The notes under the pieces were generated by a model. The model worked only from the letters and a program-made list of their open reading frames with translations. It had not been told where the DNA came from and did no database searches. 64,000 nucleotides of DNA from a virus (lineage: Duplodnaviria > Heunggongvirae > Uroviricota > Caudoviricetes): IMG/VR virus record IMGVR_UViG_3300021440_000001; one strand, written 5' to 3'. Each line of letters starts with the position of its first letter. Positions within the stretch are counted from its first letter, which is position 1. A program made the position numbers and the translations under genes. This document shows positions 1 through 64,000 of this stretch, piece after piece.

Positions 1-74
1 GGTAATCTCTGCATTCCTCGCTGCGTTGAACTGAGACGAACAGGGGCTACGGCCCCTCCTACAAGGAGAAACAC

Positions 75-326
75 ATGTCTATCAATACTGACCTGTATTC
101 CCACCTGACTGAAGACCTTGGAATCCCGCATGCATGGGCTTCACATATGGCAAGCTCGCCAAAGCCTGACACATTCCCATATGACTCAGCATTTGCTGCA
201 TTGATGTCGTTTGATAACTGGAGCTTCACGGAAGAGGGTTTTGGCTTCTGGTACAACGTCTTGTGTACTGTCAGCGAGCACGGCGTTGCCGGCTTTGACA
301 AGCACAACTTGCTTGAACTGTCATGA
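75..326 (+). CDS. hypothetical early protein (83 aa)
   Basis: ORF with GGAGA RBS-like sequence upstream; no recognisable motif. Confidence 0.4.
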   Translation: MSINTDLYSHLTEDLGIPHAWASHMASSPKPDTFPYDSAFAALMSFDNWSFTEEGFGFWYNVLCTVSEHGVAGFDKHNLLELS

Positions 327-546
327 TAGGCTACAGTGAGTGCCAGTACCACTCGTGCAATTTTGTAGAGGACGAGGGATCGTTCTGCTACGAGAGAATG
401 CCTTGCAACAGCAGAGCAGATTGTGGTATTCTCTCGTAAGCGCGAAGCACCAGACAAGGGTACATACCGACGAAGACTCCAGCTACAATTCGTCAGAATG
501 AGTCGTAACCAGCTACCAACTACAAAAGAAGTCTGAGGGGTTACTT

Positions 547-741
547 ATGAAGTATGGGATAGAGGAAGGTCAGGTCTACATATCGTGCTCTGGTGAGACG
601 GTAAAAGTAGTTGACTGCGAAACTTATTCTTGGTGCGACGATGTTGTTGTGGAGTGCCTTACGAGAGGCGTGATCTACAGAATCGATGCATTCAAGCTTG
701 CAATGGTGAGATATTCACTACTCGAAGGAGGAGAAGAATGA
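547..741 (+). CDS. hypothetical protein (64 aa)
   Basis: ORF preceded by GAGGGG; overlaps next gene start. Confidence 0.35.
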   Translation: MKYGIEEGQVYISCSGETVKVVDCETYSWCDDVVVECLTRGVIYRIDAFKLAMVRYSLLEGGEE

Positions 742-935
742 GCAATTTTGGAACAGCCGCAATTGCGGTAGCTGGGTGGAGCATCCTCCCGCCAGAAGAC
801 GACAAGCCACAGCGCTGGCACTGCTACATTTCCGCAGACTTCTGCCTTACGCCTAAACCCGGAGAACAACCAAATGCCTTCCAGCGAAAAATGCAGGAAG
901 TGTTTTTTGGGTGGAAGTGGGTACGCATAGAATGA
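738..935 (+). CDS. hypothetical protein (65 aa)
   Basis: internal ATG of ORF 630..935 preceded by strong RBS AAGGAGGAG. Confidence 0.5.
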   Translation: MSNFGTAAIAVAGWSILPPEDDKPQRWHCYISADFCLTPKPGEQPNAFQRKMQEVFFGWKWVRIE

Positions 936-1165
936 CGGAAGTCTTCGTCCTCTGTGAAGAGGTTGACCTTGGATACCACGTCATCTGTGGCTACCACGAC
1001 TCCGAAAGAGCTGAAGCAGACTGCGCGCAGCGCAACATGAGGCATGTCAAAGAGCTTACTACGGCATTGCAGCGGGGCTGTGGATACGACGAAGCCAAGG
1101 CAGTCACATACGCATCACAAAATAGGCCGAGGTTCTTCGTAGAGCCTCTGGAGCTGCGCAAGTGA
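932..1165 (+). CDS. hypothetical protein
   Basis: ORF 911..1165; second ATG overlaps stop of previous gene (ATGA). Confidence 0.4.
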   Translation: MTEVFVLCEEVDLGYHVICGYHDSERAEADCAQRNMRHVKELTTALQRGCGYDEAKAVTYASQNRPRFFVEPLELRK

Positions 1166-1166
1166 T

Positions 1167-1430
1167 ATGGATAACGCGATGAGCGCGGAGTGTATACCGA
1201 TCCCAAAGAACTGCCCGTTCTGCGGCAAGGGGAGCGCCCTGAAGCTGATAACTTCGCAGGCACTGGCAGAGCAAGATAGTGGCTATGACAATGAGTTTTG
1301 GGGTCACTCGGAATCGTGGGTAATGCTCTGCGATGCCAGCCAGCCAGATGGTTTCGGCGGATGTGGCGGGAGTAGTGGGTTCTTCCCAACGACGCGCGAG
1401 GCCGTAGAGGCTTGGAACCGGAGGGCCTAA
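1167..1430 (+). CDS. small zinc-ribbon protein (CPFCG...CGG)
   Basis: Cys pairs typical of a zinc ribbon. Confidence 0.45.
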   Translation: MDNAMSAECIPIPKNCPFCGKGSALKLITSQALAEQDSGYDNEFWGHSESWVMLCDASQPDGFGGCGGSSGFFPTTREAVEAWNRRA

Positions 1431-1448
1431 CAAGGCAAAGGAGTTACA

Positions 1449-1592
1449 ATGAGTTTTACGGAGTCAGAGATCGAAGCCATTGCAGGCCACATGAGACATG
1501 CGGGCTTTAGCATACCGCAAGATTGGGATGCTGACCAGCTTGGCCTGCTGGCTACGGCGGTTCTTGAGGCGCTCGATGTGCCACACGGATAG
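1449..1592 (+). CDS. hypothetical small protein (47 aa)
   Basis: AAGGAG RBS 7 nt upstream of ATG; not in ORF track because <60 aa. Confidence 0.45.
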   Translation: MSFTESEIEAIAGHMRHAGFSIPQDWDADQLGLLATAVLEALDVPHG

Positions 1593-1656
1593 CCCTACGA
1601 ATTGCGCCGGCACGCTGCAAAGCGCTGATGCCCAACAAGGCACTAGACTAGGAGGT

Positions 1657-1785
1657 ATGATGTACTCTCGACTTACTATGCTGGGCTGTACTCTGTGTGG
1701 TAGCTATAACCACAACAGAAGTAAATGTCCTTGGGACTCACAACACATATTGAAAGGACTGCATAACCATGCAATTTCTACTTGA
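1657..1785 (+). CDS. small Cys-rich protein (42 aa)
   Basis: AGGAGG RBS then ATGATG; C..C...C motif. Confidence 0.4.
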   Translation: MMYSRLTMLGCTLCGSYNHNRSKCPWDSQHILKGLHNHAIST

Positions 1786-2071
1786 AGTGGTTGGCGATGC
1801 CAACGATGGTGACTACGTTCGAGAGCTGACAGAGCTTCAAGAAGTACAACTGCCACTCTTACACAAGCTAGTTGCTGCACTAAAAGCCAACTACAACTAC
1901 TGGCCGTCTAATGAGTACGTGGACGATGACGTTGAAGACATCTATGAGAACTACTTCACAGAAGAGGAGCTGGACGAGGTTCTGGATTGGATTCCGTATG
2001 GAGAGTATGGCATCCACACGGTTAACGATATCACTCTCTACGAGTTTGTCGGGAAGAAGGAGCTACTATGA
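1769..2071 (+). CDS. acidic hypothetical protein (100 aa)
   Basis: D/E-rich C-terminal half; typical phage early protein. Confidence 0.5.
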   Translation: MQFLLEVVGDANDGDYVRELTELQEVQLPLLHKLVAALKANYNYWPSNEYVDDDVEDIYENYFTEEELDEVLDWIPYGEYGIHTVNDITLYEFVGKKELL

Positions 2072-2274
2072 AGATTAAAACCAAGGAGCCTGAATTCAAC
2101 CCTATTGAGATTGTCATTGAGAGCCAGGAAGAACTTTATGAGATTGTCATTGAGAGCCAGGAAGAACTTTACGCCCTTTCTCGGATCGTACTCAAAGCCC
2201 ACGCTAACGTAGAAGTTGGAGATAGTGCTGTCAATGAAATGTGCGAAACGCTGGTTATCGGGCTAGGCCTATGA
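2068..2274 (+). CDS. hypothetical protein with internal in-frame 33-bp tandem duplication
   Basis: IVIESQEELYE repeated twice (nt 2110-2175). Confidence 0.5.
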   Translation: MKIKTKEPEFNPIEIVIESQEELYEIVIESQEELYALSRIVLKAHANVEVGDSAVNEMCETLVIGLGL

Positions 2275-2660
2275 GGTTAATCATCGCAGGCAGCCGTAAC
2301 GTAGATGACTACGAAGCCCTACGCTTTGCGATGGTTGACAGCGGGATGTGGAAGCAACACAAGCAGTCTATCGAGGTTGTCTGTGGAATGGCCCGAGGCG
2401 CTGATGCCTTGGGCCTTTTGTTTGCCGAACGAAACAACCTTGCGGTTCACAAGTTCCCAGCAGACTGGGACAAGCACGGCAAGAAGGCTGGGTACCTACG
2501 CAACGCAGAAATGGCTAAGTTTGCGAATGCTTGCCTTATCTTGTGGGATGGACAATCAAAAGGCAGCGCCCACATGAAAGACCTAGCAATAAAGAAGGGT
2601 CTTCCTACATTCGTTTACAAGTGGACTGCTGATACAAGAGACGTTGTAAGGCTACTGTAA
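2271..2660 (+). CDS. SLOG/DprA-like Rossmann-fold nucleotide-binding protein (DUF2493-like)
   Basis: IIAGSR...GMARGADALG motif resembling the LOG/DprA/Smf SLOG superfamily; ATG overlaps upstream stop. Confidence 0.55.
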   Translation: MRLIIAGSRNVDDYEALRFAMVDSGMWKQHKQSIEVVCGMARGADALGLLFAERNNLAVHKFPADWDKHGKKAGYLRNAEMAKFANACLILWDGQSKGSAHMKDLAIKKGLPTFVYKWTADTRDVVRLL

Positions 2661-2720
2661 GCTTGCTCTGCCACTATTCACACATCAACAAACGGAACAG
2701 CCTATCGAAAGGAGCCCTCC

Positions 2721-3200
2721 ATGAAGAACATCATCGCCGCAGCAATCCTCGCCATCGCTGCATCAGCCTCTGCCCAAGAACTTAAGCCTCTAGACTTGGA
2801 GTACAAGGGCGGAAGTCATCACGTCGAAGTCGTTCAAGTGGAGTGGGCCTCTGTGGAGCAGCCCAAGTTCGAGGCCACTTCGTCGTGTGCCGTCAACCTG
2901 AAGACCGACCCGCTCGCCTACGCAACTGTCGCAGCTCTTGTAGCTGACTGGGGCACGACTCGAAACATTGCCAAAGACCCGAGGCACTACCGGGAGACTG
3001 GACCGGCCTCTATCTTCATCGGTAACACTCCGAGCATGGGAGAAGTCAACGTGTACTTCATGTCGCTGATTGCACTCAACCTTGCCACTCGTTGCTACGC
3101 CCCGAAGTGGGCCAGCAACATCATTCTCAGCGTCAACACTGTCGCTCATGGCAGTGCAGCCATTGGCAACTACCGTGTTGGTGCGAAGTTTTCATTCTGA
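2721..3200 (+). CDS. secreted protein with Sec signal peptide
   Basis: N-terminal MKNIIAAAILAIAASASA|QE signal peptide; GGAG RBS. Confidence 0.55.
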   Translation: MKNIIAAAILAIAASASAQELKPLDLEYKGGSHHVEVVQVEWASVEQPKFEATSSCAVNLKTDPLAYATVAALVADWGTTRNIAKDPRHYRETGPASIFIGNTPSMGEVNVYFMSLIALNLATRCYAPKWASNIILSVNTVAHGSAAIGNYRVGAKFSF

Positions 3201-3202
3201 AG

Positions 3203-3469
3203 ATGTACAAGTACACTCCAAAGAAGTCCGTACTCCGAGACTTGCAAGTTAGCAGGACGGGAGCATGGTGGGACAAAGAGTATTACAAACGTATGGAAGT
3301 CCTGAAGGCCTTCGGGGCCGACTCTGGCTATGCGATGTGTACTGCCCTGGCACGGTACTACAAGGGGGTGTGCTTCTACAGCCCTACACCTAGGCGAGAG
3401 ATACCCGTAAACGGCTTACTATTCCCAGTAGCCATGTTCAACGAAGACCAACTGAAAGGAACTTCATGA
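3203..3469 (+). CDS. hypothetical protein
   Basis: ATG immediately after previous stop inside ORF 3092..3469. Confidence 0.4.
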   Translation: MYKYTPKKSVLRDLQVSRTGAWWDKEYYKRMEVLKAFGADSGYAMCTALARYYKGVCFYSPTPRREIPVNGLLFPVAMFNEDQLKGTS

Positions 3470-3705
3470 CTTCAATTCTCAACGCTGTTATCGCTGACAA
3501 CGGTGATGGCGCTCAGAGCATCCACTGGGTTGTCGATTCTGACGTACTCGCCCAGATGGACGAAGCCGCTAGTCAAGGCGATGGACAGTACGCCAGCGGT
3601 GATGGCCTACAAGTGACTGAGCTGAAGTTCAACTCCGAGGAAGAGCGCGATGCGTTCATCTTGATGAACAGGCTGCGGATCAAGACGGAGTACGTTAGCT
3701 ACTGA
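3466..3705 (+). CDS. acidic hypothetical protein (79 aa)
   Basis: ORF with overlapping start/stop (ATGA). Confidence 0.5.
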   Translation: MTSILNAVIADNGDGAQSIHWVVDSDVLAQMDEAASQGDGQYASGDGLQVTELKFNSEEERDAFILMNRLRIKTEYVSY

Positions 3706-3746
3706 AAATCCAAAGTCAGAGGTTTAATGGTTGAAAAAAGGAGTAA

Positions 3747-4331
3747 ATGTTGGTCATTGAGGATTTCAAGAATGAGTGTGGCAAGTGGACGTATACATTA
3801 AATGTGAGCGGTAGGCATACTTTCACTGTCGGTGGAAAGTATTACAACAATATGACTAACAGGTGCAAAATCGGAGGGAGCTTTCAGAAGCTTAATCCGA
3901 CCTACATTGGCTGTACAACCACTTTTAAGTCTTGTCATGACTTCGTGGAGTGGGCCATAACACAAGTAGGTTACGGAGAAGGCACCTTAGATAAGGACAT
4001 ACTGTTGAAAGGAAATAAGGTCTACTGTCCAGAACTCTGCGTATTTGTGTCAGCGGAGGTCAATTCCACTCTGACAAAAAGTAATGCTATCAGAGGTGAG
4101 TGGCCTATCGGAGTTTGCTTGGACAAGAAGCGGAATAAGTTTTATGCGTATGTAAAAGTGAAGGGAAAACAAAAACACCTAGGCTCTTTTACTTCACCGC
4201 AGGCCGCTTTCGCGGCTTATAAGAAAGCTAAAGAAGACGAATGCAAGACTCTAGCTGAAGAGTACAAGTCACAAATCGACCATCGTGTATACCAAGCCCT
4301 GCTAGCGTACACTGTCGAAATTGACGACTGA
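3747..4331 (+). CDS. HNH-AP2 homing endonuclease, family A, copy 1
   Basis: FKNExGxWTY...GGxYYN...RCK...YIGCTTxFKSCHDFxEW (HNH_3-like) plus AP2 domain WPIGV...F.A...G..KHLG.F...EAA.AY; four paralogs in this window. Confidence 0.8.
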   Translation: MLVIEDFKNECGKWTYTLNVSGRHTFTVGGKYYNNMTNRCKIGGSFQKLNPTYIGCTTTFKSCHDFVEWAITQVGYGEGTLDKDILLKGNKVYCPELCVFVSAEVNSTLTKSNAIRGEWPIGVCLDKKRNKFYAYVKVKGKQKHLGSFTSPQAAFAAYKKAKEDECKTLAEEYKSQIDHRVYQALLAYTVEIDD

Positions 4332-4383
4332 AACTTTCAAAAAAAAAAAAATTTGATAACCAGTAAGCACTGGTCTTTGCAAT

Positions 4384-4420
4384 AAACCCGCCCAGGAATA
4401 TATCTGTGGCGGGTTTTTCG
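4384..4420 (+). terminator. rho-independent terminator
   Basis: AAACCCGCC-loop-GGCGGGTTTTTCG after an A-run. Confidence 0.7.
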
Positions 4421-4667
4421 TACTTGTGCGAGCGAGGTGTTTAACCGACGCCGCAGTGGGCTTATGCCACGCCATGAGACTGCAAAATATCCGCATACCT
4501 CATTCTAGCACTAGTTTCAATCCCATGTCAAGCGTAGGGTCTGACTGTTACTCTTCGTCGCGTATACACCACGGAATCGACCTAGAACAAAACCTAATGT
4601 CCCTTTGGTCTTGTTCTTACGGCCTATTTCGTGATAGGATATACCTATAGCAACGAAAAGGAATCTG

Positions 4668-5366
4668 ATGGACTGCATCACATACACCCGCGTATCGACC
4701 CGTGAACAAGGCGACAGTCGCAATGGACTAGAGGCGCAGACCGCCAGACTAGAACAGTTCGCATCCTCTAGCGGGGTGAATATCCTTGCTACCTATGAAG
4801 AGGTAGCTAGCGGGGCTAAGGGCGTGGACGGCAGGCCCGTCCTAGCGGCTGCACTGGCCCATGCTAAGCGGTCTAAGGCCGTCCTGCTGGTGGCGAAGCT
4901 AGACCGGCTAAGCCGCTCAGTGGAGTTCATAGCGGGCCTAATGAACCGGCAAGTACGCTTTGCCAGTGCAGAGGATGGCTTACACTGTGAGCCGTTTATG
5001 CTGCACCTAAAAGCGATGCTTGCCGAGCAAGAACGGCGAATGGTTAGTGAGCGCACTAAGGCGGCGCTGCAGGCTAAGAAAGCACGCGGTGAACCCCTCG
5101 GAGTACACACGCACAAGACACCCCTAGATACTAGCGCTAGGGCTGGCCTAGCGTCCGCTGCTGCTGTGGCTGCTGTGGCCGATCAGTTCGCGCTGCGGCT
5201 GGCTAGCGTGGTGTTACCACTGCGACGCACTGGGATGACGACAGCACAAATAGCTACAACCCTGAACACACAAGGTGTGTATACTGCGAGGGGCGGGCAG
5301 TGGCACGGGTCAACCGTGAACAATATCCTGAAAAGACTGACACAAATGGGGCAAATTGTAGGATAA
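4668..5366 (+). CDS. small serine recombinase (resolvase/invertase family) with C-terminal HTH
   Basis: N-terminal YTRVSTREQ (catalytic Ser), LVAKLDRLSRS, ...ERTKAAL motifs. Confidence 0.8.
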   Translation: MDCITYTRVSTREQGDSRNGLEAQTARLEQFASSSGVNILATYEEVASGAKGVDGRPVLAAALAHAKRSKAVLLVAKLDRLSRSVEFIAGLMNRQVRFASAEDGLHCEPFMLHLKAMLAEQERRMVSERTKAALQAKKARGEPLGVHTHKTPLDTSARAGLASAAAVAAVADQFALRLASVVLPLRRTGMTTAQIATTLNTQGVYTARGGQWHGSTVNNILKRLTQMGQIVG

Positions 5367-5402
5367 TTGCGGCTGGCTTGAAATCCGCCCGGCTAGCCTA
5401 TG

Positions 5403-5432
5403 GCCCGCCCTATAGGGCGGGCTGTTTGCTGT
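5403..5432 (+). terminator. hairpin GCCCGCCCTATAGGGCGGGC followed by T-rich tract
   Basis: perfect 8-bp stem just downstream of the recombinase gene. Confidence 0.5.
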
Positions 5433-5763
5433 GGCTCGCCTGTGGTGGCGGGCTTTCTGCTGCAATTTCAGGCTGTTTTGCTTAACTACGAAAACTGCAT
5501 TTTTAAGCAAACCCTGCTTTTTCTATTGCAGCCTATCCGCTGGTGATGCCCGATGGCTATCCTAGGGCATAGAATGGCCCTACAAGGGCCTGAAACCGCC
5601 TAAGCCACACTCGCCTCTTCGGGGCCGGGTGAAACCCGTCACGCCTGCGGCGTGCCTCGCTTCAGGCCATTGCATGGCGTTTTAATGCCTCGCGTGTTAC
5701 ATTCTAGATACTGCATTTTTGTGCATATAAGCTGCTGATTTTATTGTAGTTTTGCTCAACAGC

Positions 5764-6063
5764 ATGTATGGCGCCATAGGCGCCAGCAATCAAAGGCGTG
5801 CCACACGCGGGCGAGCGGGCGAACCCGTCCGCGTGTTTATTGTGCAATGCTTGCCCCTTCGGGGCTTGTTTGTGGTGCAAGGAATGGCGCCTAGGCGCCT
5901 TTTTATGGCGGACCAGTCCGCAAGCAAGAAAGGCCCCAAAAGGGGCCAAAACAGGCGCAAAAGCGCCTATAAATCCGGCTTTTTGGGGCGGCTTGTCCGC
6001 CACTCGCCCGGCAAAAAGAAAACCCGCCCAAGGCGGGCTGTATGGCGCCTAGGGCGCCTTTAA
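5764..6063. repeat. three copies of palindromic motif ATGGCGCC-TA(G)-GGCGCCTTT among dense GNRA/UUCG-loop hairpins
   Basis: copies at 5764-5787, 5881-5905 and 6039-6063; two further copies at 11443-11462 and 11645-11662. Confidence 0.6.
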
Positions 6064-6264
6064 TCAATAGCCTAGCACTGCGCGAGACTGTGCCAGAGTC
6101 TCGACACAATCGAACACAGAAACCGCCGTTCCATCCGGCAGGATGTCGATTGATTCAATCCGCACAAACCCGCCTTGAACCAAAACGGCACGCTGACCGG
6201 CAAGCCCGATATCGTTGGAGTTTACAAATTTTGCGATCCGGACTAGTTCTTGAGAATGTGACAT
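6064..6264 (-). CDS. hypothetical protein (66 aa)
   Basis: ORF at the distal end of the minus-strand cassette. Confidence 0.4.
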   Translation of the reverse strand: MSHSQELVRIAKFVNSNDIGLAGQRAVLVQGGFVRIESIDILPDGTAVSVFDCVETLAQSRAVLGY

Positions 6265-6277
6265 TTTTAGCTGCGGT

Positions 6278-6429
6278 TATTTGCCGGGGAAAAGCTTTTC
6301 CGCCATCTCTCCCATCTTTGCTCTAGCCCACTGCGCGCGCTTCCAGTCACCGGACTGGGCGTATTCTTGTTCAAGCTTTTCCAGCTTTGCCCAGATGGAC
6401 AGGACTTTAGATGCGTGATCGTGTGCCAT
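6278..6429 (-). CDS. hypothetical small protein (50 aa)
   Basis: ATG-initiated ORF MAHDHASKVL...; below ORF-track cutoff. Confidence 0.3.
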
Positions 6430-6531
6430 GTGTTTAACTCAGTTAGCTCAGTTGGTTAGCGAGTGAATAAATTCTGAAGCTTTTCAAAGCCCCTGTCGAG
6501 AGTCTTAGAAAAGCCCTTTCGGGCTTTGTGG

Positions 6532-6960
6532 TTATTCTTCGCTGAAGTATTCAAAGGCGCGGCAGACTTCCTCAAGCATGAACCATGCCAGCGCGTTGTA
6601 AATCACGGTTTCGCCCTTGCTCTTCGGGCCGTGCAGCGTGTCGATAACTTCGTCGTACGAAAAATCGCCCTTCAGGCAGTTGAAACCCTGCACCATTTCT
6701 GCCGTATTCATGCCGTATTCACGGGCCTGCAACTTGCAGAACGCCACTATTTCCGGGCGGTACTTTTTGGCAAATGCTTCAGTTTCGGTGTAGTAGATGA
6801 AGCCAGAGAAACCAGAGTCAGCGCCGTGGTTGCACACATCCTGTGCCGTTTCCTTGAACGCTTGCCAGCCGCCCAGATTGCGCACGATGGCGCGGATCAC
6901 GCGGCTGTCGATTTCGGTGGAAGCGATGAAGGCGCGCAGGGTCTTGATGGTCTTGGTCAT
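6532..6960 (-). CDS. hypothetical early protein (142 aa)
   Basis: ATG preceded by GAAAGA SD and a TTGACA/TAGAAT promoter. Confidence 0.6.
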   Translation of the reverse strand: MTKTIKTLRAFIASTEIDSRVIRAIVRNLGGWQAFKETAQDVCNHGADSGFSGFIYYTETEAFAKKYRPEIVAFCKLQAREYGMNTAEMVQGFNCLKGDFSYDEVIDTLHGPKSKGETVIYNALAWFMLEEVCRAFEYFSEE

Positions 6961-6997
6961 TTTGTTCTTTCGGGGGTGTTTGGGAGTCGATGAACGT

Positions 6998-7024
6998 ATT
7001 CTAGGGCTTGTTTTTGTTTGTCAA
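6998..7024 (-). promoter_or_regulatory. sigma70-like promoter (TTGACA-N15-TAGAAT) for gene 6532..6960
   Basis: reverse complement of 7019-7024 is TTGACA; -10 TAGAAT. Confidence 0.5.
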
Positions 7025-7045
7025 TCCCCTTTTTACTGTAGGGCT

Positions 7046-7357
7046 TTAGATTTCGCGGATCAGGTTTTTCTCTACCATATCCGCCCAGCAAGCAACAATT
7101 AACCGATGTCCGATAAAAACAACAGTTGTTGCGTATGCGTCGCCTGTGTTTGCATAGTATACATGATCGCCGGAAGGTTTGTAAATACCTAAATATTCAA
7201 TTCCAAATGTTTGCAGAATTCCGTCGATTTTTTCACGGGCGGGGCCACGCTTCAGGTTTTCTTCCTTCCACGCTTTGCGGATGGCGCGGGCGTCAGCGCG
7301 CGTCACATCCTTGATTGTTTCCAGCTTTTCAACACTTGCGGCGGTGCGAATGTTCAT
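7046..7357 (-). CDS. hypothetical early protein (103 aa; ORF-track start 7387 is a GTG upstream of the promoter -10)
   Basis: ATG at 7357 lies downstream of promoter 7388-7416. Confidence 0.5.
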   Translation of the reverse strand: MNIRTAASVEKLETIKDVTRADARAIRKAWKEENLKRGPAREKIDGILQTFGIEYLGIYKPSGDHVYYANTGDAYATTVVFIGHRLIVACWADMVEKNLIREI

Positions 7358-7387
7358 TTCTGTTCCCGGTTTGTTTACTGTGTTCAC

Positions 7388-7416
7388 AGTGTAGGGGCCT
7401 GTTCTGGTCTTGTCAA
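7388..7416 (-). promoter_or_regulatory. sigma70-like promoter TTGACA-N17-TACACT
   Basis: read on the minus strand. Confidence 0.55.
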
Positions 7417-7435
7417 GCCCCTACAGCTTGCAGGG

Positions 7436-7744
7436 TTATTTGTAGTCGCGGATTCGCTTGTCTCGTTCGTTTTCTTCGTCCGTCACAGCCTGCCCATGAA
7501 TTCCGATAACCACAGGCGCCACCTTATAGCCAGCTTCCACAATCTCGCCATTGTGCATTGTGAAATGCCAGCCTTTGCCCTTGTGATTTATCCACATTTC
7601 ACGCCATGCGCCAGCGTATCGGCCGGGCTGTTCATCGTTCCATTCTTTATCTGTCACGATGTCGCCATATCGGCGGATTTCCGCGTAAACGTCGCGGAAA
7701 TCTCCCATTTCGTAAGCTTTTTGCAGTTGCTTGGCGGTTTTCAT
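7436..7744 (-). CDS. hypothetical early protein (102 aa; first ATG of ORF lies in the promoter -10/leader)
   Basis: second ATG (MKTAKQLQ...) follows conserved leader GCGAAGCATCAAAACC. Confidence 0.5.
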   Translation of the reverse strand: MKTAKQLQKAYEMGDFRDVYAEIRRYGDIVTDKEWNDEQPGRYAGAWREMWINHKGKGWHFTMHNGEIVEAGYKVAPVVIGIHGQAVTDEENERDKRIRDYK

Positions 7745-7775
7745 TTCGTGCCTGTCTTTGGTTTTGATGCTTCGC

Positions 7776-7803
7776 ATTCTGCCATAAAATGCGAGACAGT
7801 CAA
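7776..7803 (-). promoter_or_regulatory. sigma70-like promoter TTGACT-N16-CAGAAT
   Basis: minus strand; the motif block CTTGTCAAGCCCCT...TGCATGG recurs at 7390 and 9530. Confidence 0.5.
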
Positions 7804-7987
7804 GCCCTTACAGCTAGCATGGTCAAAACCTATTAAAACGCCCTAGAACGGCCTGCAATGCTTCGCCTGTGTGGTTGCCTTACCGTGCCAGCGTTCGACG
7901 CCTGTGGCGCATTCCAGCGCGTTCCTGCGGCATCCTTTCGACTCACAAAAGCAAAACCCGCACTAAGCGGGCTTTGTTGCTGGCGGG

Positions 7988-8119
7988 TCAGACTGCTTCC
8001 CTCTTGGTGTTCGTTCGTTCCCACTTGCGGCGCTTTTGCAAGCGTGCGCGCTGTTCTTCGCTCTTCTGTTCCTGCTGGCGGGTCTTGAGGGTCTTTGCGT
8101 AATGTGCGTTATTTTGCAT
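7988..8119 (-). CDS. K/R-rich small protein (43 aa)
   Basis: ATG ORF followed on the minus strand by hairpin AAAGCCCGCTTAGTGCGGGTTTTGCTTTT (plus 7945-7975). Confidence 0.3.
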   Translation of the reverse strand: MQNNAHYAKTLKTRQQEQKSEEQRARLQKRRKWERTNTKREAV

Positions 8120-8203
8120 TTTGGTATTCCTTCTATTTGTCGCGGGTTATCCGCAGGGGTTTGGTTAGGCGGGGTTATTAGAAATAGTCTTTGAAAAGCC
8201 CCT

Positions 8204-8222
8204 GCGGGCTTGTGGTTATTCT
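8204..8222 (-). terminator. terminator-like hairpin AAGCCCCTGCGGGCTT
   Basis: downstream of gene 8366..8719; short U tract only. Confidence 0.4.
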
Positions 8223-8365
8223 GGGTTGTTTGCTCTCATCCAGTCCGTGCAGTTTGCACGGCTTAAGCTTCGGAATTGAACAATCCCGGCGCTGCTGCGC
8301 ACTTCCCAAAATGCGCCGTTCTTTTTCAGGGTGTACATGATTTTATTTCCAGTAGTCAAGTGTGG

Positions 8366-8719
8366 TTATTCGATTTCGCTTGCAATTTCAGCTTCGATTA
8401 CTCGCTTGTAAGTGTCGCCATAAGGCGAGCCATCGGGGCCAAAATCAATTCCGCCTAAGTTTGAAACGTGCTCGCCGGCTTCATTATACATCGTGCAAAG
8501 CCACGTTTCATGATCCATATCAGTAGACCAGTCTGCGGCCGTCACATCCGGGTCAATCTGCCATTCAAACGCATAACCGCCTTGCCGGGCTTTTTCTTCA
8601 GCCTGTGCCAGTTGCACGGCGCAGCGTGCGCGGCCTTGCTCTTCCGTTTCAGCCTGCGGATTGTAGCTGTAGCCCGCGTGAGCATAGAAAAACTTTTGAT
8701 CGGCGTTCAGGTTTTGCAT
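8366..8719 (-). CDS. highly acidic protein (117 aa, about 22% D/E), candidate DNA-mimic anti-restriction protein
   Basis: composition only; located in the early cassette with its own promoter. Confidence 0.5.
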   Translation of the reverse strand: MQNLNADQKFFYAHAGYSYNPQAETEEQGRARCAVQLAQAEEKARQGGYAFEWQIDPDVTAADWSTDMDHETWLCTMYNEAGEHVSNLGGIDFGPDGSPYGDTYKRVIEAEIASEIE

Positions 8720-8745
8720 TTTGTGCTTTCCGTTGACATGAGGAA

Positions 8746-8773
8746 ATTCTAAGCTTTTCTAAAGCCCTGTCAA
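8746..8773 (-). promoter_or_regulatory. sigma70-like promoter TTGACA-N16-TAGAAT
   Basis: minus strand, directly after hairpin 8784-8799. Confidence 0.55.
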
Positions 8774-8783
8774 GAGCCTTAGA

Positions 8784-8799
8784 AAGCCCTTCCGGGCTT
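8784..8799 (-). terminator. terminator-like hairpin AAGCCCTTCCGGGCTT
   Basis: UUCC-loop stem-loop between genes. Confidence 0.4.
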
Positions 8800-8805
8800 G
8801 TGGTT

Positions 8806-9078
8806 TTAAAACATCGTGAAAGTGTCCGGCTGTTTTCCGTCACGCGCTTGAGCGTATGACACGCGGCGCGATGCGCCGGCAGCTTTCAAGATTTCATTGA
8901 TGTGGCTTGCCGTTGTTGTGGAGTAGAAACCACAGAACGAGAATTCGATTTGTCCGGTTTCCGTGTGGCGGGCGATGGTGCTGCCGTGCAGCTTATATGC
9001 CGTGCCGTCAGTCTTTGCATTGTGGCATGCGCCGGGCTTGTGGGCGAGGAACGCCCGGGCGAGTTCTGTCTTGTTCAT
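8806..9078 (-). CDS. hypothetical early protein (90 aa)
   Basis: ATG ORF with promoter 9117-9145. Confidence 0.55.
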   Translation of the reverse strand: MNKTELARAFLAHKPGACHNAKTDGTAYKLHGSTIARHTETGQIEFSFCGFYSTTTASHINEILKAAGASRRVSYAQARDGKQPDTFTMF

Positions 9079-9116
9079 GGATTGCTTTCGTTAGCGGGGT
9101 TGTGATTCAGTGCCTG

Positions 9117-9145
9117 AATTTTGAGGCTTTCAAAAAACCCTGTCA
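9117..9145 (-). promoter_or_regulatory. sigma70-like promoter TTGACA-N17-CAAAAT
   Basis: minus strand, after hairpin 9159-9174. Confidence 0.5.
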
Positions 9146-9158
9146 AGGGCTTTTTTGA

Positions 9159-9174
9159 AAACCCCTTTCGGGGT
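9159..9174 (-). terminator. terminator-like hairpin AACCCCTTTCGGGGTT
   Basis: GAAA-loop hairpin followed by TTTCAAAAAAG on the minus strand. Confidence 0.4.
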
Positions 9175-9180
9175 TGTGGT

Positions 9181-9471
9181 TTATGCGTAGTACTTGCCGA
9201 CGATCACGGATTCTGCGTAAGCATCCACAAACTTGACAACCACGCTAGAAAAATAAGAATACGATGCGTACCCGTGCCAGCCTTTCAGATCGCCGGCTTC
9301 GTCTTGAACTCGCATGAATTCTGCGAGGTCATATACGCTTTCACGATAGCGGAAAAATACGGCGCTGTTCAGTTCTTCAGGACTGTAGTGGTCGAATTCT
9401 GCACGCTCACGCTTTGTAAGGTCGAATCCGTTAACAGTAAATCGCGGGACATTGTTCGTGACAATTTTCAT
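9181..9471 (-). CDS. hypothetical early protein (96 aa; ORF-track start 9585 lies upstream of the promoter)
   Basis: ATG at 9471 after conserved leader; promoter 9511-9539. Confidence 0.5.
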   Translation of the reverse strand: MKIVTNNVPRFTVNGFDLTKRERAEFDHYSPEELNSAVFFRYRESVYDLAEFMRVQDEAGDLKGWHGYASYSYFSSVVVKFVDAYAESVIVGKYYA

Positions 9472-9510
9472 AACTGGCTTTCGTTTGCGTTTCAGGTTTT
9501 GATGCTTCGC

Positions 9511-9539
9511 ATTGTGCAGGGGCTTTTTGATCTTGTCAA
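9511..9539 (-). promoter_or_regulatory. sigma70-like promoter TTGACA-N17-CACAAT
   Basis: minus strand. Confidence 0.55.
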
Positions 9540-9638
9540 GCCCCTGCTGTTTGCATGGTTGTTCGTGGTCAAACGCGATGAACATTACTTGACATGCGCG
9601 TTTGATTTATAGTTGTAACAATTCGATTTTCTGTTGAC

Positions 9639-9668
9639 TTCCTGCGGCGCAGGGGTCAGAATACGCTC
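9639..9668 (+). promoter_or_regulatory. plus-strand sigma70-like promoter TTGACT-N17-CAGAAT pointing into the iteron array
   Basis: divergent from the cassette promoters. Confidence 0.4.
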
Positions 9669-9753
9669 ATTCTGAAATCGACCGAAGGGCATGCCACGCC
9701 CGAAACATTTATATGCAGAAAATGAAAGTCAGCAAACACTAACGTAAGAGGAA

Positions 9754-9892
9754 GCTTATATACTGAAACGCCTATATTCTAAGTAGCTTATATAAGTGTT
9801 CGCTTATATATTGAATGGCTTATATAAGCCGCCGCTTATATAAGAATCCGCTTATATAAGCCAGCGGTTATATTCGCCAGGGCTTATATACG
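9754..9892. repeat. array of 9 copies of the 10-bp palindrome (G)CTTATATAAG with exact 16-bp periodicity
   Basis: copies start at 9754, 9770 (degenerate), 9786, 9802, 9818, 9834, 9850, 9866, 9882. Confidence 0.85.
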
Positions 9893-9900
9893 AGGTGCTG

Positions 9901-9956
9901 CCCTGGGGAGGGAGGGAGGTTCCATTAATAGGGAAAACTGCATTTTTATTTTCCCC
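9901..9956. repeat. G-tract CCCTGGGGAGGGAGGGAGG followed by hairpin GGGAAAACTGCATTTTTATTTTCCCC
   Basis: four G-runs; the motif GAAAACTGCATTTTTA also occurs at 5490 and 5705. Confidence 0.5.
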
Positions 9957-10226
9957 AGAAAACTTCGGCCAGAATTTCAAACGGTAGCCGAGACTGAATC
10001 ACTGTAGAATTCCACTTCAGAGTGAGGCCCGCCTGTGCGCGGGCTTATTGTATTTGCGAGTTTGTTTAAGAACAGCCAATGTTCTTGCGCGCCTGAAAGT
10101 TTCATGGCAACTTCCGCGCTATATAGGAGAAGTTGCCTCAAATTTTTCCTCGGCTGTGGCTTTCTGAGTAGTTCTGCGCAACAGTATGAAGCCAAGTCGC
10201 CATGCAACTCGGCCGTGCCTCAATCG

Positions 10227-10697
10227 TCAGACAACAGCACGAAACTCTGTGTCAGAGTAGCTTACGCTCTTCAGGAACTTACCTTTCGGAGCGTCTGGCT
10301 GATCGCACGAACTCTTCAGAACCATCGTCGGAAACTGACCTTCCGTGTATGTTTCGGTAACGCCGCGTAGCCAGTGGAACGCACGAGTATTTTCGAGGTC
10401 TTCCGGGCTCTTGATGAAGCGAGTCATAACGCCGTCAACGACATCCTTCATATCGTTGTCGCCATCGATGCCCATTAAGTGTTGTGCGCCCATGGCGAAC
10501 ACCTGAATATCACACAATGCGTCTCGCGTCTTAATCTTGCTCTTTTCTTCAAGAGCTTCCAAAAGTTCGTTGTACTCGTCCAAGATGTTCTTGCACTGAG
10601 ACTTCAGTCGATCCCAGTCAACAGCGTCGTAGTTTCCACGACTATTGCCGAACGCTGTGTTCATGGCGGAGACAGACTGGAAGGAGGTATTTGACAT
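10227..10697 (-). CDS. hypothetical early protein (156 aa; start MSNTSFQ with AAAGGA SD)
   Basis: first ATG of the track ORF (10748) lacks an SD; the second has one. Confidence 0.55.
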   Translation of the reverse strand: MSNTSFQSVSAMNTAFGNSRGNYDAVDWDRLKSQCKNILDEYNELLEALEEKSKIKTRDALCDIQVFAMGAQHLMGIDGDNDMKDVVDGVMTRFIKSPEDLENTRAFHWLRGVTETYTEGQFPTMVLKSSCDQPDAPKGKFLKSVSYSDTEFRAVV

Positions 10698-10949
10698 TAG
10701 TGTCCTTTCGTTTTTACAGTTGGGGTAAATCATACCCAGTTTACCCAAGGTTTAAGTATACCTAACTAAGAGTCGCAGGAGGACATGTAGCGGAGATGCC
10801 ACAAATCCGGGATCGACCTTGGAAATCCTCGAAGTGTTTCCAAAAAGTCTGAAGTGTAGGCAAAATGCTGCTAGTTATCACATAACTTAGGAGTTTGTTC
10901 GTAAAACACCCATAGCTCTCCTAATGTTAGAGCAGCTTTGGAACCTCAA

Positions 10950-11102
10950 TTAGAGTTCATTGCCGGCCATGTACATACCAAGTTCGTCGGCACTATCTGC
11001 GCCGTCAATAGGCAGAGTCAACATCCAACCTGTGAAGAACTTCGCATTGAACACCTCCTCTACCAAATCCGGCGCTCCATTAACAATGCGTTGCAAATCC
11101 AT
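10950..11102 (-). CDS. hypothetical small protein (about 50 aa)
   Basis: minus-strand ATG with GAAAGGAAT SD; preferred over overlapping plus ORF 10938..11264. Confidence 0.35.
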   Translation of the reverse strand: MDLQRIVNGAPDLVEEVFNAKFFTGWMLTLPIDGADSADELGMYMAGNEL

Positions 11103-11260
11103 GAGATTCCTTTCAAATGTTTGACCACTACTGTCTTCATGCCAGCAATGGTTGCTTTACCGATCAATGTTGTCTTGATAACAGATTGTGCTTCACTTTG
11201 GCATCTTCGTCAAGAGATTTTTGACACCAATGTAGGTGTGCCTAAAAAGCAACACAACTA

Positions 11261-11289
11261 TTGACAAAGTTCTCGGACTGTGCTATATA
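11261..11289 (+). promoter_or_regulatory. sigma70-like promoter TTGACA-N17-TATATA firing into the (TA)n tract
   Basis: consensus -35 and near-consensus -10. Confidence 0.5.
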
Positions 11290-11330
11290 TATATATATAT
11301 TATATATTATATATATTATATATCTTGCCT
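11281..11330. repeat. (TA)n / TATATAT low-complexity tract (about 50 bp)
   Basis: direct inspection. Confidence 0.9.
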
Positions 11331-11661
11331 AAGTATTGTCTAAGTAGCTAAAGCTATTCGTCTACTACGTAGACTCATGCTTTAGCTCATGGCCGTACCG
11401 GCGAGCGAGTGGCGGACAAGCCGCACGCCGGAAACCTCAGTCGTTGGCGCCTAGGGCGCTGGTTAGTGCGAATACTGGAACAACGCTTTGGGCTGCTTGC
11501 ACCGTCGGTGCCAACAACCCTAGAACGCTCTAAAAGAGCCATAGAGCGCTTTAAACAGCCCAAGCTATGCCATGGTAGCCATGTGGTACCAACCAGGGCT
11601 TGTAGCCCGTTTAAACGGCTCTGAATACTGCCGTTCTTGTGCAAATGGGCGCCCTAGGCGC

Positions 11662-11690
11662 TTGACAGCCCGGCGTGAGTGCGGTAGACT
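11662..11690 (+). promoter_or_regulatory. sigma70-like promoter TTGACA-N17-TAGACT for the ligase operon, abutted by a GGCGCC-CTA-GGCGC palindrome
   Basis: consensus -35; RBS AGAGGAGAAAG and the ligase ATG follow. Confidence 0.6.
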
Positions 11691-11722
11691 CTCAGTCTTA
11701 GCAACTAAGAGGAGAAAGATAC

Positions 11723-12703
11723 ATGACAGCTTCCCAGCTCAAGCCTGAAATACGCCCCCAGCTAGCCTGTGACTTTGAACAGGACAAGCTCAAGTTTCCC
11801 GTAATCGTGTCCCCGAAGATCGACGGTGTACGTGGCATCAATCTTGACGGGAACTTGACTGGACGCTCTCTGAAGGCTTTCAAAAATGGCTTCGTGACGC
11901 GCCGATTTTCAGGTCCGCAATTCATGGGCTTTGATGGAGAACTGGCGCTTGGTAACTGGACATCTGCGACCCTATGCAGCGACACAACGGGCTTCGTGAC
12001 TCGCAAGTCTCCAAAGCCCGGCAAACCGACGGAAAGCGAAGAGCTTGTCTGGTATATCTTCGACTACTTGGCCGACGAGGTGATTGGCCTGCCATATGCC
12101 GAACGCATTGCAGCGGCGCAGGCCAAGGTAGGGCAAATGCAAGAGTTCCCAGCCAGCATCTCGGTTGTACCATACAAACTGGCACACTCCACTGAGGAGC
12201 TTCTTGCTTTTGAGCAATTGTGCCTGGACGACGGCTTTGAGGGCGTAATCATCCGCGACCCCAATGGCAAGCACAAATCCGGGCGTGCCACTGTGAAGGG
12301 CGGGAGCTACCTGCGAATCAAGCGGTTCATCGACTTTGAGTTCACTATCGACGGTTTTGATGAGGCTCAGGAGAATTTAAACGAGGCGAAGGTTAATGAG
12401 CTTGGATACACCGAGCGCAGCAGCCACAAAGAAAACAAAATTGGCAAGGGTATGGTGGGCTGCATTCACGGCACGCTACTCGAAGATGTAGTGTTCGAGG
12501 GCAAAGTTCTCAACGGCATGGGGAAAGGCACACCTGTTGACGTATCTCCAGGGGCTTTGACACATGGCGAGCGCATTGCAATTTTTAACGACCCGACAGG
12601 ATTTATCGGCGCAATCGGGAAGGGAAAGATGTTCCCGAAGGGCCATAAAGACAAGCCAAGGTTCCCGCAATTCCAAACTGTTCGGGCCAAGGAGGATATG
12701 TGA
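11723..12703 (+). CDS. ATP-dependent DNA ligase (T7 gp1.3-like)
   Basis: adenylation motif KIDGVRG (KxDG), ...GFEGVIIRD..., size 326 aa. Confidence 0.85.
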   Translation: MTASQLKPEIRPQLACDFEQDKLKFPVIVSPKIDGVRGINLDGNLTGRSLKAFKNGFVTRRFSGPQFMGFDGELALGNWTSATLCSDTTGFVTRKSPKPGKPTESEELVWYIFDYLADEVIGLPYAERIAAAQAKVGQMQEFPASISVVPYKLAHSTEELLAFEQLCLDDGFEGVIIRDPNGKHKSGRATVKGGSYLRIKRFIDFEFTIDGFDEAQENLNEAKVNELGYTERSSHKENKIGKGMVGCIHGTLLEDVVFEGKVLNGMGKGTPVDVSPGALTHGERIAIFNDPTGFIGAIGKGKMFPKGHKDKPRFPQFQTVRAKEDM

Positions 12704-13293
12704 TTACAGTGATTGTAGATGACTTTACCCGAGACGGTTTGTGGGTGAAGCAGATGTGGACAGAAGGAGAGAAGCACCTTACTCGGGCATATCTTCGTTG
12801 GAGGGCGATGAACAACCGCTGCAAACCTGGCGGGTGTACGCAGCGCAGGTCGGTAACATATATTGGTTGCTACATGTCTCCAGAATTTCAAGACTTTCAA
12901 CTATTTACGGGGTGGTGTCAGCGCCAACCCGGCTACGATAAGGTGGGGTGGCAACTCGACAAGGATATTCTTATAAAAGGGAACAAGTGCTACAGTCCTG
13001 ATACGTGCGTGTTTGTCCCGCGCGAATTGAATGCGCTGACACTGAAGCACGACAAACTGAGGGGTGAGCTTCCGATAGGAGTCAGCCGTAAAGGGTTGAA
13101 ATTTCAGGCGCAGTGCAATGTGGAGGGTAGGCGAAAGTGCATCGGGATATTCAACACAGCGGCAGCGGCATTTCTTGCGTACAAGAGCCTCAAAGAGGCT
13201 ACAGTACGGTGTATGGCAGAGAAATACAAGAGCGAGATTGACCCGAGGGCCTACGAGGCGTTGATGAGCTTTACAGTGGGCCTTGACGACTAG
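12700..13293 (+). CDS. HNH-AP2 homing endonuclease, family A, copy 2
   Basis: paralog of 3747..4331 (CKPGG...YIGCY..FQDF..W, AP2 tail); start overlaps ligase stop (ATGTGA). Confidence 0.8.
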   Translation: MITVIVDDFTRDGLWVKQMWTEGEKHLTRAYLRWRAMNNRCKPGGCTQRRSVTYIGCYMSPEFQDFQLFTGWCQRQPGYDKVGWQLDKDILIKGNKCYSPDTCVFVPRELNALTLKHDKLRGELPIGVSRKGLKFQAQCNVEGRRKCIGIFNTAAAAFLAYKSLKEATVRCMAEKYKSEIDPRAYEALMSFTVGLDD

Positions 13294-13384
13294 CCGACCT
13301 TCCTCTGCATCCGTGCTGAAGAGGATATGTCCGAGTAAATCTGTCAACTACATACCTCGACAGAGGTTGCTCACCACTAACAAC

Positions 13385-13412
13385 TGGGGCCGAAAGGCCC
13401 CATTTTCATTTG
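13385..13412 (+). terminator. terminator hairpin GGGGCCGAAAGGCCCC + ATTTTCATTT
   Basis: GAAA-loop perfect stem plus T-rich tract. Confidence 0.55.
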
Positions 13413-13420
13413 GAGGTTTC

Positions 13421-13660
13421 GTGAACACTGAAGAACTTAAGCGGCCTGTTGTAAAGGCTCCAGAAATGATGGACATCATCGACTACCCGCCACCGATAGG
13501 AAACAACTTGCTCGCCATCAGCATCGGTGGTAAACTTTGCGAAGTTACATGGAAGCGCGGAGACGAAAAGCACTTTGTCTCTTGGATGCCGTACCCTAGA
13601 ATTCCAGCCAAGTCGAAGCAAAGGATGCATGACCTGTACTTCAATGGCTGGCGAACGTGA
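13421..13660 (+). CDS. hypothetical protein (80 aa, GTG start with GGAGG RBS)
   Basis: in frame with track ORF 13283..13660, but a better RBS at the GTG. Confidence 0.35.
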   Translation: MNTEELKRPVVKAPEMMDIIDYPPPIGNNLLAISIGGKLCEVTWKRGDEKHFVSWMPYPRIPAKSKQRMHDLYFNGWRT

Positions 13661-13667
13661 AGAAAGT

Positions 13668-14180
13668 ATGAAAAATGCGCGCAGTTATCGTTACAGTTCT
13701 CGCAGCGGTAGTAAGTTTCGCCGCTATTGTCGCAGGGCTTTCGCATTGTCAGTGAAGTCTGTTATAGTGGCAGCATGCGTGCTCTACATGCCGACGTTTG
13801 CAGAGGCAATTCCAGAGCGCCACGAGAAGTGTCTGGCGTCTGCTGTTTACTATGAGGCCCGTGGAGAGCCCCTCGGGGCTCAGCGTGCAGTCATTGACGT
13901 GATCGTCAATAGAGCCGTAGAATCTGGGCAGACTTACTGTCAGGTTGTGGCGGAGAAGCACCAGTTCTCGTGGTACAGGCGCAACGGCATAAAAAAGTTT
14001 GACTCTGCGCAGAAAAAGCTGCTACACTCTGCACTGTCTCACAGGCTGGTTCTCAAGTACAAGAACTTCAAGTTCTTCTACAGTGGTAGGAAGCCTTACT
14101 GGGCAGTTAACATGGCTTGCAAGCCAATAGGGAAACTGACGTTCTGTAAGGAACGAGATTACCGTTATAAAGGCGGTTGA
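13668..14180 (+). CDS. SleB-like cell-wall hydrolase (Hydrolase_2 family) with N-terminal signal-anchor
   Basis: motif CLASAVYYEARGEPLGAQRAVIDVIVNR; TM segment VIVAACVLYMPTF. Confidence 0.6.
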   Translation: MKNARSYRYSSRSGSKFRRYCRRAFALSVKSVIVAACVLYMPTFAEAIPERHEKCLASAVYYEARGEPLGAQRAVIDVIVNRAVESGQTYCQVVAEKHQFSWYRRNGIKKFDSAQKKLLHSALSHRLVLKYKNFKFFYSGRKPYWAVNMACKPIGKLTFCKERDYRYKGG

Positions 14181-14199
14181 CTTTACAAGGAGAATTTTA

Positions 14200-14862
14200 A
14201 TGCTGAATGCAAAACTAATCGCTGTCACTGCACCCGTCGTTACAGGTATTCATGATGCTTCTGAACTAATTTCATACTGTGCTCGGGTGAGTAATCCAAG
14301 CAACCAGTTCAATATGGACACTGCGAAAAAGCTTGTTGCATATCTTAAGAAGCACAAGCACTGGTCTCCATTTGAAATGGCAAATGCTGTCGTCGAAGTT
14401 GAAGCCCCGCGTGACATTGCACGACAACTTTTACGCCACCGGAGCTTCTCTTTTCAGGAGTTTAGCCAACGATATGCTGATGTGCGTGACCTTGAGGCGA
14501 CTTTCTGCCTACGAGAGCTTCGTCTTCAAGACGTAAAGAACCGCCAAAACAGTCTTGAAACTTTTGGAGAAGACGCTCACGGACTGAAAAGTGAGTGGGA
14601 ACGACGACAACGCGAACTCCTGGCTGCCGTAAAAACTCATTATGAGTGGGCTATAAACAACGGGCTAGCCAAAGAAGTCGCGCGCGTAATTCTGCCAGAA
14701 GGTCTTACGATGAGTAGGCTGTACGTGAATGGCACTATCCGGTCATGGATGCATTACCTAGAAGTACGCACAGAAGACGGCGTTACGCAGAAGGAACACG
14801 TCGAACTTGCAAAACTTATCGCATCACAAATTGGTGCAGCATTTGAGGTGGTGAGTTGCTAA
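14200..14862 (+). CDS. thyX: flavin-dependent thymidylate synthase ThyX
   Basis: ThyX motif RHRSFSFQEFSQRY (RHRxxxxxS), ...R...YLE; 220 aa. Confidence 0.85.
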   Translation: MLNAKLIAVTAPVVTGIHDASELISYCARVSNPSNQFNMDTAKKLVAYLKKHKHWSPFEMANAVVEVEAPRDIARQLLRHRSFSFQEFSQRYADVRDLEATFCLRELRLQDVKNRQNSLETFGEDAHGLKSEWERRQRELLAAVKTHYEWAINNGLAKEVARVILPEGLTMSRLYVNGTIRSWMHYLEVRTEDGVTQKEHVELAKLIASQIGAAFEVVSC

Positions 14863-15052
14863 GACTTATTGGCGTTTTCGTAATAACTTGGCTTCTCTCG
14901 TTTCTGTGCTACACTGCGTTGCGTAGTTCAACTTTCAAACAGAAGCTGAGCTTTGCAAAATGGGCGCTAGTCGCCCTTCTCACCGCATCTGTGGCAACCG
15001 CTGCACTGGCAGCGATTGTCATTTGTTTCTAACCAGTACAAGGAGAAAGTCA

Positions 15053-15850
15053 ATGAAGAAGTTTTTCGCTGCTACCGCAATCGCTGCCTTGGCAATCATG
15101 TCCGCTGGATGCACTCGAATCGAAACCGGCGAAGTCGGTGTGCGTATTGGCTATGACAAGCAAATCAAGCAGGGCGAGCTACTGCCAGGCAGCTTCAACC
15201 AAACCTTGGTGGGATCGATCATCACGTTCCCAATCAAGGACGTGTCGGCTGTCATCGAGAACATGACCCCGATTGCAAAAGACAACAGCACGATGAAGGA
15301 CTTTGACCTGTCTGTCATCTACAGCATCAATCAAAGTCAGGTCGCGGAACTGTACAGCTCGAAGAGCCGTAGCTTTCACGCTGAAGCGAACGGCGACATC
15401 TACTTGATGTACAATTACGTCACCCAGACGGCCCGAAACGCCGCGTACAAGTCTGCGCGAGAGTACGAGGCCCTGACGATGAACGACAATCGCGAGGCGA
15501 TGGAGACGCAAATCAAGGCGATCATCAACGCAACGCTGCAAGCCGAAGGTCTTGGCAACTCGATCACGATTTCTCGTGTTCAAATCCGTGGCGTTGTCCC
15601 GGCAGATTCCATCGTTGCAAGCGCAAACGAGCTTGTGCGCGCCAAGAACGGCCTGCTGCAAAAGGAAGTCGAAGTTCGCACGGCAGAGGCCGAGAGCCGG
15701 CGAATCGCTGCCCTGAATGCCAATACTGGCGCGATCCAATACATGCAGGCAGCGGCACAGATGAAGATTGCGGAAGGTATCGCTGCTGGCAAGGTCCAAG
15801 CAATCGTTGTGCCCTACGACTTCCGAGGTATTGTTGACACCCGTAAATGA
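15053..15850 (+). CDS. lipoprotein, possible SPFH/band-7-like domain
   Basis: lipobox LAIMSAG|C after AAGGAGAAAG RBS; the SPFH resemblance is weak. Confidence 0.5.
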   Translation: MKKFFAATAIAALAIMSAGCTRIETGEVGVRIGYDKQIKQGELLPGSFNQTLVGSIITFPIKDVSAVIENMTPIAKDNSTMKDFDLSVIYSINQSQVAELYSSKSRSFHAEANGDIYLMYNYVTQTARNAAYKSAREYEALTMNDNREAMETQIKAIINATLQAEGLGNSITISRVQIRGVVPADSIVASANELVRAKNGLLQKEVEVRTAEAESRRIAALNANTGAIQYMQAAAQMKIAEGIAAGKVQAIVVPYDFRGIVDTRK

Positions 15851-16398
15851 TTGAGATAGACTACGAAAAAGCTAGTGGGAAATTTTACTACGACGAGACG
15901 AGTACCTCTTGCCTTCGCCATATGACAGGCCAACCGGCTGGTTATCTGTGTAAGACAAGTGGGTACTATAAAGTCACTATTGCAGGCCAAGACGTTATGG
16001 CTCATAGGGTTGTCTTCTGCCTTAATAATAGAGGCATACCAAACAACTTAACTGTAGATCATATAAATGGCGTTAAAAGTGACAACAAAATAGAAAATTT
16101 GCGTTGCGTCCCTCAAGTAGTAAATACTCACAATACGGGTGTAAGATGTGATAACACATCCGGAGTAAAAGGCGTCCACAATAAAGTCAGGGAAATCCCA
16201 AGCGGAAAGACATTCAGCTATTGGGTAGCGACGTGGATGGAAGGCGGAAAGGTCAAAGAGAAGGCGTTTTCTATGCTAAGACACGGAGATAGTGCTTTTG
16301 ATCTTACCGTTAAGTTCAGACTCGCCAAGCTAGATGCCTTAAACTCGACTGGTGCTGAATACACTGCAAGACACAAGGGCATCATCAACACCAAGTAA
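15847..16398 (+). CDS. HNH-AP2 homing endonuclease, family B, copy 1
   Basis: FYYDETS.SCLRH..., VDHINGVKSDN (HNH), AP2-like C-terminus; paralogs at 39946, 40839, 42518. Confidence 0.75.
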   Translation: MIEIDYEKASGKFYYDETSTSCLRHMTGQPAGYLCKTSGYYKVTIAGQDVMAHRVVFCLNNRGIPNNLTVDHINGVKSDNKIENLRCVPQVVNTHNTGVRCDNTSGVKGVHNKVREIPSGKTFSYWVATWMEGGKVKEKAFSMLRHGDSAFDLTVKFRLAKLDALNSTGAEYTARHKGIINTK

Positions 16399-16401
16399 AT
16401 C

Positions 16402-16445
16402 TTGACAACTTGCCGAAGCCGCATACAATAGCGGCTTCGGCTCAG
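16402..16445 (+). promoter_or_regulatory. sigma70 promoter TTGACA-N16-TACAAT overlapped by hairpin GCCGAAGCCGC...GCGGCTTCGGC
   Basis: near-consensus elements upstream of the primase-helicase operon. Confidence 0.6.
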
Positions 16446-16470
16446 AAACAACCAGAAAGGAACTTACAAG

Positions 16471-16722
16471 ATGGCGATGTCCCTCAACAAACTGATTTCC
16501 AGTGTCCAATCTCGAATTGCGCAGCGTGCAAACTCCATCTCTGTACGTGAGCAAGACTACCTACTGTTCAAGTTTCTTAGCCAGTACCAAGTGACCAAAG
16601 CAATTCGTGAAGAATTGAAGGTGATGGGCAAAGATCAAAAACTGGACAAGGACGTTCTGCGGGAGCTTTGCTGGACTCGCCAGCGACGCCTCGCTACGAA
16701 GCGTTTGATTTCACTGGCGTGA
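16471..16722 (+). CDS. hypothetical protein (83 aa)
   Basis: ORF with AAAGGAAC RBS. Confidence 0.5.
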   Translation: MAMSLNKLISSVQSRIAQRANSISVREQDYLLFKFLSQYQVTKAIREELKVMGKDQKLDKDVLRELCWTRQRRLATKRLISLA

Positions 16723-16726
16723 CCTG

Positions 16727-18505
16727 ATGACGACACCAGCAGAGAAATACGGGATTGACACGAGCTATGCCCATAAAACAGCATGCCCGCGATGCCGACG
16801 TAACGGCCGCGATAACGCTGGTAACAATATGCATGTATATGGCGCCGGTAACGGCGCCTTTTGCTGGTCTTGCAATTTCACTATCCCTTCAGATGAGCAC
16901 ATGGCTAAGATGGGGTGGGATGCCGAAGAGGAAGAGGATCAAGAAGTAATGACCAGAGAAAAAATCACAGACGAACAGAACGCTGAAATCAAGAGCTACA
17001 CCGGGACGAAGGGCCACGGCTACCGTGGAATCCGGGACGAAACCAACAAGTATTTCGGAGTTCGCTACGAGTACGACGCCGAAACTGGCGAGCCATGCAA
17101 ACAGTATTTCCCGACCACAATAGACGGCCAGCTAGCTGGATATCGCACTCGCGTATTCCCTAAAGACTTTTCTAATCCGATTGGGCAGGTCGGCAAGGAA
17201 TGCGATATGATCGGCGAGTTCCGCTTCAAGAACTCGAAGCGCACAGTGATTATCGTAGGGGGTGAAACCAAGCTCCTGAACACGTACCAGATGCTCAAGG
17301 ACGACCTCGAACGTCGAGGGAAGTCTGAATTTGAACCACCTGCTGTCGTTTGCTCCACGCTCGGCGAGAGCGGCGCATACAAGCAGGTGCAAAGTCGCTA
17401 CGAATTCTTCAACCAGTTTGAAAAGATCATCGTCTGCATGGATGCCGACAAAGCTGGCGAAGAGGCTGCTGAGAAGATAGCAAAAGTCCTACCAAAAGGT
17501 CGAGCCTATATAATGTCTATGCGCTTCAAAGACGCTGATGACTACGTTAAGGCTGGAAAAGAGAGGGACTTCATTCAGGACTTTTGGAATGCAAAGCAGC
17601 ATGTACCAGCCGGGATTGTCGGTAGTGGCGACCTTGGTAAACGCCTGCGGGATGAGGTGAGTTCGGAGAAAATCCCCTTCCCGCCGTTTATGAAGGAGCT
17701 AAACGAACTGACTGCGGGAGGCATCTCACTCGGAAAGATCGTTAACTTGGCATCTGGGTCAGGGACCGGTAAGACGACATGGGTTGATACGATGATTTAT
17801 CATTGGATTTTCAACAGCCCGCACAAGATCGGGGTAGTGTCGATGGAATTGAATGCTGGGCAGTATGGGTTATCAATGCTATCTAGGCACATTGGCAAGA
17901 AGATCAATAATATCCAATCAAGAGAGGAGCAGCAACGCTTCCTGGACTCGCAGTGGGTAAAAGACAAAGAGCGTGAGTTGTTCTTCAATGAAGATGGTTC
18001 CCATCGTTGGCACCTCGTTGACGACAGGGATGGCTCTGTAGACGATATAAAACGGCTGATAGAGGAACTCGTCATTGGAATGGATGTAAAAGTCATCGTT
18101 ATTGATGTTCTGTCAGACGTACTAGACGGGTTATCGATCGAAGAACAGGCGCTATTCATGAAATGGGAGAAAGGCATGGTAAAGAGTCACAGTGTTACGT
18201 TCTTCAACGTGAGTCACATCAGAAAAGCAGGGGCTGGGGCGACAAGTGCCAGTAGGGGTGGCATGCCAGACGAGGAATCCATGATCGGCAGCTCTACTAT
18301 TTTCAAGTCAGCCGCATTGAACATTCTTCTGCAACGTGATAAGATGGCCGAAGATGAAATAGCTCGCAACACTACCAGTGTGTACCTGTCCAAGAACCGG
18401 GACAACGGTAGGACTGGCCCGTGCGGAGAGTTTCTGTACGATAATGACTCGCACCAGTTGATGCACAAGGACGACTGGCTTAGTAAGAATACTGCTGAGT
18501 ATTGA
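16727..18505 (+). CDS. bifunctional DNA primase-helicase (T7 gp4-like)
   Basis: N-terminal Zn finger CPRCRR...CWSC, TOPRIM region, Walker A GSGTGKTT and DnaB-type helicase motifs. Confidence 0.9.
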   Translation: MTTPAEKYGIDTSYAHKTACPRCRRNGRDNAGNNMHVYGAGNGAFCWSCNFTIPSDEHMAKMGWDAEEEEDQEVMTREKITDEQNAEIKSYTGTKGHGYRGIRDETNKYFGVRYEYDAETGEPCKQYFPTTIDGQLAGYRTRVFPKDFSNPIGQVGKECDMIGEFRFKNSKRTVIIVGGETKLLNTYQMLKDDLERRGKSEFEPPAVVCSTLGESGAYKQVQSRYEFFNQFEKIIVCMDADKAGEEAAEKIAKVLPKGRAYIMSMRFKDADDYVKAGKERDFIQDFWNAKQHVPAGIVGSGDLGKRLRDEVSSEKIPFPPFMKELNELTAGGISLGKIVNLASGSGTGKTTWVDTMIYHWIFNSPHKIGVVSMELNAGQYGLSMLSRHIGKKINNIQSREEQQRFLDSQWVKDKERELFFNEDGSHRWHLVDDRDGSVDDIKRLIEELVIGMDVKVIVIDVLSDVLDGLSIEEQALFMKWEKGMVKSHSVTFFNVSHIRKAGAGATSASRGGMPDEESMIGSSTIFKSAALNILLQRDKMAEDEIARNTTSVYLSKNRDNGRTGPCGEFLYDNDSHQLMHKDDWLSKNTAEY

Positions 18506-18515
18506 AAGGTGTCGG

Positions 18516-19098
18516 ATGAATATAGAAGACTTCAAGACTGAAAGTGGAGAGTGGGCGGGGACGGATACGTTAGGCGGAAAGACCGTATTCACTATTGGCG
18601 GACGGTACTACCATAATATGCGACAACGCTGCAAGGCGGGTGGGGCTAATCAGGGACGAAGGCCGACATACACTAGCTGCACTACAACTTTCAAGTCTTG
18701 CCATGAGTTTATTGAGTGGGGCAGGAAGCAAGTTGGGTACGGGACTGGGGGAGTTGGACAAGGACATTTTGCTGAAGGGCAATAAGGTCTATTGCCCAGA
18801 GTTGTGTGTATTTGTCCCTAGACAGGTAAACCTGCTACTTGTAAGCTGCAACAACAGCAGAGGAGCCTACCCGCTGGGCGTCTCTTACAACAAGAAGGCT
18901 GCTAAATTTGTTGCTCAACTGCGTTGCAACGGACGGGTGGAGTACCTTGGGCTGTTTCCCTCGCCAGAAGCCGCATTCGCAGCCTACAAAGTTGCAAAGG
19001 AAGCTGAAATCAAGCGTGTTGTCAATTTACACATTGATAGTCTTGATTCGCGTGTGTCTACGGCTCTGATGGGCTATAATGTTGATATCAACGACTGA
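18516..19098 (+). pseudogene. HNH-AP2 homing endonuclease family A, copy 3, interrupted by a +1 frameshift in a G5 run (about 18748)
   Basis: N-terminal half in ORF 18516..18785, C-terminal half in ORF 18595..19098; removing one G from ACTGGGGGAG restores ...QVGYGTGELDKDILLKGNKVYCPELCVFV... Confidence 0.7.
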
Positions 19099-19108
19099 AA
19101 GGAGAACG

Positions 19109-19297
19109 ATGAGTCTGCATCAAAAAGAGGCAATCAACAAGATTGCGCAACTAATTGCAGAAGCGCAAGAGAAGATTTCTGAAGCTGAGGCTATTGCTGA
19201 CGAGGCACGCGTCGGCTTCAACATGAGCATTGCCGGCTACGGTATTGTCGGACACTACTCCCCTCATACACAAGAGTGGGAGCCTTTGTATTGCTGA
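19109..19297 (+). CDS. hypothetical protein (62 aa)
   Basis: AAAGGAGAACG RBS + ATG. Confidence 0.5.
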   Translation: MSLHQKEAINKIAQLIAEAQEKISEAEAIADEARVGFNMSIAGYGIVGHYSPHTQEWEPLYC

Positions 19298-19302
19298 CAG
19301 AT

Positions 19303-19470
19303 ATGGAACAGCTCGAACTTTTTGAGCCTATTCCTGAATTCCTAGTTGGCGTTCGCGTCGGCGACGAAATTCAGCAATACGAAGTAGGCGAACTGACGCA
19401 TGAGACTGCGGCGGATTTCATCAGGAAAGAGATTCCGCAAGCAAGTACCGTGTTGGTGAGAGTGAAGTGA
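19303..19470 (+). CDS. hypothetical protein (55 aa)
   Basis: ATG within ORF 19276..19470. Confidence 0.35.
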   Translation: MEQLELFEPIPEFLVGVRVGDEIQQYEVGELTHETAADFIRKEIPQASTVLVRVK

Positions 19471-19590
19471 ATCCGTACTACGCGGCTATAGCATTCACAG
19501 CTCCAGTGCTTGTATTCTTTCCATTCTTGATCTTTGGATTTGAATACAAGCAAGAACAAACCCTCAAAACTGAAAAGGAGAAATCTGAAA

Positions 19591-19836
19591 ATGGCAAAGA
19601 CTGAATTCATTGTTGGTGGTATTGACCTCAACGAGTACAAGAAGGCAAAAGAAGCTGTCACTCAAGTGGCTGTTCAAGCCGTCGCTGAGCGCGTCGAGAA
19701 CATCAAGAAGCTTCTCGGAGAAATCAAGGACATCCAGCAAGCATCCGGTATCGATGTGGACCTCTATAGTCTCAGGTGGCCGCTGGAAGACATTGATACC
19801 GTCAACGACTGGGACTCTTCGTCTGCCCACTGCTGA
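19591..19836 (+). CDS. hypothetical protein (81 aa), paralog of the next gene
   Basis: AAAAGGAGAAATC RBS; N-terminus MAKTEFIVGGIDLNEY resembles MSKIILGGVDIDQIQ. Confidence 0.5.
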   Translation: MAKTEFIVGGIDLNEYKKAKEAVTQVAVQAVAERVENIKKLLGEIKDIQQASGIDVDLYSLRWPLEDIDTVNDWDSSSAHC

Positions 19837-19845
19837 GAGGTACAC

Positions 19846-20259
19846 ATGAGCAAGATCATTCTAGGCGGCGTTGACATCGATCAGATTCAGGCTCAACGCT
19901 CAGCAATGCGAAAAGATGCCGTCAAGTTTATATCCGACGGCATCGAAGAGGCTACGAAGCAGTTCAACGAACTGATGATGTTGGGAGCAGGCTCTGAAGC
20001 AGAAGCAGAGGCTCTTGCTGACCACATCAACAGCCTTCTCAAAGATGTCGCTGTCGTCTCTGACGCTTCTGGTGTGTCGTACCAACTTCCGTACAGTGGT
20101 GAGGACTACGACGAACGCCCGCTATCGTATCGCCTAGAAGACCCGAGAGACGAGGGCGCGGCCGTCGATGCATATATGTCAAGGACTATGGTAAGGCTTC
20201 TTGACACTCTTCAGGAAATGGAAGCTCAGTGTCGGGCCTGGTACTCAAGCAACTGCTGA
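19846..20259 (+). CDS. hypothetical protein (137 aa), tandem paralog
   Basis: shared N-terminal ..I..GG.D.. motif; acidic C-terminus. Confidence 0.55.
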   Translation: MSKIILGGVDIDQIQAQRSAMRKDAVKFISDGIEEATKQFNELMMLGAGSEAEAEALADHINSLLKDVAVVSDASGVSYQLPYSGEDYDERPLSYRLEDPRDEGAAVDAYMSRTMVRLLDTLQEMEAQCRAWYSSNC

Positions 20260-20316
20260 ACAGGGCGACAGATAGCCCAGAAGCCCGGGCTGTTCTGTAA
20301 CTCACGAAAGGATGGT

Positions 20317-21237
20317 ATGATTGTTATCGGATCAACTGCACTGAAGCATCACGGATTTGATGTAACGCCGAAAGACTTAGACCTTGTTGGAACATACGAG
20401 GAGGTTATGAACTTCAAGCATAAGTTCGGAGCAGTTTCATACTATCCAATCAACAGCGGCGCGTCAATGTACATGCGCAACGCTCGCGGAGACGTGTGTG
20501 AAATCGAGCTTGCATGGGAGGGGTCAAGGGCTTGGAAGCTCATCAAATTCGTGCAAGAGCAAGGCGGGAGCGCATGGCGAAACATCGTTGACATCCACGG
20601 GAACGCGTGTCACCTTCCGACGACAGAATTGCTGTACATGCTCAAGATGTCGCACAGATACCTGAGAGACTCTCCGCACTTTCTAAAAACAATGCGAGAC
20701 ATTCAATTGCTTCGTAGCAAGGGTTGTGAAATCCCGCCGAGTTGGAATGACTTCTACCAAGAGCGGATGCGAGACACGTACACGTACAAGCATCCAAACT
20801 TAAAAGTCAACAAGGGGGTGTTCTTCGATGCTACAATGACCGGAGTTGTCCAAAAGTACGACCACGACACTATGCATATCGCTGTTGCACACCTTGACAA
20901 ACCGGCCTACCTGTATTTCAAACCGGAAGACGAAGAGGTGATGTGCAGTAGGGAAATGTTCCTTGCATGTGACAGGCAGATTCAGCTATACTCTATCGTA
21001 GAGGAAGCGATGGTGCTTGCACTAGAAAGAAGCCTCGTGCCATACCCCGGAAAGAAAACCCCGAAAGAGGCGTTTACGCTTGCCTTGATGAAGGTCTGTA
21101 CGTCCATTACGTCAGGCTGGTGGAGGGAATTTGCATGGGAGAACTACGATGCAGCTCTCGCCCTGTACTCTGATACCTACGTTGAGCGTTTCAACGCTGG
21201 TGTCGCAAACCAAACCGTCAAACTGAAGGAGAATTGA
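20317..21237 (+). CDS. hypothetical protein, possible Pol-beta-superfamily nucleotidyltransferase fold at the N-terminus
   Basis: IGSTAL-x13-DLDLV resembles the hG[GS]...DhD signature; weak. Confidence 0.5.
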   Translation: MIVIGSTALKHHGFDVTPKDLDLVGTYEEVMNFKHKFGAVSYYPINSGASMYMRNARGDVCEIELAWEGSRAWKLIKFVQEQGGSAWRNIVDIHGNACHLPTTELLYMLKMSHRYLRDSPHFLKTMRDIQLLRSKGCEIPPSWNDFYQERMRDTYTYKHPNLKVNKGVFFDATMTGVVQKYDHDTMHIAVAHLDKPAYLYFKPEDEEVMCSREMFLACDRQIQLYSIVEEAMVLALERSLVPYPGKKTPKEAFTLALMKVCTSITSGWWREFAWENYDAALALYSDTYVERFNAGVANQTVKLKEN

Positions 21238-21238
21238 T

Positions 21239-21418
21239 TTGAAGAAGTTTTCGACTTTCGCCGTTGCCGCTCTGCTGGCTGTTTCGCTGACCGCTTGCGG
21301 TGGTGGCGAGTCCTATGCTGCGGCGCCTCAACCTGTCGCCCCGCTGCCAGTTGCCGTTGACGCCTCAGGCGTGCCGCTGCCGCAGCAGGGGCGTTTGATG
21401 GAGAGCAGAGATGCCTGA
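21239..21418 (+). CDS. short lipoprotein-signal ORF (TTG start) in the high-GC island
   Basis: LKKFSTFAVAALLAVSLTAC lipobox; GC-rich; possibly a captured host gene fragment. Confidence 0.3.
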   Translation: MKKFSTFAVAALLAVSLTACGGGESYAAAPQPVAPLPVAVDASGVPLPQQGRLMESRDA

Positions 21419-22247
21419 TACCGAAGCGAAACCACTGGTGATTTACCACGGCAACTGTGCGGACGGCTTTAGCGCCGCCTGGTGCTTCTGGCGCTACCAC
21501 CGCGACACCGCTGACTATGTGGCCGGCGTGTACCAGACCCCGCCGCCCGACGTGACCGGGCGCGACGTGTACTTGGTGGACTTCAGCTACAGGCGCGCCG
21601 TGGTAGCCGACATGCTGAACAAGGCTGCGCGGGTGACGCTGATTGACCACCACAAGACGGCCATTGAAGACTTGGCCGGGCTTGAAGGGCTGCGCCAGTA
21701 CACAGACCTTGACCGCAGCGGGGCAACGCTGGCATGGGACTTCCTGTTTCCCGGCGAAGACCGGCCGTTGCTGCTGGGCCACGTTGAAGACCGCGACCTG
21801 TGGCGCTTCAAGTTGGCCGGCACGCGCGAGATTCAGGCGCTGGTCTTCAGTTACGAATATAGCTTTGAGTTGTGGGACAAGCTGATGAGCGCCGATCAGG
21901 TGGAACTGCTGAAGATGACCGCCGCAGGCGCTGCCATTGAACGCAAGCACCACAAGGATGTGGCCGAGCTGGTGAAGGTGTGCCGGCGCCGCATGGTGAT
22001 CGGAGCCTATGACGTGCCGGTGGCGAGCCTGCCTTACACGCTGGTGAGCGATGCCGCGCACTTGATGGCGCAAGGTGAACCGTTTGCGGCCTGCTATTGG
22101 GACACGGCCGAGGGGCGCGTGTTCGGCCTGCGCGCCACCGACGACGGCGTGGACGTGTCGGATGTGGCCAAGCAGTACGGCGGCGGCGGGCACGCCAAAG
22201 CGGCAGGCTTCAAGGTGCCACGCGGGCACGTCTTGGCGGTGGCGTGA
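21411..22247 (+). CDS. DHH-family phosphoesterase (NrnA/RecJ-like core)
   Basis: motifs IYHGNCADGFSAA and LIDHHK (DHH); markedly higher GC than the flanks. Confidence 0.65.
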   Translation: MPDTEAKPLVIYHGNCADGFSAAWCFWRYHRDTADYVAGVYQTPPPDVTGRDVYLVDFSYRRAVVADMLNKAARVTLIDHHKTAIEDLAGLEGLRQYTDLDRSGATLAWDFLFPGEDRPLLLGHVEDRDLWRFKLAGTREIQALVFSYEYSFELWDKLMSADQVELLKMTAAGAAIERKHHKDVAELVKVCRRRMVIGAYDVPVASLPYTLVSDAAHLMAQGEPFAACYWDTAEGRVFGLRATDDGVDVSDVAKQYGGGGHAKAAGFKVPRGHVLAVA

Positions 22248-22400
22248 GGAAGCGCCATAACTGCATCAAGGGCGTTGTGCTCAGCTTGGCACAAAAGCTG
22301 TGGAACGAGCGGACCAAGACCACTAGCCCTGTGCTTGCAACGCACGACACGGATGCACCGATTGTACGGTGTACTTTCTACGTTCAAGAAAAGGAGAAGG

Positions 22401-24004
22401 ATGAGAGGCGTATTTGACATCGAAGCCAACGCACTTCTTGACCACACTACAATCGACTACTTGGCTAGCCCATTCAAGCTCAAGCCTACGTTCATGGTTT
22501 GGTGCTTGGTTGTTCAAGACATCGACACTGGAGCTGTGTACAGGTTTGTAGGTGACGAGGTTCGGACTGAATTTCCCCGCCTGCTGGCAAAGATGACGAC
22601 CATCATCGGCCACAACATCATAGACTATGACTTGCTGGTGCTAAAGCTCTGGCTCGGAATAGACTATGAAATCGGCGAGCAGTGCTACATCGACGGCAGA
22701 CCTGTTGAAATTATCGACACACTGGTTTTGTCCAAAGTGTTGAACCCAGACCGATACGGCGGACACTCTCTTGACGAGTGGGGTAAGCGCCTAGGACTCG
22801 ACAAGATCGACTGGCGTGCAAAAGCAATTGAGCTTGGGCTTATCCAGTACAACTCGCCAAAGGGTGCAGAGTTTGCCCAGTATCACCCAGAAATGCTTGT
22901 GTACAACGAGCGTGACGTTGCAGTTAACGCTAAACTCTATTTCAACCTTGTGGATGAAATGGGCAGTTGGAACTGGCAAGGCCCGTTTGTGCTTGAGCAG
23001 ATGACACGGGACATTATCACCCGACAGTCGCACAGAGGGTTCTGGTTCAACGCTGAACTCGCAGAGGCAAATGTCCGAGAACTTGACGCCAAGATGGAAG
23101 AGATTAGGCTGTTGGTCGAGCCGCTACTGCCGCCGAAGCCGATGGGGTTGACGAAGCTGAAAGGGTACATTCCTCCGAAGATTCAGTTCAAGAAGAATGG
23201 CGAGCCTTCTGCCGTTGTTTTGAAGTGGGTGGAGCGCCACGGGGGCTCGATTTGGGAGGAATCAGGGCACTGGTGGTACAAGGTCTACGACAAGCAGGGT
23301 AAGATGCCAATGCCAGCCGACGAGGCTGTTGTGACGCACGAGCCAGCAACTGTCAAGGACACTACCCACATCAAGGGGTGGCTTGTTGAACTCGGGTGGC
23401 GTCCTACGCAATACAAGGAGCGTGATATAACCTGTGACAGCAAGAAGAAAAAGCTCACACCAGATAAGTTTGCCGACACTGTTGAACGCTACGTAGAGCA
23501 AACGCTGTCTAGTCCATTCAAGCGTGACCGTTGCAACGAACTTGACGTGTCTGCTTCGAGACTCAGAGACAAGTTGCTTAAGCACGACCTGAAGAGGCCG
23601 CTGAAGGTCTACACCAATCCCACCATTACCGTGGGTATGGAAAAAGAAATCGACCCTGCGCTTCTTGAGCTTGCAGACCAGTTCCCGCATGCGAAGCTTG
23701 TGTCAGAGTACCTGACGTATGCTCACAGGCGTAACAGCATCCTGGGCGGAGGGTTTGATCCTGACGACCTAGACGATGATGACGAGTTCGCTGGTAAGGG
23801 TTTTATGGCCGCTGGGCGCATTGCGGAAGACGGCCGTATCCAGACCCCTGCGGACTCCTGCGGAGCTGGCACAAGCCGTTTTAAGCACCGTCTCGTGGCT
23901 AATGTTCCGCGTGTGACCAGTTTGTATGGCAGGAACATGCGGGCTCTCTTTGGAGTTGACAAGGATGACGGATTTCTGCAACTGGGTTACGACTTTGATT
24001 CGTT
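22401..24004 (+). CDS. DNA polymerase I family (T7 gp5-like), exon 1: 3'-5' exonuclease plus N-terminal polymerase region ending in motif A
   Basis: Exo I VFDIEANAL, YNERDV; ends ...LQLGYDFDSL (motif A DxSxxE.R interrupted); AAGGAGAAGG RBS. Confidence 0.8.
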
Positions 24005-24814
24005 AATGACTGGCGAATGTAAAACCTGTTGAATTGCTGGGACACCCTAACGTACAATGGCGAGGGCAATCAGCAGCGAAGACGTGAGCTACCTCTTATT
24101 TGAAAGGAGGTAGGTATGGAAAGAAAGACTGTGCGTTGGTCGCCGTCTTATGATGTTTACGAGGATGGCAGGGTTTGGAGCAGGCACACAGGGAGGTTAT
24201 TGAAGCCCTTCTTGTCCACACAATCTGACGAGTACTTGTCAGTGAAGCTGTGCGAAGACTGCGAAGAACGGACAATCAGTGTGCATAGGCTTGTAGCCGA
24301 GCACTTTGTCCCTAATCCTGACAACCTAGGAACTGTCAATCATAAAGACGGCAACAAACAGAACAACCATCGTAGTAACCTAGAGTGGATGACTCAAGGC
24401 GATAACAAGCGGCATGCGTTCCAAACCGGAGTGTCTGTTGCTTGGTGGCAAGGAGATACACACTCTAGAAGCACTTTCACCAACGAAGAAGTGCATGAGA
24501 TTTGCAGCCTGTTCCAAAGCGGTGTGAAGCCGCTGGACTTGGCGAAGTCCACGACGCTCTTGTACCAGAAGCTGTTTAGAATCTGGAACAGAGATAACTG
24601 GAAGTCGATTTCTAAAGACTATAGTTGGTAGCTCACGTAACGTTCAACGACTATCGAAACCACGCAGCAATGCGGAAGGGAGTAGAGTAGGAAGCAAGCC
24701 TATGGCTTCCGAAGTGGCAGGGGACGAAAGTCCATGATATAGTCTGAACACGCAGGAGACTGCGTGCGGAGGTTAAATCCTCGGGTGGTTGTTGCGAAGC
24801 CACTGAACAAATTG
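24005..24814 (+). other. group I intron in the DNA polymerase gene (carries an HNH ORF)
   Basis: exon ends in U, with P1 pairing ATTCGU/GCGAAU; intron ends in G; conserved core GACTATCGAAA...GAGTAGAGTAGGA...GATGATATAGTCYGA shared with the nrdA introns; spliced product gives DFDSL|EAKIEAH matching T7 DASGLELRCLAH. Confidence 0.7.
24116..24631 (+). CDS. intron-encoded HNH homing endonuclease (NUMOD-like N-terminus + HNH_3)
   Basis: VNHKDGNKQNNHRSNLEW; GAAAGGAGGTAGGT RBS inside the intron; paralog at 37487. Confidence 0.75.
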   Translation: MERKTVRWSPSYDVYEDGRVWSRHTGRLLKPFLSTQSDEYLSVKLCEDCEERTISVHRLVAEHFVPNPDNLGTVNHKDGNKQNNHRSNLEWMTQGDNKRHAFQTGVSVAWWQGDTHSRSTFTNEEVHEICSLFQSGVKPLDLAKSTTLLYQKLFRIWNRDNWKSISKDYSW

Positions 24815-25614
24815 TGGAAGCGAAGATCGAAGCCCACTACGTCTACCGCTATGCGGGAGGTCCGGAGTATGGGGTGAGTCTGACGGCTGAAAAACCGAAT
24901 GACTGCCATAGCGTTCTTGCGCGTAAGATCACGGGAATACTCGGACGTGAGTTTCCTCGGTCAACTGCGAAGAACGTCAAGTATGGGTGCAGCTACAATG
25001 CTCAACCAACGCGTGTGGCTAAGACGGTGGGCTGCGATCTGGATACAGGTCAGATCATCTTCGATGCGTTCTGGGAGCAGGCTAGCCCGCTGAAAGAACT
25101 CAAGGAAAAGATGCAGAAATACTGGGAAGGTCCGGGCCAGAAGAAGTTCCTCATGGGCATCGACAACCGAAAGTTGCCGATCCGCGCAAAAGGGAACGTC
25201 ATCAACACGGCATTCCAGTCTGCTGGCGTCATCTGTGCTAAGCGGGCGATGGTTATCCACGAAAAAATGTTGAAAGACGAGGGTTTGTGGGTTGACTTTT
25301 TCCGCGATGACTGGAAGAATAAGGACTTCTGCCAACAACTGATCGCCTACCATGATGAGGCGCAACTAGAGGTTCGCCGTAGCATGGTGACGTGGAAGAA
25401 GTTCAGTAGCGAAGCTGAGTGCAAGGCGTTCAAGAGCGACGACGGAAAGGTGTGGAGCGACCCTGTTCACAATGACAAGGGCTGGTTCCGTGGCTACTGT
25501 CGTGCTGGCGAGCTTGCAACAATCGCTGTAAGAGAGGCTGGACAACACTACAAACTTAACGTAGAATTGTCGGCTGGATACATGCTAGGCACCGACTGGG
25601 CTAGCTGCCACTAA
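24815..25614 (+). CDS. DNA polymerase exon 2 (motifs B and C, C-terminus)
   Basis: R..AKNVKYGCSYN (motif B), LIAYHDEAQLE (motif C HDE), C-terminal ...GTDWASCH matches T7 ...GPNWAICH. Confidence 0.8.
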
Positions 25615-25620
25615 AACTGC

Positions 25621-25700
25621 GCGTCTGTAGTTCAATGGATAGAGCAAGAGTGTTCTAGGCTCCGGGCTCCGGGTTGTGGGTTCGAGTCCTACCAGACGCG
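25621..25700 (+). tRNA. tRNA-like gene, anticodon UCU (Arg), with a 7-bp tandem duplication GCTCCGG that creates a long extra arm
   Basis: acceptor GCGTCTG/CAGACGC, D-arm GTTC-AATGGATA-GAGC, anticodon loop GTTCTAG, T-arm GTGGG-TTCGAGT-CCTAC; 80 nt instead of 73. Confidence 0.65.
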
Positions 25701-25729
25701 CAAATCTCAATGACGAGAAAGGAGAAAGA

Positions 25730-26020
25730 GTGAATACAGTTCATACCGAACTAACTGCCCGTTTTGAAGCCTTTGATGCTGAAAATCCGCAAGTCTACGA
25801 CCTGTTCAAGCAGTTCAGCTTCGAGCTGATTGCAACTGGCAAGAAGAAGAGCAGCGCATGGCTTGTTGCGAACCGGCTTCGCTGGGAGACTGCAATCAAG
25901 ACGACTGGCGGAGACTTCAAGATCAGCAACGACTTCATCGCGCTGTATGCCCGCAAGTTCATGCGAAACTACCCGATCTATCATGGCTTCTTTGTGACGA
26001 AGCCGATGAAGCGGGCTTGA
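25730..26020 (+). CDS. hypothetical protein (GTG start after AAGGAGAAAGA)
   Basis: ORF 25676..26020 begins inside the tRNA; the GTG with RBS is the plausible start. Confidence 0.45.
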   Translation: MNTVHTELTARFEAFDAENPQVYDLFKQFSFELIATGKKKSSAWLVANRLRWETAIKTTGGDFKISNDFIALYARKFMRNYPIYHGFFVTKPMKRA

Positions 26021-26088
26021 GCAGACGACTATCCAAGGCAGGCACAAGAGATTACGAAAAACTTGTCACTGCCTGTCTGACGGCGTTG

Positions 26089-26340
26089 CTTTCAGGAGAG
26101 AAAGACGTTAACATAGCTTTCTCTACTTGGATTCGCTTTCCAAAAGACTTCCCAAAGGGAGTTCTAAGTAGCGGCAGCGGCGACGTGCAGGTTCGTCGCA
26201 TCAAAGCACTGAAATTACTTGCATGGCTGAGAGAAAGAGGCTATACTGATGTAACATCAGAGCACATACGGGTGCAGCGGATTCAGTTCACAATGTTTGA
26301 AAAGGAGATTGCAAATGGGATTTTTGGGCAAGAGCCGTGA
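26089..26340 (+). CDS. possible small protein (TTG start)
   Basis: only open frame in the 26021-26314 gap; no ATG start. Confidence 0.2.
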   Translation, partial: LSGEKDVNIAFSTWIRFPKDFPKGVLSSGSGDVQVRRIKALKLLAWLRERGYTDVTSEHIRVQRIQFTMFEKEIANGIFGQEP

Positions 26341-26674
26341 CTTCAGCGTTCTGCGTGGCAAGGTTATCAAGGAAATTAAAGTGCAAGACGCCAACAAGAT
26401 CATCTTCTACACTGAAGACGGCAAGACGTATGAAATGTACCACGACCAAGAATGCTGCGAGGATGTCTATATTGAGTCGATTGTCGGCTACTTGGACGAC
26501 CTGATTGATTCCCCGATCCTTGTGGCCTCAAAGGAATCCCAAGAAGACCCAACATACCGCATCGGTACTTGGACCTTCTACAAGCTAGCTACTCGCCACG
26601 GCTACGTTGATATCCGCTGGAACGGCGATAGCAACGGCTTCTACAGTGAAGATGTCAGCTTCTATGAGGTGTGA
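26315..26674 (+). CDS. hypothetical protein (119 aa)
   Basis: AAAAGGAG RBS 7 nt before the ATG. Confidence 0.55.
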   Translation: MGFLGKSRDFSVLRGKVIKEIKVQDANKIIFYTEDGKTYEMYHDQECCEDVYIESIVGYLDDLIDSPILVASKESQEDPTYRIGTWTFYKLATRHGYVDIRWNGDSNGFYSEDVSFYEV

Positions 26675-26677
26675 GCG

Positions 26678-27469
26678 ATGCTAAAAGCTACGAGTATGGC
26701 GGGATGGGACATCCCTCTGAAGGTGTGGAAGTTCCCGTGTGGCGAAGTCGGCGTAAAGATTGAAAGCGGGTTCGCTAATGGTGAAGTGGAAGTGGCAGTG
26801 ACGCTGATGTGGGAGGGCAATGACGACCTGATTGCGCTTGGGCAGTTAGTCGATGCGCTGCGGCACGCGGGTGTTGAACGTATCTCACTGAACATTCCAT
26901 ACTTCCCCTATTCACGCCAAGACCGCCGCTGCAATTCCGGAGAGGGTCACGCCCTTAAAATGGTTGCCGCCTACATCAACAGTCTGAATTTCTCCACCGT
27001 CTACACAATGGACGCTCACAGCTATGTGCTTGAAGCTGTCGTCAACAACCTGCGGGTGACTGAACAAGAAGATTGTGCATTTATGCTGCCGAGCTTTGAT
27101 GTCTTTGTGGCCCCTGACGCAGGCGCCAGCAAGAAGATTTTCAAGCTGACTTCCACCTTTGAGGGTGCGGAAGTTCTTGTTGCTGACAAGAAGCGTGACG
27201 CTATTGGAAGGATAATTGAAACCCGCGTCAGCGGTGGAGAGTCCATTACCGGCAAGTCAGTGTGTGTTGTTGATGACTTATGCGACGGCGGCGCAACATT
27301 CGTTGAGCTTGGCAAGGTGCTTAAAAAGTACGAACCGGCCTCTCTCAACTTGTACGTGACACATGGGTTTTTCACGAAGGGTGTTGAAATTCTGACACCG
27401 TTCTACGAGACAATCTACGTCTCAAACTTGATGAACAACGCGGCAAAGCCGCATGTAAAGGAGATTTGA
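26678..27469 (+). CDS. ribose-phosphate pyrophosphokinase-like protein (Prs / candidate ADPR-PP synthetase Adps)
   Basis: PRPP-binding loop VVDDLCDGGATF, ...YSRQDRR...; 263 aa, shorter than cellular Prs. Confidence 0.7.
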   Translation: MLKATSMAGWDIPLKVWKFPCGEVGVKIESGFANGEVEVAVTLMWEGNDDLIALGQLVDALRHAGVERISLNIPYFPYSRQDRRCNSGEGHALKMVAAYINSLNFSTVYTMDAHSYVLEAVVNNLRVTEQEDCAFMLPSFDVFVAPDAGASKKIFKLTSTFEGAEVLVADKKRDAIGRIIETRVSGGESITGKSVCVVDDLCDGGATFVELGKVLKKYEPASLNLYVTHGFFTKGVEILTPFYETIYVSNLMNNAAKPHVKEI

Positions 27470-27470
27470 T

Positions 27471-29066
27471 TTGAAGAGCTTTCCACTGACCCAAGCCGAC
27501 TTCTACAAGCTGTCGCACAAAAAGTTCATGGTTGATGGCGTGACCAAGATTTACGCCAACTTCACGGCGCGTTCTGGCAAGTATGCAAAGTGGGCAGATG
27601 ACAGAAAGCGAGTAGTGTTTGCTGGCCTTCAGCACTTCATCAAAGACTTCTTGATTGAAGAGTGGAATAGGGAGTTCTTCAAGAAGCCAAAAGCGCAGGT
27701 GATTGCCAAATTCAAGCGACGCGTTGAAACGTCTCTTGGCGTTGGCTCAGTGAGCATGGCCCACTTTGAAGCTCTGCATGACCTTGGCTACCTGCCACTG
27801 AAGATCAAGGCTCTGCCTGAAGGCTCGAAGGTTCCTTTCAAGGTTCCTCTACTGACCGTTGTCAACACTGACGACGATTTTGCATGGCTTGTCACGTACA
27901 TCGAAACTGCCCTTTCGACGGAGCTGTGGGCTACTACCACTGCTGCGACCACTGCGTACCAGTTTCTGACTCTGTGCAACAGTTTTGCAGACCAAACAGT
28001 AGGCAACCGCAATCATGTCATGTTCCAGTGTCATGACTTCTCTGCGCGTGGTGTCATCGGTCGCAATGGTGGGGCTCTAACGGGTCTTGGACATTTGATG
28101 TCGTTCAATGGCACAGATACTATCGCGGCAATCGACCTTGTTGAAGACTATTACAACGTGGATGCCAGCAAGTATTTCATTGCTGCATCGGTTCCTGCCA
28201 GTGAGCACAGCGTAACGTCGCTCGGAAGCAGCGTTCTCGGAGAGTTCGGTACTATCAAGAGCTGGATAACCGAGGCCTACCCGACAGGTATTGTATCAGT
28301 TGTGTCGGATACCTACGATTATTGGCGTGTTCTCACCAAGTACCTACCACTGATGAAGGACGATATCAAGGCACGTAAGCCGAACGAGCTTGGACTTGCA
28401 AAGGTTGTTGTGCGCCCTGACAGCGGCGAGCCTGCACGAGTCATTGCTGGATATCGACCCGACGAGTTTTACTCTGAAGTGAAAAACATTCAGCGAGACG
28501 GCTGGACTGAGTGTGTAAGCGTGTTCACTTGCAAGAGCACTGGAAAGCAGTTGACTGAAGATGAAATCAAGGGTAGTATTGAGATTCTGTGGGAGACATT
28601 TGGTGGCACGACTAACAAGTTTGGCTACCGTGAACTCGACCCGTGCATCGGTTTGATCTACGGCGACAGCATCACGCTGGAGCGGGCTGACGATATATTC
28701 CGCCGATTGCAGCAGCGAGGGTTTGCAAGTAGCAACGTCGTGTTTGGCGTAGGCTCTTACACATACCAGATGGTCAGCCGCGACACGCTTGGCATGGCAG
28801 TTAAAGCCACTGCTGCTGTTGTTGACGGCGAGCTGAAGGCACTATTCAAAAACCCGGCGACTGACGACGGGACGAAGAAGTCTGCACGCGGCCTCATGCG
28901 CGTCGAGCTGATCGACGGTGAGTACGTGATGTTTGACCGCCAAACCGAGGCTCAGGAGGCTTCTGGTGAGCTTCGAACTGTGTTTGAAGACGGCGTGCTG
29001 TTGATTGACGAAACATTTGAGGTCATCCGGGCACGGGTCCAAGACATCGTGCTTGAAAAGGCGTAA
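27471..29066 (+). CDS. nicotinamide phosphoribosyltransferase-like protein (NAMPT/NadV family; candidate Namat)
   Basis: 531 aa; type II PRTase-like with GTDT..., ...YGDSIT... regions; TTG start overlapping the upstream stop. Confidence 0.7.
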   Translation: MKSFPLTQADFYKLSHKKFMVDGVTKIYANFTARSGKYAKWADDRKRVVFAGLQHFIKDFLIEEWNREFFKKPKAQVIAKFKRRVETSLGVGSVSMAHFEALHDLGYLPLKIKALPEGSKVPFKVPLLTVVNTDDDFAWLVTYIETALSTELWATTTAATTAYQFLTLCNSFADQTVGNRNHVMFQCHDFSARGVIGRNGGALTGLGHLMSFNGTDTIAAIDLVEDYYNVDASKYFIAASVPASEHSVTSLGSSVLGEFGTIKSWITEAYPTGIVSVVSDTYDYWRVLTKYLPLMKDDIKARKPNELGLAKVVVRPDSGEPARVIAGYRPDEFYSEVKNIQRDGWTECVSVFTCKSTGKQLTEDEIKGSIEILWETFGGTTNKFGYRELDPCIGLIYGDSITLERADDIFRRLQQRGFASSNVVFGVGSYTYQMVSRDTLGMAVKATAAVVDGELKALFKNPATDDGTKKSARGLMRVELIDGEYVMFDRQTEAQEASGELRTVFEDGVLLIDETFEVIRARVQDIVLEKA

Positions 29067-29081
29067 CCGGCTAAGGAAACT

Positions 29082-29342
29082 ATGATAAACTACGCACTTG
29101 CTTTCACCTCTTCATTCATTTTCGTTGCGTTAAAGTCGTGGCAGCAATTGAATGTAGTCCACAAGAAATACTGGTGGATTCTTCCGACAAGCATGGCGAT
29201 GGCGTTGTGCGAAGTTTATGTAGTTGCAACAGTGGCAAAGAATGGCTGGGGCATTATTGCCCTGGCTATTGGCCTAGGAGCTGGACTTGGCTCAATGCTT
29301 GCAACATGGTTACATAGTAAGTTAACAGCGAAAGGAGAGTAA
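29082..29342 (+). CDS. small two-TM membrane protein
   Basis: two hydrophobic helices. Confidence 0.45.
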   Translation: MINYALAFTSSFIFVALKSWQQLNVVHKKYWWILPTSMAMALCEVYVVATVAKNGWGIIALAIGLGAGLGSMLATWLHSKLTAKGE

Positions 29343-29944
29343 TGGTGGCTAAACCCCAGTCAATCCAGGCTCAACTCGGCTTTGGAGAAGTCGATAAGAG
29401 CGCATTTTTTGCACTGCCAAAGCCAAAAATAATTGGGCTGTCAGGTAAAGCGCGAAGCGGCAAAGACACTGCTGCTGGCATGCTTGAGGCGGCATTCAAC
29501 GCAAAAACAGTTGCATTCGCCGACCCTATTCGAGACGCAATGCGCGCCATTTTTGGCTTCAATGAGGCTCACTTCAATGGGAGTCTGAAAGAAGTTGTCG
29601 TTCCATGGATCGGCAAATCTCCACGCCAACTGATGCAAACACTCGGAACCGAGTGGGGTCGCAACATCGTAAACAACGATCTATGGCGAACTCTTGCGGC
29701 TCGGAAAATCGAACAAATCACTGACAGCTTTGACCACGCAGTTGTGACTGATGTGCGGTTTGAAAACGAAGCCGAAATGATCCGCTCTATGGGTGGCCGC
29801 GTCTGGCACATCGTTCGAGACAACATTCCGACCGTCAGCGCACATGCTAGCGAACGTGGCATTGATGTTCACGCCGGTGACGTTATCATTTACAACAACG
29901 GGACGATGGAAGACTTGTTAGACTCTGTGTGTGGTAACTTCTGA
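29342..29944 (+). CDS. deoxynucleoside monophosphate kinase (T4 gp1-like)
   Basis: P-loop IIGLSGKARSGKDT resembles T4 gp1 LIFLSGVKRSGKDT. Confidence 0.65.
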   Translation: MVAKPQSIQAQLGFGEVDKSAFFALPKPKIIGLSGKARSGKDTAAGMLEAAFNAKTVAFADPIRDAMRAIFGFNEAHFNGSLKEVVVPWIGKSPRQLMQTLGTEWGRNIVNNDLWRTLAARKIEQITDSFDHAVVTDVRFENEAEMIRSMGGRVWHIVRDNIPTVSAHASERGIDVHAGDVIIYNNGTMEDLLDSVCGNF

Positions 29945-29952
29945 AAGGTCGC

Positions 29953-30180
29953 ATGACTAAACCTATCGTGAAGTACGCCAGCATGTACTTCTTCGGATTC
30001 ACCGATCCAATCGGACATTCAGTGTTCGTCGTACCCGTTGACCACCCCGGTCACGCGTCAAATGGCAAGTTTACAACCACATCGGCTGTTAAGTCTTATG
30101 ACGAAACGACTGGAATCTTTGAGACGAAGAATACTGTCTACGTGCCTGCACCGAACATTGACAAGAAAGGCAAAACGTAA
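29953..30180 (+). CDS. hypothetical protein (75 aa)
   Basis: ORF. Confidence 0.4.
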   Translation: MTKPIVKYASMYFFGFTDPIGHSVFVVPVDHPGHASNGKFTTTSAVKSYDETTGIFETKNTVYVPAPNIDKKGKT

Positions 30181-30184
30181 TACA

Positions 30185-30472
30185 ATGACTGACTCAAACA
30201 TTGCAGCTCGCCGAGTGACTGAATTGTCACTTCGAATGGCAGATCAGGTCTCGCAAGACAACACTATCTCGGAAGTGTTTAACGCCCTCGGCCAGACCGT
30301 TGTCGCGTTTGTCATCGACTACCTCGTTGCAAACGGCAAGGCGCTCAACAACGAAAATGTTGTTGGCGAGCTGAACAGGTTCTGCGCACTCGCATCTATG
30401 CAGGCTGGATTCATTCTCAGCAAGCCTGAAATTCACCAGCAAAGCGCTGAGTACCGAAGTTCTCAAGCTTGA
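30185..30472 (+). CDS. hypothetical protein (95 aa)
   Basis: internal ATG of ORF 30038..30472 directly after the previous stop. Confidence 0.4.
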   Translation: MTDSNIAARRVTELSLRMADQVSQDNTISEVFNALGQTVVAFVIDYLVANGKALNNENVVGELNRFCALASMQAGFILSKPEIHQQSAEYRSSQA

Positions 30473-30493
30473 GAACAACCAAAGGAGAATTAA

Positions 30494-30730
30494 ATGCTGA
30501 ATACCATCTTCCCGACCAAGACCGTTGACTCTGTTCTGTCTACATTCAACAAAGTGGTCACCGACCTGCAAGAAGTCGTAGCAAAGAATGAAGCTGAAGT
30601 CTCGAAGCAACACCAAGTCATTTTGGATGCTCAAGCACGCTCGCGCGCTGCTGAAGACCAAATCTCTCGTGCAAACGCTGTCGCAGACAAGATCAACGAC
30701 ATGCTATCGCCCTGGCCGCTGGGCAACTAA
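30494..30730 (+). CDS. hypothetical coiled-coil protein (78 aa)
   Basis: AAAGGAGAATTAA RBS. Confidence 0.5.
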   Translation: MLNTIFPTKTVDSVLSTFNKVVTDLQEVVAKNEAEVSKQHQVILDAQARSRAAEDQISRANAVADKINDMLSPWPLGN

Positions 30731-30856
30731 GTGCTTCAGGACGAGAGTAAAGAAACAGAAATAAAGCGATGCGCAGAGGTATCCTCTACGCTGCTTGACC
30801 CTCGCGTCAAAGACGCACTACTGGCGTACAACGTCCAACGAAACTGAAAGGAATTT

Positions 30857-31756
30857 ATGAGCTTCAAACCTGTAAATGCTTCGCGTACCTCTGGCGGCAA
30901 CTTCGAGCCGAGCAATTTCCCCACCCCGCGTGCTGGTAGCCGCAAGGCACGAGTTTCGCTGATCGTGGATATGGGTGTCCAGAACCGCGAACCTTTTGAA
31001 GACCCGAACACCAAGGAAATGAAGGAACAGAAGCCCTGTCAACAGGTTGCTGTGTTCGCTGACCTTGTTGCAGACACCGTTGACTACGGTGGCTCGATTG
31101 GCAAGCAACACTACCGCCTGCTTCTGAACAAGAGCTTCCAAGGCAATATCCAAGGCGTCAACTTCGTCGCTACTCCGCCGAAGGATGCCAAGGGCAATCT
31201 GATCGCTGGCAAGCCGTGGGGTTTCCATCCTGCGAACCTTCTGACCAAGGTTGCCAAGGCTGTCGGTCGCCCGGATGTCATCGAGTCGATGGACGTTGAA
31301 GAGCTGATGGGCCTGCCCTTCATGGCTCAAGTTGAAGTCAAGGAAACCGAAGACAAGAACGGCAAGAAGGACAAGGACGGCAACGTGCTGGTCTACAAGA
31401 ACGTCAATTTCAAGGGCGCTGCTGAAGTTCCTGAAGATGACGACGGCAATCCGCTGCCTGTGGCTGAGCTGAACAACCCGGCTCTGTGCATCACGTTTGA
31501 CAACGCTCGCAAGGAAGACATCAAGTGGATTCGTGCAAGCCTCGTCAAGCAAATCAAGCTGGCGAACAACTACGCTGGCTCTGCGATGCAAAAGGCAATC
31601 GAAGCCTTTGAAGCTGAAAACGCTCAAGGCGGCGACGAAGGTGAAGACGAAGCGCCGGCTCCGAAGCCTGCTGCAAAGTCGGCGCCTGCGAAGAAGACGG
31701 CTGCAAAGCCGAAGCCGGTCCCTCAAGACGACGCTGATGACGATGTGCCGTTCTGA
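30857..31756 (+). CDS. single-stranded DNA-binding protein (T7 gp2.5-like) with acidic C-terminal tail ending in Phe
   Basis: C-terminus ...QDDADDDVPF; AAAGGAATTT RBS; size and composition. Confidence 0.75.
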   Translation: MSFKPVNASRTSGGNFEPSNFPTPRAGSRKARVSLIVDMGVQNREPFEDPNTKEMKEQKPCQQVAVFADLVADTVDYGGSIGKQHYRLLLNKSFQGNIQGVNFVATPPKDAKGNLIAGKPWGFHPANLLTKVAKAVGRPDVIESMDVEELMGLPFMAQVEVKETEDKNGKKDKDGNVLVYKNVNFKGAAEVPEDDDGNPLPVAELNNPALCITFDNARKEDIKWIRASLVKQIKLANNYAGSAMQKAIEAFEAENAQGGDEGEDEAPAPKPAAKSAPAKKTAAKPKPVPQDDADDDVPF

Positions 31757-31757
31757 T

Positions 31758-31988
31758 ATGGAGTTTCATCGTTATGCCCGAAAGGGCTTTGCTGAAGCCC
31801 GCAGCCTTTCAGACGGTGAGGGCCTTCAAGAGCTGCGAAACGCAGGTATCAGCGTCACGACTGAAGACGCAATTGCATTCGATTCGCTTCCGGCTGGAAT
31901 GGTTTTCAGGAACCCTGTGAACCACTCGGACCAGTGGTACGTCGCCCGAGCGTTCTTCGACAAGAACTACGACACGACGCCAGCGTAA
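31758..31988 (+). CDS. hypothetical protein (76 aa)
   Basis: ATG overlapping the SSB stop. Confidence 0.45.
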   Translation: MEFHRYARKGFAEARSLSDGEGLQELRNAGISVTTEDAIAFDSLPAGMVFRNPVNHSDQWYVARAFFDKNYDTTPA

Positions 31989-31994
31989 AGCTGC

Positions 31995-32030
31995 TGCCCG
32001 CTACCTTCACGGGTAGCGGGCTTTTGTTTT
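31995..32030 (+). terminator. rho-independent terminator GCCCGCTACC...GGTAGCGGGCTTTTGTTTTG
   Basis: perfect stem plus T-run. Confidence 0.75.
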
Positions 32031-32044
32031 GAAAGGAGAAGAGA

Positions 32045-32248
32045 TTGGTTGTTGAAGATTTCAAGAATGAAAAGGGCGAGTGGGTATATGGTAGACAGAT
32101 ACAGGGGAAGAGATCAATTACAGTTGGAGGTGGGTACTTCAACAGCATGAAGACTAGGTGCAAGAGAGTCGCCGAAGAGTACAAAGACCAGATTGATCCG
32201 CGTGTGTATCTGGCCTTGCTTGATTACACTGTTGAAATTGACGATTGA
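32045..32248 (+). pseudogene. internally deleted remnant of a family A HNH-AP2 endonuclease (N-terminal 40 aa fused to C-terminal 27 aa)
   Basis: MVVEDFKNEKGEWVY...GGGYFNSMKTRCK | RVAEEYKDQIDPRVYLALLDYTVEIDD. Confidence 0.7.
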
Positions 32249-32260
32249 AAAGGAAAATGA

Positions 32261-33295
32261 ATGGCAACCTTGTGTTTTGACTACGATTACGTTTTATATG
32301 CCGCTGGGTTCGTCGGGGAGACTCGTTCGATCCGAGTAGTCCACAGGGCATCAGGAGACGAATACGAGTTTGCGAACAGGACGGCTTTTTTCGGTCACTG
32401 GAAAACTAAGTCTGGCGGTTGGCTGTCAGAGTATAATGCAGCCAAGAGCGAAGGCAAAAGGCGTGCAGTAGACGAGTTTGACATTACAGATGTACAGACT
32501 CCTGAACCATTGTCCAACTGCCTGCACACGGCTAAACGTATTATCGAGGGAATTGTAGAGACTTTAGGAGCGGATTCGTACTATGGATACTCTGGCAGGG
32601 GTAAGACTTTTAGAGAAGATGTCTCGACTGTCATTCAGTACAAAGGGCAGAGAAAAGACTCTCTAAGACCCGTACACTTAGATGCTCTAAGGGAGTACCT
32701 TGTAAAGCACCACTCTTGTACAGTCGTAGAGACTATTGAAGCCGACGATGCGTGCTCAATTGACAGTTACACGGCATATCAGAAATGGAAAAAATCTCGA
32801 AAGGATTCTGACAAGCTTGTTCTCGTTGCAGTAGATAAAGACGCTCTGGGTACAGCCTGTCACTTGTATAATCCGAACGAGCCAGAAAAAGGCATAGACT
32901 CTTACGAAGGCTTTGGCAGGCTGTACCTAAACGAAAAAGGTGCAGTCAAAGGCCGTGGCAGAATGTGGCTCTATCAACAGGTTCTGAACGGGGATGATGC
33001 TGACAACTACTTTGCCAACTCTGCTAGTGACATGAGTTGGGGCGAGAAGTCAGCGTATGCTCTCTTGAAGGACTGCAAGAACGACAAGGAAGCCTTTGAG
33101 GCGCTTGTAAAGGGCTACAAGACCCTCTACCCTCAACCTAAGACAATTACGGGCTGGAGAGGCGATACGCTCGACATTACGTGGCTAACGATGCTGCAAG
33201 AGAACTTCACGCTGGCGCACATGCTGCGCCACAAGGAAGACAAGGTAGACGTTGTTGCTACGATGAAAAAGCTCGGCGTGGAGTTTGAAGACTGA
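32261..33295 (+). CDS. 5'-3' exonuclease (T7 gp6-like)
   Basis: conserved blocks IEADDACSIDSY / VAVDKDALG / NGDDADNY align with T7 gp6 LEGDDVMGV / ISCDKDF / KGDITDGY. Confidence 0.75.
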   Translation: MATLCFDYDYVLYAAGFVGETRSIRVVHRASGDEYEFANRTAFFGHWKTKSGGWLSEYNAAKSEGKRRAVDEFDITDVQTPEPLSNCLHTAKRIIEGIVETLGADSYYGYSGRGKTFREDVSTVIQYKGQRKDSLRPVHLDALREYLVKHHSCTVVETIEADDACSIDSYTAYQKWKKSRKDSDKLVLVAVDKDALGTACHLYNPNEPEKGIDSYEGFGRLYLNEKGAVKGRGRMWLYQQVLNGDDADNYFANSASDMSWGEKSAYALLKDCKNDKEAFEALVKGYKTLYPQPKTITGWRGDTLDITWLTMLQENFTLAHMLRHKEDKVDVVATMKKLGVEFED

Positions 33296-33846
33296 TGAGC
33301 AAGACCTTTCAACAACCTTGGGAGGTCTTCCCAGACATCTGGAAGACTAAGGCCGCGTTCTTTTCGTACCTGCGCGGCGGTCTGCGGATGATTTGGTCAA
33401 GATACCCTGCAAAGCTGGAATGGAAGAAAAAGCAGTTGACACCTGAGCGACCTCCGGGTTACACTGGGCGTGGCAAGAGCTTTGGGAAGTGCCACTACTG
33501 TGGGTGCATGTTCACCGGGTCTGCTCTCGAAGTTGACCACGTAGAGCAGGTGGGTTCGTGCAACTCGTGGGAAACTGCTGGGCACTTCATGGAAAATCTG
33601 CTAGACTGTAATGACAACTGGGTGCTGGCTTGTAAGCCGTGTCACAAAGTAAAATCTCACGCAGAAAAGACTGGCGCCTCATTTGAAGAGGCCGCAATCC
33701 AGAAGCGAGTGATTGCCATGACGAAGAACAGCAAAGATTTTGTTGTTGACTTCTGCAAGAAAAATGGTTATAATGCCGACCAACTCACCAACTCCGAAAA
33801 GCGCAAAGCCGCGTTGACGGAAATTTTCACAAAGGAGCTTCAATGA
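33295..33846 (+). CDS. HNH endonuclease (free-standing, small)
   Basis: CHYCG...EVDHV...N...CKPCHKVKS HNH motif. Confidence 0.65.
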   Translation: MSKTFQQPWEVFPDIWKTKAAFFSYLRGGLRMIWSRYPAKLEWKKKQLTPERPPGYTGRGKSFGKCHYCGCMFTGSALEVDHVEQVGSCNSWETAGHFMENLLDCNDNWVLACKPCHKVKSHAEKTGASFEEAAIQKRVIAMTKNSKDFVVDFCKKNGYNADQLTNSEKRKAALTEIFTKELQ

Positions 33847-34064
33847 CTTTCCAAGTAGGCGACATCGTTCGTGTCACGTCTCGCGGCACCACTCTTGACC
33901 CGAACGGTATGGGGGAAGGCAAGGTGTGGAACAACGTCTGGGTTCCCGACATGGACGAGGCAATTGGCAAGACCTTTGTGATTGACTCAATCGAGCCTGA
34001 AGGCATCTGTTTCGATCCTGATGGGTATATGTTCCCCGCGAGCGTTCTTGAACTCGCAAACTGA
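33843..34064 (+). CDS. hypothetical protein (73 aa)
   Basis: ORF with start overlapping the upstream stop. Confidence 0.5.
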   Translation: MTFQVGDIVRVTSRGTTLDPNGMGEGKVWNNVWVPDMDEAIGKTFVIDSIEPEGICFDPDGYMFPASVLELAN

Positions 34065-34074
34065 AGGGAGTTTT

Positions 34075-34914
34075 ATGAGTAACGATTGGCAGCAAAAAGC
34101 TGCTACACTAGCTCAAACAAATATACTGTCGTGGCGTCAAATTGCCGGTGCGCTGCAGGTGCCGAAGAGTACCGTTTCAGACTACCTGCGAAAAAACTCC
34201 GGCCTCACTGAAGAGTCTGTAGAAGTCAAGGAGCCACCGACGCACGACAACTCTCGCATCCTGTTCATCAGTGACATGCACATCCCATACCAACACGAAG
34301 GTGTACTCCCCTTCCTTGAGGGACTGAAGAAACGCTATGAACCCACACGAGTTATTTGCCTGGGCGATGAGCTTGACAAGCACGCAATGTCGTTCCACGA
34401 CAGTGACCCTGACCTCGATAGTGCAGGCCCTGAGCTTGAAAAAGCTTTGCCTGTTATCGCTCAAGTTGAAAGTCTTTTCCCTGTAATGGACCTGATCGAC
34501 AGCAACCACGGCTCGATGGTGTACCGAAAAGCAAAGCATCACGGTATTCCGCGCCGATACCTTCGGCCGTACAACGAAGTGCTTGGAGTCGGCGAAGGAT
34601 GGAAATGGCACATCGACATGACTCTGACCCTGCCTGACGGACAGAAGGTCTACGTGCATCACGGCAAGTCGACTGACGCTATCAAGGTCAGTCAAGCAAT
34701 GGGAATGTCGCACGTATGTGGACACTATCACGAAAGCTTTGGCGTCAAATACTGGGCAAACCCACTTGGCCTGTACTGGGCCATGAATGTGGGTTGTCTT
34801 ATTGATGACAAGTCACTCGCCTTTGCGTACAATAACGCAAATCTGAAGCGTCCGATTATTGGAACTGGTCTCATCATTGATGGCATTCCAATTCTGGAAG
34901 CCATGCCACTTTAA
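34075..34914 (+). CDS. calcineurin-like metallophosphoesterase with N-terminal HTH-like segment
   Basis: ISDMH...GDELDKH...NHG...HHGK...GHYH phosphoesterase motifs. Confidence 0.65.
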   Translation: MSNDWQQKAATLAQTNILSWRQIAGALQVPKSTVSDYLRKNSGLTEESVEVKEPPTHDNSRILFISDMHIPYQHEGVLPFLEGLKKRYEPTRVICLGDELDKHAMSFHDSDPDLDSAGPELEKALPVIAQVESLFPVMDLIDSNHGSMVYRKAKHHGIPRRYLRPYNEVLGVGEGWKWHIDMTLTLPDGQKVYVHHGKSTDAIKVSQAMGMSHVCGHYHESFGVKYWANPLGLYWAMNVGCLIDDKSLAFAYNNANLKRPIIGTGLIIDGIPILEAMPL

Positions 34915-34925
34915 GGAGAAACATA

Positions 34926-35204
34926 ATGCTACAACAAATTCAAATCCCCATCCGTGGTCTTCCGATTCACCTTGTTCTCTTGAGCAATGGTATGGTAGTC
35001 TTTGTCAGGGTTGCAGCATTCACTGCTATCCTCGAAGCTACAAAGCTTGACGGCTCGCCTTATGGGTACTTCTTTGAAGAAGACTTCACCTTGTACGCCG
35101 ACAAAGAGAGCAACGAATTCTCGTACAATACGATGTACGCCTACAAAACAATCCCCGTAATGCTCAAGTGGCTGAAGTCCCAAGAGCTGCAAAACCCTTT
35201 CTGA
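34926..35204 (+). CDS. hypothetical protein (92 aa)
   Basis: AAGGAGAAAC RBS. Confidence 0.5.
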   Translation: MLQQIQIPIRGLPIHLVLLSNGMVVFVRVAAFTAILEATKLDGSPYGYFFEEDFTLYADKESNEFSYNTMYAYKTIPVMLKWLKSQELQNPF

Positions 35205-35215
35205 AAGGAATAGAC

Positions 35216-35365
35216 ATGGAACAAAAATGTATTGTGTGCGGTGCAGACGCCACTACCTATTTCGCAGGTAATCCGGCAATTCAACTTTGCAGCAACCCGG
35301 TCTGCGAACAAGTCATCTTGGACGACATCAACGCTGAGATTGCAGCAGAAGAGGAGGATGCATGA
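35216..35365 (+). CDS. small zinc-ribbon protein (50 aa)
   Basis: CIVCG...C..PVC. Confidence 0.4.
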   Translation: MEQKCIVCGADATTYFAGNPAIQLCSNPVCEQVILDDINAEIAAEEEDA

Positions 35366-35892
35366 GCCGAGTGTTTTCGTTCCGCGATCTACGCCTTATC
35401 CCTGCTTTGTCAAAGTTCAATGAAATCGATCTTCTGCAAATATCAAACGACGCTCTAGTCAACTCCTACCTTGCGCAGCTTGGTTTCAATGTATCACGCG
35501 CTATCCTATATGTTCCCGCGAAGCACCGTGACCTGCAAGGAAATGTGGGCATCGGATTCCGTGCAGTAGGAGAAATCAGCCGTGACCGTGGATTCCTGAC
35601 AAGCCGACTTTGCACGGCGACCGAGCGCCTGATTGCTGCATCGTACTACGATATGTCGCTGACCAAAGAGCTGGCAAAGCTTCTTGGAAATTCAGTTGAC
35701 CTGAGAAGTGACGTTGGCGACGAAGAAGATTCAAACTTCCCAGCAGAGCTTATTGAGCCAGATTACAAGGAAGTGACGATTGAAATTCTCACGCTTGAGA
35801 AGATTCGTGACCGTATCAGAGGAACCCCGTACAACGATGCAGGCTCGCTGAAGACGCCTGAAGAGTACGCTGAAACAGGGAGTGTAAAGTGA
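35362..35892 (+). CDS. hypothetical protein (176 aa)
   Basis: ORF, start overlapping the upstream stop. Confidence 0.5.
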   Translation: MSRVFSFRDLRLIPALSKFNEIDLLQISNDALVNSYLAQLGFNVSRAILYVPAKHRDLQGNVGIGFRAVGEISRDRGFLTSRLCTATERLIAASYYDMSLTKELAKLLGNSVDLRSDVGDEEDSNFPAELIEPDYKEVTIEILTLEKIRDRIRGTPYNDAGSLKTPEEYAETGSVK

Positions 35893-36299
35893 AGCTGTTC
35901 GCAGTTCGTAAAGACGGCGGGCCTGATTCAAACGTAACTGGGTATTGGCTTGTTGAGTGCAAGCCTTTATTCTCAATAGCCCTGTTGAAGTTTGAGAAAG
36001 GCTCTAGAGAGGCGTTTCACTCTCACGCATTCAACGCAGTATCTTGGATACTGAGTGGCGAGTTGAAAGAAGAGCGCATCATCGACGGGCAGAAGGTGCT
36101 GAAGACCTTCAAACCAAGTCTAAAGCCGATCATCACGACTAAGCATAATCTACACCGTGTACACGGTATCACAGCAACGACGTGGGCACTCTCATTTCGA
36201 GGCCCTTGGGACAAGACGTGGATTGAAATGTTTGACGACGGATCAACAGTCACACTTACAAATGGCCGCCGCATTATTGAAAGGGCTAAGTCACAATGA
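35889..36299 (+). CDS. hypothetical protein (136 aa)
   Basis: ORF, GTGA overlap. Confidence 0.5.
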   Translation: MKLFAVRKDGGPDSNVTGYWLVECKPLFSIALLKFEKGSREAFHSHAFNAVSWILSGELKEERIIDGQKVLKTFKPSLKPIITTKHNLHRVHGITATTWALSFRGPWDKTWIEMFDDGSTVTLTNGRRIIERAKSQ

Positions 36300-36475
36300 C
36301 TCTTAATCAAGAACAAATGACTCCGTGGGAACCTGAGCGTGACCGTCTGACGTTGAAGATTCTCGGCAAACAACTTGAAGAGCTGAATGAACTCGGCTCT
36401 GCAACTGCCCGGTGCATCATTCAAGGCATCGAGGGGCGCGAGCCGGTCACAAAGAAGCCGAGTGCAAGAGAGTAG
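36296..36475 (+). CDS. hypothetical small protein (59 aa)
   Basis: ATGA overlap with the upstream gene. Confidence 0.35.
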   Translation: MTLNQEQMTPWEPERDRLTLKILGKQLEELNELGSATARCIIQGIEGREPVTKKPSARE

Positions 36476-36552
36476 CCGAAGAGTACAAATCCAAAATTGA
36501 CTCTCGTGTATACAAAGCACTGCGGAGTTACACTGTAGACATTACTGATTAA
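36458..36552 (+). pseudogene. C-terminal remnant of a family A HNH-AP2 endonuclease (CKRVAEEYKSKIDSRVYKALRSYTVDITD)
   Basis: matches the last 29 aa of copies 1-4; no upstream coding partner. Confidence 0.55.
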
Positions 36553-36561
36553 AGGAGTAAA

Positions 36562-37362
36562 ATGCTTAGAGCAATTCGTAAACGAAGTGGGGAAGTTGTC
36601 TGGTTTGATGCAAACAAATTAAATCGCTGGGGAGAATGGGCCGCTGGGATCGGAGTAGACTGGAGCGGAGTCGCCCTTGAAGCTACCCGCAAGTGTTTTG
36701 ACGGCTGCACAACTGATGATCTTCACAAGGCATTGATTGCTGCTTGCGTTGACCGAGAGACTACCGCACACCTGAAAATGGCTGGGCGCCTGTATATCGG
36801 CGCAATCTACAAGCAAGCCTTCGGCGATTGGCGTGAAATTCCGAGTGTGCAGGATATGTACCGCAAGATGTCCAAACTCGGCCTATGGGCAGAAATGGAC
36901 TACGCGGAAGAAGAGCTGAGCTACTGCAACGAGTTCATCAACCACGAACTCGACATGCAGGCCACGCTGACGGAAACCAAGCAGATCATCGACAAGTACG
37001 CTATCTCAGACCGGGTTGACAAGAAGGTCTATGAAACTCCGCAGTTTGTGTATATGCGGATGGCCCTCGGCAACATGGAGAAGATGCCGAAAGATCGACG
37101 TATGCAGGACGTGAAGAAGCTGTACACCTTCCTGTCACAGAAGAAGATCAATCCGCCTACGCCGTTCAGCCTAAACCTTGGGACTGAGAAGAAGCAGTAC
37201 GCTTCGTGTTGCGTCTTTACAACAGAGGACTCCGCTTCGAGCCTTGCTGCTGCTGACCACATCGCCTACATGATGACCTGCGCATCGGCTGGCATTGGTG
37301 GGCACATCAAGACCCGTAGCAAGGGCGATAAGGTCCGCCAGGGCGCTATTCAGCACATGGGT
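36562..37362 (+). CDS. nrdA: class I ribonucleotide reductase large subunit NrdA, exon 1 (3' boundary approximate, 37362-37370)
   Basis: ATP-cone-like N-terminus; ...SAGIGGHIKTRSKGDKVRQGAIQHMG aligns with E. coli GGGIGINAGRIRALGSPIRGGEAFHTG. Confidence 0.75.
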
Positions 37363-38181
37363 AAATATTTGCCCCTGTAAGCCGGAAGGTTTACAGAAAA
37401 CCTATTGAATTGCTGGAAGGCTAAGGCGCAAGCTATGCTAATCAGCAGGGAAGGCTTCAAGTACGACCTTTACGAAAGGAGGTTGTATGCGAAAATACTG
37501 GACGACAGAAGAGATAGAGCTACTGACAGAGTTTGCCTCGTGTGGCAGGTCATTTATTGAACTTGCTACAATGCTTGGGAGAACACTGCAAAGCGTGCAG
37601 CATAAAGCTAGCAAGCTGTCAATTACGTTTGTACGAAAACCTGCCAAAACACTGTACGGTGAAGTGTGGGCGAAGTCTTACGTAGATGATGTTCTAGTCT
37701 CAAATCATGGAAGATTCAAGCGGGCCAGCACCAACTCTCTCCTAAGCGGAACTGTTCTTCAAGACGGCTACGTTCAAGTAGAGGTTTCCAGAAGTGGAGG
37801 CGCGGTCAAATGCTATGCACACCGGCTTGTTGCAGAGGCGTTCGTGGAGAACCCAGACAACAAGCCAGAGGTCAACCATAAGAATAGGAACAAAGCTGAC
37901 AACTCGGCAGAAAACCTAGAATGGGTGACAAGAAGTGAGAACATGATTCACGCCCATGCTACGGGATTTATCCGTAGGTAGGCTATTGTCGTACTTGAAG
38001 CAACCTTCAGAGACTATCGAAAGCACGCGAAAGCGGAAGCGAGTAGAGTAGGAGAGCGAAGCCGATGCGCCTCCGAAGTGGTAGGCACCTGTTTACAGGT
38101 GATGATATAGTCCGATCCTACGCGAAAGCGTATGGCAGCACGTTATGGTGCGGGGCACACTTGCAAAGTGTCCGAACTTTG
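37363..38181 (+). other. group I intron 1 of nrdA with HNH ORF (boundaries approximate to within 10 nt)
   Basis: 5' region AAAACCTATTGAATTGCTGG and 3' core GACTATCGAAAGCACGCGAAAGCGGAAGCGAGTAGAGTAGGA...GATGATATAGTCCGA nearly identical to the pol intron. Confidence 0.65.
37487..37981 (+). CDS. intron-encoded HNH homing endonuclease (paralog of 24116..24631)
   Basis: VNHKNRNKADNSAENLEW; GAAAGGAGGTTGT RBS. Confidence 0.75.
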   Translation: MRKYWTTEEIELLTEFASCGRSFIELATMLGRTLQSVQHKASKLSITFVRKPAKTLYGEVWAKSYVDDVLVSNHGRFKRASTNSLLSGTVLQDGYVQVEVSRSGGAVKCYAHRLVAEAFVENPDNKPEVNHKNRNKADNSAENLEWVTRSENMIHAHATGFIRR

Positions 38182-38658
38182 AAACTTCCATACTACAAGG
38201 TCCAGCAAGCGGCTGTATCGGCCAATTTGCAGGCTTCCCGTGGTGGTGCTAACACGATGCACTTCAACGTCATGGACCCGGAGATTTTCGACCTGCTGAA
38301 GTTGAAGAACGTCCAGACCATTGCCGACAAGCGTATCAAGGACATTGACTACTCTGTAGGGTACAATGACGAGTTCGCCCGACGTGTAGCTGCGAACGAG
38401 TCTTGGATGCTGGTCAGTTACGGTGACGCCCCAGAGTTGTACGAGGCCATGTATGACGGTGACTCGAAGAAGTTTGTCAAGCTCTACTCTGAGGTAGAGG
38501 TAGACGAGAGCATTCAGAAGCAGTTCGTGAGCGCAAGAAAAATTGCCATCACGTTCTTGACTGAAGCTGTTGAAACTGGCAGACTATACGAGCACAACAC
38601 AAGCGAGCTGAATCGTCACACGCCTTTCAAGGACACTATCTACTCTAGCAATTTGTGT
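38182..38658 (+). CDS. nrdA: nrdA exon 2
   Basis: KLPYYKVQQAAVSANLQASRGGANTMHF aligns with E. coli CIPFYKHFQTAVKSCSQGGVRGGAATLFY; ends ...YSSNLC. Confidence 0.7.
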
Positions 38659-38905
38659 TAAATCTAGCACCCTTGCACGGTGACGTGCATTGAACAACCC
38701 ATTGAACTCAGGGGAAACGTAGGAAACGTAATCCTGATCGAAGCCTATTTATAGGAACGAGCAACGACTATCCCGAAAGGGAGTACACCCAAGCGGGTGG
38801 AAGCGGTGGGCATCTCTAAAGGAGATGATGATATAGTCTGGTCTGCATAGGGATATGCAGCAGCCGAAAGGCGGGAAGTGATTAGCGACCACTTCTGAAC
38901 TTACG
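38659..38905 (+). other. ORF-less group I intron 2 of nrdA (247 nt)
   Basis: exon ends in U, intron ends in G; contains GACTATCCCGAAAGGGAGTA...GGAGATGATGATATAGTCTGG core; splicing yields NLC|QEIGLPT, colinear with E. coli NLCLEIALPT. Confidence 0.7.
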
Positions 38906-39898
38906 CAAGAAATCGGCCTTCCGACTCTGGGCTACAACTCAGTGTATGACTTGTACCGGCCTGTGCCGGCTGCGTTCCAAGTTATCGAAGACATGGGCGA
39001 AATTGGCCTGTGCTCTCTTGCAGCTATTGCCGCAGGGCTAGTCAGTGACGAAGAGTATGAAGAGGTTGCCTATTATGCTTCGTTGATGATTGATAACGTC
39101 ATCGACATCATGGAATACCCGTTCCCGCAGTTGAAAGTCACAGCTCAGGCTCGCCGCAGCATTGGAGTAGGCATCACAAACCTCGCCTTTGCGATGGCCA
39201 AGGAAGGGCTGAAGTACAGTACGCTGGAAGGTAAGCAGTACATTTTCAGGCTTGCAGAGCGCCACAGCTATTACCTGCACAAGGCCTCGCTGCGGCTTGC
39301 CAAAGAGCGCGGCATCTGCGAATGGGCTGACCGAACGAAGTATTCTGAAGGCTGGCTTCCCATTGACACGGCGAACAAGGAAATCCAGCGTCTGATTGGA
39401 CAACCTCTGCTGTGTGACTGGGAAGCACTCCGCTCTGAAATGAAGGCTATTGGCGGACTCCGCTTCTCGGTACACGAAGCGCATATGCCATGCGAGTCCA
39501 GCAGCGTTGCTGGTGGGCACACGAACGGCCTGTACCCGATCCGTGCATACAAGGTTGTCAAGACATCTGGAACAAACAAAAACTTGTTCATTGCTCCAGA
39601 ACTTGATACACTTGCATCGAGCTATGAGCTTGCGTGGGAGATTCCTACGAACGACATGATCGACGTGTATGCTATTGTCCAGTGCTTCACTGGTCAGGCT
39701 ATCTCTGCCGACCTGTACATCAAGTACGACAAGGAAGGCAAACGAGAGCTGTCGGCGAAGACGCTGTTGCAAGAGTGGCTGCGACGTGTTAAACTTGGCA
39801 TGAAGACGAAATACTACACTAATTCTTCCACAGGTGTAGAGTTGGACGCTTCTCCGAAAGAAGAAGAAGCCCCGGTGTGTGACAGTTGCTCGCTTTGA
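38906..39898 (+). CDS. nrdA: nrdA exon 3 (C-terminal CxxC tail ...EEAPVCDSCSL)
   Basis: EIGLCSL..., PIDT..., HEAHMPCESSSVAGGHTNGLYP (essential Tyr-Tyr region), C-terminal redox-shuttle Cys pair. Confidence 0.8.
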   Translation, partial: QEIGLPTLGYNSVYDLYRPVPAAFQVIEDMGEIGLCSLAAIAAGLVSDEEYEEVAYYASLMIDNVIDIMEYPFPQLKVTAQARRSIGVGITNLAFAMAKEGLKYSTLEGKQYIFRLAERHSYYLHKASLRLAKERGICEWADRTKYSEGWLPIDTANKEIQRLIGQPLLCDWEALRSEMKAIGGLRFSVHEAHMPCESSSVAGGHTNGLYPIRAYKVVKTSGTNKNLFIAPELDTLASSYELAWEIPTNDMIDVYAIVQCFTGQAISADLYIKYDKEGKRELSAKTLLQEWLRRVKLGMKTKYYTNSSTGVELDASPKEEEAPVCDSCSL

Positions 39899-39899
39899 C

Positions 39900-39925
39900 G
39901 GAAAGGGCTTCGGCCCTTTAACAGT
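39900..39925 (+). terminator. hairpin AGGGCTTCGGCCCT (UUCG loop)
   Basis: stem-loop after nrdA; weak T tract. Confidence 0.35.
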
Positions 39926-39945
39926 TAAGAAAGGACAAAGGACAA

Positions 39946-40572
39946 GTGCCGAAGGCAAAGGACACATCACACATTGACTGGACCACTCACTTCTACTACG
40001 ATGAGATCAGTCCTTCTAAGTTGCGCTGGGCGAGGAATGCCGGCCAAAGGGCACCGATTGGCAGTGTTGCCGGGTGCCTGAACAAAAGTTCACCCTACTA
40101 CCGAGTCAGACTTGATGGGCAGACCTATCAAGTCCAGCGCATCATATGGGAGCTGCACTTCGATGGACTGAAGCCTGAAGATGTTGTTGACCACGAAGAC
40201 GGTAATAGCTTGAACAATTTAATCGGCAATCTTCGGAAAGTGACTACTGAAGTCAATACACGTAACAGGCGGGCACGTACAGACAACTCATCTGGTGTCC
40301 AAGGTGTATCACGTACATCAAACGGTAACGGCTCTTTCTACTGGACCGCTTGCTGGTGCGAATTGAACGGTAAGGCGTGCAGGAAAGCCTTTTCAGTCAA
40401 GAAGTACGGTGATGAAAAAGCATTCAACCTAGCTTGCGATTTCCGCGCTACAGTGATAGACTCCCTCAATGCAAACGGTGCAGGATACACCGACAGACAT
40501 ACCAACTCTTCGACTGGTGTCGATCTTCTGATCGAAGAGCCAGAGCCTGTTTGCGATAGCTGTTCACTGTGA
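39946..40572 (+). CDS. HNH-AP2 homing endonuclease, family B, copy 2, carrying a recoded duplicate of the nrdA C-terminal tail
   Basis: HFYYDEISPSKLRW..., VDHEDGNSLNN; last 22 aa ...TNSSTGVDLLIEEPEPVCDSCSL parallel the nrdA end ...TNSSTGVELDASPKEEEAPVCDSCSL. Confidence 0.75.
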   Translation: MPKAKDTSHIDWTTHFYYDEISPSKLRWARNAGQRAPIGSVAGCLNKSSPYYRVRLDGQTYQVQRIIWELHFDGLKPEDVVDHEDGNSLNNLIGNLRKVTTEVNTRNRRARTDNSSGVQGVSRTSNGNGSFYWTACWCELNGKACRKAFSVKKYGDEKAFNLACDFRATVIDSLNANGAGYTDRHTNSSTGVDLLIEEPEPVCDSCSL

Positions 40573-40614
40573 TACACTGCGGGGCGAAAGCCCCGCCCAT
40601 TCAAGGAGAAACCA

Positions 40615-40839
40615 ATGCCTGTGACTATTCACCGAAACGACTCCCGCGTTCGCACTTACGAAATTGAAGACCTGCAAGACGGGGACGCATACGAGTGCGA
40701 CGGAGACATCTACATCATAAACAAGCACCACGGGGCCGGTGTTGCCGGATTCTCAATCGACGGCAATAGCATCCTCTGGGAAGACAATCTCCATAGCGCC
40801 AAGCTGATCCCTATCAACCTCGAAATCACCGTCTGCTAA
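40615..40839 (+). CDS. hypothetical protein (74 aa)
   Basis: AAGGAGAAACC RBS. Confidence 0.5.
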   Translation: MPVTIHRNDSRVRTYEIEDLQDGDAYECDGDIYIINKHHGAGVAGFSIDGNSILWEDNLHSAKLIPINLEITVC

Positions 40840-41438
40840 TGACTGTATTCAACGCACAAAATACTGAATGGAAGAGCCACTTCTACTACGATGAGACGAG
40901 TCCGACTTGCCTGCGTTGGGCGAGGGAAGTCCGCAGAGGAAAGGAGCTAAGAATTCTATTCAAAGTTTTTGGTGATGTGGCAGGTAGCGTCTCGAAGGGC
41001 TACTCTCAGGTCAGTTTAAGTGGGCGCAATTACAAGGCAGCCAGAGTTGTGTGGGAACTCCACAACGGCCCGATAGAGCTTGGGTTGGACATTGACCACA
41101 TAGATGGGGACATACATAACAACCGTATCGGAAATCTCCGAGCGGTGAAAACCGTCGTAAACACCCGCAACTGTAGGCTGCGCATAGATAACAAGTCTGG
41201 TACAGCCGGTATCTCCAGAGTAGTTAAAAAAGGATATACATACTGGCGCGTAGTTTGGTATTCTATAGAATGTAAGCGACATGAGTTATACTTCTCTGCG
41301 CTAAAGCTTGGAGAGTGTTGGGCAGAAGCCTCTGCAACTAAATTTGCACTCGATAAGAAAATAGCCTTGAATGCTCAAGGTGCAGGGTACACAAATCGTC
41401 ACGGAAAGGAAGTAAATGCCTGTCTTCAATTGCAATAA
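40839..41438 (+). CDS. HNH-AP2 homing endonuclease, family B, copy 3
   Basis: MTVFNAQNTEWKSHFYYDETSPTCLRW, IDHIDGDIHNN. Confidence 0.75.
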   Translation: MTVFNAQNTEWKSHFYYDETSPTCLRWAREVRRGKELRILFKVFGDVAGSVSKGYSQVSLSGRNYKAARVVWELHNGPIELGLDIDHIDGDIHNNRIGNLRAVKTVVNTRNCRLRIDNKSGTAGISRVVKKGYTYWRVVWYSIECKRHELYFSALKLGECWAEASATKFALDKKIALNAQGAGYTNRHGKEVNACLQLQ

Positions 41439-42531
41439 TACTGAGTGGGTTAGCGGAGAGGGTACGCTGTTCCTCGGGCAACAGCCTGGGCTGCACGACA
41501 CTATCAACACGCGGTTCCCAGAGATTTCAAAACTTGCATTGCGGCAGGTATCTCAACGCTGGGTATTTGATGAGTTTAACCACGAGCAGTCCAGGCTCGA
41601 CCTACTGAACTGCCCTGAATCAGTGTACAAAGTAATGCTGATGAACTTGGCGTACCAGTGGCACGCCGACAGTGTAGCAAGCCGGGCTATCGCGCCACTG
41701 TTTGCACCGTTTGTGACAAACTCTGAACTATGGGAAGCACTGTTAGAAAATACCAACATGGAGATTACCCACGCTAAGACGTACAGTGAAATCGTTCGGC
41801 AGTGCGTTGCCGACCCGAGTGAAGTTTTCAAGATGGTAATGGAGAACGAAAAGACCATCGCCCGATCTTCCACGGTCAACAAGGTGTTCGATGGCCTTGC
41901 TGTTATTGGCGCCCTGCGCACGCTGAAAGAAAATGGCGTCAATCAGTTTGCTGTCGGAGAGCAGACGCAGTACAATACGGCGTTCATGGCCGTTGTCGCT
42001 TTGTACTGCCTTGAGCGAATTCAGTTCATGGCGTCATTTGCTGCAACCTTTGCTATTGTCGAGCAAGGCTACTTCCAGAGCATTGGCAAAGCTGTCCAGA
42101 AGATCATGCTTGACGAAATTGCAGTGCATGCAGCACTTGATGCCGAAGTGCTGAAGGTCGAACTTTCTACCGAACGTGGCTTGATCGCTCGAAAAGAGTG
42201 TGGTAAACTGATCCACATGATGCTACAAGAGGTTGTTGACCAAGAGCTTCAGTGGTCAGAATACCTGTTCAGCGAAGGCCGAGCTATCGTTGGACTGAAT
42301 CCTGCGCTGCTGAAAGACTGGGTACGCTACAATGCTCAGCCTGTGTTCGACGCCTTGGGCTATGATTTGGACTGGGATCGCATCACTGTCAACCCGCTTC
42401 CGTGGATGTTATCATGGATAAATATCGATAAAACCCAGAATGCCAACCAGGAGGCAGATGGGAACAATTACGCACTTAATGTCGTTAAAAACGACATTGG
42501 AATCAACGAGGTGTTCGATTTTGAGTTGTGA
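41416..42531 (+). CDS. nrdB: ribonucleotide reductase small subunit NrdB; the first 13 codons derive from a family B endonuclease N-terminus
   Basis: LFLGQQPGLHDTINTRF aligns with E. coli MFFGQPVNVARYDQQKY; ferritin-like E..H motifs; N-terminus MPVFNCNNTEWVS matches MTVFNAQNTEWKS of 40839. Confidence 0.75.
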   Translation: MPVFNCNNTEWVSGEGTLFLGQQPGLHDTINTRFPEISKLALRQVSQRWVFDEFNHEQSRLDLLNCPESVYKVMLMNLAYQWHADSVASRAIAPLFAPFVTNSELWEALLENTNMEITHAKTYSEIVRQCVADPSEVFKMVMENEKTIARSSTVNKVFDGLAVIGALRTLKENGVNQFAVGEQTQYNTAFMAVVALYCLERIQFMASFAATFAIVEQGYFQSIGKAVQKIMLDEIAVHAALDAEVLKVELSTERGLIARKECGKLIHMMLQEVVDQELQWSEYLFSEGRAIVGLNPALLKDWVRYNAQPVFDALGYDLDWDRITVNPLPWMLSWINIDKTQNANQEADGNNYALNVVKNDIGINEVFDFEL

Positions 42532-43327
42532 GTTTAATGAGTATTTCTACTACGATGAGAGTAGTCCGTCATGCTTGCGGTGGAGAATAGAAGTACGTTG
42601 TGGTAATGGGTATAATCGTGCTAAAACAGCAGTTGGCGACGTAGCTGGAACGATTCGTGTATGTACAAACGGTAGACGGTACTGGCAAGTAAAGGTGGCC
42701 GGCAGAGCATACTCTGCGCACCGGATAGTGTGGGAGATACACAACGGTACTATACCTAATGGTTGTGTCATTGATCACGAGAACCAGGATTCGCTTACGA
42801 ATAATATAAGCAACCTCCGCGCAGTAACTCAGGCAGTAAACTGTAGGAACATGCAGCGCAGTGTGGCGAATACCTCTGGTACAACAGGAGTTTGCTTGAG
42901 CACAAACTCCCATGGGACTAAAAGTTGGATGGCAAGCTGGTATGGTCTGGACGGTGTACGGAGGTTCAAGCAATTTAGTACAGGGAAGTTCGGTTACGAC
43001 GAAGGCTACCGCCTTGCATGCGAACACCGCGAAGCAATGATTCGACAACTAAACCTGCAAGGGTGCAGGATACTCTCAACGACATGGAAAGGAACTGATA
43101 CAATGATTTTTGTCTACAGCAAGGGCGCCTGCCCTCAGTGCGACAAACTGAAAGCCGAGCTGAAGATTCACGGAACTGAGTACACTGAGGTCCGCGTCGA
43201 TCAAGACTCAGACGCAATGAAATTTGTCCGAGAAGCAGGACATCGCAGCGTTCCGCAGGTATACTCTGCGTATTGCGGTGGCGAATACATCGGTCAACGC
43301 ATGGTTGACGTTGCCCGATTCATCTGA
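42518..43327 (+). CDS. HNH-AP2 homing endonuclease family B, copy 4 (TTG start), C-terminally truncated and open in frame into the glutaredoxin gene
   Basis: FYYDESSPSCLRW..., IDHENQDSLTNN; loses homology after ...RQLNLQG and runs without a stop into MIFVYSKGACPQCD. Confidence 0.6.
   Translation: MLSCEFNEYFYYDESSPSCLRWRIEVRCGNGYNRAKTAVGDVAGTIRVCTNGRRYWQVKVAGRAYSAHRIVWEIHNGTIPNGCVIDHENQDSLTNNISNLRAVTQAVNCRNMQRSVANTSGTTGVCLSTNSHGTKSWMASWYGLDGVRRFKQFSTGKFGYDEGYRLACEHREAMIRQLNLQGCRILSTTWKGTDTMIFVYSKGACPQCDKLKAELKIHGTEYTEVRVDQDSDAMKFVREAGHRSVPQVYSAYCGGEYIGQRMVDVARFI
43102..43327 (+). CDS. glutaredoxin (NrdH/T4 NrdC-like), 74 aa
   Basis: CPQC active site, ...HRSVPQVY...GG..IG; own AAAGGAACTGAT RBS + ATG inside the longer ORF. 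Confidence 0.7.
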
Positions 43328-43337
43328 AAGGAGAACC

Positions 43338-43541
43338 ATGTTCAAGTCGATTGCAGCTTTTCTTACTTCCCTAGGCGCGTTTGGAGTCCTGGCTTTCGTA
43401 GTCATTTGGATTCTGGCAATCGTTGGCTGGTTTATGAACGTCTACAAGCTGTTTGTGCATCTGCCGCTGTTCGACATCGAAACCATCGTCCGATTGATCG
43501 GACTCTTTCCGTCAGCGGGTGCAATCGTCGGATGGTTCTGA
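43338..43541 (+). CDS. small membrane protein (2 TM)
   Basis: AAAGGAGAACC RBS; hydrophobic. Confidence 0.5.
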   Translation: MFKSIAAFLTSLGAFGVLAFVVIWILAIVGWFMNVYKLFVHLPLFDIETIVRLIGLFPSAGAIVGWF

Positions 43542-43723
43542 TGCGATACATCTTTAACTGGCCTCAGAAAGAAGGTAACGACCTCGCCCCGTGGTACACT
43601 GTGCTGCGTCGGATTGTTGGCCTTCCGTTCGTGTATACTGGGCTGACGCTGACATTTATCGGTGGAACCATCGGGTGGGGTCTTGACTACGCCCGCGACT
43701 GGCTCTACAATCAATCCCGTTGA
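43541..43723 (+). CDS. small membrane protein (60 aa)
   Basis: ATGA-type overlap; hydrophobic segment GLPFVYTGLTLTFIGGTIGW. Confidence 0.4.
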   Translation: MRYIFNWPQKEGNDLAPWYTVLRRIVGLPFVYTGLTLTFIGGTIGWGLDYARDWLYNQSR

Positions 43724-43741
43724 ACTGAAAAGGAGAAAGCA

Positions 43742-43867
43742 ATGTACTTCCGCGATATCGAATCGAAGCCCGGCTACAAGGCCGCCCATGACAAGCTCCA
43801 CAAGGAGCTGTCGGCTGAGCGACTGAAGAAGGTCGTTGCGAAGAAGCGAGCCAAGAAGGCGGGTTGA
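43742..43867 (+). CDS. small basic protein (41 aa)
   Basis: AAAAGGAGAAAGCA RBS; below ORF-track cutoff. Confidence 0.4.
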   Translation: MYFRDIESKPGYKAAHDKLHKELSAERLKKVVAKKRAKKAG

Positions 43868-43982
43868 GCCGTAACAGGCCCGTGCCCAGCGGACACTGGG
43901 CATTTCTAGAAATCCAAACGCTTCTGATGTTTGGATGCACCTGTGGCAAGCTGCCAAAACGACTATACCCAAAGGAGAATAC

Positions 43983-44252
43983 ATGACCGCCATCGCAATC
44001 CAGACCACTGAAGGCACCGTCAACGTCAACGCTGAACTGCTTCGCGCCTACTACACCGAAGCCAGCGAGCTGCTTCAGAGCGAAGCCGACGCAAAAGAGC
44101 AATTCAAGGAAGTCATCGAAGCGCAAGCAGAAGCGATGAACATCGACAAGAAGACCTTGACAAAATACTTCAAGGCTAGGTTCAAGGAAGCCACCAAGGA
44201 GGCTTCTCAACAAGGTCAAGTTTTCGCTCAACTGGACGAAGCTTTCGAGTAA
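43983..44252 (+). CDS. hypothetical coiled-coil protein (89 aa)
   Basis: AAAGGAGAATAC RBS. Confidence 0.5.
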   Translation: MTAIAIQTTEGTVNVNAELLRAYYTEASELLQSEADAKEQFKEVIEAQAEAMNIDKKTLTKYFKARFKEATKEASQQGQVFAQLDEAFE

Positions 44253-44261
44253 GTAGTTGTG

Positions 44262-44295
44262 CTAGCCCGCAAATTGCGGGCTTTTCTTTATTTGA
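44262..44295 (+). terminator. rho-independent terminator GCCCGCAAATTGCGGGCTTTTCTTTATTTG
   Basis: perfect stem + T-run. Confidence 0.75.
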
Positions 44296-44309
44296 AGGAG
44301 AGAAAATAG

Positions 44310-44888
44310 TTGGTTGAAGACTTCAAAAACAATCGCGGGATGTGGACCTATCAGCCAAGAATTAACGGGAAGCAAGTGTTCACTGTCGGAGGCCAGTATT
44401 ACAATGCGATGGCTAATAGGTGCAAACCAGGAGGATACGTTCAGAAGAACCACCACACTTACATTGGCTGCACTACTACTTTCAAGTCTTGCCACGACTT
44501 TATTGAATGGGCAAGGAACCAAATTGGGTATGGATCAGGGCAATTAGACAAAGATATTCTGTTAAAAGGAAATAAAGTGTACTGCCCAGAGCTTTGCGTG
44601 TTTGTGCCAAAGGCAGTTAACGTGCTTTTTACAAAACATGATGCCGCGAGAGGTAACTGGCCGATTGGCGTGAGCTGGGATAAAGAAAAAGAGAAGTTTC
44701 AGGCAGGTTTCAGAGTCAAAGGAAAGCGGAAACACCTAGGCCGCTTCTCAACTCCAGAGGCAGCTTTCGCAGCTTATAAAACTGCCAAAGAAGCCGGATG
44801 TAACCGGCTCGCAGTAGAATATAAGCCACAAATCGACCCTCGTGTATACCAAGCCTTGCTTAACTACACTGTTGAAATTGACGACTAA
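44310..44888 (+). CDS. HNH-AP2 homing endonuclease, family A, copy 4 (TTG start)
   Basis: LVEDFKNNRGMWTY...YIGCTTTFKSCHDFIEW...AP2 tail; 70-80% identical at protein level to copy 1. Confidence 0.8.
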   Translation: MVEDFKNNRGMWTYQPRINGKQVFTVGGQYYNAMANRCKPGGYVQKNHHTYIGCTTTFKSCHDFIEWARNQIGYGSGQLDKDILLKGNKVYCPELCVFVPKAVNVLFTKHDAARGNWPIGVSWDKEKEKFQAGFRVKGKRKHLGRFSTPEAAFAAYKTAKEAGCNRLAVEYKPQIDPRVYQALLNYTVEIDD

Positions 44889-44947
44889 AAAAAAAAGCTA
44901 ACCCTTTCGAGTTAGCTCTAAATGCTTACCACAGCATAATCATTTAG

Positions 44948-44990
44948 CCCACCATGAGAAATCGTGGTGGGCTTTTGCTTTACTTGGCTT
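44948..44990. terminator. bidirectional terminator AGCCCACCATGAGAAATCGTGGTGGGCTTTTGCTTT at the replication/structural module junction
   Basis: 10-bp stem, T-run on plus, A-run (= U-run on minus) upstream. Confidence 0.65.
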
Positions 44991-45267
44991 GTTCTTTTGC
45001 TGGCAGGATGCCTGCACTTTCGGACGTTACCCACGTCAGTACGACGTTGACTACGCTTACAAGTCCTGCGCAGACCGACGTAATAAGGTCAGCGTCAAGG
45101 TTAGCCGGGATATGGTAGCCATAGGCTTGGGCGACGTTAACTGCCGCGACAACTACACCACCGACAACGGTTGCCGAGATTTGGCCCGACTTCCACGCTC
45201 CTTTGTTTGCAACAGCCTCGCCCTTGCGGAAGAGGTCTGATATTGCTACTACTTGAATCAGATTCAT
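44980..45267 (-). CDS. small membrane protein (possible holin/antiholin partner)
   Basis: hydrophobic segments; adjacent to a holin-like gene. Confidence 0.4.
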   Translation of the reverse strand: MNLIQVVAISDLFRKGEAVANKGAWKSGQISATVVGGVVVAAVNVAQAYGYHIPANLDADLITSVCAGLVSVVNVVLTWVTSESAGILPAKEQAK

Positions 45268-45514
45268 TTGTGTGTTTCCTTTCTAGTATGCCAAGGGCAC
45301 AACGACCAGTACAGGCTGCCCTAGAGGCGATTTTAGCCACGTAACGGAGCTGGCCTTACCAGTGTCATACCTAAGCCAAGAAAGCCGCTTGGCGGGCTTC
45401 TGAGTCGCTTTTGAGCCTTGTCATAGCATTGATTAAAGATGGTAGACTCCCCCACCACGCGTCTTCACATGTGGTATAATTGAGAGAAGCCGAGTCAACT
45501 AACGCCGGCTTTGT

Positions 45515-45844
45515 TTACTTTTCTTCCTTGTCGTCAATCACGTTGCGGACAATCCTGAGCTTCATGGCTAATGCAATGAGGGCTGGAGTTCCCATGTGAG
45601 CTGCAACACCGCAGAGAACGCCGACTAGCGGACCAGAAACGCCTGCGTATTCACACCCGAAGAATGTCATCATGCCTGCAAAGGATGCAGAGCTAAGATG
45701 CGCAATCAGGTTGTACCAAGAGAACTTCTCCTTCTTCTCAAAGTAGGATACAATCCCACCCCAAAGAGAAATACCAAGAACTCCGAGGTACGTCAGGATA
45801 CCAGAATGAATGAGTTCGTTTTTTGGGTCTAAATTGTCCATCAT
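45515..45844 (-). CDS. holin-like membrane protein (109 aa, 3 predicted TM, charged C-terminus)
   Basis: TM-rich with C-terminal DDKEEK; position next to the tail fibers. Confidence 0.5.
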   Translation of the reverse strand: MMDNLDPKNELIHSGILTYLGVLGISLWGGIVSYFEKKEKFSWYNLIAHLSSASFAGMMTFFGCEYAGVSGPLVGVLCGVAAHMGTPALIALAMKLRIVRNVIDDKEEK

Positions 45845-45845
45845 G

Positions 45846-46745
45846 TTAGACCATGTAACTGCCGTTGATAAGGAGATCGCCAGACGTGGCCACTGGCAAT
45901 GCCGTTAGTGTTGGAGCAGCGGACGACTGCTGTGCCAGCGTTACAACGCCAGCACCGGAGCTGATGTATGCAACGAGTGTCCCTGTGTACGTGACATTGA
46001 TACCGATCACGCTGAGGGGTGATGTCGGAGCTGCCCCGCTCAGCGTAAATGGCAGTCCAGCGATAGTAAGGCTACCCGTGCCTGTGTGAGCCGTCCACAG
46101 CACCCGCAGGGAGAATTCAACACGATTACCAATGCGGGTGTATGTACCTGTCTGAAGCGTGTATGTTCCTGCCCCAGCCGTTGTCAGTCCAACCACTGTC
46201 GGTACGAACGTACCCTCTTGGTAGTAGTCAAGTGTGTTGACATCCGCTGACAGCGTTGTGCCGATCTTGTAGCCCGATGCACTCGTAGGTGCAGCGTTAA
46301 ACGTGATTACGTTCGTCCCACCGCCTGACGTGCCGATGTTGATATTCGTTGTTGAACCAGCAACACCACCTGTACCGATGTTGACTGTCTTTGTCGTGGC
46401 TGTTACTGTAGCGCCCGTGCCGATGTTTATCGCTGTGGTTGCCGTAGAGTTGCCTAACGTCAGCGAAGTCCCGGTGACAGTGAACGTAGCATTAGAGTAC
46501 GTCGTAGGCCCAATGAATGTTTGTGTCAGGTTGCCCAGCGTTGCTAGCTGCCCTGTAATGGCAGGCAGCGCGAACGTGTAAGTCGTAGCAGTTGGAAAGC
46601 CAGATACAGCGAACTTCGCTAGCTTTGTTGCGTCTGTAGCGTCTGCGATGCCGAACGTATTCGAGTTTGCAGTGCCGCCAGAAGACGCAGCCAGTATATT
46701 AAGTTGTTCGATGTAGTCCGTCTGCCCTATGTAGAATGTTGGCAT
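45846..46745 (-). CDS. tail fiber protein (G/T/A-rich, beta-rich repeats)
   Basis: composition TGTxTVT repeats; tail-module position. Confidence 0.55.
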   Translation of the reverse strand: MPTFYIGQTDYIEQLNILAASSGGTANSNTFGIADATDATKLAKFAVSGFPTATTYTFALPAITGQLATLGNLTQTFIGPTTYSNATFTVTGTSLTLGNSTATTAINIGTGATVTATTKTVNIGTGGVAGSTTNINIGTSGGGTNVITFNAAPTSASGYKIGTTLSADVNTLDYYQEGTFVPTVVGLTTAGAGTYTLQTGTYTRIGNRVEFSLRVLWTAHTGTGSLTIAGLPFTLSGAAPTSPLSVIGINVTYTGTLVAYISSGAGVVTLAQQSSAAPTLTALPVATSGDLLINGSYMV

Positions 46746-47629
46746 CAGATTTCCTCAATTTGTAGTGATGTCGCAAACTGGTTCATGAACTGGTATTGCA
46801 GCCCCGAAGCTCGCGTCATCTTTCCGTATAGCTGGAAGATTTGCTCTTCCATTGTGTCACTAGACTCTGGGCACAGACTAACAAACACTGGCTTGTACAT
46901 CCCGTTTCCACGGATGATATTCCACATCTGGTTACGATCAGTCGTAGGCATAAGCCCAAGATCAAAAGTGAGCGTCTTGTAAGAAGCTCCGCGATCTGTA
47001 CGAAGATCACCTGCATCGCTGCGTTCGTGTTTTGTAGTCTCGTCAACCCCCACCTTTGCACCATACCCGGTGTTTACTGAAGGCGACCAATACTGCCCTA
47101 CAACAATCTTTGCAGCTTCTACATACCCAAGAGCATTAGCCGAGTCAACTAGGTCAATGACGACCTTCTTAACCGCTGCTGGCGTCAGCCATACATCCGC
47201 GTAGGCTGATCCACCGTAAGAGTATGCGTTGACGCCGAGCGGCATCGTGCCCCAGGTTGAGCTACCAAGAGAGCTTGGAGCTGCAAGGATTGTGCCAGAG
47301 TCTGTTACTGGCGTTACATCCGCTGTGCCTGTGTAGCACCGCACGCGAATTGTTGCAGTGGATGTCAAGCTGCAAAATGGCAATGCCACTGCACTAACTA
47401 CCTCCGCTGTGTTCCAAGTCAATGTGATGGTAGCCGAAGTCGAAGTGCTTCGCCATACCTCTGATTTGATATCCGTCAGCATGTTACTAGCTGCCAGAGT
47501 TCCTGCAGTAGTTGATGCTATGAGTGTTGCTGCACGGTTTGCAGCGTTGTCGTACACAATACGCAAGTTAGCCATTATACACCATCCATTCAAAACACAA
47601 GTAGGGAGGAGACACATAGCCTCCTCCAA
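46745..47629 (-). CDS. tail fiber / tail protein (true start probably MANLRIVYDN at about 47569)
   Basis: N-terminus MANL... resembles tail-fiber adaptor N-termini; the track start is a TTG. Confidence 0.45.
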   Translation of the reverse strand: MEEAMCLLPTCVLNGWCIMANLRIVYDNAANRAATLIASTTAGTLAASNMLTDIKSEVWRSTSTSATITLTWNTAEVVSAVALPFCSLTSTATIRVRCYTGTADVTPVTDSGTILAAPSSLGSSTWGTMPLGVNAYSYGGSAYADVWLTPAAVKKVVIDLVDSANALGYVEAAKIVVGQYWSPSVNTGYGAKVGVDETTKHERSDAGDLRTDRGASYKTLTFDLGLMPTTDRNQMWNIIRGNGMYKPVFVSLCPESSDTMEEQIFQLYGKMTRASGLQYQFMNQFATSLQIEEI

Positions 47630-47654
47630 GTTACTGGTAGTTCTGTAAACTCTG

Positions 47655-47683
47655 CAGATTCATTATAGGGACAGGTGGCCTGT
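47655..47683. promoter_or_regulatory. perfect 13-bp inverted repeat TTATAGGGACAGG-CCA-CCTGTCCCTATAA in the intergenic region
   Basis: direct inspection; contains TATAAT on both strands. Confidence 0.4.
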
Positions 47684-47701
47684 CCCTATAATGGCTTCTC
47701 A

Positions 47702-50700
47702 TCAACAATTGTTCACAACTATGTGTGTGTTTGAGGTAATCTCAGAGTACGCATCCACCATAGATATTTGATCGCCGAAGGAATTGTACGCTGTAACTAC
47801 TACCTTGACATACACGTTGTGTGACGTTGTTGTCACATTGTTTATGAACAAAGGTATTGTCAGTGCCACTGTACTTCTTGAGTAGTCTGTTGACCCTATA
47901 ACTGCAGGGAATACCAAGTCTGCCATAGAGAAAGTTCCAAGATTTGTATCCACTGGGTCTGGATTGTCTACTTGGGCATACACGCTTACATTAAACCAGC
48001 TTAGAGTATTTCCTGCGGGTGGAAAAGCCTCTAGTCTGAGCCGTACAGCTGATGTCACGAACACGTTAGCTATGGATGTTGCCCCTGACGGTATTGCAAG
48101 CGTGAACGGTAGGGCATACACTCCAGTGAATGACAAAACATTCCCATGGCTTATATTCCCAGAAGAACCTACAGAAGTGCCGGCCGTAGTCAGGTCGCCA
48201 ACTGTGATCTGACTAGCGACAAGCTTGCCAACAGTAATCTTTGCGGCACTTAGGTTGCCTACTTGGGCATCACCGATAGCAGCACTAGCGATAAACGTGC
48301 TAATGTTGGTTCCGGTAATCTGGCGAGAAGAGCTGATCCCAAACCCGGGAGGGTTCCACGGCCCAGCCGCAGTTGCCATCGCCCCAACCTCTTCGAGCTG
48401 TACCCGCACAACGAACATAAACGAATCTGTGTTCGGGGACTTTGTAGCATTCTTTCTCAGGCATACCTTTACGCTGGTGCAGCCAGCGGGGGCTGTAAAA
48501 GCCTGCTGGTGGCGCTTGTAACCCGCTAATGTCTGCCCGCCATTTGATGCTTCGTCGTTGATGTCTATGCCGGCTCCGAAGCTAGCCATGTTATTTCCGG
48601 CTGCATCAAAAGCATATACAAACACGTCTACGCTACAACGAAGCGCCCCTGTGTACGCACTTACTGCGTACCTTTTGCCAGCCACAACAATAATAGGATC
48701 GCTCTGAATTTCAAAGTATCCGGTTGTCGTGCTATTAGGTTGTTGCACATGGAGTGTCGTTGTTCCCTCTCCGATGCCTGCGTTCAATGTCCGTGCAGCG
48801 CCCGCCATAACGACGTGGCTGGAGTTACAGTAGTCGTAGGCGGCAGCAAACGGGTTGCTAGATACTGTCCAACCTTGCAAGCCGTGACTGAAGTCAGCAT
48901 TATAACACACGTTTCCAGCAAAGGCAATAACGTCGTTACTGACTGCCGTACCAGCTCCGGAAGCTACGCCCTGAATCTTACCCGCTGTATCTACGGATGT
49001 CGTATTTGCGTCAAGAGTACCCGTATACGCGTTTCTGTCTAGGTCTTGAACCCATGCGCCCCACGTAGTAGCGTCTCCAGCCGGGTCTGCTGAATATCTG
49101 CGCCAAGTTGTTGTGCCCTGATAGCCATACTGATATACGCCACCGCTCGCCGCCGTTGTAGCCTGCTTGGTAGTTTCTAGCGTACAGAATGCCCCGTTCA
49201 AGCTATTCAGGCCGACGTTGGTCGCCGTCTTGAGTTGCTTAGTCATTCCGTATGGGTACTCGCTGGGCGCGTCGTTTCTGGTTCTCGCCCCAAAGACTCC
49301 CGTAGCGGCCCCCAAATCAATAGTCGGCAGTGCAGTGACTTGCCCACCACCGGCACCGGAGAGTACCCCGGTAGAACTAATGGAGATTGCATTGTTCTGG
49401 AATGCTGACGGTGCAAAGAACTTGACAAGAGGATATTCAGAGCCGTCAACACTCTGCAGGAGAGGTTGCCCAAATTGAAGGGTAACATTCTGCGTGAAAG
49501 CTGTTGAACGATACAAGCCCTGGCGAGCAGCGAAGACCGTAGCTGAAGATGCCCAGCAAAAATTAGTGCCATTTACGATTTTGGCACCAGTCAATGCATC
49601 ATATATACCAGCGTCTGTGCTTGTCATGCCTGATGATCCAGCGGGATACACGTACCCTACAGCAATACCCCAGCGGTCTTGCGTAAGTCCGGCTAGTGAT
49701 GTTGCAGCAAAATATGCATTATTGCTTAGCGTGGAGGTGTTAAGGTCACAGACGTTAGAGTCAAACTGCTGGACTCCGATATATGCGAAGCCAGAGTCTA
49801 TATTAGCACCTACGCGCTTAACAGGGATGATGTAGCGATACGTCTTAGCCGGGTCAATAGTGATCCTGCGGGTGAGTGGGCCGCCTTGCCAATTGGCTTG
49901 ACCTATTGTGCTGGTAACTTGCCACACACGTTGCTGACTACCATCACTTCCAACAGCCATTAGCTGGGTTTGCGTTCCAGCCGTTCCATAGGCTGTCCAA
50001 CCATCTACGCCGACAGCCCAGCGCGAGGGGTCCACCATGTTCTTGCGAAGAGCTTCTTGGGCGAATCCAAACCCCTGCTGGTCAGCTAGGTTAGTAATCA
50101 ACAGCGGCGAGCCTGCGGCGAGAATGACATTGCCAGAGGCGTCTTTGATACTGAGTCCACGGGAGTCAATCTTTGTCGCTGTAAGCGACCCGTCAACGAC
50201 GACAGAGGCGTCGATAGCGTCAACAAGGCGAAGGTTTTGGCAGGCATGCGTGACGAGGTTTGAGCCGACCTGACTGTACTGCATCCATATACCGACTCGA
50301 ATGTATGCAACATTCACCGGTATCAACCGCGCGGCTACCCCCGCACCAAACTGTCCACCACACTCTACCCACTGGTTTTGAGGCGACACGAGCCCCCCGA
50401 AGACGTATCCAGAGTACAAACCACCCCAGCCCGTAGAGCCCACTTCAGTACCCGCTGCCGTGAACATCCGGACATACAGATACATATTTCGATCAGAGCC
50501 TGTCCCGGAGAACAGGTTAGCTGTCAACTTGTAAGTCTTGGAAGGATTGATCTGAATATTTCGGCTCTCTGCACGGGAGTCTAGAGTTGTGGAGTCAATA
50601 TAGAGGCTTCCAGCCGCGCCTGTGGCAGTTGTGTTGCTCTTGTATGCCACCGCGCCGGTCGTGACAGTCCACGCCGCAGGATCAGAGAACGCTGGGTCAT

Positions 50701-51838
50701 CATTAAGTGCGCTACCCTTGCCGGTTACCTTCAGTTTATCTGTAGTTACTTCGTTTGCACCAATTTTGCCAGCCGTGACGGCATTTGCCGCCAGGGCTGC
50801 TGTACCAACCGTTCCAGATACCAAAAGGTTCCCGTCAACAACTGTATTAACAAGAACCCATGCAGTACCGTTCCAGAACTTTGTCTGTGAAAAGCTGACA
50901 GAGTTGTTGTACTGAACAACAAAGTCATTCATAATAGGCCCGCCGTTAGACGTAGCCGTGGTGGTGGCCAGAGTATCGCTGTATGTGTTTGTACCGCCAG
51001 AGAGGGCGACGTAGAAGGTCTGCGAACCTCGGGCACCGGCTGTGCCTGTGGCGCCAGCAGCGCCCGGGGCACCGGCAGCCCCAGCATTCGCCTTCGACAC
51101 TGTGAAAATCTTGTCTATGGTCGATGTGCCGAAGGTTGCACGGAACGTAAGCGTTGTCACGTTCTTTGCCGTAGGATACCCTCCTGTCACAGAGAATGCA
51201 CCAGCACTTGCGCCTGCTGCAGTTAAGGTGTACGTCAGGTTATCAGGGTTTCCGCCAGCCACCAAGGCGAACGTGCAGACAGTTGTGACTTCAGTGGTTC
51301 CTTGAAATACCTTGAAGTTTCCGCCAGCCCCTGCGTAGTTTGTAACGCTGCCCGAGCTGTCTCCGGGCAGGGTGTGGGACTCGTTTGTCAGGAACCCCGA
51401 AATGGAGTCAATACCTTCACGAACCCTAACAACAGTTAAGTCGTCGGAGTATGTCACGCTGTTCTCCACCAGCGTAAGGCGCAGGGTAACAGCGTCCGAC
51501 GTAAGCTGGGCGGGCGTGAACGTGAATACACCGGCCGTGAGAGCTGGGACAACCGACATTGTGCCGCTACCTGCGACAATTGTCAGTGTAGGTGTAGTAG
51601 TCAAATTGCGCACGTTTGCCGTCACTGTGATTGACGCAGGCGTAGTGCTCCCCGCCTTGGGGACTTGGAAAATCTGGGAAGTTGAAGACAGCCAGATTTG
51701 CTTAGTACCAGCAACGATAAGGCCGAGCCCAGTCACATTCGACTGGTCTACCTGAATGTTACTGGCCATAGTGACAAGGTTCAGACGTTGGTTCGCTAGC
51801 GAGAGCTGCACGTCTCGCGCATTGACTACTGTTACCAT
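47702..51838 (-). CDS. central tail fiber / host-specificity (Tal/J-like) protein, 1378 aa
   Basis: size, position after a Dit-like gene, T/S/G/A-rich beta repeats. Confidence 0.6.
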   Translation of the reverse strand: MVTVVNARDVQLSLANQRLNLVTMASNIQVDQSNVTGLGLIVAGTKQIWLSSTSQIFQVPKAGSTTPASITVTANVRNLTTTPTLTIVAGSGTMSVVPALTAGVFTFTPAQLTSDAVTLRLTLVENSVTYSDDLTVVRVREGIDSISGFLTNESHTLPGDSSGSVTNYAGAGGNFKVFQGTTEVTTVCTFALVAGGNPDNLTYTLTAAGASAGAFSVTGGYPTAKNVTTLTFRATFGTSTIDKIFTVSKANAGAAGAPGAAGATGTAGARGSQTFYVALSGGTNTYSDTLATTTATSNGGPIMNDFVVQYNNSVSFSQTKFWNGTAWVLVNTVVDGNLLVSGTVGTAALAANAVTAGKIGANEVTTDKLKVTGKGSALNDDPAFSDPAAWTVTTGAVAYKSNTTATGAAGSLYIDSTTLDSRAESRNIQINPSKTYKLTANLFSGTGSDRNMYLYVRMFTAAGTEVGSTGWGGLYSGYVFGGLVSPQNQWVECGGQFGAGVAARLIPVNVAYIRVGIWMQYSQVGSNLVTHACQNLRLVDAIDASVVVDGSLTATKIDSRGLSIKDASGNVILAAGSPLLITNLADQQGFGFAQEALRKNMVDPSRWAVGVDGWTAYGTAGTQTQLMAVGSDGSQQRVWQVTSTIGQANWQGGPLTRRITIDPAKTYRYIIPVKRVGANIDSGFAYIGVQQFDSNVCDLNTSTLSNNAYFAATSLAGLTQDRWGIAVGYVYPAGSSGMTSTDAGIYDALTGAKIVNGTNFCWASSATVFAARQGLYRSTAFTQNVTLQFGQPLLQSVDGSEYPLVKFFAPSAFQNNAISISSTGVLSGAGGGQVTALPTIDLGAATGVFGARTRNDAPSEYPYGMTKQLKTATNVGLNSLNGAFCTLETTKQATTAASGGVYQYGYQGTTTWRRYSADPAGDATTWGAWVQDLDRNAYTGTLDANTTSVDTAGKIQGVASGAGTAVSNDVIAFAGNVCYNADFSHGLQGWTVSSNPFAAAYDYCNSSHVVMAGAARTLNAGIGEGTTTLHVQQPNSTTTGYFEIQSDPIIVVAGKRYAVSAYTGALRCSVDVFVYAFDAAGNNMASFGAGIDINDEASNGGQTLAGYKRHQQAFTAPAGCTSVKVCLRKNATKSPNTDSFMFVVRVQLEEVGAMATAAGPWNPPGFGISSSRQITGTNISTFIASAAIGDAQVGNLSAAKITVGKLVASQITVGDLTTAGTSVGSSGNISHGNVLSFTGVYALPFTLAIPSGATSIANVFVTSAVRLRLEAFPPAGNTLSWFNVSVYAQVDNPDPVDTNLGTFSMADLVFPAVIGSTDYSRSTVALTIPLFINNVTTTSHNVYVKVVVTAYNSFGDQISMVDAYSEITSNTHIVVNNC

Positions 51839-53307
51839 TAGATTAACACCTCAAAGTCTACTTTCGGGCTGATCCAATCTTTTGTGATCGAGATAATCTG
51901 CCCTGTTTTACCGCTTGATAGCCCGAAACGGCTGTGCCTGATTGTTTGACTATTACCGAGTTCTTCTTGAATCAACGAGTAATATCCTGTGTATTTGTAC
52001 ACCCTGCGCTGTACGTTGAACATATTCAAACGCCTCAGTGCCTCTGTGGTGGCGTCCGACGCTGTGAGAAGCAAAGTCTCAATCATTGTAGGCTCGGTGT
52101 ACAGATTGTAGTTTGCCGCTGCTGCGGTATCTGCCCGAGTAACTGTTAGCCACTCCTCTGCGTATAGCGCAATATGCGCCGCAGGGATGCCAGTTTCAAG
52201 ATTACTCTGAACTGTCCAGTTCTTGCAGTATCCTAGCTTTACACTCGCAACCACGGGAACCAGTTGTGAAACTTCAAGTGAACGCTCAACCATGTCTGCC
52301 GAGGTTACTGTCGTTCCCGCACTACCTTGAGGTAGCGTAAGTTTTACAATAGACATCAACCCGGCCTGAGACATTACGAGCCTTGCCCCGACACTCGACG
52401 CCACCTTATTACAAGCTTCAAGTACGTTTGTTCTGTCCTTCATGTACAGCCCGATTGGCGACGTGTTGGCCGTTGCAAATGCATACAGCTTAGCTGTGTC
52501 TAGGTCAGCCGTCGTAAACCTCTGAGTAGCACTTCCAAAGCCCGTTACAAGCCGTTGGACTATGCCAGCCACGTCATTCACATACGTCGTATTCTTGTCA
52601 CCTTGCACACTGCATGTGAGCGTCCCTACTGGCGGACTGGTCAGTCGGAACTTTCCCGTAGCCAAGAACGGAGTGATCGGCACAGGCACACCGTTGTCAC
52701 GAACTTCGATGATGCTCTCGATAGGTCCGTTGTGGACTTGGTACTCATACAGCGCCGCATCAACCAATACGGGTGTGATGTTGTGGCACTCCCCAAAGCA
52801 TATGGGGATGAGGTTATCAGCCAGCGACGAGGTGCCGCCGATTTTTGTTTCTGAAACTGGAGTGTTCAGTCTCTGAAGTTTGTCGCTAATCTTGATATTG
52901 ATTCTTGTACGTGACCTAGTATCAATACCTGTCGTAATTCCGTTGAAGATTTGCCTGAAGTCTGATCGCAGCCAAGACACGTCTCCTACGAAAATTTTAA
53001 GCTGCCTGTTGCTCCAATAATCATCCAGCCAACTGTCTAGTGAGCCATCGATATTGTTCAGTTCAATATCGCCGAAACTGAGTGACACATCGCCGGCCAG
53101 AGCTAGCGATTGAGTGTATTTGATTCCGCCTACTACCAAGGGACTGTAGAGGGTGTTGGCAGGGGTGTCTGACGGTCCAGTCACATACCCCCGATTAGAG
53201 AGGTAACGTGTTACCACGCTACCGCCCGCCTTCACATCTACTTCCACAAGGATACAGCGAATTGCAGCGGGGTTGTCTAGCCACGCTGCGAATTCTTGAT
53301 CCGTCAT
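51838..53307 (-). CDS. distal tail (Dit-like) protein, 489 aa
   Basis: position immediately after the tape measure; start overlaps the upstream stop. Confidence 0.45.
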   Translation of the reverse strand: MTDQEFAAWLDNPAAIRCILVEVDVKAGGSVVTRYLSNRGYVTGPSDTPANTLYSPLVVGGIKYTQSLALAGDVSLSFGDIELNNIDGSLDSWLDDYWSNRQLKIFVGDVSWLRSDFRQIFNGITTGIDTRSRTRINIKISDKLQRLNTPVSETKIGGTSSLADNLIPICFGECHNITPVLVDAALYEYQVHNGPIESIIEVRDNGVPVPITPFLATGKFRLTSPPVGTLTCSVQGDKNTTYVNDVAGIVQRLVTGFGSATQRFTTADLDTAKLYAFATANTSPIGLYMKDRTNVLEACNKVASSVGARLVMSQAGLMSIVKLTLPQGSAGTTVTSADMVERSLEVSQLVPVVASVKLGYCKNWTVQSNLETGIPAAHIALYAEEWLTVTRADTAAAANYNLYTEPTMIETLLLTASDATTEALRRLNMFNVQRRVYKYTGYYSLIQEELGNSQTIRHSRFGLSSGKTGQIISITKDWISPKVDFEVLI

Positions 53308-56300
53308 GAGAGAGTTACCTTAGCCCTTTCAGCATAAGAGTTTGCACCAACAGCGTCCATCGTACCTTCCACGACAGCCTGAGCATTACGCTCTTGGGCA
53401 TCGTAGTTGGCTGCAATGAGCTGACCAGTCTGTTCGCGTTGACCTTCCCGAAGGCTCTGAACCTCTTGGCGCAGGGCCTTGATTTCAGACACAAGAGCTT
53501 CGTCAGACTTCCGACCGTACTGAGCGTAGTCCATTTGATATGCCTTGTTTTCAGATGCCGTAAGCACTGCTTCGCCTTGGTGAAGTTCTGCAACATAGCC
53601 ATCAAATGGGACATACGAAAGCCCGTTTGCGTGGGAGCCATTAATGGTTGATGCCACAACACCCATGCCAACAACAGTCCGCAGCTTTTCAATTGCTTGA
53701 GCAACTGTGAGGATGCTTTCGTTGATCGTGATAAGCCCGTTGACTTGCTTGTTCAAGGCATCAAGACTCTGCTGCTGGACAGTTGCCCGGCCTGCTGTGC
53801 TGGCTTCGAGTGCCGTCGTTTCTGCAAGTACGCGATTAAAGTCTACCGTGTATTGGTTGCCAGAGGCAAACATACTGCGCGACATCTTCAGGAACTCTGT
53901 TGCTACGCTTTCAAAGTTCGAGATTGCAGTTTGGTCCCCAGCCTTGGCTCGCTTTGAAACTTCGTCGTATCTTGCCAGCCCTGTAAGGTACTTTTCAGTG
54001 CCAGACAGCGGTGACATATCTCCGGTGATGAGGGATGATTTAAAGTCTCCGAGAGACTTTGAGAAGTCCAAGAACTTGTCACGAAGGTTCGTGATAGACT
54101 CAGCTTCCTTGTCATACGCAGTACGGAGATTGTCTCTGGCAGTAGATACAGCAGCATCAGCGGCGGTTGCCAGTTCAGCAAATGCTCCCGAGAGGGTGAG
54201 CACCTTGATCGCAAGGGCTTCCCCTTCAGAGCCAGAGGCGTTGAGCTGGTCAATCAGGGAGCGGAAACCCACTCTCGTGATTGGCATTTCAACACCGAGC
54301 TTCTCAAACTCAATACGAAGCTTGGAGAGCTTAGATGCGTTCCGTTCTGCTTCACTGAAGAACCCTTCACTATATGCGTCGAGGGCACTAATCAGTCTTT
54401 GCAGGCCACCAGCAGCTCGAATCAGGTCACGGTCGAGGTCAGAGCCAAGACCGACCGCATTAAGCTTATCGCGTGCGCTTACGAGGTCTTTGTACAGGGC
54501 TACCATGTCTTCAACAGACCCTGAGAAGTCGTTGATGATTTCACCGATTCCGTTTGCTACCTGATTTTGGAACTCTAGAACATGTCCGAAGATATTGGTA
54601 GTAAAGTCTCGCAGCTCAGACTCTTGCTTCACAAGGCTTTGGCGCACAATCTCAGTAGCAACGTCGCCCTGCTTATTAATTATCGATGAAAAATCGACGG
54701 CTGCAATGCCAAGATTTTCAAGCTGAAACTTCGCTGCCTCTACGCCCGCTGCAACTCGAATAAGGGTTTCAAGGTATCCTTTACCGACCTTCTGGAACTC
54801 CTCAAGACCAGGAATGGCAGCCTTAGCGATTCTATCGCCGGCAGCACTGAAAACCGCGCCCAGCGTTTCCTTGATTTGTTCAGCCGACAATCCGTCAAGC
54901 TTAATCTTGCCGATGTCAACAACAAATCCACGCAAGCGTGCTTCGATGTCACTAAGAGGTGTTCCGAGGGATTCTCCAGCACCAGAAACAGCGTCGTTGA
55001 ACCCACGGAAAATCTTCGTGAACTGGTCAGACGTTTCAGCCCCAGCTTGGCCGTAGGCAGTAGAATTGCTGGTAGATGTCGTGATACCAAACACCTTATT
55101 CTTCTTCTCAATGTCTGCGTACACTTGAGCATTATATCCCCTGGATAGAATGCTGTCAAGGTTCTGTGCGCCGCCGTATAGTCCTTGACCCTTAACAGAG
55201 GTATTTGTCCCAAAGAGGCCTGCAATTTTCGTACCAACCATGCCGGACAGCATGTCGCCCATGCTGGCAAGAAAGTCTCCAACCCCAGCAATAGCGTTTC
55301 CAATCACGCTGCGCTCAAAACCAACATCAATACCCGCCTGCCCGAGATCAATACCCGCTCCGCGTGCAACAAGGTTAGCCAGTCCACCCATGCTCGCATC
55401 GATAGACCTCAGGCTCGCAGCCATCTGTGCCGAGTAGCGCATGGTTGTTGTATCAACGGCTTCAAGGGCTGAAATTGAGTTCTCGATACTCTTACTGGCA
55501 GCCCCTGGGGAGCCAAATACAGTACCAGTTCCAGTGTTTCCTTGGTCAACCGAACCCCCGCCCCCGCCACTAACCGCCACACCGATGGCCGCTAGCATAG
55601 CTGCAACCATGGCAAAAGCAGGGATGTTTTCAGGGAATGGTGCAGCTAATGCACTAGTCAACGCAGTGATTGCATTTGCACCCTGTTTTGCCGCTTCAGC
55701 TAAGAGGTGTGGCCCTACGGACCCCTCTTCAGCCGCAGTTTCAGTAGCCTTTGACGTAACAAACAAAGTTGTGAATGCTTCAAGGAGTCCAGACTTCTCT
55801 ACGAACGACTTGACAGCCATGGCAATTTCAAAAGCACGGAAAGTCTTTTCCGCAGCTTCGAGTGCCTTATATCCACGAGAGCCTTCAGCGAAGTACCCCT
55901 TTGCAGCCCCTGCCATATCTCCGTAAGACTTGATTCGAGCTTCGGCTTCAAACTCCGCAGCTTCCTTCGTCATCTTGGCCTTCTTGGTCGGGTCAGTTTC
56001 ATTGTTAACGAGTTCCCAAGCCTTCTTGACAGTGCTCATGCGTGCTTCATACTTGTCAAAAGCATTCATCAGCGCACCAACAGCCTTGAGACCCTTACCC
56101 ATCCCGTTTGCTAGGGCATCGCCGAACTTTTCGGCTCGCTTCGGGTCTAGCAGCTTATTAAACTCTGCCTCGACTTGGAGGGAGCCAAGCGTACCAGCCG
56201 CTGCGGCAATCCGCTCACGCATGGTCAGTTGAGCCTGAAGAGTCTCCACCAACTTTTGCTCAGCCTGTGACAACGGCCCAGCATTTAGCATCGCTGCAAT

Positions 56301-58481
56301 CTGTTGGCGGGTTTCAGCAGCTTCGAGTTCTTCAATAGCTCCCTTAGCCATACCATAAGTCTGCACCTTGTACTCGATAGCCTTCGCCTCTTCTTCAAGC
56401 GTCTTCAGCTTAGAATTGGCTTGATCTTGTCTAGCCTTCTCAATCTTGAGAGTTTCAAGAGTGTGCTCATTTTCTACTTCTATAGCGGCGGTCTTCTTGG
56501 CGATGGCGATCAACTCCTGTTGGTGGGAAATAGCCAGAGTTGTGGCGGCACCGGCCTTTTGTCCTTGCAGCCGTAGCAGATGTTCTTCGAGTTCAATAAC
56601 CTTCTTTTGAGCTGGCCCTACCTTGTCGTAGTCAAGACCGTGAGCTGCAAGGCGCTTGCGAAGTTCATCTTGCTCTTTCAGCTTTGCATTCAGAGCATCC
56701 AGCTCTTCGTTAAATTTTTTGGTAGCAGCCTCTGCTGCCTTCAGGGCCTTCTCATCTACGGGGACCTTCGGGTGGGGGTTTGCATTCCACTTCGTCGGGT
56801 CCATCTTAAGTGTCGTAGTAGCAGTAGAAGTAGCGAGCTTGTCGCCACCCTTCATGAGCTTATCCAGCTCACCATTACCTGCCTTCAAGTCCTTCACCCA
56901 GCTATCAGCAACTTCATGGGCCTTACCGAACGAAGCGATGACGTTTCCGTTGAAGTCCTTCACGCCAGTGGTGATATCACCAATAACACTAGAAGCCGTC
57001 TCAAAGCCTCCGGCTAGTCGGTCAGCGCCTACGGCCTTGGCTCCAGCCGCGAGGCCGCTGAAGAGCGATTTAATGGCATCGCCGACCATGCCGATTGCAG
57101 ACAGCAGCCATGTGAATGGAGCCACGACCAACTCAGCAACGCTGATACCGATCTTTGCAATAACCCATCCAGCAACCTTCAGGAGATCAATGGCACCAGC
57201 AATGAGCATGCGTACTGTAAACAGCGCAGCTCCAATCAGGCTGAAGCCTTCACCCGCACCAAAAATAGCACCAATCCAGTTACCAAGCATTCCGCCGATA
57301 TTCCAGATGTCCTTTCCAAGACCGACAATCTGGTCCCAGATTTCTCCGATGGTGTTCTTGTTCTCTTGCGCCCAGCGCATGACGCTGATGAATGCATCAC
57401 CGAGGCCCCGGGCCACGGCGGGGATCATTTCTTCTATTACACGGAGAGACTTCGAGAGTTCTTGATTGAACCCCGTGTCTTGCCCCATTTCACCGATAGC
57501 CTTTGTCCACGCATTTTTGATTCGTCGCACACCCCCTTCAAATGTCAGCGGCATCTTGTCAAACTGTTCGCGCCACTGTGGAAGGTTTTGTTCGATAGCC
57601 TTACCAACAATCTCCATAGAGAGTTTGCCAGTAGAGCCCATCTTCTTCAGCTCTGCTGTACTCTTCCCCGTGTACTTTTCAAGGGCGCGCATGAGCACCG
57701 AGCCGTTTTCGGCCACAGCATTAAATTCCGCACCATTGAGCACGCCAGAGCTGAATGACTGAGACAGCTGGAGCATCACTGAAGATGCTTCCGCGCCGTT
57801 TGCGCCGCCGAGTTGAAGTGCTGTAGCAATGCCTTCAACCATCTTTCGCGCATATTCCGAGTCCTTACCCATTCGCTGCATAGACGGCGCGAGGCGGGTA
57901 TACAACTTCACAGAGTCTTCAAGCGGAACTCGCAGACGTTGAGAAAGGGCATACATTTGAGACTGAGCAACCTTTGCATTGTTCATGCTTCCAGTTGCGT
58001 TTTCGAGTCGAGCTGTCATCATCTGCCACGAATCGGCTTGCTTGACAATACTCCCAGCAAAATTGAGCGCGGTGTAGACTGAGAAAGCTGTCGTCATCGC
58101 CGTGATTGTGCTGGTCATCACAGTGTTAGACGATGAATGACGAGCTACAGCACTTGCAGATTTGTTTGTTGCAGTTGTGGCAGTGCCGATGTCGTTGACC
58201 AACTGCTGTAGCGTCTTCGCAGTCGCTGTGGCGTTTTGGTTAATTGACGCCAAGGCCGTGCCTAGGCCAGCAAGAGATTGCGACCATGCAGCCATTGTCG
58301 CAGAGGTGTTAGTACCAAGCAAGCTAGTCAATGACGACGTAAGCCTGATAACATTCTTTTCCGCTTTATCGGCAGCCCCAGCCAGCCCGCCCTGACCATT
58401 ACGGCCGGCCAAGGCCTCTGTGGCCTCTGTAATACCTGTTGACTCAACTACGACGCCAAGACGAGATACGTCCATTGTCAT
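53304..58481 (-). CDS. tail tape measure protein, 1725 aa
   Basis: very long Ala/Gly/Leu-rich coiled-coil-type protein directly after the G/GT chaperones. Confidence 0.8.
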   Translation of the reverse strand: MTMDVSRLGVVVESTGITEATEALAGRNGQGGLAGAADKAEKNVIRLTSSLTSLLGTNTSATMAAWSQSLAGLGTALASINQNATATAKTLQQLVNDIGTATTATNKSASAVARHSSSNTVMTSTITAMTTAFSVYTALNFAGSIVKQADSWQMMTARLENATGSMNNAKVAQSQMYALSQRLRVPLEDSVKLYTRLAPSMQRMGKDSEYARKMVEGIATALQLGGANGAEASSVMLQLSQSFSSGVLNGAEFNAVAENGSVLMRALEKYTGKSTAELKKMGSTGKLSMEIVGKAIEQNLPQWREQFDKMPLTFEGGVRRIKNAWTKAIGEMGQDTGFNQELSKSLRVIEEMIPAVARGLGDAFISVMRWAQENKNTIGEIWDQIVGLGKDIWNIGGMLGNWIGAIFGAGEGFSLIGAALFTVRMLIAGAIDLLKVAGWVIAKIGISVAELVVAPFTWLLSAIGMVGDAIKSLFSGLAAGAKAVGADRLAGGFETASSVIGDITTGVKDFNGNVIASFGKAHEVADSWVKDLKAGNGELDKLMKGGDKLATSTATTTLKMDPTKWNANPHPKVPVDEKALKAAEAATKKFNEELDALNAKLKEQDELRKRLAAHGLDYDKVGPAQKKVIELEEHLLRLQGQKAGAATTLAISHQQELIAIAKKTAAIEVENEHTLETLKIEKARQDQANSKLKTLEEEAKAIEYKVQTYGMAKGAIEELEAAETRQQIAAMLNAGPLSQAEQKLVETLQAQLTMRERIAAAAGTLGSLQVEAEFNKLLDPKRAEKFGDALANGMGKGLKAVGALMNAFDKYEARMSTVKKAWELVNNETDPTKKAKMTKEAAEFEAEARIKSYGDMAGAAKGYFAEGSRGYKALEAAEKTFRAFEIAMAVKSFVEKSGLLEAFTTLFVTSKATETAAEEGSVGPHLLAEAAKQGANAITALTSALAAPFPENIPAFAMVAAMLAAIGVAVSGGGGGSVDQGNTGTGTVFGSPGAASKSIENSISALEAVDTTTMRYSAQMAASLRSIDASMGGLANLVARGAGIDLGQAGIDVGFERSVIGNAIAGVGDFLASMGDMLSGMVGTKIAGLFGTNTSVKGQGLYGGAQNLDSILSRGYNAQVYADIEKKNKVFGITTSTSNSTAYGQAGAETSDQFTKIFRGFNDAVSGAGESLGTPLSDIEARLRGFVVDIGKIKLDGLSAEQIKETLGAVFSAAGDRIAKAAIPGLEEFQKVGKGYLETLIRVAAGVEAAKFQLENLGIAAVDFSSIINKQGDVATEIVRQSLVKQESELRDFTTNIFGHVLEFQNQVANGIGEIINDFSGSVEDMVALYKDLVSARDKLNAVGLGSDLDRDLIRAAGGLQRLISALDAYSEGFFSEAERNASKLSKLRIEFEKLGVEMPITRVGFRSLIDQLNASGSEGEALAIKVLTLSGAFAELATAADAAVSTARDNLRTAYDKEAESITNLRDKFLDFSKSLGDFKSSLITGDMSPLSGTEKYLTGLARYDEVSKRAKAGDQTAISNFESVATEFLKMSRSMFASGNQYTVDFNRVLAETTALEASTAGRATVQQQSLDALNKQVNGLITINESILTVAQAIEKLRTVVGMGVVASTINGSHANGLSYVPFDGYVAELHQGEAVLTASENKAYQMDYAQYGRKSDEALVSEIKALRQEVQSLREGQREQTGQLIAANYDAQERNAQAVVEGTMDAVGANSYAERAKVTLS

Positions 58482-58945
58482 GCTAGCTCCTTAGACTCGT
58501 TATCGTCTTCTGCCCGCTTGCGATTGAATCCTCGCAGGACAGCCAGAATCTTGTTTTCAACCGCACTGCGGTCGATTTCCTCTTCATCTTCGACGTGACG
58601 GAACGGCGCCGGGCGATCTTTTGCAGTAGCTTGTGATAGCTCACCCACATATTCTTCGCTCAGATTCTTGATCGTCAACCTCTCCCACAAGGACAGATCA
58701 AGTTCCGTACATCTAATCCAACTTTCAATTTCAGACCATGAAAGTGGAACTGGCCCCATGCCATTGGATGACATGAGGCCAGCTTCATGCAGCAGACCAA
58801 CTAGGTATCCAGCCGCGTGTTCTTGTTCTATCTCGGGAAGCCTAAGCGACGGATGATTTTCATCCACCGACTTGAACGTAGCAAGGCGTGGCTTCTTTGA
58901 ACCTTCAGGCGTAGCATGCAGCCAGCCGAGCTGGCGTACATACAA
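58478..58945 (-). CDS. tail assembly chaperone T-segment (expressed as G-T fusion via -1 frameshift)
   Basis: in the -1 frame relative to G, open from the slippery site; no independent ATG (track start is a TTG). Confidence 0.55.
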   Translation of the reverse strand: MYVRQLGWLHATPEGSKKPRLATFKSVDENHPSLRLPEIEQEHAAGYLVGLLHEAGLMSSNGMGPVPLSWSEIESWIRCTELDLSLWERLTIKNLSEEYVGELSQATAKDRPAPFRHVEDEEEIDRSAVENKILAVLRGFNRKRAEDDNESKELA

Positions 58946-58959
58946 CGAGAGTGACTTGC

Positions 58960-59436
58960 TTACTGCGCCAAAAAATTTGACGTATCTCCTAGGGCTTCGT
59001 CAACTTGGTCCTTGATCCACGAGAGCTTCGGGTCCGAGAATACGGTACGGAATCCCGACTCGTCCTTCACAGCGCTTCCACCGATGCCGAGGTTCTGCGC
59101 CCCTGCGACACAAGCCACCAAGAGTTCGATGCCCTCTTCGCGCATCACTTCTGCCGAAACTTTTTCCTTCTTCGCGGTGCGCTTCAGTTGCCGGTTTTGC
59201 ATGGCAGTAACAGCGTTGCGGTATTGCTTCGAGCTAGTGCCGTATAGAGTGATTGTCACAGGCTTCTGCTTCCCTTCTCCGTCAGCGAACAGAGGCTCGC
59301 CCGAAACAGGGTGGCGCAGTTGCAGGTCGAAGGTGTCCTTGAGAGCCAGAGTGGTCAGATCAAACATTATAGTTCCTTTCAGTTGTGGTAAGATGACATC
59401 GTTCTCATCAATGAGAATCTTGTTGAGCCTTTGCAA
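58960..59436 (-). CDS. tail assembly chaperone G
   Basis: 158 aa between the major tail protein and the tape measure. Confidence 0.55.
   Translation of the reverse strand: MQRLNKILIDENDVILPQLKGTIMFDLTTLALKDTFDLQLRHPVSGEPLFADGEGKQKPVTITLYGTSSKQYRNAVTAMQNRQLKRTAKKEKVSAEVMREEGIELLVACVAGAQNLGIGGSAVKDESGFRTVFSDPKLSWIKDQVDEALGDTSNFLAQ
58969..58978 (-). promoter_or_regulatory. -1 programmed frameshift slippery sequence A_AAT_TTT_TTG at the 3' end of the G gene
   Basis: heptamers A AAT TTT and T TTT TTG both fit X XXY YYZ in the G frame; the -1 frame is continuous with the T ORF. Confidence 0.55.
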
Positions 59437-59484
59437 TGCACTATCTGAAGTACATTGAAAAGGCCCCGAAGGGCCTTCAATCGA

Positions 59485-59922
59485 TTAGACTTCGATGATA
59501 TCGGTAGTCACTTCGAGAGTCGTTGTTGCGCCCGTAATCTGGTCAACAGAGCCGACGTTGGTCTTGTAGCTCATCACCACGCCAGTGAAATAGAGCTTCT
59601 TACCGTTCTGGAGCGTAAGGCGGAACGTGTAAGCAGTGTCAACGCCAAGCGCAGTTTGCAGAGCGGTTTGCCCGGCATCAGTCGTGTCACGACCCATCTG
59701 CACTTGCAGGGAGCCGTTGTTGTACGACCCCTTGAACTTCTGCACGCGACGGTTGCCGAGCGGAGTGTGATTCACAAGGTTGTATTCACGTCCAACTTCG
59801 CCGAGGTCAGTAACTTCACCGACCAGGGTATATGTGAGAGCGTTGTAGCCAGTAGCGTCAAACGTAGCAGGCGCTGAGGCCGAGAGTGCTAGTGTTGAAC
59901 CAGCGGAGGTCATGACAGCCAT
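59485..59922 (-). CDS. major tail tube protein (145 aa)
   Basis: position upstream of G/GT/TMP; beta-rich. Confidence 0.55.
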   Translation of the reverse strand: MAVMTSAGSTLALSASAPATFDATGYNALTYTLVGEVTDLGEVGREYNLVNHTPLGNRRVQKFKGSYNNGSLQVQMGRDTTDAGQTALQTALGVDTAYTFRLTLQNGKKLYFTGVVMSYKTNVGSVDQITGATTTLEVTTDIIEV

Positions 59923-59944
59923 GATTTTTCCTTTTCAGAGAAGA

Positions 59945-60301
59945 TTAAACGTACAGGTGAGCCGTTAGGCCGGTTCCACCCGTTACAGTGACTGCACCTG
60001 TTCCGGCAAGAAACGCCCAGATGTCGTCAAGTTCGAGGAGGGTGCTTCCGCTGGCTGGGACAGTTACTGCCTTGCCGCCTGCGGTTGAGATAGTTCCACC
60101 AAACCCGTCTGGGTTGAGCGACACCGGCGCAGTGCCAGTAAGTGTCACAACAACTGGCGAGGCAGTGGTGTTGTACAGAAGCAGAATCTGATCGCTGCCC
60201 TGTTGGAAGGTTAGGGAATCTGATGCTGAAAGGGTTGTACGGGTGACGTTTACAGCGCCATTTGCATCCCTTACGCCGTTTACTTGGGTGATTACAGCCA
60301 T
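59945..60301 (-). CDS. tail-associated protein with Ig-like/beta-rich composition (118 aa)
   Basis: T/V/G-rich; adjacent to the major tail gene. Confidence 0.4.
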   Translation of the reverse strand: MAVITQVNGVRDANGAVNVTRTTLSASDSLTFQQGSDQILLLYNTTASPVVVTLTGTAPVSLNPDGFGGTISTAGGKAVTVPASGSTLLELDDIWAFLAGTGAVTVTGGTGLTAHLYV

Positions 60302-60313
60302 TGGTTTCCTTTG

Positions 60314-60724
60314 TTATACCGACTCGTATCGATACTTAATGAGAACTGGAACGATGACCCAGCCAGAATCGTCAGGAATCGCCCGTTCAATTGAGGGAGT
60401 CTCTTCGACAGATACTACACCAGTCTTCGGCACAATCGGATAAAGATCGACAATGCTCTGTGACAGTGCTTCTACCTGCCTCATCCCGTTGCCTTTCGGT
60501 GCCCAGCAGTTGACTTGAAACAACCCCTTCAAAGTCTTTCGACTTCCAGAGAGTTCGTTGTTAACTGTCAGGTTAGGGATAAGAAAGCACTCCAAAAATA
60601 TAGCCCCGGCTGGCTTAGTGAACGCTATGTTCTGGAACGAAACCGGGATAGGTGTCGGAGTTTGGGAGTTAGCCCAGGTCATCAATCGAGACTCAAGAGC
60701 TGAGCGAATTAGTGCGTTGCTCAT
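60314..60724 (-). CDS. tail terminator / completion protein candidate
   Basis: gene order only. Confidence 0.35.
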   Translation of the reverse strand: MSNALIRSALESRLMTWANSQTPTPIPVSFQNIAFTKPAGAIFLECFLIPNLTVNNELSGSRKTLKGLFQVNCWAPKGNGMRQVEALSQSIVDLYPIVPKTGVVSVEETPSIERAIPDDSGWVIVPVLIKYRYESV

Positions 60725-61149
60725 TTATATTTCGTGGCGATTGCTTGGATTGACAGGGCCACCATACGATACGGACCTACTTGCCCAGACCAGCCATCGG
60801 AAATAGGCCAGCCCAGAACTTCGGCTCTATAGGCGTATGAGAGGTTGTTTGTGAGTGTCAACTTTCCGTCTTTCCCAAAGAATTCCCGTCCACGGAGGGC
60901 GTTGATTCTGTTGAGGCTATCGGCGCCGCTTGGGCTTTTTGAGCTGCTAAGCTCTTCTGAAAAAGAGCCGGACTCCGGATACCACTGGTTAGACAGCCAG
61001 CCGTGGGCGTAGTGCCCAGGATTTGAAGGAGAAGGAGTGAGTTCTACAACTGATGTGAAAAGCTCTTTGGCAATTTGAAAACATTGCCGGTTGATTTTCA
61101 TCAATACTCTCGTATTGTTGGCCCTCACCGAGTCCGCGAATTGTCCCAT
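60721..61149 (-). CDS. head-tail joining protein candidate
   Basis: gene order only. Confidence 0.35.
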   Translation of the reverse strand: MGQFADSVRANNTRVLMKINRQCFQIAKELFTSVVELTPSPSNPGHYAHGWLSNQWYPESGSFSEELSSSKSPSGADSLNRINALRGREFFGKDGKLTLTNNLSYAYRAEVLGWPISDGWSGQVGPYRMVALSIQAIATKYK

Positions 61150-61222
61150 CGCTTCCTTTAGTATTTATGATTGTAGCACGTCGTCCTGATATTGTCAAGA
61201 CTCGCCCAATCCGTTGTTAGAA

Positions 61223-61648
61223 CTACTTCCGCACGTAGAAACTGTACAGAAGTGGATCATTGCCCGTAGGGTTGATTTCCTTTTGGGTAACAATTTTGTA
61301 GCTCACACCACGAATCTCAATGACATCTGTAGCAGGGTCTATTGTGATAGGAGTTAGAGTAGTTCCAACCTTGTGAGGTGGGCGGACAAATACTTCTTTG
61401 TCGCCTGCTTGAACCATCGTACCGTACTTCACACTATAGCCATTACTTTGGAGTGTAAGGTCAGTCAACACCGCCTGAATCTGGTACTCAACAACTGTGG
61501 TAGAAACCTCTCCAAGCTCCGCAGAGTATGTGCTGGCGATGATCTTCCTGTACTTGTTCTCTCCGTTAGATGCCAGCCCGAACTCACCGATTAGGTCGGC
61601 CACTGCATCATCAAAGTCCTGAGAATACACCGTGGACCTCTCTGTCAA
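61223..61648 (-). CDS. head-tail connector/adaptor candidate
   Basis: gene order only. Confidence 0.35.
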   Translation of the reverse strand: MTERSTVYSQDFDDAVADLIGEFGLASNGENKYRKIIASTYSAELGEVSTTVVEYQIQAVLTDLTLQSNGYSVKYGTMVQAGDKEVFVRPPHKVGTTLTPITIDPATDVIEIRGVSYKIVTQKEINPTGNDPLLYSFYVRK

Positions 61649-62015
61649 GCGCGTAACTGTCGTTCCATTGTTTTACAAATGCAATCAATGGATGGTCGCC
61701 AGTCGCGTTCCCCGTATATGGTACAGGTGACGTTGACATCATATTTGGGTTCAAAATAGTCAACTTCAGAAACTCTACATAGTTCTTGAACTGTTCTCCA
61801 GACCAAGTTTCAAGTTGAGAAATTTTCCGGTGAGTTTTTGCAGTCAGCGTGGCAAGAACATATTGCGCACTGAGGCTCGCAGCACGCGGGACGTTACCTT
61901 GACAGTCATCTAGAGCAGACTGTATAACGCTATCCGGCAGAATGGTAATGTCGCGCCAATCCCCAATTCTGAGACGAATCTTCCCAATTGGGGTTGAAGG
62001 ATCAATGACGGGCAT
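61611..62015 (-). CDS. head-tail adaptor candidate
   Basis: gene order only. Confidence 0.35.
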   Translation of the reverse strand: MPVIDPSTPIGKIRLRIGDWRDITILPDSVIQSALDDCQGNVPRAASLSAQYVLATLTAKTHRKISQLETWSGEQFKNYVEFLKLTILNPNMMSTSPVPYTGNATGDHPLIAFVKQWNDSYALDREVHGVFSGL

Positions 62016-62177
62016 AGTGGCTTTCAGTTTAATTGGTTAGTTGTCTAACAGAGGCTATTAGTGCTTGTAGCCCATACAGCGGGGCAATTGCTTCGCTCAT
62101 AAATCCTCCAATAGGCGAGAGGCGACCCCATTGCTTGAGATCGCCTCTTCAGCCAGCTCCCGTAGACTCCTCGGGAG

Positions 62178-64000
62178 TTAGACTACACGGTCAGCTTCAA
62201 TTGCCCCGATGGTGGGCTTAGACTGCCGTCGGCGTCCGATGGCATCAAACATTGGCTGATACCCAAGCGCGTAGCCTGCCATTGATAGCGGACTGACAGG
62301 TGTAGGATACACACTGTCCGACTTAATCCTTAAGGACACAGCAGTACCGTCAACGTCTCCGCCGAGAAGGACAGCTCCGGCGCCGCCAGAGAACATCCCT
62401 GACGCGCAGTTCGTCCACGCATTGTACCCGACGCGGGTTGACGCACCGGCGCGGATTGCGCAATACGCGGAGTTCTTGCCGACGCCGATGACTAGATTGT
62501 TATAGACATCAATGACGTTACCAGTACCCCAGTTGAACACACCGAAACAGTCGGAAGTTTCCCCGCCATTTACAAGGAATGTGTTGTTGTATATGGAGGA
62601 TTGTCGGCTATCAGATGTCCAAGTACCACCGCTACCACTACCAGTGGCGTACCCAGCCTCAACAGCGCGTGACTGTCCTCTACTTGAGACAGATACGACG
62701 TTGTTGTAGAACTGAACTCCAGCAAACAAGTGGATTGCAGTACCCAGGCTAGTACCACTGTATTTGGAGATAAACACGTTGTTGAATACCTCCCCGCTAA
62801 ATCCAGACAAGTACGCAGCAGGAATACACATTAGCGGATCATCTGTTCCTACCTCAACACTGTTGAATGCAATTATATATCCAGTAGAGCGGAGACTACG
62901 TAAGTTAGCATCCATCGTCGATACTTCAGGATTGATAATCAGCCCATGCTTGCGTGCCGTGTACTTTGTGATCCTGTTATACAGGAAGTATAGGCCAGCG
63001 GTGGGTGTATTCCCATTGCCGTTGAGAAGTGATGAGTTAATTTGCGCGCCGTCCCCACGCTCTCGGTTTGGATACACTGTAGTGGCATAGCCCCCGTTAT
63101 AAGAGGCGCAATGGCACATTGATAGGTTTGAACCGATCAGCCAGTAGGCATCATCCCACTGATTGTTTACCCGACAGCCGTACAAACTGTTATTTGCGCC
63201 AGTCAGCTTGATACCGTTTACGTCGAGGCCAGTTTCAGTCCGAGTTGCAACACTAGGGTGAAAGTCAGAAACTACGCAATTAAAGACATGTACACTTGTG
63301 TCTAATGTCGTGTACGTGCTAGGATTTGCAGTATCACAGATTCCCCAGATTGCCCCACACTCGGCTGTATTATCCGCCCCACCTACCCCGTTAACAACAG
63401 GAGAAGATACAGCAATATCTTGGATTGTGATATAGCCGTTGATGCGACTTGTAGTAGAGTATGCTAGTCGAATTCCAAACCGAAGGCCCGTGGCGTTGAT
63501 TAGCGGAGCCGCGCCGGTGCCGTATGAAATTACAGACCGATAGTACGGCGGTACAATGCTGGCGTCACCACTGGCTGGGCGGTCGATATATAGACGGGCG
63601 AAGTTATTGCTGTATTGATCAAATTTTACGCCTCGTGAGAGGGCTACAGCACGTCCAGACTGCAAACCCGTAAGGATTGCGCGTGGGTCAGATTTTGGGT
63701 CCGCTTGTGTGCCGACACCTGCATTGTTTCCCTGAACGCCAGCAACGGTTGACGATGAAATACATGTAATGTTGAACAGTCTCCACGTTACCGTGCCATC
63801 AACAATTTCATAAGTCGCTGGGAGCGTGTGGTAATCGTCTACTGTTGACGTAGGCCATACCGGCTCGGTGTTACCAGTTACTCCCGGTACGACACAGCGC
63901 GCAATTTTATAGCCCGAGCTAGTTCCCCACACGTACCACCCACTCGGTAGCCTAGCTCCGTGCAGGCCGACAGCTTGCTTTGCCTTCCAAGGTCTGACTT
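62178..64000 (-). CDS. right-handed beta-helix (pectin-lyase fold) protein, 5' end outside the window
   Basis: reiterated [FILV]YNN[VTLI] rungs (VYNNLVIG, IYNNTFLVNG, FYNNVVSVS, FNNVFISKY, LYNRITKY); ORF continues to the window edge. Confidence 0.55.
   Translation of the reverse strand, partial: VRPWKAKQAVGLHGARLPSGWYVWGTSSGYKIARCVVPGVTGNTEPVWPTSTVDDYHTLPATYEIVDGTVTWRLFNITCISSSTVAGVQGNNAGVGTQADPKSDPRAILTGLQSGRAVALSRGVKFDQYSNNFARLYIDRPASGDASIVPPYYRSVISYGTGAAPLINATGLRFGIRLAYSTTSRINGYITIQDIAVSSPVVNGVGGADNTAECGAIWGICDTANPSTYTTLDTSVHVFNCVVSDFHPSVATRTETGLDVNGIKLTGANNSLYGCRVNNQWDDAYWLIGSNLSMCHCASYNGGYATTVYPNRERGDGAQINSSLLNGNGNTPTAGLYFLYNRITKYTARKHGLIINPEVSTMDANLRSLRSTGYIIAFNSVEVGTDDPLMCIPAAYLSGFSGEVFNNVFISKYSGTSLGTAIHLFAGVQFYNNVVSVSSRGQSRAVEAGYATGSGSGGTWTSDSRQSSIYNNTFLVNGGETSDCFGVFNWGTGNVIDVYNNLVIGVGKNSAYCAIRAGASTRVGYNAWTNCASGMFSGGAGAVLLGGDVDGTAVSLRIKSDSVYPTPVSPLSMAGYALGYQPMFDAIGRRRQSKPTIGAIEADRVV

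Follow-up and report, generated by a model that had tools for sequence, protein, structure and literature searches.

The window, that is the whole stretch of 64,000 nucleotides analysed here, carries just behind a DNA polymerase gene what we consider to be a genuine phage tRNA-Arg(UCU) gene enlarged by a 7-nt tandem duplication. Our main reading, to which the sequence comparisons lead us to give a probability of about 0.55, is that this accessory phage tRNA has undergone a slippage micro-duplication, is weakened and evolves under relaxed selection. The broader proposition that it is a derived slippage allele of a tRNA-Arg of unchanged identity appears very probable; this being granted, an impaired or decaying gene is only slightly favoured over a fully functional one. 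The finding is of small weight, being a mutated allele of a common type of phage accessory gene. Its value lies in the clean natural before/after pair formed by the 73-nt gene of locus L039 and the 80-nt gene of the window. This pair offers a convenient test of whether a class I variable-loop expansion is tolerated by the tRNA, the arginyl-tRNA synthetase (ArgRS) and the ribosome, and also of whether tandem duplication could plausibly open the way from class I to class II architecture. The features concerned are the following:

24814..25614, + strand: C-terminal exon or fragment of a family A DNA polymerase (PF00476), ending 6 nt 5' of the tRNA gene
25539..25567, + strand: promoter-like site TGGACA-17-TAGAAT within the polymerase 3' end, some 53 nt before the start of the tRNA gene (consensus match only, 10/12)
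25621..25700, + strand: tRNA-Arg(UCU) gene, 80 nt up to the discriminator G (ARAGORN, Rfam RF00005, base pairs checked)
25654..25656, + strand: anticodon TCT inside the 7-nt loop GTTCTAG, 25652-25658 (sequence, ARAGORN)
25659..25665, + strand: repeat copy 1, GCTCCGG; in the favoured register, its first five bases supply the 3' side of the anticodon stem
25664..25675, + strand: 12-nt variable region GGGCTCCGGGTT, for which the un-duplicated alleles have 5 nt, GGGTT (sequence)
25666..25672, + strand: repeat copy 2, GCTCCGG, that is the 7 extra bases missing in L039, L001, L002, L037 and L038 (alignments)
25701..25703, + strand: 3' trailer CAA, with CCA at the same place in all single-copy alleles
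25730..26020, + strand: 96-aa gene p96, function unassigned, with a GTG start behind a GGAG ribosome-binding site

ARAGORN calls a tRNA-Arg(tct) at 25621-25701, the sole tRNA called in the 64 kb, and Rfam RF00005 matches 25621-25700 with 43.8 bits (gathering score 29; E 5e-6). From 25621 to 25700 the gene reads GCGTCTG-TA-GTTC-AATGGATA-GAGC-A-AGAGT-GTTCTAG-GCTCC-GGGCTCCGGGTT-GTGGG-TTCGAGT-CCTAC-CAGACGC-G. Each stem pair was checked. The acceptor stem has 7 bp, all paired (GCGTCTG/CAGACGC); the D stem has 4 bp, all paired, one of them G.U; the T stem, within the T arm GTGGG-TTCGAGT-CCTAC, has 5 bp, also with one G.U. The anticodon stem consists of four pairs (G28-C42, A29-U41, G30-C40 and U31.G39) next to an A27xC43 mismatch, and there are two possible 3' strands for it. 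In the energetically favoured register, the anticodon UCU lies in a 7-nt loop, GUUCUAG, that includes U33. The discriminator is G25700, and the conserved core nucleotides U8, A14, G18, G19, U54, U55, C56, A58 and G53-C61 are all intact. These results bear out an earlier note on this DNA, which had described a canonical tRNA fold with a UCU anticodon right behind the DNA polymerase stop codon and had suggested the tRNA-finder run: the polymerase stop, TAA, is at 25612-25614 and the tRNA gene begins 6 nt downstream.

The direct duplication of GCTCCGG at the boundary of the anticodon stem and the variable region, described in the same note, is likewise present. The exact tandem spans 25659-25672, within a period-7 tract, GGCTCCGGGCTCCGGG, that covers 25658-25673. 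Only three unit-7 tandem tracts of such quality occur in the window, the tRNA tract included; the other two are located at 11294 and 39930 (14 and 9 matching positions). The resulting variable region, GGGCUCCGGGUU, has 12 nt against the 4-5 nt of class I tRNAs and the 5 nt of the single-copy alleles. Deleting one copy does leave a 73-nt tRNA, but not the "perfect" one that had been claimed, as it retains the A27xC43 mismatch, the U31.G39 wobble and a G at both 32 and 38. Two other candidates were discarded. A bacterial tRNA intron was rejected because an insert of 7 nt is much too small for one and exactly repeats the adjoining sequence. A second GCGTCTGTAG at 46630, considered as a tRNA fragment or att-like repeat, is a chance 10-mer.

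Three alleles of the gene are found at one position, 6 nt past the polymerase stop:

Allele W (window, L022, L025): T11, T16, C42; GCTCCGG twice; trailer CAA; 80 nt
Allele I (L039, ENA ERZ4198739): C11, T16, C42; GCTCCGG once; trailer CCA; 73 nt
Allele L (L001 and L002 from IMG/VR; L037 and L038 from Logan SRR11723145 and SRR11727740): C11, A16, A42, giving a G28xA42 mismatch; GCTCCGG once; trailer CCA; 73 nt

Within the tRNA body, the 73-nt gene of L039 and the 80-nt gene of the window differ only by C11/U11 and the 7-nt insert. The pre-duplication form predicted by the earlier note therefore exists, and from the alignment we identify L039 as carrying the exact single-copy precursor sequence of the duplicated allele. 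The adjoining polymerase DNA diverges by 2.6% between W and I and by 10% between W and L. Taking allele L as outgroup places three events on the W branch: C11->T, the duplication and CCA->CAA. Moreover, in the comparison with related phages that had been called for, all gene-bearing relatives outside the W lineage have the 73-nt single-copy form, and the duplication is not conserved. These alignments identify the duplication as a derived, lineage-specific allele of one young lineage.

More distant loci are informative about the gene's distribution. A polymerase-based synteny search of IMG/VR and metagenomes gave 24 loci (L003-L015 and L026-L036), none of which has a tRNA beside the polymerase. 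Their polymerase C-terminal identity is 51-89%, and their only tRNA is a tRNA-Met located about 3 kb downstream in L008. Since they are without a tRNA next to the polymerase, these loci cannot be used as outgroups. Furthermore, p96 heads a p96-DUF7448-Prs-NAMPT module that co-occurs with the tRNA and that was not found by tblastn in IMG/VR loci L003-L008 and L011-L015. Since the distant relatives have no tRNA beside the polymerase and the checked loci do not have this module, we assign the tRNA to an accessory module of one sub-clade. Pattern scans for the tRNA, with anticodon and variable region left free, gave no match in JGI metagenome contigs or GTDB genomes, and matched only L001 and L002 in IMG/VR. 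Megablast/blastn of GenBank phages returned no close relative, only distant polymerase matches. The closest cultured phages by polymerase are the Aeromonas phages phiA047 and vB_AceP_PAc and Pseudaeromonas phage KLEP7 (56-57% amino-acid identity; genomes of about 117-124 kb). Since these nearest cultured phages are phages of Aeromonas and Pseudaeromonas, the host of the uncultured phage is probably a gammaproteobacterium.

The surrounding genes carry several other elements. Positions 26678-29066 (+ strand) of the window encode a ribose-phosphate pyrophosphokinase-like gene (PF13793/PF00156) and a NAMPT/NAPRTase-family gene (PF04095), which together look like a phage NAD+ salvage pair. Only in this sub-clade does the pair accompany the tRNA, and relatives with at most 89% identity lack it after the polymerase. 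The family A DNA polymerase is split in a conserved motif, between …GYDFDSL and MEAKIEAHY…, by an insertion of about 814 nt (24003-24816) encoding an HNH_3 endonuclease (ORF 24116-24631) that is rich in AGA/AGG. A match to a group I intron, full-length but below threshold, extends over 23979-24766 (21.9 bits, E 0.004), and the insertion probably represents a mobile group I intron that encodes a homing endonuclease. The polymerase is uninterrupted in L001, L002 and L037; L014 and L015 have other insertions elsewhere in the polymerase, and in the annotation of Pseudaeromonas phage KLEP7 an HNH gene splits the polymerase. In addition, a group I catalytic intron (Rfam RF00028, 81.8 bits) at 38649-38860 (+ strand) interrupts the gene of the ribonucleotide reductase large subunit; the ORFs around it, 38065-38661 and 38942-39898, match PF02867 profile positions 57-212 and 223-523.

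The alleles suggest different regimes before and after the duplication. Between W and L, 3 of the 73 tRNA positions differ (4%); the polymerase 3' end and p96 each differ by 10%, and the 1.5 kb that follow by 22%. Because of this difference between the tRNA and its flanks, we regard the gene as conserved over the deeper history of the clade. G32, G38, U31.G39 and A27xC43 (window 25647-25663) are common to W, I and L and set the clade apart from the canonical genes of L016-L019, whose D and T arms are the same as its own. The retention of this atypical anticodon arm across 10-22% flank divergence suggests that it is tolerated or useful. On the W branch, three events fall in 76 nt against about 1% expected, the adjoining polymerase having the W-I divergence given above. 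These are the change of C11-G24 to a U11.G24 wobble, the enlargement of the variable loop and the loss of the encoded CCA, each of which weakens a canonical feature. This triple change is suggestive of relaxed constraint and, with a Poisson probability of roughly 0.1, is not statistically decisive. Since the duplication carriers differ mutually by only about 0.1%, no later selection can be read from them.

The 80-nt RNA can be drawn as a cloverleaf in two registers. In register A, copy 1 is the 3' strand of the anticodon stem, which leaves the 7-nt loop GUUCUAG and a 12-nt variable region. In register B, copy 2 is this strand, the loop has 14 nt and the variable region its normal 5 nt. The structures evaluated have the following energies:

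Register A, unpaired variable region: -22.7 kcal/mol
Register A with a 2-bp variable hairpin: -23.0 kcal/mol
Register A with a 3-bp hairpin using the unpaired C43: -25.4 kcal/mol
3-bp anticodon stem with a 4-bp CCGG/CCGG hairpin (C42 taken from the anticodon stem): -25.5 kcal/mol
Register B: -21.8 kcal/mol

ARAGORN picks register A and the optimal Infernal alignment puts the extra bases (9 nt) in the anticodon loop, a further sign of register ambiguity. The CCGG/CCGG stem proposed in the earlier note can form, but only with C42 and C43 removed from the anticodon stem, and, taken by itself, the anticodon-stem/variable segment shows no folding advantage over shuffled sequences (z = +1.0). The unconstrained minimum free energy (MFE) fold of the whole RNA is not a cloverleaf, either for the window (-30.7) or for the L allele (-27.6 vs -22.3 for its cloverleaf); in both folds (window and L001 allele), the 3' strand of the D arm pairs with the anticodon loop. 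Since the L allele behaves alike, little weight was put on the non-cloverleaf fold of the window, a usual limit of thermodynamic folding for tRNAs, and the named structures were evaluated instead. Furthermore, the L001-type allele persists despite its stem-breaking G28xA42 and an equally large non-cloverleaf MFE gap; therefore, an "imperfect" tRNA need not be a "dead" one.

The most likely origin of the allele is a 7-nt tandem duplication by replication slippage between the GG(G) runs around CTCC, where the anticodon stem meets the variable loop. The 80-nt RNA would still fold as a cloverleaf in which copy 1 closes the 7-nt anticodon loop and seven extra bases are looped out of the variable region. 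The original GGGUU beside the T stem would then be unchanged and free for core tertiary contacts, with G44, G45, G46 and U48 still available. In the standard tRNA tertiary map, these are the usual partners of 26, 10-25, 13-22 and 15. As to identity, the bacterial ArgRS determinants are A20, C35, U/G36 and A/G73 (PMC9976931). All are present in the window tRNA, the D loop AAUGGAUA supplying A20, the UCU anticodon C35 and U36, and the discriminator G73. According to the class rule of Ruff et al. 1991, class I synthetases such as ArgRS are said to approach the tRNA from the minor-groove side, with the variable loop facing solvent. Since ArgRS would leave this loop solvent-facing, its enlargement should not block arginylation, and since A20, C35, U36 and G73 are also intact, the 80-nt tRNA, if it is charged at all, most likely carries arginine.

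The U11.G24 wobble, the loss of CCA, the competing hairpin and the competing register with its 14-nt loop together suggest a weakened tRNA and possibly a future pseudogene. Where there is a CCA-adding enzyme, as for T4 tRNAs, a tRNA is not disabled by the lack of an encoded CCA. Like the degenerate or pseudo-tRNA genes of phages and slippage micro-duplications in general, the window gene has a short tandem duplication between short direct repeats (GG...GG), is lineage-specific and has further weakening substitutions alongside. Unlike phage pseudo-tRNAs, however, it passes both detectors comfortably and keeps all its identity and core nucleotides, so that the label of pseudogene goes beyond what the letters allow.

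A serious, though tentative, alternative is that the gene is a fully functional tRNA-Arg(UCU) in which the seven bases are a harmless, solvent-exposed enlargement of the loop, a neutral polymorphism, and which still serves AGA/AGG decoding or counter-defence. The intact arginine determinants and core nucleotides are consistent with function, as is the fact that, of the two cloverleaf registers, the one with the 7-nt anticodon loop is the more favourable. The loss in Rfam score is small: the window gene is just 2.3 bits below the un-duplicated L001 allele (46.1), the canonical phage tRNA-Arg(UCU) genes of L016-L019 reaching 61.6. Moreover, ribosomes and EF-Tu routinely handle class II tRNAs, and the duplication is carried by at least two genotypes in several samples. 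The promoter-like site and the leader are also conserved, both hexamers, TGGACA and TAGAAT (consensus match only), being kept in all three alleles. Window positions 25565-25630 run from ~50 nt before the end of the polymerase gene across the 6-nt spacer to nucleotide 10 of the tRNA; these alleles show 100% identity there, against a polymerase 3'-end divergence of up to 10%, and this identity could reflect a constraint on the promoter or leader processing, or a recent recombination.

Full function fits less well with the two further derived weakening changes on the same short branch (C11-G24 to U.G and CCA to CAA) and with a new CCGG/CCGG hairpin that competes with an anticodon stem already of only 4 bp. 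The selective need for the tRNA would also be small, given the few AGA/AGG codons of genuine phage genes. Counted gene by gene in the recognisable genes only, as a crude overall count takes in some spurious antisense ORFs, these codons make up 1/14 of the Arg codons in the polymerase C-terminal fragment, 2/27 in the NAMPT gene, and 10/41 and 10/66 in the two largest ORFs, against 8/12 in the HNH homing-endonuclease ORF located in the polymerase gene. Since the recognisable phage genes use AGA/AGG sparingly, the demand appears modest, which fits a drift-prone accessory gene. The window tRNA shares its anticodon with canonical phage tRNA-Arg(UCU) genes (T4 tRNA-Arg type; L016-L019), and its D arm, GTAGTTCAATGGATAGAGC, and T arm, GTTGTGGGTTCGAGTCCTACC, recur unchanged in tRNA-Arg(UCU) genes of other viral contigs of ~100 kb. 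Like phage accessory tRNA-Arg(UCU) genes generally, it occurs as a single accessory gene within a large phage genome of lytic type. It differs from the canonical genes by its variable region (12 vs 5 nt), the absence of an encoded CCA and its atypical anticodon arm (G32, G38, U.G and AxC).

It seems improbable that the duplication is adaptive, that is, that it changes the way in which a host tRNA-targeting nuclease, modification enzyme or processing enzyme views the anticodon arm or the core. In this case, it would extend the unusual anticodon loop (G32, G38, G39) already common to all alleles. Colicin D cuts between positions 38 and 39. Anticodon-loop changes in phage tRNAs have been proposed to allow escape from host tRNases, including colicin D, which targets tRNA-Arg (PMC10264068), and tRNA-cleaving defences can be countered by phage tRNAs (PMC11555353). 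The three alleles keep the atypical arm (GUUCUAG, U31.G39 and A27xC43) across the flank divergence mentioned above, and this arm may be related to anticodon-nuclease evasion. However, the duplication itself lies outside the loop, whose sequence is unchanged, it is carried by one very young lineage only, and the data do not separate an adaptive change from a neutral one. In addition, we know of no nuclease that reads the variable region of tRNA-Arg.

An identity switch, in which a class-II-type arm would lead to charging by the seryl-tRNA synthetase (SerRS) and AGA/AGG would be partly read as serine, is highly improbable. The earlier note had left the choice between a disrupted tRNA and such a serylated AGA/AGG decoder. 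The first half stands in the sense that the tRNA is derived from a 73-nt single-copy form, as in its relatives (a result that the note itself had counted against the exotic reading), and possibly disrupted; the second half finds no support, given a short and weak arm, an unfavourable acceptor pair and the retention of the ArgRS determinants. With 12 nt, the variable region does exceed the formal limit of >10 nt for class II (PMC7609411), and a hairpin of 3-4 bp can be drawn. Moreover, the discriminator is G73 as in tRNA-Ser, although ArgRS also accepts this base, and SerRS ignores the anticodon (PMC9976931). However, the variable region by itself forms only G44-C50 and G45-C49, with about -0.3 kcal/mol, and a hairpin of 3-4 bp must borrow C43 and C42 from the anticodon stem. 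The class II tRNAs of phage loci used for comparison, namely a tRNA-Ser(tga), a tRNA-Ser(gct) and two tRNA-Leu(taa), have 84-88 nt and self-folding 5-bp variable stems that are visible in their unconstrained MFE folds, and the phage tRNA-Ser (L017) start with G1-G2-A3. Most bacterial tRNA-Ser have conserved G1-C72 and G2-C71 pairs, and for E. coli SerRS the pair C2-G71 acts as an antideterminant (PMC9976931); the acceptor stem of the window tRNA has G1-C72, C2-G71 and G3-C70. With A20, C35 and U36 kept, ArgRS would compete for the tRNA. Furthermore, no orthologue conserves the arm, which is missing in L039, L001, L002, L037 and L038.

Known class II tRNAs with a wrong anticodon come from class II ancestors (PMC7609411, PMC3333845). 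These are the bacterial allo-tRNAs (Mukai et al. 2017, reviewed in PMC7609411), some of which have Arg anticodons (PMC7609411), and the nematode nev-tRNAs (PMC3333845), whose anticodon is mismatched to the amino acid of the extra arm, as it would be here. Their ancestry is tRNA-Sec/Ser-like or tRNA-Leu, and they combine long stable arms with the acceptor and discriminator elements of the matching identity; different taxa conserve them, and their charging has been shown experimentally (PMC7609411, PMC3333845). In contrast, the window tRNA has a 7-nt duplication, an arm of 2-4 bp and a SerRS antideterminant, and is limited to a single young lineage. It is just as improbable that the duplication is a one-step proto-variable arm on a class I tRNA-Arg(UCU) that would be accepted by some host SerRS or another factor binding class II tRNAs. 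If it were so, the phage would insert serine at some AGA/AGG codons, and this would be the first identity switch through the gain of an arm rather than through an anticodon change in an existing class II tRNA. Serylation of the 80-nt form would be a new route to natural codon ambiguity; the evidence is against it.

The preferred reading of a derived slippage allele supposes that the duplication is present in the phage DNA itself. Exact-protein look-ups find the polymerase C-terminal fragment on 9 contigs and the 96-aa protein p96 on 8; three of these contigs, from three sample accessions, were examined, and two of them span the tRNA gene. The spanning contigs, ENA ERZ27251985 k141_574348, assembled with MEGAHIT (L022/L024), and Logan SRR7107448_208122 (L025), have an identical 80-nt gene with two repeat copies and the CAA trailer. 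They have four to five SNPs in common vs the window over 3.7-6.8 kb; therefore, the duplication occurs in at least two genotypes. An assembly or sequencing artefact is the least probable explanation of all, since a short tandem repeat in one contig could in principle be mistaken, but here different assemblers recovered the same 80 nt from a genotype other than that of the window, and a 14-nt repeat is shorter than their k-mers and must exist in the reads. We thus consider the artefact excluded, and with it the assembly error by which the earlier note might have been refuted, and the duplication as real and inherited. The third contig examined, L023 (ENA ERZ27251998 k141_364623; 954 nt), is identical to the window and stops 6 nt into the tRNA gene (window 25626), before the repeat; this stop could reflect a branch in the assembly graph due to co-existing tRNA alleles in that sample.

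Follow-up and report, generated by a model that had tools for sequence, protein, structure and literature searches.

NARP1 rebuilds NAD+ from ADP-ribose (ADPR) and nicotinamide against NAD+-depleting bacterial immunity; the pathway has already been described and structurally dissected, and is present in about 4.3% of sequenced phages. Its core consists of an ADP-ribose pyrophosphokinase (Adps) of the Prs fold and a nicotinamide ADP-ribose transferase (Namat) of the Nampt fold, encoded in this order in a two-gene operon in SPbetaL1, Bas63, FADO, and ICP1 (NrsAB). The same core is found in NARP1-AP, together with a Macro-domain phosphatase (Adpp), and in RyDEP-extended NARP1. NARP2, formed in KVP40 by NadV (Nampt) and NatV (Nmnat-Nudix), likewise rebuilds NAD+ in infected cells via a Nampt-fold enzyme but requires an Nmnat. 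NARP3 consists of a PnuC-like transporter and a NadR-like enzyme.

Here we examined a 64,000-nt stretch of DNA (the window) from an uncultured tailed phage whose genome is about 80.8 kb, with 16.8 kb lying outside the window. The first-pass annotation had described Prs-like and Nampt-like neighbors at positions 26678 to 29066, and both ORFs were found there on the + strand. Our results indicate that these two genes very probably form a NARP1 operon, with substrates and products predicted by homology. The genes, their ribosome-binding sequence, and their neighbors are listed below.

26678 to 27469, + strand: putative adps-like gene, ATG start, 263 aa, predicted ADP-ribose pyrophosphokinase of the Prs fold.
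27471 to 29066, + strand: putative namat-like gene, TTG start, 531 aa, predicted nicotinamide ADP-ribose transferase of the Nampt fold.
27458 to 27463, + strand: Shine-Dalgarno sequence AAGGAG for the namat-like gene, within the 3' end of the adps-like gene and 7 nt before the TTG at 27471.
26315 to 26674, + strand: upstream neighbor encoding a DUF7448 protein (PF24240, E = 1e-26), context only.
29342 to 29944, + strand: downstream neighbor encoding a dNMP kinase (PF21448, E = 2.6e-33), context only.

The two genes have the same order as in the known NARP1 operons. A single base separates the TGA of the first gene (27467 to 27469) from the TTG of the second (27471), and this spacing, with AAGGAG 7 nt upstream of the TTG, bears out the translational coupling proposed earlier. 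The TTG was taken as the start of the 531-aa protein because the nicotinamide-pocket residues Asp10 and Tyr12 would otherwise be lost. Purifying selection is strong on both genes, with dN/dS values of 0.08 to 0.09 for the adps-like gene and 0.03 to 0.06 for the namat-like gene. A promoter and terminator scan of the region gave signals that were not above those of shuffled sequences.

The dNMP kinase gene lies two genes downstream of the pair, and RNR and ThyX are encoded elsewhere in the window. This raises the possibility that the Prs-like gene is a source of PRPP in a nucleotide-supply module (ThyX, RNR, and dNMP kinase), and that it stands beside the Nampt-like gene by chance. We consider this extremely unlikely in view of the 1-nt gap and shared ribosome-binding arrangement, the conservation of the pair as a unit in every relative examined, the Adps-type signatures of the Prs-like protein described below, and the existence of fused Adps-Namat proteins, as indicated by the phrog_12872 profile. 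The order Adps, Namat, small ORF, dNMP kinase is conserved in the relatives L014 and L118/L119. The small ORF, which encodes a membrane-like protein of 86 aa, was considered as a PnuC-like candidate and rejected, as it displayed only a weak match to a holin PHROG (E = 3e-5); its position is taken by unrelated ORFs in the relatives. The DUF7448 gene abuts Adps here and in L117, is truncated in L118, and is not called in L014. We rejected it as a NARP1 accessory, as no Adps or Namat gene was nearby in 4/4 other sampled phage contexts. A megablast search of the region against INPHARED gave no match, and a tblastn search with the 584-aa ORF at the right end of the window found nothing.

By name, the two proteins suggest a different pathway. 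In a conventional salvage route, a streamlined PRPP synthetase and NadV/Nampt would produce NMN, and a host NadR, NadD, or PncC route would complete NAD+. Database names and Pfam and NCBIfam matches do read Prs and Nampt, both for the 263-aa protein (Pribosyltran_N, E = 1.4e-14; Pribosyltran, E = 1.4e-6; TIGR01251, E = 1.3e-33; phrog_619, E = 7e-75) and for the 531-aa protein (NAPRTase, E = 8.8e-36; NF006629, E = 6e-151; phrog_448, E = 1e-180), and these values put both family assignments well outside chance. The models phrog_619, phrog_448, and NF006629 separate Adps from Prs and Namat from Nampt poorly, and only phrog_15800, phrog_12872, and TIGR01251 are informative. With the general Prs model TIGR01251, the 263-aa protein scored 116 bits, marginally passing the cut-off of 113, a point in favor of salvage; the Adps of EC6 (the genus of Bas63) passes it as well. 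Validated Adps give the same marginal scores (106, 96.5, and 125.8 bits), compared with 422.7 bits for E. coli Prs. None of the NCBIfam Prs equivalog or subfamily cut-offs was reached by the 263-aa protein, the best specific model giving 99.5 bits where 297 is required. We also built an HMM from four reference Adps, with which it scored 155 bits and Prs 83 to 100 bits.

In a neighbor-joining tree, the 263-aa protein, the four reference Adps, and 39 metagenomic homologs were split from 14 Prs in 100/100 bootstraps, with the 263-aa protein bracketed by SPbetaL1/FADO and ICP1. This tree and that of Namat, likewise neighbor-joining, are built from modest samples; the 14 Prs represent 7 phyla and include divergent plasmid paralogs. 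The diverse Prs were drawn from PLSDB records, and a scan of genome contigs gave only gammaproteobacterial Prs. EC6 stands in for Bas63, which belongs to the same genus. The identity of the 263-aa protein to each validated Adps is only 27 to 30%, barely above its 25% identity to E. coli Prs, so that profiles, the tree, and signature positions carry the assignment.

Two of the signature positions discussed below are located as follows.

27272 to 27301, + strand: PP loop DDLCDGGATF (aa 199 to 208), Adps-type, sharing Cys and Phe with ICP1.
27188 to 27190, + strand: codon of Lys171, by alignment the counterpart of the catalytic Lys of ICP1 (K185) and SPbetaL1 (K162).

The 263-aa protein resembles class I Prs/PRPS in its fold, its Arg/His/Asp acceptor-site residues, its DD motif, and its catalytic-loop Lys, and differs at both ends. 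Prs carries 13 to 20 more residues at the N terminus, which is short and Adps-like here, and approximately 30 more at the C terminus, comprising alpha11-12 with filament and allosteric elements. Only 34 residues follow His229, compared with 61 to 73 in canonical Prs and 38 to 51 in the reference Adps, so that the alpha11-12 module is missing; its loss is a defining signature of Adps (PMC13586617). The Prs motifs YFG, LHA, PDxGG, and DTGGTL are replaced by YFP, AHS, PDAGA, and DGGATF. The last of these lies in the loop quoted in the first-pass annotation, VVDDLCDGGATF, which we identified as residues 197 to 208. The corresponding PP loops are DDICDGAASF in ICP1, DDICDGGRTF in EC6, and DDMIDTGGTL in Prs. 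All 5 Adps references and all 39 metagenomic homologs have Phe following Thr/Ser, compared with 0/14 Prs, and the remodeled loop is conserved across Adps (Cys215-Ser220 followed by Phe221 in ICP1 [PMC13586617]).

A catalytic role of the hairpin Lys has been reported (PMC13586617; bioRxiv 2024.02.11.579819). Along with Lys171, the acceptor residues Arg80, His114, Asp147, Asp199, Asp200, and Asp203 are kept (R87, H121, D161, D212, D213, and D216 in ICP1). These residues are common to Prs and are therefore necessary for Adps but not discriminating. The catalytic hairpin is one residue shorter than in the NARP1 references, as in Prs. Phe19 corresponds to Phe18 of ICP1 and is retained, whereas Cys85 occupies the position of Phe92, the contact with the adenine of ADPR in ICP1; this position is also nonaromatic in SPbetaL1, FADO, and EC6, and the contact is thus not family-wide. 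A Namat homolog is present within ten genes for 97% of the Adps clade and rarely near cellular prs (bioRxiv 2024.02.11.579819); here it follows directly, after a gap of 1 nt. SPbetaL1 Adps itself gave no product in a Prs-activity assay (bioRxiv 2024.02.11.579819). Taken together, the comparisons support the view that the 263-aa protein resembles validated Adps and not cellular Prs, and we judge the salvage route to be quite improbable.

The 531-aa protein gave a corresponding result. In phmmer searches, it matched SPbetaL1 Namat (9W5X/9W5W) with 430 bits, Xcc Nampt with 180 bits, and human Nampt with 172 bits. Its AF2 model (pLDDT 94.4) had the Namat crystal structures 9W5X/9W5W as top Foldseek matches, with a TMt of 0.95. 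Scores with phrog_15800/12872 were 267/260, compared with 312 to 482/223 to 286 for Namat and 112/78 for Nampt. In the tree it grouped with Adps-linked Namat (100/100), apart from an outgroup of four phage Nampts (three from myophages, one of these from Vibrio phage CZ01 as a KVP40 relative, and that of phiCbK, whose gene adjoins a Nudix-domain gene). Identity is 42 to 47% to the Namat references and 28 to 31% to NARP2 Nampt. The Nampt-like catalytic core is intact, with Asp10, Tyr12, Phe190, Arg193, Asp216, Ala243, His246, Arg315, and Asp317 corresponding to D13, Y15, F189, R192, D215, A242, the catalytic His, R306, and D308 of SPbetaL1. The profile comparison proposed in the first-pass annotation, Adps/Namat against Prs/NadV, when run with controls, thus sides with Adps/Namat for both proteins.

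Two observations on the Namat side agree with salvage. Namat enzymes keep PRPP-to-NMN activity in vitro (bioRxiv 2024.02.11.579819; PMC12774641), and NadV of H. ducreyi (9KE8/9KEO), a stand-alone bacterial Nampt used as an NMN-forming enzyme (PMC6095924), is a sequence neighbor of the 531-aa protein (387 bits) and nests inside the Namat clade beside SPbetaL1/FADO with 90% bootstrap support. Membership in the clade alone is therefore no guarantee of a preference for ADPR-PP. The selectivity clamp and a variable region are located as follows.

27570 to 27611, + strand: selectivity-clamp loop (SCL) RSGKYAKWADDRKR (aa 34 to 47), with Lys37-Tyr38 of the Lys-plus-aromatic type.
28752 to 28784, + strand: selectivity-clamp helix (SCH) GSYTYQMVSRD (aa 428 to 438), by alignment.
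28455 to 28565, + strand: clade-variable insertion (aa approximately 329 to 365), a confidently predicted beta-hairpin (AF2).

The published rule for the SCL is either Arg or else Lys/Tyr followed by a stacking residue (PMC12774641). The segment R34-S-G-K37-Y38 fits this rule in the alignment and resembles those of FADO (NKY) and EC6 (DKW); the SCL of ICP1 Namat was left out of the comparison, as the annotation of isolate MW794182 is N-terminally short with a stop upstream. The loop of NARP2-type Nampt at this site is 7 residues shorter. The SCH carries the GS-aromatic-T-x-Q element of Namat, where Nampt has GGGLLQxxxRD. Compared with GS-X-phi-X-phi-X-phi-TRD, positions 1 to 6, 8, 10, and 11 fit, with aromatics at position 3 (Tyr430) and position 5 (Tyr432). 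The exceptions, which set the protein apart from the NARP1 references, are Met434 at position 7, where Tyr/Phe is usual and SPbetaL1 has the adenine-stacking Tyr396, and Ser436 for Thr (Thr398) at position 9. The replacement of one adenine-stacking aromatic by Met434 is a further point for salvage; in H. ducreyi NadV, however, all three clamp stackers are lost (Glu in the SCL, Gln and Arg in the SCH), whereas Lys37-Tyr38 and Tyr430 are kept here. The data support a resemblance of the 531-aa protein to validated Namat and not to the Nmnat-associated Nampt of NARP2.

Within NARP1, a clamp of the form Y-T-Y-Q-M with a longer SCL might relax specificity, so that the transferase would accept PRPP at a rate comparable to that for ADPR-PP or a different ADPR derivative. 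In 27/117 nearest homologs, SCH positions 5 and 7 are Tyr and Met, as they are here, the M-Y arrangement being commoner, and the predicted structured insertion of 44 aa is a second departure from the references, with strands at residues 333 to 342 and 345 to 354 (pLDDT about 89 to 96). Position 3 is nevertheless aromatic in 117/117 homologs and at least two aromatics are present among positions 3, 5, and 7 in 110/117, so that the Tyr/Met swap looks compensatory. Single clamp mutations in SPbetaL1 lowered activity only 1.3- to 1.7-fold (PMC12774641). The length at the insertion site is 4 aa in Nampt, 15 to 16 aa in SPbetaL1/FADO/ICP1, 44 aa here, and 92 aa in EC6; the site is thus hypervariable even among Adps-linked Namat homologs. 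Relaxed specificity is highly improbable on these grounds. A broader conjecture is that three linked differences (the aromatic moved from SCH position 7 to 5 with Ser for Thr, the longer SCL, and the 44-aa hairpin) define a Namat subclade with changed donor selectivity, for PRPP together with ADPR-PP or for a modified ADPR, and, separately, that the conserved order Adps, Namat, small ORF, dNMP kinase may place an antidote beside the very kinase triggering Kongming-type NAD+ depletion; we regard this as improbable.

Genome content agrees with the assignment to NARP1. As the first-pass annotation had stated, there is no NMN adenylyltransferase: no CTP_transf_like (Nmnat) or Nudix match was found among approximately 80 ORFs of the window (E ≤ 1e-3) or among the Pfam matches of the remaining 16.8 kb. 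This, and the position of the 531-aa protein outside the Nampt clade, distinguishes the pair from NARP2. Pfam matches across the approximately 80.8-kb genome included no Macro (PF01661), RyR (PF02026), PnuC, or NadR domain. Unlike NARP1-AP and RyDEP-extended NARP1, the operon thus has no Macro or RyR gene, and components of NARP3 were not detected. By analogy, the pair would not be expected to counter aRES-type cleavage of NAD+ to ADPR-1''-phosphate. The NARP1-type reading (Adps plus Namat) is supported by HMM contrasts, phylogeny, published structure-derived signatures, and the absence of Nmnat.

By homology with the systems of SPbetaL1, Bas63, FADO, and ICP1, we infer the following substrates, products, and anti-defense role. 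NAD+ would first be cleaved to ADP-ribose and nicotinamide by a NADase of the host, namely a SIR2, TIR, or SEFIR effector belonging to Thoeris, DSR, SIR2-HerA, or a similar system. The next step would yield ADPR-PP and AMP, and the 531-aa Namat would then exchange the pyrophosphate for nicotinamide, giving NAD+ directly with no NMN intermediate and no need for Nmnat.

The pair is very probably a divergent but typical copy of NARP1, a common and already described kind, and beyond a lesson for annotation the finding is ordinary. It contributes a NARP1 operon that is divergent and recurs in the environment, from a lineage of uncultured phages without a close relative in GenBank phage genomes, and demonstrates that the signatures published for Adps and Namat remain valid at 27 to 47% identity. 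As the H. ducreyi NadV control indicates, clade membership by itself is not enough for annotation. In practice, a phage "Prs + Nampt" pair should be annotated as Adps and Namat when four features are all present: a Prs without the C-terminal module, a PP loop ending in T-F, a Nampt with GS-aromatic-T-x-Q, and a genome without Nmnat.

The locus is very probably a functional NARP1 operon, in which an Adps-like gene (Prs fold) is followed by a Namat-like gene (Nampt fold).

26678-27469, + strand: adps-like gene, 263 aa, ATG start, ORF read from sequence
27458-27463, + strand: AAGGAG, 7 nt before the namat-like TTG
27471-29066, + strand: namat-like gene, 531 aa, TTG start, ORF read from sequence
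28455-28565, + strand: Namat insertion, aa ~329-365, confidently predicted beta-hairpin
29342-29944, + strand: dNMP kinase, two genes downstream of Namat

The two plus-strand ORFs, Prs-like and then Nampt-like, lie exactly as the first-pass annotation had described them. The adps-like gene begins 3 nt past the stop of an upstream DUF7448 gene, with GAGG 8 nt 5' of its ATG, and a single base separates its TGA (27467-27469) from the namat-like TTG. This TTG start is required, since without it the protein would lose Asp10 and Tyr12, its aligned counterparts of Asp13' and Tyr15' in the nicotinamide pocket of SPbetaL1 Namat. Profile searches were unambiguous, the first protein matching Pribosyltran_N, Pribosyltran, TIGR01251, and phrog_619 and the second NAPRTase, NF006629, and phrog_448.

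Pairwise identity does not decide between Adps and Prs for the first protein (27 to 30% to the reference Adps proteins of phages SPbetaL1, FADO, ICP1, and EC6; 25% to Escherichia coli Prs). On TIGR01251 it scored 116.2 bits, compared with 422.7 for E. coli Prs and 106, 96.5, and 125.8 for the Adps of SPbetaL1, FADO, and EC6, and it fell far under the cut-off on every Prs equivalog model. We also built one HMM from the four reference Adps and one Prs HMM; the window protein reached 155 bits on the former (Prs, 83 to 100) and 76 on the latter (Adps, 44 to 60; Prs, 640 to 670). A tree of 14 Prs from seven phyla, divergent plasmid paralogues included, together with the reference Adps and 39 metagenomic homologues, split Prs from all the others with 100/100 bootstrap support and placed the first protein between SPbetaL1/FADO and ICP1. 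With respect to the structure-derived signatures of the ICP1 Adps study (PMC13586617), the protein has a short N terminus and no C-terminal alpha11-12 module, its PP loop is DDLCDGGATF (ICP1, DDICDGAASF; Prs, DDMIDTGGTL), it carries YFP, AHS, and PDAGA where Prs has YFG, LHA, and PDxGG, and Lys171 is the aligned counterpart of the catalytic Lys. Cys85 occupies the ICP1 Phe92 site, which is non-aromatic in the other reference Adps too. Curated models, home-made profiles, phylogeny, and signatures all agree in pointing to an Adps.

Among solved structures, the second protein scored best against the SPbetaL1 Namat crystals 9W5X/9W5W (430 bits), with 170 to 180 bits for Xanthomonas and mammalian Nampt. 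Its AlphaFold2 model (pLDDT 94.4, pTM 0.93) was likewise closest to 9W5X/9W5W (TMt 0.95, 40 to 41% identity), followed by human NAMPT (26 to 27% identity). With four phage Nampt as outgroups (three from myophages, one of them a KVP40 relative, and that of phiCbK), Adps-linked Namat proteins, including that of the window, were split off at 100/100; identities were 45 to 47% to Namat and 28 to 31% to the outgroups. The catalytic core is intact in the alignment, and the phrog_15800 and phrog_12872 scores are Namat-like. Because phrog_12872 (547 positions) aligns to Adps over 10-222 and to the C-terminal half of Namat over 219-543, it suggests that other phages encode natural fusions of Adps and Namat.

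By the clamp-loop and clamp-helix criteria of PMC12774641, the loop RSGK37Y38AKW is of the Lys-plus-aromatic type of FADO and EC6; the equivalent loop of NARP2 Nampt is 7 residues shorter. The helix, GSYTYQMVSRD (consensus, GS-X-phi-X-phi-X-phi-TRD; Nampt, GGGLLQxxxRD), departs from the consensus in having Met434 at the adenine-stacking Tyr396 site of SPbetaL1 and Ser in place of Thr. Position 3 is aromatic in all 117 nearest homologues, and positions 5/7 are M-Y in 51, Y-M (the window type) in 27, and Y-Y in 13. The Y..M arrangement thus looks like a swap that retains two aromatic residues.

Haemophilus ducreyi NadV (PDB 9KE8/9KEO), an enzyme used for making NMN (PMC6095924), scored 387 bits against the second protein and fell inside the Namat clade, beside SPbetaL1/FADO, with 90% bootstrap support; it has Glu, Gln, and Arg at the three clamp sites, none aromatic. 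This NadV may have arisen from a Namat and gone back to using PRPP. Belonging to the clade thus does not suffice, and the case for Namat depends on the clamp residues and on the partner gene, both of which the window possesses. Run with controls, the HMM contrast of Adps/Namat with Prs/NadV put both proteins on the Adps/Namat side.

The insertion follows RPDSG[DE]P, a site that is hypervariable in the Namat clade (15 to 100 aa; 4 aa in Nampt), its length being 15 to 16 aa in SPbetaL1/FADO/ICP1, 44 in the window, 67 in Aeromonas phage 4_4572, and 92 in EC6.

The window is phage DNA, coding for a primase-helicase, family A DNA polymerase, RNR, ThyX, tape measure protein, and tail proteins. Megablast of the region against 50,697 GenBank phage records gave no match, and the primase-helicase has 49% identity to that of ~98-kb Pseudomonas phages. 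Metagenomic contigs with identical Adps and Namat proteins occur in several JGI, ENA, and SRA samples, the longest being 80.8 to 81.5 kb; by coordinate mapping, an 80,767-bp contig is a circularly permuted assembly relative to the window, and all of this contig except 16.8 kb lies within the window. Neither the roughly 80 window ORFs nor the precomputed Pfam hits for those other 16.8 kb yielded an Nmnat (CTP_transf_like), Nudix, Macro, RyR, PnuC, or NadR domain. NARP2, NARP1-AP, RyDEP-extended NARP1, and NARP3 are therefore ruled out, and the first-pass annotation's statement that NMN adenylyltransferase is missing is borne out; together with the HMM contrasts, trees, and signatures, this upholds its NARP1 interpretation.

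An HNH_3 endonuclease gene (24116-24631) splits the family A DNA polymerase gene (22275-25614, + strand) into ORFs at 22275-24032 and 24814-25614, and the related loci L014 and L118 have a single unbroken polymerase of 800 to 810 aa. There are several other HNH_3/AP2 genes, and the large subunit of RNR is likewise in two pieces. A 232-aa serine recombinase-like protein (4668-5366, + strand; Resolvase and partial Recombinase domains) is encoded in this otherwise lytic-looking genome. A 139-aa protein (2241-2660, + strand) has a YAcAr SLOG-family domain (PF10686, E 2e-11). Ligands of the SLOG superfamily are nucleotide- or ADPR-derived, and this protein, encoded 24 kb from the operon, could be relevant to NAD-derived immune signalling.

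The Adps-Namat pair is retained in relatives at 62 to 89% identity, under strong purifying selection (dN/dS, 0.08 to 0.09 for Adps and 0.03 to 0.06 for Namat). In an ICP1 isolate (MW794182; locus L097, 2501-3937), the annotated Namat (NrsB) gene begins at an internal GTG that has an in-frame stop 5' of it, and tblastn similarity starts ahead of that GTG; a frameshift or an error of annotation in the record could account for this. The DUF7448 gene (26315-26674, + strand), whose product is highly conserved (50 to 60% identity among hundreds of phage proteins from metagenomes), adjoins Adps here but was rejected as a NARP1 accessory, as no Adps/Namat lay near it in 4 of 4 other phage contexts sampled. 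The order Adps-Namat-small ORF-dNMP kinase is kept in relatives (loci L014, L118, and L119). Phage dNMP kinase triggers the Kongming system, which depletes NAD+ and is neutralised by SPbetaL1 NARP1 (PMC12774641), raising the speculative possibility that this neighbourhood is tied to countering Kongming.

NARP1 has been described before, its mechanism has been dissected, and about 4.3% of phages carry it; only the Y..M arrangement of the clamp and the conserved proximity to a dNMP kinase gene are mildly novel here. By analogy with experimentally characterised homologues (bioRxiv 2024.02.11.579819; PMC12774641; PMC13586617), the operon would rebuild NAD+ and thereby serve this phage in anti-defence.

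Follow-up and report, generated by a model that had tools for sequence, protein, structure and literature searches.

The closest described counterparts of the locus examined here are mobE of phage T4, which lies between nrdA and nrdB, and the ICP1-like HNH-AP2 ("IPA-HNH") genes. In the sections of the literature dealing with them, such HNH genes occur between nrd genes, are present or absent between close relatives and have co-converted flanks (PMC2790892, PMC2988022). Of the IPA-HNH genes surveyed there, 18% adjoin ribonucleotide reductase (RNR) genes (PMC10448857); frameshifted, decaying copies of free-standing phage HNH endonucleases are also described (PMC10448857, PMC2790892, PMC2988022), and the passages on mobE and IPA-HNH mention no chimeric junctions like those reported below (PMC10448857, PMC2988022). 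According to the account given in PMC2988022, mobE of Aeromonas phage Aeh1 encodes a functional HNH endonuclease located at a conserved site within the nrdA coding sequence, which is split into two polypeptides (Friedrich et al. 2007). The same source summarises the experimental demonstration in T4 (Parker et al. 1999) of one-sided homing, in which a single flank is homologous and the opposite junction is made at microhomology, and which was proposed as a route of mobile elements to ectopic sites (PMC2988022). In fungal mitochondria, foreign or duplicated C-terminal segments of cob and atp6 lie beside endonuclease ORFs, the other copy being found downstream (PMC6279837).

The window (the whole stretch of phage DNA analysed, 64,000 nucleotides) carries three HNH-AP2 homing endonuclease genes, HEG1 to HEG3, in its nrdA-ORF74-nrdB-grx operon, and illustrates homing as already known, cleanly and in nature, without pointing to any new system. 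In contrast to mobE and IPA-HNH, only one of the three genes is cleanly intergenic; of the others, one reads into a displaced nrdA tail and one begins with the displaced nrdB start codon. As in Aeh1, an endonuclease is found within RNR coding sequence; yet nrdA and nrdB are full length here, since the endonuclease brought a spare terminus with it. The T4 demonstration relied on a laboratory construct and an intron-encoded enzyme, whereas a natural footprint of free-standing genes is seen here and the mechanism is inferred from it. A terminus duplication of the fungal type was observed for HEG1 (nrdA 3' end) and HEG2 (nrdB 5' end), not for HEG3; the fungal cases concern other organisms and the GIY-YIG and LAGLIDADG families, and they differ from the present locus, which also includes a 5'-end case where the endonuclease has taken the host gene's initiation signals. 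The Allomyces atp6 hybrid gene is a further instance of an endonuclease-associated gene-end duplication.

All three insertion points were fixed by the alignment with endonuclease-free relatives proposed in the preliminary description. The reference was L004, a close relative whose nrdA-ORF74-nrdB-grx operon has neither endonucleases nor introns. Apart from the inserts, both sequences are colinear:

38906-39840 of the window corresponds to 4746-5680 of L004
40499-40877 of the window corresponds to 5656-6039 of L004
41416-42495 of the window corresponds to 6001-7080 of L004
43087 onwards of the window corresponds to 7108 onwards of L004

HEG1, HEG2 and HEG3 are all absent from L003 and L004, and identity steps sharply beside each insert, i.e. 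a presence/absence polymorphism with diverged flanks. Since background identity between window and L004 is 85 to 100%, "resident" and "imported" are relative calls from one relative lineage (L003/L004). JGI, ENA and Logan samples gave independent assemblies (L044-L048, at 99.8-100% identity) with the same HEG1 and HEG2 junctions, so these are not assembly artefacts.

Rfam placed group I introns at 37353-38134 and 38649-38860, both inside nrdA, and gave no intron match in 39898-43327. An intron-encoded endonuclease was rejected, as the introns are confined to the nrdA interior and HEG1 follows the nrdA stop codon. With both introns removed, NrdA is colinear with that of L004 through to a complete CxxC tail, and NrdB is full length (371 aa); the locus is thus not an RNR with a host gene split in two parts. 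Between nrdA and nrdB lies one small gene:

40615..40839, + strand: ORF74, lineage-specific (tblastn)

It was found by tblastn solely in the window lineage and L004, had no Pfam or PHROG match, and shares the last bases of its stop codon with the ATG that follows (TAATG).

HNH_3 exceeded the Pfam gathering score in all three endonucleases, and PHROG 99 ("HNH endonuclease") was matched at 8.5e-36 and 6.9e-37. The features around HEG1 are as follows:

39797..39898, + strand: imported nrdA 3' end (codons ...KTKYYTNSSTGVELDASPKEEEAPVCDSCSL, then stop), recognised by the identity drop against L004
39902..39919, + strand: imported hairpin AAAGGGC-TTCG-GCCCTTT
39946..40500, + strand: HEG1 proper, a free-standing HNH_3 + AP2 homing endonuclease (Pfam, PHROG 99)
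40499..40572, + strand: resident (ancestral) nrdA tail, in frame as the last 23 HEG1 codons (L004 comparison)
40579..40596, + strand: resident hairpin GCGGGGC-GAAA-GCCCCGC, which follows the nrdA stop in L004

The whole HEG1 ORF (39946-40572, 208 aa with the tail; HNH_3 2.1e-8, AP2 5.8e-10, 39.8 bits) has its own family-typical N-terminus, MPKAKDTSHIDWTTHFYYDE, similar to those of L054 and P0005. Canonical family members terminate in RHG(T/KE) followed by a stop, but HEG1 reads ...GAGYTDRH-TNSSTGVDLLIEEPEPVCDSCSL before its stop, with 23 residues after "..RH" against a median of 2 among 92 short family members, where it alone has a CxxC tail. That HEG1 ends in a duplicate of the NrdA CxxC tail (nrdA, to 39898, reads ...YYTNSSTGVELDASPKEEEAPVCDSCSL, then stop) was borne out, the two copies sharing 62% DNA identity. 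Comparison with L004 established which copy is which. The HEG1-fused tail matches the L004 nrdA tail at 67/74 nt (91%) and is followed by the same hairpin (38/42 nt identical to the DNA downstream of the L004 nrdA stop) and the same downstream gene. In contrast, the tail now on nrdA shows 57% identity to that of L004: nrdA identity is 91-100% over 39572-39796, falls to 67% at 39797-39838, and is 44% over the 47 nt after the stop, where the imported hairpin is followed by the HEG1 SD and its GTG start codon. Judged from these alignments, the HEG1-fused tail is the original resident one, and the tail that arrived with HEG1 now acts as the functional NrdA tail. The HEG1 tail junction falls in an AT microhomology (CAT|ACC versus TAT|ATC in L004), in the codons after a Tyr-Tyr pair. 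Continuity of the HEG1 frame with the tail is not required for expression and may reflect chance (1 in 3) or use of the tail.

On the other side of ORF74, the situation is reversed and concerns a gene start:

40839..40877, + strand: resident nrdB start, the ATG and the 12 codons behind it (MTVFNAQNTEWKS), today codons 1-13 of HEG2 (L004 comparison)
40878..41438, + strand: HEG2 proper, from HFYYDE... to the stop (Pfam HNH_3 1e-13)
41416..41775, + strand: imported nrdB 5' tract, co-converted over about 360 nt, with the replacement start MPVFNCNNTEWVS
41776..42405, + strand: resident nrdB core, all 45-nt windows of which match L004 at 93-100% nt identity
42406..42531, + strand: imported nrdB 3' tract, where identity to L004 falls from consecutive 100% windows to 39-84%

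The whole HEG2 ORF spans 40839-41438, and its start agrees with the nrdB N-terminus (41416-) at 9/13 aa and 30/40 aligned nt. This likeness had been read as an endonuclease start fused in frame onto nrdB, but the direction proved inverted. The HEG2 head and codons 1-13 of L004 nrdB agree at 38/39 nt (35/39 upstream), whereas the current nrdB head matches L004 at 29/40 nt. MTVFNxxNTEW is the native NrdB N-terminus, seen in endonuclease-free relatives (L004, MTVFNAQNTEWKS; RP13, MTISIFNKENTEWMT; L005, L007, L052, L053), and among retrieved endonucleases an NrdB-like N-terminus is specific to HEG2. The preliminary description itself held that the same N-terminus in phages free of endonucleases would speak for ancestry, and such phages do begin NrdB alike. 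Native NrdB N-termini and NrdA tails were recorded in RP13, L005, L007, L049 and L052-54. HEG2 has thus, on the sequence comparison, appropriated the start of the resident nrdB, which itself runs on an imported 5' end whose SD is supplied by the final HEG2 codons, GGAAAGGAAGTAAATG. The captured start keeps its overlap with the ORF74 stop and its translational coupling to ORF74. The left HEG2 junction lies in a TGGAA microhomology, in (D/E)-W-K codons, and a W 3-4 residues before FYYDE is conserved in 64/92 family members. Both HEG1 and HEG2 hence remain, as described earlier, insertions with duplicated host-gene termini, each of which is single-copy in L004.

The alignment shows that nrdB is a mosaic, with diverged tracts beside HEG2 and HEG3 around an L004-like core. 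The 5' tract has 56-87% nt identity to L004 (45-nt windows); at the protein level, identity is 79% over NrdB residues 14-120 and 99% in the core. The two copies of each terminus differ from one another about as much as the co-converted flanks do from L004 (56-87%), so that no special explanation is needed for what had been termed a "recoded" duplicate. At the other end, NrdB has an atypical tail (...NDIGINEVFDFEL, then stop; clade consensus G-(D/E)EELDF, then stop); the resident last 9 codons (8 plus stop) were replaced, not duplicated, and the 3' tract contains GAGGTG and the putative TTG start of HEG3.

The third endonuclease adjoins glutaredoxin:

42521..43106, + strand: HEG3 in its ancestral frame, putative TTG start (Pfam; aligned to L045, L047 and L004)
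42679..42977, + strand: HEG3 segment with the HNH motif, lost by deletion from five further assemblies of this phage
43061..43063, + strand: GGG run with one extra G, the frameshift fusing HEG3 to grx in the window
43103..43327, + strand: glutaredoxin gene grx with its own SD and ATG (Pfam Glutaredoxin 3.9e-12)

For HEG3 (HNH_3 6.6e-15; AP2 1.4e-8, 35.3 bits), the most plausible start is TTG at 42521 behind GAGGTG, instead of 42518 as given earlier. Three chimeric junctions do exist in the window, as first described, and here too HEG3 reads into the grx ORF without a stop; the reading of this junction as an insertion footprint did not hold, since it results from a one-base frameshift. All five other assemblies covering the site (L045/L087, L047, L088, L089, L090) have GG instead of GGG (CAAGGTGCAGG), and HEG1 and HEG2 read GGTGCAGG(A/G)TAC at the homologous position. 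The extra G lies 14 codons ahead of the ancestral stop and strips the family-conserved GAGY..RHG end from HEG3; with one G less, HEG3 ends in GAGYSQRHGKELIQ and its TGA shares bases with the start codon of grx (ATGA). On the right, the junction falls within GAAAGGAA, at once H-G-K-E codons and grx SD, and the L004 nrdB-grx spacer is identical there (GAAAGGAACTGATACAATG). That grx keeps its own ribosome-binding site and ATG was likewise confirmed (the ATG being corrected to 43103); the gene is called separately as a 74-aa gene on 13 contigs, with 96% aa identity to L004. In all other assemblies, GG occurs together with the 299-nt deletion, whose length is not a multiple of 3 and whose ends meet in a GTAC microhomology; HEG3 is thus decaying. 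A conserved endonuclease-Grx (or NrdB-Grx) fusion was rejected, as the frame hinges on one G peculiar to the window, and a homology search of 5.8 billion protein clusters returned no similar endonuclease-Grx fusion. Taken from the aligned alleles, the fusion is an accident, a single-allele lesion, and the extra G could be an assembly or sequencing error in the window contig.

One-sided homing of three HNH-AP2 endonucleases is the best model and, in our opinion, a probable one. Break-induced gene conversion would have brought HEG1-3 into the operon, the donors being more divergent phages that have nrdA next to nrdB and the endonuclease in the short spacer between them. As the recipient has ORF74 between nrdA and nrdB, donor and recipient would share homology on one side per break, which makes each event one-sided. 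On the nrd side, repair would have been homologous, so that the endonuclease was copied together with a foreign stretch of nrdA or nrdB; on the ORF74 side, an illegitimate join would have formed at microhomology. The three junctions taken as illegitimate show AT (HEG1), TGGAA (HEG2) and GAAAGGAA (HEG3). HEG1 would thereby have placed a foreign 3' end on nrdA and stranded the resident tail downstream, by chance in its own frame. With HEG2, the resident nrdB start and its ORF74 coupling would have come to drive the endonuclease, and a foreign 5' end with its SD inside the HEG2 3' end would now drive nrdB. HEG3 lies between nrdB and grx, its ancestral stop over the grx ATG; the extra G shifts its frame into grx in the window, and in sister strains the 299-nt deletion inactivates it instead.

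A different and unlikely origin is that an endonuclease plus a spare, diverged host-gene end forms an adapted mobile unit spreading whole. A free-standing endonuclease could thus reside inside coding sequence without intron or intein, the spare end keeping the host gene intact, resisting self-cleavage and avoiding recombination with the displaced end. HEG1 and HEG2 do follow the same logic at opposite gene ends, both in frame, the identity of their repeats (62-75%) is low enough to impede deletion, HEG2 acquires an essential gene's start and translational coupling, and the cob and atp6 duplications offer a precedent (PMC6279837). Yet the CxxC tail and the NrdB-like N-terminus are peculiar to the window lineage among several hundred retrieved members, relatives carry the family as ordinary spacer genes without duplications, and the repeats are no more diverged than the flanking co-converted tracts, so special recoding is unneeded. 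It is quite improbable that such a unit is transmissible and/or that the NrdA redox tail of HEG1 is used (redox control; docking to Grx/Trx or the RNR complex); were the unit real, it would be a third way, beside introns and inteins, for an endonuclease to lie inside essential coding sequence, and HEG2 would parasitise nrdB initiation signals.

The original proposal, an endonuclease start fused onto nrdB with CxxC and Grx fusions as insertion footprints and perhaps functional proteins, is very unlikely. It draws on frames open through both fusions and on the resemblance of the family's N-terminal W to NrdB "TEW", but is refuted for nrdB by the native N-terminus in endonuclease-free phages, and the Grx fusion (268 aa) needs a G missing from five other assemblies that carry a different HEG3 lesion. 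Collapse or mis-joining of strain variants during metagenome assembly is the least credible explanation: the locus is polymorphic, and contigs L046 (ending at 42682) and L048 (42691) stop at or beside the HEG3 deletion boundary, suggesting an assembly-graph branch there, but the HEG1 and HEG2 junctions are alike in at least five independent assemblies from differing pipelines and samples, the extra G alone being without independent support.

Returning to one-sided homing, L006, L049 and L054 each carry a free-standing gene of this family in the spacer between nrdA and nrdB. The L049 member, P0003 (start MIDWKDYFYYDE, end RHGKE, then stop), is 66% identical to HEG2 and has AP2, for which HEG2 gave no Pfam match at E<0.01. 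The closest HEG1 homologue (P0002, 52%) lies outside an RNR context, so the nrdA-HEG-nrdB donor order is documented for HEG2-like genes and for HEG1 at 43% only (L054). No donor genome was found among the contigs retrieved, the imported tracts being about 60-80% identical to any of them.

The locus keeps both outcomes of homing under broken synteny, 3'-end and 5'-end duplication, on either side of ORF74, and shows that an endonuclease can come to use the start codon of an essential gene for its own translation, the gene itself then depending on imported signals. For annotation, "endonuclease-CxxC" is a leftover and "endonuclease-glutaredoxin" a frameshift, not new domain architectures. Approximate cut sites are predicted for two HNH-AP2 enzymes: HEG1 would cut nrdA close to its Tyr-Tyr codons, and HEG2 would cut in the nrdB 5' region, at or 3' of codon 13.

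Three free-standing HNH-AP2 homing endonuclease genes belonging to a single family (family B), HEG1 to HEG3, occurred in the nrdA-ORF74-nrdB-grx operon of the window. Their pairwise identities were 38-44%, and a fourth family-B paralogue was present at 15883-16392. Both hairpins following an nrdA tail folded, neither resembling a typical terminator, and a promoter and terminator scan, together with folds of the junction regions, remained at chance level.

Organization of the nrdA-ORF74-nrdB-grx operon in the window.
36562-37362, 38182-38658 and 38906-39898, + strand: nrdA, three exons split by two group I introns
Between the nrdA end and HEG1, + strand: hairpin
39946-40572, + strand: HEG1 (Pfam HNH_3 and AP2), with the second hairpin downstream
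40615-40839, + strand: ORF74
40839-41438, + strand: HEG2 (Pfam HNH_3)
41416-42531, + strand: nrdB
From about 42521, + strand: HEG3 (Pfam HNH_3 and AP2)
43103-43327, + strand: grx

The reference was contig L004 (IMGVR_UViG_3300035180_000125; L003 is a second copy), retrieved by an NrdB search and displaying the gene order nrdA, hairpin, ORF74, nrdB, grx, with endonucleases and introns absent. NrdA exons, NrdB and Grx shared 89-96% protein identity with those of the window, and homology was interrupted exactly at the three endonucleases. Two short stretches of L004 each had two matches in the window: the TNSSTGV codons at 5656-5680 and the first 13 codons of nrdB at 6001-6039, which constitute the first and second duplications. 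Assignments of copies as resident (ancestral in the recipient lineage) or imported (brought in with an endonuclease) are based on this one relative lineage; megablast of the 6.9-kb locus against phage genomes returned no close relative, only short intron-core matches, and an NrdB scan of metagenome contigs returned none either (best match 66%). ORF74 (window 40615-40839; L004 5771-5998) is small, lineage-specific and without family match; its ends were conserved between both sequences, with an overall protein identity of 60%, far below that of the neighbouring nrdB core.

Matching blocks between the window and L004.
Block 1: window 38906-39840, L004 4746-5680
Block 2: window 40499-40877, L004 5656-6039
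Block 3: window 41416-42495, L004 6001-7080
Block 4: window 43087 onwards, L004 7108 onwards

The preliminary description had reported an NrdA-like CxxC tail on HEG1, an endonuclease-like start on nrdB and an open frame from HEG3 into grx. As sequence statements all three were true, at or very near the positions reported; their interpretation fared differently from one junction to another.

HEG1 ended atypically. Stop codons in the family usually lie 2-5 residues past a conserved RH (median 2; exactly 2 in 49 of 92 members), whereas HEG1 continues for 23 residues and is the sole CxxC-tailed member among these 92. This fused tail was identical to L004 at 67/74 nt, as were the hairpin and ORF74 SD region behind it at 38/42 nt; the current nrdA tail displayed 57% identity and a different hairpin downstream. 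Judged from these comparisons, the HEG1-fused tail, with the hairpin and ORF74 SD behind it, is the resident sequence. Identity of nrdA to L004 was 91-100% over 39572-39796 and then dropped to 67%. Given this drop and the resident-like fused tail, the insert relative to L004 spans about 39797-40498 and comprises a foreign nrdA 3' end, stop, hairpin, SD and HEG1 up to ...GAGYTDRH. Its right junction (CAT/ACC, against TAT/ATC in L004) displayed a 2-nt microhomology and fell in the codons just after the nrdA Tyr-Tyr pair, which, as established for E. coli NrdA, corresponds to the radical-transfer tyrosines, the CxxC tail being the redox shuttle. That the HEG1 tail reads in frame may be due to chance. 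Deliberate recoding of the repeats is an unnecessary assumption, ordinary divergence between donor and recipient being sufficient. Contig L049 was rejected as donor of the imported nrdA tail: both share the EEEAPVCDSCSL peptide, but with only 62% nucleotide identity. The best HEG1 homologue (P0002) was uninformative on the donor, since its genomic context is not RNR.

At the second junction, the first 13 HEG2 codons were identical to the L004 nrdB start at 38/39 nt, and the sequence upstream, overlap with the ORF74 stop included, at 35/39 nt; the present nrdB start matched at only 29/40. NrdB of L004 begins with MTVFNAQNTEWKS followed by GEG, and N-termini of the same kind were found in endonuclease-free relatives: MTISIFNKENTEWMT in RP13, VFNIHNTEWKD in L005, MTVFNIKNSGW in L007 and MTVFN(V/A)(N/S)NSGWKT in L052 and L053. 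Since these relatives carry it, the motif common to HEG2 and nrdB is, on sequence grounds, native NrdB, and the earlier proposal that an endonuclease start had been fused onto nrdB inverted the direction. The nearest HEG2 relative, P0003 (66%), is free-standing in the nrdA-nrdB spacer of L049; it starts with MIDWKDYFYYDE, ends with RHGKE before its stop, and its GGAAAGGAG doubles as the nrdB SD. Given these termini, the HEG2-nrdB join falls within the (D/E)-W-K codons, where TGGAA provides the microhomology. This join leaves the conserved W of the family (64 of 92 members) in register. Downstream of it, nrdB displayed 56-87% identity to L004 over ~360 nt, then 93-100%. The end of P0003 (L049 4540-4565) reads ...GGA AAG GAG TAA and that of HEG2 (window 41398-41438) GGA AAG GAA GTA AAT G..; the HEG2 stop is thus displaced, with a 23-nt nrdB overlap, apparently through a difference of one base.

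Members of the wider clade have nrdA next to nrdB (L005, L007, L049, L052-L055), and the endonuclease family occurs in the spacer between the two as an ordinary free-standing gene, devoid of duplications (L006, L049, L054); ORF74 is confined to the window lineage and L004. Between an nrdA-HEG-nrdB donor and an nrdA-ORF74-nrdB recipient, homology would extend along just one flank of a break, whether this fell in the nrdA 3' end (HEG1) or in the nrdB 5' end (HEG2). The nrd side would undergo homologous crossover with a co-conversion tract, and the ORF74 side would be closed by a microhomology junction, leaving the resident terminus stranded. One-sided homology would explain the asymmetry in both cases, and we infer one-sided homing as the mechanism, the donor not being found among the contigs retrieved. 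T4 provides a demonstrated case of one-sided homing with junctions at microhomologies (Parker et al. 1999, as summarised in PMC2988022). RNR-adjacent HNH and HNH-AP2 endonucleases, co-conversion tracts and frameshifted remnants are well described in phages (PMC10448857, PMC2790892 and PMC2988022), and fungal mitochondria are known to carry endonuclease-linked duplications of gene C-termini (PMC6279837). A limited literature search found no description of a phage endonuclease reading into the displaced tail of a host gene, nor of one starting on a displaced host start codon while supplying the replacement.

At the third junction, identity of nrdB to L004 fell at 42406 from 100% to 39-84%. The nrdB tail, INEVFDFEL before the stop, deviates from the clade consensus and encodes GAGGTG and a TTG that fits the family N-terminus. 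Over 42496-42531 this imported C-terminal tail, the NrdA-binding part of NrdB, reads IGINEVFDFEL, against the consensus G-(D/E)EELDF; the TTG start of HEG3 and its SD are likely encoded here as well. To the right, L004 homology restarts at GAAAGGAACTGATACAATG, which is both the grx SD region and the endonuclease H-G-K-E codons. The best HEG3 homologue (P0040) lies outside an RNR context and is uninformative on the donor.

Read-through from HEG3 into grx, previously taken as an insertion footprint, stood as an open frame in the window but depends on GGG at 43061-43063. With GG, HEG3 would end in GAGYSQRHGKELIQ, its TGA overlapping the grx ATG, and GG was found in all five further assemblies of this phage (ENA and Logan samples; 99.9% identity), GGG being restricted to the window contig. 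Programmed frameshifting at GGG was rejected, as no slippery motif was apparent nearby and sister alleles have GG. Look-ups of the HEG3-Grx fusion with four start choices gave no record, and a homology search against 5.8 billion protein clusters recovered endonuclease-only proteins (<=51% identity) with no Grx domain; on 13 contigs, grx is annotated as a gene in its own right (74 aa). The same five assemblies lack 299 nt of HEG3, HNH motif included. The window frameshift and this deletion thus point to HEG3 as a decaying gene in which two lesions arose independently; the extra G may instead be an error in the window contig. In other samples the deletion (42679-42977; L045, L047, L088-L090) is the common allele. 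Contig L046 ends at its junction (42682) and L048 continues 9 nt beyond along undeleted sequence, a pattern suggesting that the two alleles occur together and interrupt the assemblies. The annotated NrdB of Vibrio phage PWH3a-P1 (L002 4983-6338) is a natural NrdB-glutaredoxin fusion with a C-terminal CPFC domain, and a genuine one, unlike the HEG3-Grx read-through, which is accidental.

The two group I introns of nrdA (37363-38181 and 38659-38905), absent from L004, both have splice sites after T and end in G. The two halves of intron 1, which contains an HNH_3 ORF (37487-37981), scored 35.7 and 32.4 bits, short of the Rfam threshold. Intron 2 (81.8 bits), between codons NLC/QEI, has no ORF; L008 carries a group I intron at the same position (68.7 bits). 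In L008 (5028-6001) and L055 (2616-3589), nrdB is interrupted at codon 117 by ~970 nt, for which Rfam gave no family at gathering score. Endonuclease genes crowd the window: besides the fourth family-B copy, it contains an HNH_3 ORF paralogous to that of intron 1 (24137-24430) and a second endonuclease family (192 aa, AP2, PHROG 953), of which three copies are intact, one is frameshifted and two are remnants (3753-4328, 12712-13290, 18522-19095, 32048-32245, 36451-36549 and 44310-44885), one remnant lying directly upstream of the nrdA start.
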